NCBI RefSeq assembly: GCF_000143415.4
Contig: NW_003314548.1
Span: forward strand, 1-13,567
From: Selaginella moellendorffii
Taxonomy: Eukaryota > Plantae > Lycopodiophyta
DNA: 13,567 bases
Reading direction: 5' to 3'
Positions 1 to 13,567 of this stretch are shown here, one piece after another; positions within the stretch are counted from its first letter, which is position 1, and every line of letters begins with the position of its first letter. Made by a program: the position numbers and the translations under genes. The notes beneath the pieces were generated by a model. The model worked only from the letters and a program-made list of their open reading frames with translations, had not been told where the DNA came from and searched no databases.

Positions 1-1
1 A

Positions 2-1278
2 CTATCCACCGAAAATGATCAGGCTGACGAAGAGTTCCGGGTTGGTATCGTACATTATTTGTCCGAACGACTCTGATGGTTGCTGTGACTCTTTTTGCTT
101 TCTTTCAGGCCGAGATTAATCTCATGGGGCGAATTCATCATCCCAACTTAATAGCTCTTCTTGGTTTCAGCTCGCAAGGAGAAGACCGACTTCTCATTTA
201 TGAGTTGATGACAAATGGTTCACTGCAGGACCAGCTTCAAGGTGAGAGGACTGAGCTCCTCGTACCATTTCCTTTAACTTTGTGGCTTTCTCCAGGGCCT
301 GCCCAAGGAGCTGCTCTCACCTGGCATTTACGCCTCAAAATTGCCCTTGACGCAGCCAGGTTGGTTTCCAATTTGAACTTCGCTTTCCGGCATGACTTTG
401 TTTATTCGTAAAGTGCAGAGGACTTGAATACCTTCACGATCACTGCGATCCACCAGTCATCCACAGGGACTTTAAATCTTCTAATATACTCCTAGACGAA
501 GACTTCAATGCAAAGGTTCGTCGCCATGTCAATTCGAAGCTATATGTTTACATTTTCTTGCCTTGTTTGTTTACTTGCAGCTATCCGACTTTGGTCTTGC
601 TCTGATGGTACAAGAAGGCGCCGGCAGCCTTCAACTGCAAGGCACATTTGGCTACGTTGCTCCAGAATACATCCTCACTGGTCAAGCCTTGTGAATTTTT
701 TTATCTTTCTTTCGCTGTCACCTCACCTTCCTTTGAAAACGCAGGAATTCTCACGGAGAAGAGTGACGTCTATGCATTTGGCGTTGTGCTTCTGGAGCTC
801 ATCACCGGGAGAAAACCCATTGACGTCTCAATGCCAACAGGGTGCCAGTCGCTTGTGACATGGGTATGACGTCTCGAGATTTTCCTCTTGCGGAGACTTT
901 CTGTGTATCAACCTACTGCCACTTGCAGGCCACGCCGCAACTGACCGACCGCACCAGGCTTCCCCTCATTGTGGATGCTGCGATCAAGGATACTGTCAAC
1001 TTGAAGCAACTCTTCCAAGTAAGTGCGCTTCCTCTTTTCGGTTTTGGTTTGTTTGTTGCCAGTGCTGGCTGACTTGATGATTCTAACGCAAGATTTGTGT
1101 GTAGGTCGCTGCTGTTGCTGTTCTATGCGTCCAGTCGGAGCCAAGCTACAGGCCTTTGATTGGAGACGTGGTGAACTCTCTGATCCCGCTGGTCCCTTGC
1201 GAGCTGGGTGGTGCTTTGAGGGCGATTGATCCGTCAGGAGCCACTGCGGCAAACTCCCACTCCCAACACGGCGTGTAA
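2..1278 (+). CDS. Receptor-like (RLK/Pelle) protein kinase, At1g80640-like, 5'-partial. Exons 2-40, 109-241, 296-359, 419-515, 581-680, 745-863, 929-1018, 1105-1278
   Basis: Manual GT-AG splicing gives one continuous frame: [23 protein letters not shown]...[21 protein letters not shown]...[14 protein letters not shown]...KLSDFGLA...[10 protein letters not shown]...[17 protein letters not shown]...[39 protein letters not shown], stop TAA at 1276-1278. The C-terminal [22 protein letters not shown]...PLVPxELGG motif is typical of the At1g80640 group (from recall). Confidence 0.92.
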
Positions 1279-2402
1279 AACAAAGGATGTGAGTAACCAT
1301 GCGTAGAATGCAACAATTTTGTAGAGAAGCATGGCTATATGAATTATTCCAGCTTTAAATAAAGACTATTCTTAATTAATTCGCCTCTAATGCACTTAAA
1401 TTGGGGTTAGGGTACTTCGTCACCGTCGATCAAACGCGATCCCAACCGTCTATGTTTACCCGTTAGGGAGAAGCTAGGTCAAAAAATTGGCGAGCGATGG
1501 TGGCGTGCGAGTTTGGGGAGGACGACTGTGGTGAGCTCCTCAAGCTGTACAGGCGGGGCGAGAAGCTGGGTTCTGGCGGCCAAGGGCAAGTCTGTTTGTT
1601 GAGTGCTCGTTGCAGGGCTGGCAAGAAGTATGCGGGGAAATTGGTTGAATCGATGTGGAACGCCGAGAACGAAGCTCGGCTCATGTCCAAGCTTCGCGTC
1701 TGCCCTGGAGTCGTCGCCTTTGAGGATTTCGTGAGGGAGAGAGAAGGTGGGAGGTGCTATGGGACTATCGTTATGGAACTTTGCGGCCCTAGCTTGGCAG
1801 AGCGATTGATCCAGGGTGGGGCAGTGACTGAGGAAGAAGCAGCCAAGACTATCAAAACGCTAGCAGAGACACTCAAGTGGATGCACTCGAGAGGGGTCGT
1901 CCACCGCGATCTCAAGCCTCACAACATCTTTGAGAGGCTCAACGCCACTGCAGTGGACGAAGTGGTGATTGGAGATTTTGGCATGGCCACGGACAAGCAG
2001 TGGGATATGTGGCAGTACCGTGGAACAGCAAAGTACATGGCACCTGAGGTGGTAGCAGTGAAGAGTGATGGAGCTCGAGGACCACGAGCGAGCTACACAG
2101 AGGCCGTGGACGTGTGGGGGCTGGGAGTCATTGCGTACGAGCTGCTGAGAGGGTATCGAGCGGGAGTCGAATTTGATTTTCTGAGAGCAGGAGCATTCCT
2201 GAGTGGTTTTGCGTCGTGTGAAGCAGAGGATCTCATCCAGGGAATGCTAGCTGTGGAGCAGAGCAAGAGGGTGACTCTAGATGCCGTGCTTGCACATCCC
2301 TGGATTGTCAAGCATTGTGGTAGTGGGGAGGTCTTGGTGACAAGGGCAAATAGAAGGCACTGTGGAGTGAAAAGAAGATCTTCTGGCATTGGCAGGGATT
2401 TA
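932..2402 (+). repeat. Segmental duplication A, copy 1 (RLK last two exons, intergenic spacer, kinase). Copy 2 at 12116-13539
   Basis: Direct sequence similarity, e.g. caaggatactgtcaacttgaagcaactcttccaagtaagtgc and gagaagctaggtcaaaaaatt occur in both copies. Similarity ends at GRDL (2402) versus GKDL (13539). Confidence 0.95.
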
Positions 2403-2429
2403 ATTGTGAAAAAAATTTTAGCCGGATAG
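1497..2429 (+). CDS. Intronless Ser/Thr protein kinase, CAMK group (CDPK/PPCK-like catalytic domain without EF hands), 310 aa, copy 1
   Basis: LGSGGQG, YAGK, helix-C Glu (AENEAR), HRDLKPHN, IGDFG, GTAKYMAPE, DVWGLG, KRVT..VLAHPW. Single open frame. Confidence 0.88.
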   Translation: MVACEFGEDDCGELLKLYRRGEKLGSGGQGQVCLLSARCRAGKKYAGKLVESMWNAENEARLMSKLRVCPGVVAFEDFVREREGGRCYGTIVMELCGPSLAERLIQGGAVTEEEAAKTIKTLAETLKWMHSRGVVHRDLKPHNIFERLNATAVDEVVIGDFGMATDKQWDMWQYRGTAKYMAPEVVAVKSDGARGPRASYTEAVDVWGLGVIAYELLRGYRAGVEFDFLRAGAFLSGFASCEAEDLIQGMLAVEQSKRVTLDAVLAHPWIVKHCGSGEVLVTRANRRHCGVKRRSSGIGRDLIVKKILAG

Positions 2430-2714
2430 CTATTAAAACCAGCAGTACGGTAAATATATCATTTTCTTCCAAGTTTTTAAGAATAGTTGAAGTTAATTTT
2501 TATTTTTTTGCTTTTCCGGAAATTGGGCTGAGAACAATGATACTGGAGATATATATGAACAATATACGAAATATAGAAGAATGAATAAAACAAGAGCACT
2601 AATAAAGTTGATGAAGGGGCTTTTCTCTTCCAGAAAACTTCATTCAGGTGGAAGACATTTTCAAAAACACCCTTCCAGCACAAAATTCAATATATAGAAA
2701 GAAAAATTCAAAAC

Positions 2715-3300
2715 CAAAGACGCCATCGTTACATACTGCGACATGAACTCTCGCCCAGACGAGGCCACGATCATGAGTGCACTCGCGGCGCCATCGGCTC
2801 TCACGGATTTTGACAATCCACACCCGAGCTTTTGAGCCACTCCAGCGATGGAGTCCGCACTCGCGAGCTTGCACGCCAAGTGTGGGATGCTGTTCGAGAA
2901 GAACCGTGAGAAGGATCTAGTCTCTAGGACGGTGGCAGTGTGCGCGCAGCCCAAGGCTCTCGCGCTGATCCACCGGATGGAGCTGGAGGGGATCTCCCCG
3001 AATGGAGTGACGCTGTCGGGGTGCTCTCATCGTGCTCCCACGCCGGGCTGTTCGAGCGGGGATGTTCTACGCGGGCCGCGAGCACGGGGTGGCGGTGGAG
3101 AGCGAGCACTACGGGTTTGTGGTGGAGCTGCGCCAGCAGTGTGGAGGCACTTCTCCGCAGTATGCCGCTGGAGCCGCGCTGTGGGTGACGCACACGAGGA
3201 GGTGAGCCCCGCGGACGATGTCGCCTGGGAGTTGGATCCCAGCGACGCTGCGTCTTACGTGCTCCTCGCCATGCATACTCAGCGCGGGAATTTTTGTGGT
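2715..3300 (+). pseudogene. PLS-class PPR(-E) gene 3' fragment, frameshifted
   Basis: Pieces in different frames: MNSRPDEATIMSALAA, ESALASLHAKCG...EKDLVS, ALALIHRMELEGISPNGVT, VLSSCSHAGLFERG, EALLRSMPLEP, ELDPSDAASYVLLA (E-domain-like). Confidence 0.85.
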
Positions 3301-3307
3301 CGGGGTT

Positions 3308-4633
3308 AAGTTCGCTCTCGTTCTCCAGACTTGTTTCGTTCTTCAGTGATTTGGGAAGGAAATAGAAAGCGAGTGTTATCTCCGCGGCCAGGAGACAAGG
3401 GTGTGGGGTCGTCTCAACGACTGGAAACAGACAAGAACTCGCAAGAGCGTCACGGTGCAGAAGATTCTTGTAAGTTTATAATTCGATTTTTCTTCTTTCG
3501 ACAACCTTTTCTGGACTGAGTAGGTCCATAAAATATTTATGTCTCTTATTCGGAACCCGAGCTGGAACCGAAGATTGTGCCTGGAGGAACTTCACATGAG
3601 AGAAGAACCCGAGCTGGAGTCTAAGATTGTGCCTGATACAGGTACTTCATGTGAGAGAAGAAGAACATAATTCACCAAATCTAGAGCATAAGTACAAATA
3701 GCTTCCTCATGAAATGCAGTGAGAATCTCATTTTTTCTTTTACCAGTGACAATTGGCGGCAGTCAGCAGTCATTGCTGGGATCCAACTCAGAAGAAAATC
3801 AAAACAACTCGGACTTGTTTGCCAGCATGATATCTCTGCTACTTCCAAATGCAGTCCCTCTCATGAAGAAACGTTCAAGAAGAAAACGGAGACAAGATCT
3901 CCCCAAAAGAGATGTGGCGGAAAGTCCTATAGGCTTTGGGATGGGTAATACCGCATTGGAGACCTCTGTAGCCAAAGACCCGATCGACCGAGGTGACACG
4001 ATGGCTATGACAACAAATATCTTTAACAATCAACGAAAAGCACCTACTGCCCTTGGACATAGCGTCGACAAGCAGCTTACCACCGCAGTTGAGCCTCAAG
4101 CTGGAGAGGAGTCCATTGCTGAAGAGCCGAACAACCAAGTTGACAATGCCAAAACATCTCAGCAACACAAAGAATATCGACGAGCACACACAATATGATG
4201 GCACAAACTTGATCAAGTCCTCGTCACCAACAGTCATAACTCGAATGAGCTTGAACAAGTCACGATGCAGCCCAGCTAGCTCTTTGAGGCTGTATAAAAG
4301 GATTCGATGATCACAACAGCCAACGCTTTGGACGACCATTGTGCTGATTTGGAGAGCAAGCGGTACATTATCTCGATACTCTTGAAAGGCTACCAGCGGA
4401 GCCTTTTGCTTGAAAGAAGAAGATGCGCAGAAGCAAAACAATGGTGGATGACTCTCTCACTCTGCTTTATCATATATGTGGCTATCCTACACCTGGATCA
4501 GTGATGTGGCAACTCATGCCACGCAGACTCTCATGTCAGCGTATATCTCCAACACTGCTGACGAAAAGTTCCAGGATGGACATGTCAAGTCACTTGATGC
4601 AGCGTACATGAGAGACAGTTGAATATGGAACAC
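3308..4633 (+). pseudogene. Truncated, frameshifted duplicate of exons 4-6 of the FYR-WD40 gene
   Basis: Near-identical to 7118-8313. It lacks the start and FYR exons (equivalent of about 6513-7117 deleted), has small indels and premature stops, carries a 144-bp insertion, and ends at 4633. Confidence 0.9.
4411..4554. mobile_element. Short solo LTR (144 bp; Copia- or TRIM-like) with 5-bp target site duplication
   Basis: Insertion relative to the paralogous empty site (8231 ccttCTGCTgacg). It begins TG(aaag) and ends (ctccaa)CA, and is flanked by TTGCT (4406-4410) and CTGCT (4555-4559). Confidence 0.8.
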
Positions 4634-4639
4634 GTGGAT

Positions 4640-4750
4640 CCCCGCGTATCCCAGACCGGGCATCACACCAGTCCATTTGGGGTCTTCTGGATCATGCTCC
4701 TCGAGGCGGCGGTGGCGCCCAGCGCTGCTACAATCTCCGCCATACTGCCT
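4640..4750 (+). pseudogene. Possible single PPR-motif remnant
   Basis: Translates as SQTGHHTSPFGVFWIMLLEAAVAPSAATISAIL, which resembles the PPR consensus YAQxGH..AL.LF..MLLEGVAPxxVTF..IL. Short and weak match. Confidence 0.35.
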
Positions 4751-4872
4751 AGAAGCTTGAAATTAGAGAGAATGATATAGCAATGACTTTATATATGAAA
4801 TCGTGCATATAGGTTTATTTAAAATAATTAGGCCACTTATGTAATATTAGGACTTGGGCCATAGTTATCTTT

Positions 4873-5207
4873 CTATCCTCTCTTTGGAACCTTGGACACC
4901 TTATTGTTTTTATCTTTGAAAATCCTCACTCTATCCCAGCGAAAATCACAAGTGTAAGCACTGTCTTCGGGAAGCACTATAACATCAACACCAGGTTCGA
5001 CCTTACGCTGGATCGTGCTTTTGGCTTGTTCGGCATCCGCTCTTAGAAGTTCATCCCATCTATCTGCAAAAGAGAATTTGCGAATTCAATCAGAAAATGA
5101 GAGAAAAATGTGAAGAGAGAGATCATACCCTTGCTTCCATTCACAGTCAAAGCACAGACAACGAGCATAAGGAGGAGGATAGAAACATAGCCATTTTTCT
5201 TCCTCAT
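4873..5207 (-). CDS. Secreted potato type I (MEROPS I13, CI-2/eglin-like) serine protease inhibitor, 89 aa. Exons 5207-5129 and 5063-4873
   Basis: Spliced across a 65-bp GT-AG intron: MRKKNGYVSILLLMLVVCALTVNGSK-DRWDELLRADAEQAKSTIQRKVEPGVDVIVLPEDSAYTCDFRWDRVRIFKDKNNKVSKVPKRG*. It has a signal peptide, a W.EL motif, a VLP..S..T.DFR.DRVR.F loop and a V..VP..G terminus. Confidence 0.9.
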
Positions 5208-5216
5208 TCTCACTAA

Positions 5217-5272
5217 TAACCCTAAACAATGGTGAGGCTATGATTATGATTAAAGCGGATCGTTTAGGGTTT
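5217..5272. promoter_or_regulatory. Inverted pair of telo-box-like motifs (AACCCTAAAC / GTTTAGGGTTT) between divergent genes
   Basis: taaccctaaacaat (5217-5230) matches the reverse complement of 5259-5272 (aaaccctaaacgat) at 12/14 positions, with a 28-bp spacer. Confidence 0.45.
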
Positions 5273-5299
5273 TCACGGCGTACGGTAGCTCCATCGCCA

Positions 5300-6480
5300 G
5301 CGCTAGAGCGCTGGAGAGGAAGAGCCTGGTGGCCTGGAACACAATGATCGCGGATTATGCCCAGAGAGGTCAGCGGCGGAGGCCCAGGAGGTGTTCGAGG
5401 AGCCGGATGGATTTACTTTCGCATGCCCGGATTGCCGCGGCGCTCCTCGCTCGCGCTTGATCATGGACACGGCGCTGGTGGCGGCTTTCCAATTCCCAGA
5501 TCATTCCACCACCTGCACACCACACCACGAAAGCAATCCATGAGAACACTTGGGCGATGCCGCGGGGGTGTTTGAGAGAATGGATGTTCGTGACACAGTC
5601 GCGTGGAATGCATTTGCCGAGGCGACAGATCTAGATCGCGCACTGGAATGCTACCAGAGATCCACCTGTAAGCCCAATGGGATCACTTATGCTCGCTGCC
5701 TGCAGCGATCGTGGTGATCTTGGTCACGGCCGGCGCCTTCTCACTGACGCCCAGGATCGAGGGCTCTATCCCGATCGATTCGTGCAAAGCACGGCGGTGG
5801 CGATGCTAGATCTGCGAGGCCAGGAAATTGCTGGGCGAGGCCAAGATCGTTGCCTGGAACGCGATGATCTCGCCCAGTTGGGGCATTTGCATGAAGCTCT
5901 GGAAACTGACCGGGAGATGGAACACGATGGCTCCAGCAGCCCCGATCTCTTCACCTTTGCAAGCGCTCTAGCCGCCGCAGCCGGGCTTGGAGATCTAGAC
6001 ACCGGGAAGGCGATCCACGAGAGAATGGCGGCAGACAGATCGCTCAAGCTCGACGTCTTCTCCAACTGTGGGAGCTTGAGCCATGCCAAGCTCGTGTTCG
6101 ATCGCATCCCGGACAAGGTCGCAGTCTCCTGGAACTCGATGATCTCGACCTACGTGCGCCACGGCCGCTACAAAGACGCCATCGCCACGTACCGCGCCAT
6201 GGACTCTCGCCCAGACGAAGCCACCATCGTGAGCGCGCTCGCGGCAGCGTCGGCTCTCGCGGATCTACGGCAAGGACCACGCTCTCGAGCTAGGAATCGC
6301 CACTCCAGCGGTGGAGTCCGCGCTCGCAAGCTTGCACGCCAAGTGTGGAAGCCTGGACGCGCTGTTCGAGAAGAACCGGGAAGGATCTAGTGGGAGGCTG
6401 GGCGAGGCCGAGGCGGTGCCCCGCTGATGCCGCTGGAGCGGTGACGCTGGTGGCCGCTTGCGTGCTACGCGAGGAGGGGC
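5300..6480 (+). pseudogene. PLS-class PPR gene, multiply frameshifted and internally deleted
   Basis: EKSLVAWNTMIADYAQRG, ARGVFERMD..DTVAWNA, PDLFTFASALAAAAGLGDLDTGKAIHE, CGSLSHAKLVFDRIPDKVAVSWNSMISTYVRHGRYKDAI, PDEATIVSALAA occur in changing frames with stops. Confidence 0.88.
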
Positions 6481-6483
6481 TAT

Positions 6484-6517
6484 TTTGGCGGGAAGTTTTG
6501 TGGTCGGGGTTAGGGTT
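6484..6517 (+). promoter_or_regulatory. E2F consensus site (TTTGGCGG) plus telo-box-like TTAGGGTT immediately upstream of the FYR-WD40 ATG
   Basis: TTTGGCGG at 6484-6491 fits the plant E2F consensus WTTSSCSS; ttagggtt at 6510-6517; ATG at 6534. Confidence 0.5.
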
Positions 6518-6533
6518 CTAGGCTGAGGCGAGG

Positions 6534-9500
6534 ATGGGGAAAGTGGCGGCAGTGCGGCAGCAATCGGTGGAGATCGAGGCCCTTGGATCGCTTTTCCAGG
6601 GCCCGTGGGAGAAGAGGTACTGGAGCAGCTCTCGGGTGAGGGATTTCTCTGGAATGTAGCTGCTGTTTTGTTGATTTTGGGAAGAATGCGAGCAGGGAAA
6701 GAAGCGGTACCCTTTTCCTGTGGGATACAGAGCTCTGGCGAGGAAGGGAGGCGAGACATACGCGATGGAAATCCGAGCGGATAAGCTCGGGCCTTTGTTT
6801 GCGGTGAGTTTTTGCCTTTTCGGTTTTCTTGCGCTTTTCTTGATGGAAACTTTCAAGGTACGCTGCGGGGAGATTGAAAGCACGGGTCCATCAGCGAATG
6901 CCGCTTGGGAAGCGATGATGAAAATCCAGCATCCAGGAACTCGTTCTCTTGGAGGCAATGGCGAGAAGGTAATTGTTCTTTTCTTGTCTTTGTCTCCATT
7001 GCAAAAAATAATTCTATCTGGGCAGATGTTTGGCTTTGCAGATCCTGTTGTGCAGTATCTCCTACGTGAACTAGTTTCTGCTTCATCGAAAAAAGACGAG
7101 ACAGAAGTCAATGTGCAAAGTTCGCCCAGCTGTCGTTCTCCAGACGTGTTTCGTACTTCAGTGATTCGGGAAGGAAATAGGAAGCGAGTGTTATCTCCGC
7201 GGCCAGGAGACAAGGGTGTGAGGTCGTCTCAACGGCTGAAAACAGACAAGAACTCGCAAGAGCGTCACGGTGGAGAAGATTCTTGTAAGTTTTTTATTCT
7301 ATTTTTCTTCTTTTGATAAACTTTTATGGACTGAGTAGGTCCAGAAAATGTTTATGTCTCGGATTCGGAACCCGAGCTGGAACCGAAGATTGTGCCCGAT
7401 ACTCTGGAGGAACTTCACATGAGAGAAGAACCCGAGCTGGAGTCTAAGATTGTGCCTGATACTCTGGAGGTACTTCACGTGAGAGAAGAACATAATTCAC
7501 CAGATCTAGAGTGTAAGTACAAATAGCTTCCTCATCAAATGCAGTGAGAATCTCATTTTTTCTTTCACCAGTGACAATCGGCACCAGTCAGCAGTCATTG
7601 CTGGGATCCAACTCAGAAGAAAATCAAAACAACTCGGACTTGTTTGCCAGCATGATATCTCTGCTACTTCCAAATGCCGTCCCTCTCATGAAGAAACGTT
7701 CAAGAAGAAAACAGAGACAAGATCTCTCCAAAAGAGATGTGGCGGAAAGTCCTATAGACTTCGGGATGGGTAACACGGCATTGGAGACCTCCGTAGCCAA
7801 AGACCCGATCAAGCAAGGTGACACGACGGCCATGACAACAAATATCTTTGACAACCAACAGAAAGCACCTACTGGCCTTAGAGTTCGCGTCGACAAGCAG
7901 CTTACCACCGCAGTTGAGCGTCAAGCTGGAGAGGAGTCCATTGCTGAAGAACCTAGCAACCAAGTTGACAACGCCGAAACATCTCAGCAAACAAAGAATA
8001 TCGACGAGCACACACAATGTGTTGGCGGAAACTTAATCGAGTCCTCGTCACCCATAGTCATCGTCAATAAGCTCGCGCTTGAACAAGTCACGACGCAGCC
8101 CAGCCAGCTCTTTGAGGCTGTACAAAAGGATTCGACGATCACAACGGCCAATGCTTTGGACGACCATTGTGCTGATTCGGAGAACAAGTGGTACATTATC
8201 TCGGATACTCTTGAAAGGCTACCAGCGGAGCCTTCTGCTGACGAAAAGTTCCAGGATGGACATGTCATGTCACTTGATGCAGCGTGCGTGACGGACAGTC
8301 GGATAAGGAACACTTCGGCCGAACAAGCTCCCAACAATGCTTTATACCCGAAGTCAATACCTTTCACAGGCGCTGGTTCCATGGACGTAATCGCGAACAA
8401 GCTGACTAGCCCGAATGAGCTTGAACAAGTCGCGGCGCAGCCCAGCCAGCTCTTGGTAAAGCAACTTGAGACTGTCGAAAAGAATTCGACGATCGCCGCA
8501 GGCAATGCTTTGGATGATTTGGACAACAAGCGGTACACCGGTTCGGATACACTTGAAAGGCTACCAGCGGAGCCTTCAGCTGAAGAAACGTGCCAGATTC
8601 TGGGAGATGTGGAGCTACTTGATCTAGAAAATCCAGCATACGTGGCGGACAGTCGAAGAGAAAACACTTCGACCGAACAAGAAAAGCATGCTTCCAACAA
8701 TGCTTCAGGCCACAATTCTGGGTCCATCAACGAACAAGAAGTATCGACTACGGATACGTGGACCAAAGTGCCGGAAGCTGATGAAAAGGATCCCGTAGCC
8801 AACGATTTGGACATGCAGTCGAGAGTATTTACCGGCTTTAGTTCCATCAGCAAGCGGCTTACTAGCTCGGACATGCTAAAACCCGTCGCTGCTTTTGAGC
8901 ACGAACTTTCAGTTCTTTGCGTGACACTCAACGCAAGGAGTCAGGAGGTGGATATCTGCGTCTCTTGTGGTCCTCTGGGGAAGCACGGTGTACAACTATA
9001 TGTATACCGTATTTCCCTTGACAACAACTTGCTATCGGAGGCGACGTTGCTACAGTCCTTTTCACTGGATTCTTACGAAAATTTTGGAACAGACTCTCTG
9101 AAGGTTTGTTCTGTGTTTCTTTCTATTTGACTTACATTATTTTCGCAGCAGCAAGCGGAGTTTGGAATTCAACTCACTCCAGACGGAGACAGCCTTCTGT
9201 TGCTGGGAACTTTTGCTGTTCATAGACCCCAGCTTCCCAGTCAGTCAAATATAGTGCGGGTGGTTTCTCTTGCTGAACGTGATCCGAAGGCCGAACTTTT
9301 TGCGAGTGCCGCAATGAGATGCCTTTTGATGACAGGACCTCTTTCTTTGGTCGCTGCTGGAGATAACGGTTGTATCAAAGAATGGCGCATGGATCCGTCT
9401 TGGAGGTAATCGCTTTTCATGTTTGTATTTCCTTGCATTAATCACGTCCTATTCAGGCATTCTCTGTATGAAACAGATCTCCCACCTGCAAGATATAACG

Positions 9501-10183
9501 ACAAGACTTTCCGGAGCATTTTAAAGCTAGCCATCGTTCCTCAAGCACCTTACCTTGTTCTTGGATGTGACGCGGATGGTTACTTTGCAATCTGGTATTT
9601 CTATCTTCGGTTTGCAGTCGTCCAAGAAACTCACTCTCTTCTCTTACATCTTACAGGAATATCTCCAAAAAACAGCTACTTTCTTCATGCCACATTTCAA
9701 GATATACTTTTTCAGACATTCATATCGTAGATCTTTCTTTGGTGGATGATTTCAGAGATCGAGACTACGATTGCTGTGCCTGTCTTCTGACCAATGTCAA
9801 GGACGATGCGAAACATCAGAACCACTGGAGAATGGCCCTGCTAGAGAATGATGCCTTGTTTGTTGGCAATGATCTTGCTAACAGGTATGAAAATCCACTG
9901 GAACTTTTTTGTCATAACATTCGATTGCAGAATATGCTCAGCAGCCGTCATGGGACCTTATGGGGTTGCTGGCACTGACGAGGGGCGAGTTTTTCTTTGG
10001 GAATTTTCCACCGGAAAAAGAGTGGTTGAAATGTTTGAACAAGGTATGAAATTCTTGATTTTCAAGTCGTCTCTTATGCAAGCGTGCAATGTAGAATCGA
10101 AAATCGTACAAGTGAAAACTACAACGTCGTCTCGTTTGCTGGCAACTGTTGGAGAGGATGGGCGTGTTGTTCTGTATGTGTAG
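6534..10183 (+). CDS. FYR (FYRN/FYRC)-domain plus C-terminal WD40 protein, At1g26330-like, candidate plant PALB2-like, about 1036 aa. Exons 6534-6635, 6696-6803, 6858-6968, 7026-7284, 7339-7512, 7572-9103, 9149-9405, 9457-9594, 9657-9884, 9931-10043, 10095-10183
   Basis: All ten introns are GT-AG with consistent phases; spliced length 3111 nt. N-terminus VEIEALGSLFQGPWEKRYWSSSRGKKRYPFPVGYRA...GPLF...AW...FGFADPVVQYLLREL is FYR-like. The middle is acidic and disordered. The C-terminus has WD-like strands (LVAAGDNGCIKEW, GYFAIWNISKK, AGTDEGRVFLWEFSTG, ATVGEDGRVVLYV*). Confidence 0.85.
7368..7487 (+). repeat. 60-bp in-frame tandem duplication (EPELEPKIVPDTLEELHMRE / EPELESKIVPDTLEVLHVRE)
   Basis: Units at 7368-7427 and 7428-7487. 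Also present, with deletions, in the pseudogene copy at about 3553-3660. Confidence 0.9.
8078..8680 (+). repeat. Diverged internal repeat of about 85 aa in exon 6 (8078-8326 and 8420-8680)
   Basis: LEQV..QPSQL...K.STI...NALDD...NK.Y..SDTLERLPAEPSA.E...DSR..NTS.EQ occurs twice. Confidence 0.85.
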
Positions 10184-10216
10184 GAGGTATGGCAATACAA
10201 GTTTGTAACTCTAGCT

Positions 10217-10650
10217 TCACTTTCCCTGAACTTTCAGTTCGGAATCTGAAAGGAGCGCTTCAGCAGCTCGTCTCCCTGACAGAATTGCTCCATCGAAAGT
10301 TGCTGAGACTCGATGATCTCCGCACAGGTACAAACCTGCATCAACTTTTGGTTCTTTCGAGAGGTTGGTCGGCGGAGTCTGATCGGGTTGAGCAAACAAG
10401 ATCCTGTATGTCTTCAAGTGCTGCCACTTCGCTACTGTTTCCCGCCCAGTCCATTCCTCACGCTCGGCATCTGAACTGGCGGAATATCTTCCGATCAATG
10501 TTACGGAGACGAGATCTTTTCCAGCAGGGGCGTATGAAGAGCAGACGGTGCTGGGAAAGCACATATTGTTGATGACTTTTGCCAGTGTTCTTGATTGGGG
10601 ATCTATCAGCAGAAAAATAGAGGCAGACAGTGCTGCGAGCAGGCCTATTG
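10217..10650 (-). pseudogene. C-terminal fragment of an FAD-dependent oxidoreductase (amine oxidase/protoporphyrinogen oxidase-like, At3g09580-like)
   Basis: RPARSTVCLYFSAD..[frameshift]..INNMCFPSTVCSSYAPAGKDLVSVTLIG...WQHLKTYRILFAQPDQTPP...GLYLCGDHRVSATFDGAILSGRRAAEALL*. The N-terminal GxGxxG region is absent and internal deletions are apparent. Confidence 0.85.
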
Positions 10651-10653
10651 GTT

Positions 10654-11333
10654 TGCGCAGACAAGGAACAGAACATCAGGCATGCTCGTGAAGCTATCCA
10701 GACGGCTGCTGATGGCGGCAGCAAGCTCATCCTTTGTCCAGTTAAGTTTTGTAGTGTTCAGTCATAAGGAGAATGTGTTCCAGGAAATGGGGAATTGTCC
10801 ATACTCAAAAGCGAGCTTTCCAATCTACGCAGGCGATTCTCCCTCTTCCAAAATGCTTTCGGACATGCCAAAGAGTAAGGAGGTTACCGTCATCGGTGGC
10901 TCCATACCGGAACGACGTGGCGATCATCTCTACAATATTTGCTGTCTCTAAAAGGTAAACATCGGAAGGTTTGGTTTTCTGACGCGTCGTCTACGGTTTT
11001 TTCTCAGCCCTCTTTCACACCAGGTTCACTTTTTTGACATCGATATACCAGGAAAGATACAGAAGTATACTGTTGTTGATTCGGGTAAGGTCCTGCAGGC
11101 ATTACGACAAGCAAAATAACTCACATTGCTCACTGACTCAGATGTTGGACGAATCGGTGTTGGTATTTGCTAGATGGCAATGACTTACGCAGCACGAGGT
11201 AGGAAGAAGGCTAGCCATGTAGCTGCTGAGTATTAAAATCTATGTTGGTGCCAGGCGTATATATGATCTGCTATCCGGGAGCTTTCAACATGACTACGGG
11301 ACCAGTGCATTGGGAACTCCTCCAGAAAGCCAG
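10654..11333 (+). pseudogene. NLP3: Omega-amidase (nitrilase family, NIT2/NLP3-like) pseudogene. Exon remnants 10654-10740, 10784-10968, 11024-11084, 11142-11198, 11255-11333
   Basis: ADKEQNIRHAREAI...P/EMGNCPYS...GGSIPERRGDHLYN...KGKHRK/VH.FDIDIPGKI.../DVGRIGVGIC*...[33 protein letters not shown]. The E-K-C triad residues are visible, but there are frameshifts, a TAG at 11171-11173 and missing termini. Confidence 0.9.
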
Positions 11334-11592
11334 GTAACTCTTTGTGTCTTTCTTGTTGGGCGCGGAATTTACTGGCATGTGTTTTTTACGACGAAGGCAA
11401 GAGCTCAGTGTGAGGAGCCACTGCCGGGCGCTCCAAGCTCTTGACTCCGGACGGCACGAAACAAGTGAAGCACGGAGACAGGAAAGCTAGGTGGGGATTT
11501 CCTTCCGTTGATTTGAAGGAAAAGGTGGCAAAGGAATTCGCAAGGCCTCGAGTTTGGAACAGCGGGCCCCGCTGCAGCAGAAAACGGGAAAG

Positions 11593-12460
11593 ATGGCGGA
11601 GGAGACACCAGGCAGAGGCGCAGAGATGACAAACAAGGAACAAAACGCCAAGAATCACAGCAAAACCAGCACCACTAGCAGCACCAGAAGGCCGCCCTGG
11701 TGCCTGCACAGCGTCAAGAGCAACCTCCACCACCAACATCGAACGTTGTCCGACCACGAAGTGACATTGGCAGGACCCACAACCAACGAAGAGGAGACCA
11801 GAGGAGTGGCGATGCTGGTGGATACCAGAGATGAGAACGCCGAATTGACGGAGATGAACAACCGGGAACTCACGGTGTTGCAGTGCTCGGCTGCGGTTAT
11901 CATCGGTGTTCTTTGTGACGGTGTCAAGGTTTGCTCTTCCAAGAAGCTTTGATTTCTTTGACATGTTAAACGTGAGAATGTGTGTGCTCCAGGGATTGCA
12001 AGGCTGCTTGGAAGGCAGAAAAGCGGGCTATTCGTGGTGGACGCTCTTCAAATATTTTGTCGTTGCTGCTGGGCTCGTATTTTGTTTGCGTATCGTCATC
12101 TACATGCTGAAGAGGACGCCGGAGCTGAGTGATCGCACCAGTTTTACCCTCGTTGTGGATGCTGCGTTCAAGGATACTGTCAACTTGAAGCAACTCTTCC
12201 AAGTAAGTGCCCTTCCTCTTCTTCTTCTTTCGGTTTTGGTTTGTTTGTTGCCAGTGCTGGCTGACTTGATGATTCTAATGCAAGATCCGTGTGTAGGTCG
12301 CTGCTGCTGCTGTTCTATGGAGCCAAGCTACAGGCCTTTGATTGGAGACGTGGTGAACTCTCTGGTCCCGCTGGTCCCTTGTGAACGCTCTGATCGCGCT
12401 GGTGGTGCTTTGAGGGCGATTGATCCGGCAGGAGCCACTGCGGCACAACAGAGCGTGTGA
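11593..12460 (+). other. Putative chimeric ORF: unknown low-complexity exon (11593-11928) spliced to a transmembrane-helix exon fused in frame to duplicated RLK C-terminal sequence
   Basis: A phase-0 GT-AG intron at 11929-11992 (64 bp) joins ...VLCDGVK to GLQGCLEGRKAGYSWWTLFKYFVVAAGLVFCLRIVIYMLKR-TPELSDRTSF... No expression evidence. Confidence 0.35.
12116..12460 (+). pseudogene. Duplicate of the last two RLK exons with a 10-bp deletion
   Basis: Aligns to 932-1278. cgtccagtcg is missing near 12319, so normal splicing gives TGA at 12339-12341. Confidence 0.88.
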
Positions 12461-12633
12461 AACACAGGATGCATGCGTACAATTTTGTAGAGACAGATTC
12501 AAATAACGAATATCCTGAAATAAATTCAGGGTAGGGCTTCCGTCTTTACAAGATCGTCACCATCGATCAAACGCGGTTCCAGCCGTCGATTTGTACCCGT
12601 TAGCGAGAAGCTAGGTCAAAAAATTCGCGAGCG

Positions 12634-13567
12634 ATGGCGTGCGAGTTTGGGGAGGACGACTGTGGTGAGCTCCTCAAGCTGTACAGGCGGGGTAAGAAGC
12701 TGGGATCTGGCGGTGAAGGGCAGGTCTATTTGTTGAGTGCTCGTCGCAGGGCTGGCAAGAAGTATGCGGGGAAATCAGTCAAATCGATGCGGAATGCCGA
12801 GAATGAAGCTCGGCTCATGTCCAAGCTTCGTGTCTGCCCTGGAGTCGTCGCCTTTGAGGATTTCGTGAGGGAGAGAGAAGCTGGGAGGTGCTATGGGACT
12901 ATTGTTATGGAACTTTGCGGCCCTAGCTTGGCAGAGCGATTGATCCAGGGCGGGGCAGTGACTGAGGAAGAAGCAGCCAAGACTATTAAAACGCTGGCAG
13001 AGACACTTAAGTGGATGCACTTGAGAGGGGTTGTCCACCGCGATCTCAAGCCTCATAACATCTTTCAGAGGCTCAACACCAGTGCAGTGGACGAAGTGGT
13101 GATTGGAGATTTTGGCATGGCCACAGACAAGCAGTGGGATATGCAGCAGTATTGTGGAACAGCAAAGTACATGGCACCCGAGGTGGTAGCAGTGAAGAGT
13201 GATGGAGCCCGAGGACCACGGGCGAGTTACACAGCGGCCGTGGACGTGTGGGGGCTGGGAGTCATTGCATACGAGCTGCTGAGTGGGTATCGATCAAGAG
13301 TTGAATTTGATTTTCTGAGAGCCAGAGCATTCCCAAGTGATTTGGCATCGTGTGAAGCAGAGGATCTCATCCAGGGAATGCTAGCTGTGGAGCAGAGCAA
13401 GAGGGTGACTTTAGATGCCGTGCTTGCACATCCCTGGATCGTCAAGCATTGTGGTAGTGGGGAAATCTTAACAGCGATGCCATACAGGAGGAGGCATTGT
13501 GGAGTAAAGAGAAAGTTTTCTGGCATCGGTAAGGACTTGCACAGTTGGCAACGATCCAGGAGACCCA
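12634..13567 (+). CDS. Intronless CAMK-group Ser/Thr kinase, copy 2, 3'-partial (runs off the window; absent from the ORF track)
   Basis: ATG at 12634 opens MACEFGEDDCGELLKLYRRGKKLGSGGEGQVY...YAGK...HRDLKPHN...GDFG...YCGTAKYMAPE...DVWGLG...HPW...GIGKDLHSWQRSRRP with no stop up to 13567. Confidence 0.9.
   Translation, partial: MACEFGEDDCGELLKLYRRGKKLGSGGEGQVYLLSARRRAGKKYAGKSVKSMRNAENEARLMSKLRVCPGVVAFEDFVREREAGRCYGTIVMELCGPSLAERLIQGGAVTEEEAAKTIKTLAETLKWMHLRGVVHRDLKPHNIFQRLNTSAVDEVVIGDFGMATDKQWDMQQYCGTAKYMAPEVVAVKSDGARGPRASYTAAVDVWGLGVIAYELLSGYRSRVEFDFLRARAFPSDLASCEAEDLIQGMLAVEQSKRVTLDAVLAHPWIVKHCGSGEILTAMPYRRRHCGVKRKFSGIGKDLHSWQRSRRP

What the first reader, a model, noticed from the sequence alone, without database searches (positions are those of the whole stretch)
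6534..10183. FYR-domain plus terminal WD40 protein: candidate plant counterpart of PALB2 (BRCA2 partner) with a chromatin-associated N-terminus
Seen: an intact 11-exon gene that the ORF track shows only as unrelated fragments. It encodes an N-terminal FYRN/FYRC-like domain, a long acidic disordered linker with one hydrophobic-basic island (FASMISLLLPNAVPLMKKRSRRK), and a WD40-like propeller running to the very last residue (...AGTDEGRVFLWEFSTG...LLATVGEDGRVVLYV*). Established: animal PALB2 has a long disordered middle and a C-terminal WD40 domain closed by its last residues (...GTIAIWDLLLG...LLAGQKDGNIFVYHYS*), and FYR domains occur in chromatin proteins such as trithorax/MLL and plant JmjC demethylases. 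Inference: this is a plant homologous-recombination mediator that couples chromatin reading to BRCA2 loading. The upstream E2F site is consistent with this. The family may already have been linked to PALB2 in angiosperms; I cannot verify that.
Basis: partly seen in the sequence, partly recalled or inferred. Interest (0 to 1): 0.7.

Follow-up and report, generated by a model that had tools for sequence, protein, structure and literature searches.

The report
Plant FYR-WD40 gene, PALB2 link unproven
This is a real, expressed spikemoss gene for a conserved but unstudied plant nuclear protein with an FYR domain, a long floppy middle and a WD40 propeller; the proposed kinship with the human DNA-repair protein PALB2 is still an open, testable guess.

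Summary
Window 6534-10183 (+) of Selaginella moellendorffii carries an intact gene with 11 coding exons. Every intron is confirmed by spliced RNA contigs from four studies. The 1036-aa product equals RefSeq LOC9641062 isoform X1, annotated "uncharacterized protein".

- **FYR domain:** residues 8-128 fold as an FYR domain (VIA Z 11.0 to TBRG1 2WZO, next hit 4.4).
- **Linker:** residues 136-685 are acidic and disorder-prone, with a conserved island SMMxLLLPxAxPLL followed by a basic cluster.
- **Propeller:** residues 686-1036 model as a seven-bladed WD40 propeller that ends at the last residue.
- **Family:** it is the orthologue of Arabidopsis At1g26330 ("FYR C-terminal domain-containing protein"). 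I found the family in more than 100 angiosperms and found no functional study of it.
- **Promoter:** a proximal E2F core (TTCCCGC[C/G]) lies 50-112 bp before the ATG in all four species examined.

The PALB2 reading is not established. Pfam PALB2_WD40 hits none of 22 members, and family profiles do not retrieve PALB2 from the PDB. The island does not resemble PALB2's ChAM motif. By Foldseek E-value and VIA Z, PALB2 ties with many unrelated WD40 propellers (rank 17 and rank 9). It does give the best TM-score in the ESM-Atlas search and the best target-normalised TM-score in the PDB Foldseek list.

The gene is a reasonable candidate for experiment, not a demonstrated homologue.

The parts
6483..6495 (+). 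E2F-type site TTTTGGCGGGAAG (core TTCCCGCC on the other strand), 50 bp upstream of the ATG
   Evidence: The same core lies 50-112 bp upstream of the ATG in Arabidopsis, Phaseolus and Tetracentron orthologues. As a degenerate motif it is not enriched in the window itself (10 found, 13 expected).
6534..6635 (+). coding exon 1 (aa 1-34), start of the FYR domain
   Evidence: The junction 6635/6696 is seen in spliced contigs of X1, X4 and X11.
6696..6803 (+). coding exon 2 (aa 35-70), FYRN core GKKRYPFPVGY
6858..6968 (+). coding exon 3 (aa 71-107), FYR
7026..7284 (+). coding exon 4 (aa 108-194); the FYRC end MFGFADPVVQYLLRELV runs to about nt 7088, then the linker begins
   Evidence: Pfam FYRC on residues 67-126; 2WZO aligned to residues 8-128.
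7339..7512 (+). coding exon 5, acidic linker with two 60-nt (20-aa) tandem repeats at 7368-7487
   Evidence: (repeat family D5). A rare alternative donor near 7469 appears in one run only.
7572..9103 (+). coding exon 6 (aa 252-762): disordered linker, conserved island, first propeller blade
   Evidence: 100% identity to P0003 residues 253-762. Internal 342-nt-spaced repeat at 8173-8254 / 8515-8596 (family D10).
7637..7711 (+). conserved island DLFASMISLLLPNAVPLMKKRSRRK (aa 274-298): hydrophobic short motif plus a basic, NLS-like cluster
   Evidence: The regex for the motif matched 107 of 119 retrieved proteins, consensus SMMTLLLPQAIPLLKKASRKKKK. M279, L283, L284, P285, P289 and L290 are invariant in alignment A2.
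8873..10180 (+). coding region of the seven-bladed WD40 propeller (aa 686-1036, introns included)
   Evidence: AF2 pLDDT 81, pTM 0.81. Fold searches. Alignment with 21 angiosperm homologues.
9149..9405 (+). coding exon 7; NAGNAG acceptor, with the major form starting at 9152 (1035-aa isoform X2)
   Evidence: the 48-nt skip appears in all 4 runs and the 45-nt skip in 1..
9457..9594 (+). coding exon 8
9657..9884 (+). coding exon 9
9931..10043 (+). coding exon 10 (the one canonical-looking WD repeat, GTDEGRVFLWEFSTG)
10095..10183 (+). coding exon 11, last strand ...GRVVLYV and stop TAG at 10181-10183
10187..10237 (+). 51-nt GT..AG intron in the 3' UTR, 3 nt after the stop codon
   Evidence: The junction is seen in all four runs.

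Best explanation
The locus is the intact, transcribed Selaginella moellendorffii gene LOC9641062. It is the orthologue of Arabidopsis At1g26330 and a member of a conserved, functionally unstudied plant family annotated only as 'FYR C-terminal domain-containing protein' or 'DNA binding protein'. I found the family in a lycophyte and in more than 100 angiosperms.

Shown here:
- The protein has an N-terminal FYR module. This fold acts as a protein-protein docking unit in TBRG1/NIAM, KMT2/trithorax and plant JMJ14-type demethylases.
- A roughly 550-residue acidic, disorder-prone linker follows. It carries one conserved short motif (SMMxLLLPxAxPLL) and then a lysine/arginine cluster.
- A divergent seven-bladed WD40 propeller ends at the C-terminus.
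- A proximal E2F-type site sits upstream of the ATG in all four species examined.

Inferred mechanism:
- It is a nuclear scaffold made in proliferating, S-phase or DNA-damaged cells under E2F control.
- The basic cluster serves nuclear import and possibly DNA or nucleosome contact.
- The FYR module docks on a chromatin-associated partner.
- The propeller binds short peptide motifs of one or more client proteins and so brings them to chromatin.

Which clients it binds (BRCA2/RAD51-type repair factors, histone-modifying complexes or others) is unknown.
For: - Gene model and splicing.
- Identity with the RefSeq protein.
- Family: 113 proteins with E<=1e-3 to the spinach homologue's propeller, all from angiosperms and with the same architecture.
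- Selaginella aligns end to end with the angiosperm propeller (residues 687-1036 against 875-1286). Identity is 36-42% in the FYR domain.
- At1g26330 identity from gene neighbours.
- FYR fold.
- Propeller.
- Linker composition. Island conservation.
- E2F: the strict pattern TTTSSCGS occurs within 112 bp of the ATG in 3 of 4 species. The background rate is 0.13 per kb in the 86 kb held, giving P about 3e-5. The core TTCCCGC[C/G] is present in 4 of 4.
- The role of FYR domains as docking modules comes from established knowledge and PMC4659397 (abstract seen in the search listing; the paper itself was not opened).
Against: - There are no functional data for any family member. Full-text searches found only an incidental mention of At1g26330.
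- Nuclear localisation, E2F binding and partner binding are inferred, not shown.
- Pfam FYRN is not detected, and FYRC and the WD40 repeat are at or below the curated cut-offs. The domain calls therefore rest mainly on predicted structures built from a shallow 22-row alignment.
- In one run a contig covers 6400-6598 without a break, so the E2F site may lie inside the 5' UTR of some transcripts.
- The phyletic range outside angiosperms and Selaginella was not established. The last word search scored only the 8000 candidates sharing most words.
Confidence: 0.8

Rival explanations
1. The family is the plant counterpart of animal PALB2, either a true but very diverged orthologue or a functional analogue. 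In this reading the C-terminal propeller binds the N-terminus of BRCA2 (and RAD51 or its paralogues). The linker island and FYR domain tether the complex to chromatin, replacing PALB2's ChAM, MRG15 and coiled-coil contacts.
For: - Same overall layout: a long disordered middle and a roughly 330-350-residue divergent seven-bladed propeller ending at the C-terminus. The structural alignment covers model residues 7-357 against PALB2 854-1184, with 292 residues aligned, rmsd 3.8 and 15% identity.
- A PALB2 cluster (PF16756) gives the best TM-score, the longest alignment and the lowest rmsd in the ESM-Atlas fold search: 0.70/0.66, 305 residues, 3.6 A.
- 2W18 has the best target-normalised TM (0.70) in the Foldseek PDB list.
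- PALB2 is rank 9 of 48,161 representative chains by VIA Z, within 1 unit of the top.
- The conserved E2F promoter site fits a replication or repair gene.
- The literature reports BRCA1, BRCA2 and RAD51 in plants but no PALB2 (PMC9792525; bioRxiv 10.64898/2026.06.19.733317).
Against: - No sequence signal at all. PF16756 is not hit by any of 22 members at E<=1.
- Family profiles do not retrieve PALB2 from the PDB.
- Language-model neighbours are other propellers, even when canonical WD40 families are skipped.
- By Foldseek E-value (rank 17) and VIA Z, WDR91, SEC31A, beta'-COP, WDR26, Ski8 and G-beta match equally or better. The fold match is therefore generic.
- The N-terminus is an FYR domain, not PALB2's coiled coil.
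- The island HMM scores the human ChAM peptide at -1.6 bits, and 4976 of 5000 shuffles score at least as well.
- Ending at the C-terminus is common among WD40 proteins; the G-beta alignments, for example, run to residue 340.
Confidence: 0.15
2. The protein is a subunit or adaptor of a histone-methylation or transcription complex and has no direct role in recombination. The FYR domain would bind a transcription factor or a trithorax/JmjC-type partner, as the JMJ14 FYR domain binds NAC050/052. The propeller would bind histone tails or complex subunits, as WDR5, RbBP5 and Swd1 do.
For: - All characterised FYR proteins are chromatin or transcription regulators: TBRG1 and KMT2D are the best PDB hits to the FYR profile, and JMJ14 is described in PMC4659397 (abstract in the listing).
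- COMPASS propellers are among the top structural matches: 6ven_L at Z 25.1, and RbBP5, Swd1 and WDR5 at Z 23-23.5.
- E2F targets also include chromatin genes (established knowledge).
Against: These structural matches are as generic as the PALB2 one. I found no sequence link to any COMPASS or demethylase subunit and no experimental data.
Confidence: 0.25
3. The 11-exon model is an artefact: either two or more separate genes (an FYR gene and a WD40 gene), or a decayed pseudogene copy like its neighbours.
For: - The original JGI models in this region are fragmentary chimeras (P0001 is 343 aa, P0002 is 469 aa).
- The window and another scaffold hold truncated copies.
- No single RNA contig spans the whole gene.
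Against: - The reading frame is open through all 11 exons.
- Every junction, including exon 5-6 that links the halves, is present in spliced contigs of 3-4 independent studies.
- RefSeq models the same 1036-aa and 1035-aa products.
- The full architecture is colinear with more than 100 angiosperm proteins.
Confidence: 0.02

Closest known systems
Arabidopsis At1g26330 and its angiosperm orthologues ('FYR C-terminal domain-containing protein' / 'DNA binding protein'; uncharacterised)
   Same: Colinear architecture: an N-terminal FYR domain with KKYWSSSRGKDRYPYPVGY...FFGFKNPxVQRLLRELV, the island SMMxLLLPQAxPLLKxxSRKKK, and a C-terminal propeller ending ...GQLLVY within 0-15 residues of the end in most members. 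A proximal E2F core precedes the ATG.
   Different: - Selaginella is shorter (1036 aa against roughly 1000-1500 aa).
- Identity is only 23-29% in the propeller.
- It lacks the cysteine-rich loop (PxCR...CxCxxC) and a roughly 40-60-residue insertion between later blades, both of which the angiosperm proteins carry.
- Its linker has lineage-specific tandem repeats.
Human PALB2 (WD40 domain, PDB 2W18/3EU7; Pfam PF16756)
   Same: A long disordered middle and a divergent seven-bladed propeller at the extreme C-terminus. The structures superpose over 292-305 residues (TM 0.61-0.70, Z 23.8, 13-15% identity).
   Different: No detectable sequence or profile similarity. The structural match is no better than to unrelated WD40 proteins by E-value or Z. 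The plant protein has an FYR domain where PALB2 has a coiled coil. The ChAM motif is not matched. BRCA2 binding is untested.
TBRG1/NIAM FYR domain (PDB 2WZO); FYRN/FYRC of KMT2/trithorax and plant JMJ14-type demethylases
   Same: One contiguous FYRN+FYRC module. 2WZO is the only significant structural match (Z 11.0, 114 residues aligned, rmsd 3.1, 18% identity) and the best sequence-profile hit in the PDB.
   Different: Here the FYR domain sits at the extreme N-terminus and is combined with a WD40 propeller, not with SET, JmjC or PHD domains. Pfam FYRN is not detected and FYRC is only at the threshold.
Generic seven-bladed WD40 scaffolds (WDR91, SEC31A, beta'-COP, G-beta, WDR5, Ski8)
   Same: Same fold with Z 23-25.6. 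The last repeat, GTDEGRVFLWEFSTG, is a recognisable WD repeat.
   Different: Only one repeat is recognisable by sequence, and no Pfam propeller family reaches its cut-off.

Membership tests
At1g26330 family (plant FYR-linker-WD40 proteins) | Full-length colinear similarity: FYR at the N-terminus, the conserved island, and a propeller at the C-terminus | tested here: met
   P0003 aligns to the spinach, Arabidopsis and other proteins in all three regions. The profile of the 8-row alignment scores it at 979 bits.
FYR domain (FYRN PF05964 + FYRC PF05965) | Pfam FYRC match at or above the gathering score | tested here: met
   22.1 bits against a cut-off of 21 on P0003:1-140. On the whole protein it scores 17.6 bits, below the cut-off.
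FYR domain (FYRN PF05964 + FYRC PF05965) | Pfam FYRN match | tested here: not met
   No FYRN hit at E<=1. The FYRN core YPxGY is nevertheless aligned to TBRG1 and KMT2D by the family profile.
FYR domain (FYRN PF05964 + FYRC PF05965) | The single alpha+beta FYR fold spanning both halves | tested here: met
   AF2 model against 2WZO: Foldseek E 3.7e-4 with probability 1.00, and VIA Z 11.0 over residues 8-128 with the next hit at Z 4.4.
WD40 beta-propeller | Closed seven-bladed propeller fold | tested here: met
   AF2 pLDDT 81, pTM 0.81. VIA Z is 24.0 or more to all 50 listed entries in the second-look search, all WD40-type propellers.
WD40 beta-propeller | Pfam WD40 repeat or a specific propeller family at the gathering score | tested here: not met
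   WD40 PF00400 scores 19.1 bits against a cut-off of 27. All propeller families are far below their cut-offs.
PALB2 | Match to Pfam PALB2_WD40 (PF16756) | tested here: not met
   It is not among the 16 families listed for the Selaginella propeller, and not among the 25 of 39 families shown for the 22 members (14 families were not shown), at E<=1.
PALB2 | Sequence-profile similarity of the propeller to solved PALB2 (2W18/3EU7) | tested here: not met
   Profile A1: PALB2 is not in the best 60 of 167 hits, all of which are driven by the last WD repeat. Profile A3, without that repeat: 3 weak generic hits and no PALB2 at E<=10. A profile-profile search (HHsearch) could not be run because no PALB2 alignment was obtainable.
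PALB2 | Structural similarity to the PALB2 propeller clearly above other WD40 families | tested here: inconclusive
   PALB2 has the best TM in the ESM Atlas search (0.70) and the best TMt in Foldseek PDB (0.70). It is only rank 17 by Foldseek E-value, is outside the 50 entries listed in the second-look VIA search (whose lowest Z is 24.0), and is rank 9 (Z 23.8 against 24.8) in the wide VIA search.
PALB2 | N-terminal coiled coil (BRCA1 binding and self-association) | tested here: not met
   Residues 8-128 are an FYR domain. No dedicated coiled-coil prediction was run on the linker.
PALB2 | ChAM chromatin-association motif | tested here: not met
   An HMM built from 93 non-redundant family island sequences was scored against the human ChAM peptide printed in PMC9671498. 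It scored -1.6 bits, and 4976 of 5000 shuffles scored at least as well.
PALB2 | Binding of the BRCA2 N-terminal WFxxL peptide, RAD51 and RAD51C by the propeller; MRG15 binding | not testable with these tools

The most novel reading that the evidence does not exclude
The At1g26330 family, including this Selaginella gene, is the long-missing plant PALB2: an ancient BRCA2 partner whose propeller has diverged beyond sequence recognition. In plants an FYR domain and a basic island would have replaced the coiled coil and ChAM as chromatin and BRCA1 tethers. That would push the origin of the BRCA1-PALB2-BRCA2 axis back to before the plant-animal split.
Probability: 0.13. Interest if true: 0.85.

Novelty: new member of a known kind. 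Interest (0 to 1): 0.45.

Why it matters
Plants have BRCA1/BARD1, BRCA2, RAD51 and MRG proteins. Papers up to 2026 still state that PALB2 has no plant homologue and is not recognisable outside vertebrates (PMC9792525; bioRxiv 10.64898/2026.06.19.733317). How plant BRCA2 reaches damaged chromatin is therefore open.

This work defines a conserved, E2F-linked, apparently single-family nuclear scaffold whose propeller is at least as PALB2-like as any other solved propeller. It also names the Arabidopsis gene (At1g26330) for which mutants can be tested.

Even if the PALB2 idea fails, the family is a conserved, unstudied FYR protein with a new domain combination, and it is likely to act in chromatin biology of dividing plant cells.

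The negative results matter too. Architecture and a terminal WD40 repeat alone do not identify PALB2.

Tried and rejected
1. **Pfam on single exons**: nothing useful, because the exons are too short.
2. **Word search with exon 6**: found only the fragmentary JGI models P0001 and P0002. This revealed the partial duplicates but no full-length relative, because of the tool's length window.
3. **PDB phmmer with exon pieces and with the whole propeller**: only generic WD40 hits through the last repeat.
4. **ChAM idea.** By eye, LLFPAEYYVRTTR (human) resembles LLLPNAVPLMKKR. It scored no better than shuffles, so I rejected it.
5. **Language-model neighbours**, with and without canonical WD40 families: no PALB2 and no informative family.
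6. **Last word search with a full-length profile**: only the 8000 candidates sharing most words were scored. It added the RefSeq names and a 97%-identical second Selaginella locus, but no bryophyte, fern, gymnosperm or algal members. The family's range remains open, and a blank here is not evidence of absence.
7. **E2F motif enrichment within the window**: not enriched as a degenerate motif. Only the positional conservation across species is informative.
8. **Bacterial-type promoter and terminator scan**: irrelevant for a plant gene and empty.
9. **Exact-sequence look-ups** of the Vitis, Typha, rice and second Selaginella proteins found no contig, so the promoter comparison rests on four species.
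10. **Profile-profile comparison with PALB2** could not be done, because no tool returned PALB2 sequences as usable records.

Full report
**What is there**

The window comes from Selaginella moellendorffii. Proteins encoded in it carry NCBI names from that species.

Reading window 6000-10600, I derived a plus-strand model by choosing GT..AG introns that keep one frame open. It has 11 coding exons: 6534-6635, 6696-6803, 6858-6968, 7026-7284, 7339-7512, 7572-9103, 9149-9405, 9457-9594, 9657-9884, 9931-10043 and 10095-10183. The stop codon is at 10181-10183 and the product is 1036 aa.

I searched exon by exon by reference. The exhaustive search with exon 6 then returned a database protein, P0003, of 1036 aa. 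It is identical to my model and is named 'uncharacterized protein LOC9641062 isoform X1' by NCBI. From then on I used P0003 by reference.

**Expression and splicing**

Contigs of four public runs from four different studies were laid on 6400-10300. They are recorded only as 'RNA?', but they carry clean GT..AG deletions and so are spliced RNA.
- All ten coding introns are seen, including the exon 5/6 junction that links the FYR half to the WD40 half.
- At intron 6 the acceptor 3 nt downstream (NAGNAG) is the commoner one. It gives the 1035-aa isoform X2 (P0120).
- A twelfth, non-coding exon follows a 51-nt intron at 10187-10237, just after the stop codon.
- Two non-canonical joints and one alternative donor inside exon 5 are rare and probably unproductive.
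- No single contig spans the gene, so a single full-length mRNA is strongly implied but not directly shown.

**Domains**

*N-terminus.*
- Pfam FYRC reaches its cut-off on residues 1-140 (22.1 bits against 21). FYRN is not detected.
- A 22-row family alignment (A4) finds the FYR domains of TBRG1 (2WZO) and KMT2D as its two best PDB hits. The alignment runs from YPVGY to FFGF..VQRLL.
- The AF2 model (pLDDT 77) has one significant Foldseek match, 2WZO 'the structure of the FYR domain', at E 3.7e-4.
- The wide VIA search gives Z 11.0 to 2WZO with the next hit at 4.4.
- The FYR assignment is therefore solid.

*Linker.* Residues 136-685 have net charge -38 and 62% disorder-promoting residues. They contain lineage-specific tandem repeats. 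The only part conserved with angiosperms is the island at residues 274-298, with family consensus SMMTLLLPQAIPLLKKASRKKKK.

*C-terminus.* Residues 680-1036 were folded with 21 angiosperm homologues (A1). The result is a confident all-beta model (pLDDT 81, pTM 0.81) whose last strand is residues 1031-1035. All fold searches show a seven-bladed WD40 propeller.

**Family**

The spinach homologue P0006, found by the exhaustive search, recovered 113 full-length angiosperm proteins with the same three-part layout. Where named, they are called 'FYR C-terminal domain-containing protein' or 'DNA binding protein'.

The Arabidopsis member P0080 lies between an ADH_N_2 gene and a cytochrome b5 gene.

Full-text searches found no functional study of the family. 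At1g26330 is mentioned once, as the site next to a control T-DNA insertion.

**Promoter**

The E2F-type site TTTTGGCGGGAAG lies 50 bp before the Selaginella ATG.
- Arabidopsis has the palindrome TTTCCCGCGAAA at about -110.
- Phaseolus has TTTCCCGCC at -67.
- Tetracentron has GTTCCCGCC at about -100.
- The strict pattern occurs at 0.13 per kb in the 86 kb of sequence held. Three of four species having it within 112 bp of the ATG has a probability of about 3e-5.

This is the best new evidence that the family is tied to proliferation, S phase or the DNA-damage response. E2F targets include many replication, repair and chromatin genes, so the site does not point to recombination specifically.

**The PALB2 question**

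*Sequence level: negative throughout.*
- PF16756 is not matched.
- The family profile retrieves only generic WD40 proteins through its one canonical repeat.
- With that repeat removed, it retrieves nothing meaningful.
- Language-model neighbours are other propellers.
G.dG.v.vY) is the ordinary WD-repeat signature. The same piece matches designed WD40 proteins, coatomer beta' and WDR5.

*Structure level: mixed.*
- Foldseek ranks 2W18 17th by E-value, although with the best target-normalised TM (0.70).
- The second-look VIA search puts WDR91, a COMPASS subunit, SEC31A and G-beta on top. PALB2 falls outside the 50 entries listed, whose lowest Z is 24.0.
- The wide VIA search over 48,161 representatives puts 3EU7 ninth at Z 23.8. 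It covers PALB2 854-1184, that is the whole domain, and is within about one Z unit of the top (24.8).
- The ESM-Atlas fold search gives a PALB2 cluster the best TM (0.70/0.66), the longest alignment and the lowest rmsd of the ten rows.

In short, PALB2 is in the top tier of several hundred propeller families but does not stand out from it.

*Other PALB2 features.* They are absent or unsupported. The N-terminus is FYR, not a coiled coil. The island does not match the ChAM peptide from PMC9671498 any better than shuffled peptides do. BRCA2 binding could not be examined.

I therefore rate 'functional or evolutionary counterpart of PALB2' at roughly 0.13-0.15. It is worth testing because the literature still lists PALB2 as missing from plants, but it is not supported as a finding.

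**Best reading**

The gene encodes a conserved plant nuclear scaffold.
- The FYR domain is a protein-docking module.
- The island is a short motif plus an NLS-like basic cluster.
- The propeller is a peptide-binding platform.
- Expression is probably under E2F control.

The architecture, expression and conservation are shown. The localisation, the partners and the process it serves are inferred.

**Surroundings**

The locus sits in a segmentally duplicated patch.
- Window 2715-4633 is a truncated, diverged copy of 6171-8313, covering a PPR fragment plus exons 4-6. The JGI model SELMODRAFT_432385 (P0001) was built on it.
- Scaffold GL377696.1 (L001) holds another copy. It has an internal deletion joining residue ~287 to ~795 and a truncated end (SELMODRAFT_448714).
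- A 97%-identical full-length locus (LOC9649453) on a 1.1-Mb scaffold is probably the other haplotype.
- A kinase gene lies upstream, with a repeated fragment downstream. A degenerate PPR ORF lies directly upstream. A convergent amine-oxidase gene overlaps the 3' UTR.

Noticed in passing
window 2715-4633 (compare 6171-8313): A truncated, 84-95% identical direct duplicate of the PPR fragment plus exons 4-6 of the gene lies 3.8 kb upstream. It has no FYR exons 1-3 and no propeller. The JGI model SELMODRAFT_432385 (P0001, 343 aa) is a chimera built on it.
   Followed up: partly
L001 7696-9175 (GL377696.1): A second decayed copy (SELMODRAFT_448714, P0002). The FYR exons and the start of exon 6 are present. 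A deletion then joins residue ~287 to ~795, and the copy stops after residue ~906. It too is preceded by a protein kinase gene, so the kinase-FYR/WD40 block was duplicated as a unit.
   Followed up: partly
window 932-1800 and 12116-12934: About 0.9 kb of the upstream protein-kinase gene region is repeated at 89-97% identity, 11.1 kb downstream (families D2, D6, D7, D9, D13; kinase Pfam hits).
   Followed up: no
window 10187-10300 versus minus-strand ORF 10217-10564: After its 51-nt UTR intron, the 3' UTR of the gene runs into the last coding exon of a convergent flavin amine-oxidase gene (Pfam Amino_oxidase, E 4e-8). The two transcripts overlap tail to tail by at least ~65-80 nt.
   Followed up: no
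window 9104-9151: A NAGNAG acceptor at intron 6. The 48-nt skip (exon 7 from 9152, minus one Gln) is in all four runs and the 45-nt skip is in one. These correspond to RefSeq isoforms X2 and X1.
   Followed up: yes
alignment A1 columns ~122-140 (angiosperm homologues, e.g. P0021 about residues 845-870): Angiosperm propellers carry a nearly invariant cysteine-rich loop, P-x-C-R-x(7-8)-C-x-C-x-x-C, which looks like a zinc knuckle. One member even matches Pfam zf-FLZ (E 1.2e-4). Selaginella lacks the loop entirely.
   Followed up: no
window 5677-6390: A 237-aa ORF with PPR repeats (PPR_2 E 5e-10) lies directly upstream. It looks degenerate, and one run has a contig running unbroken from 6400 into exon 1. 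The 5' end of the gene and possible read-through from upstream are therefore unresolved.
   Followed up: no
window 7368-7487 and 8173-8254 / 8515-8596: Lineage-specific tandem duplications inside the disordered linker: two 20-aa units, EPELE(P/S)KIVPDTLEE(L/V)H(M/V)REE, and a pair of repeats spaced 342 nt (114 codons) apart.
   Followed up: no
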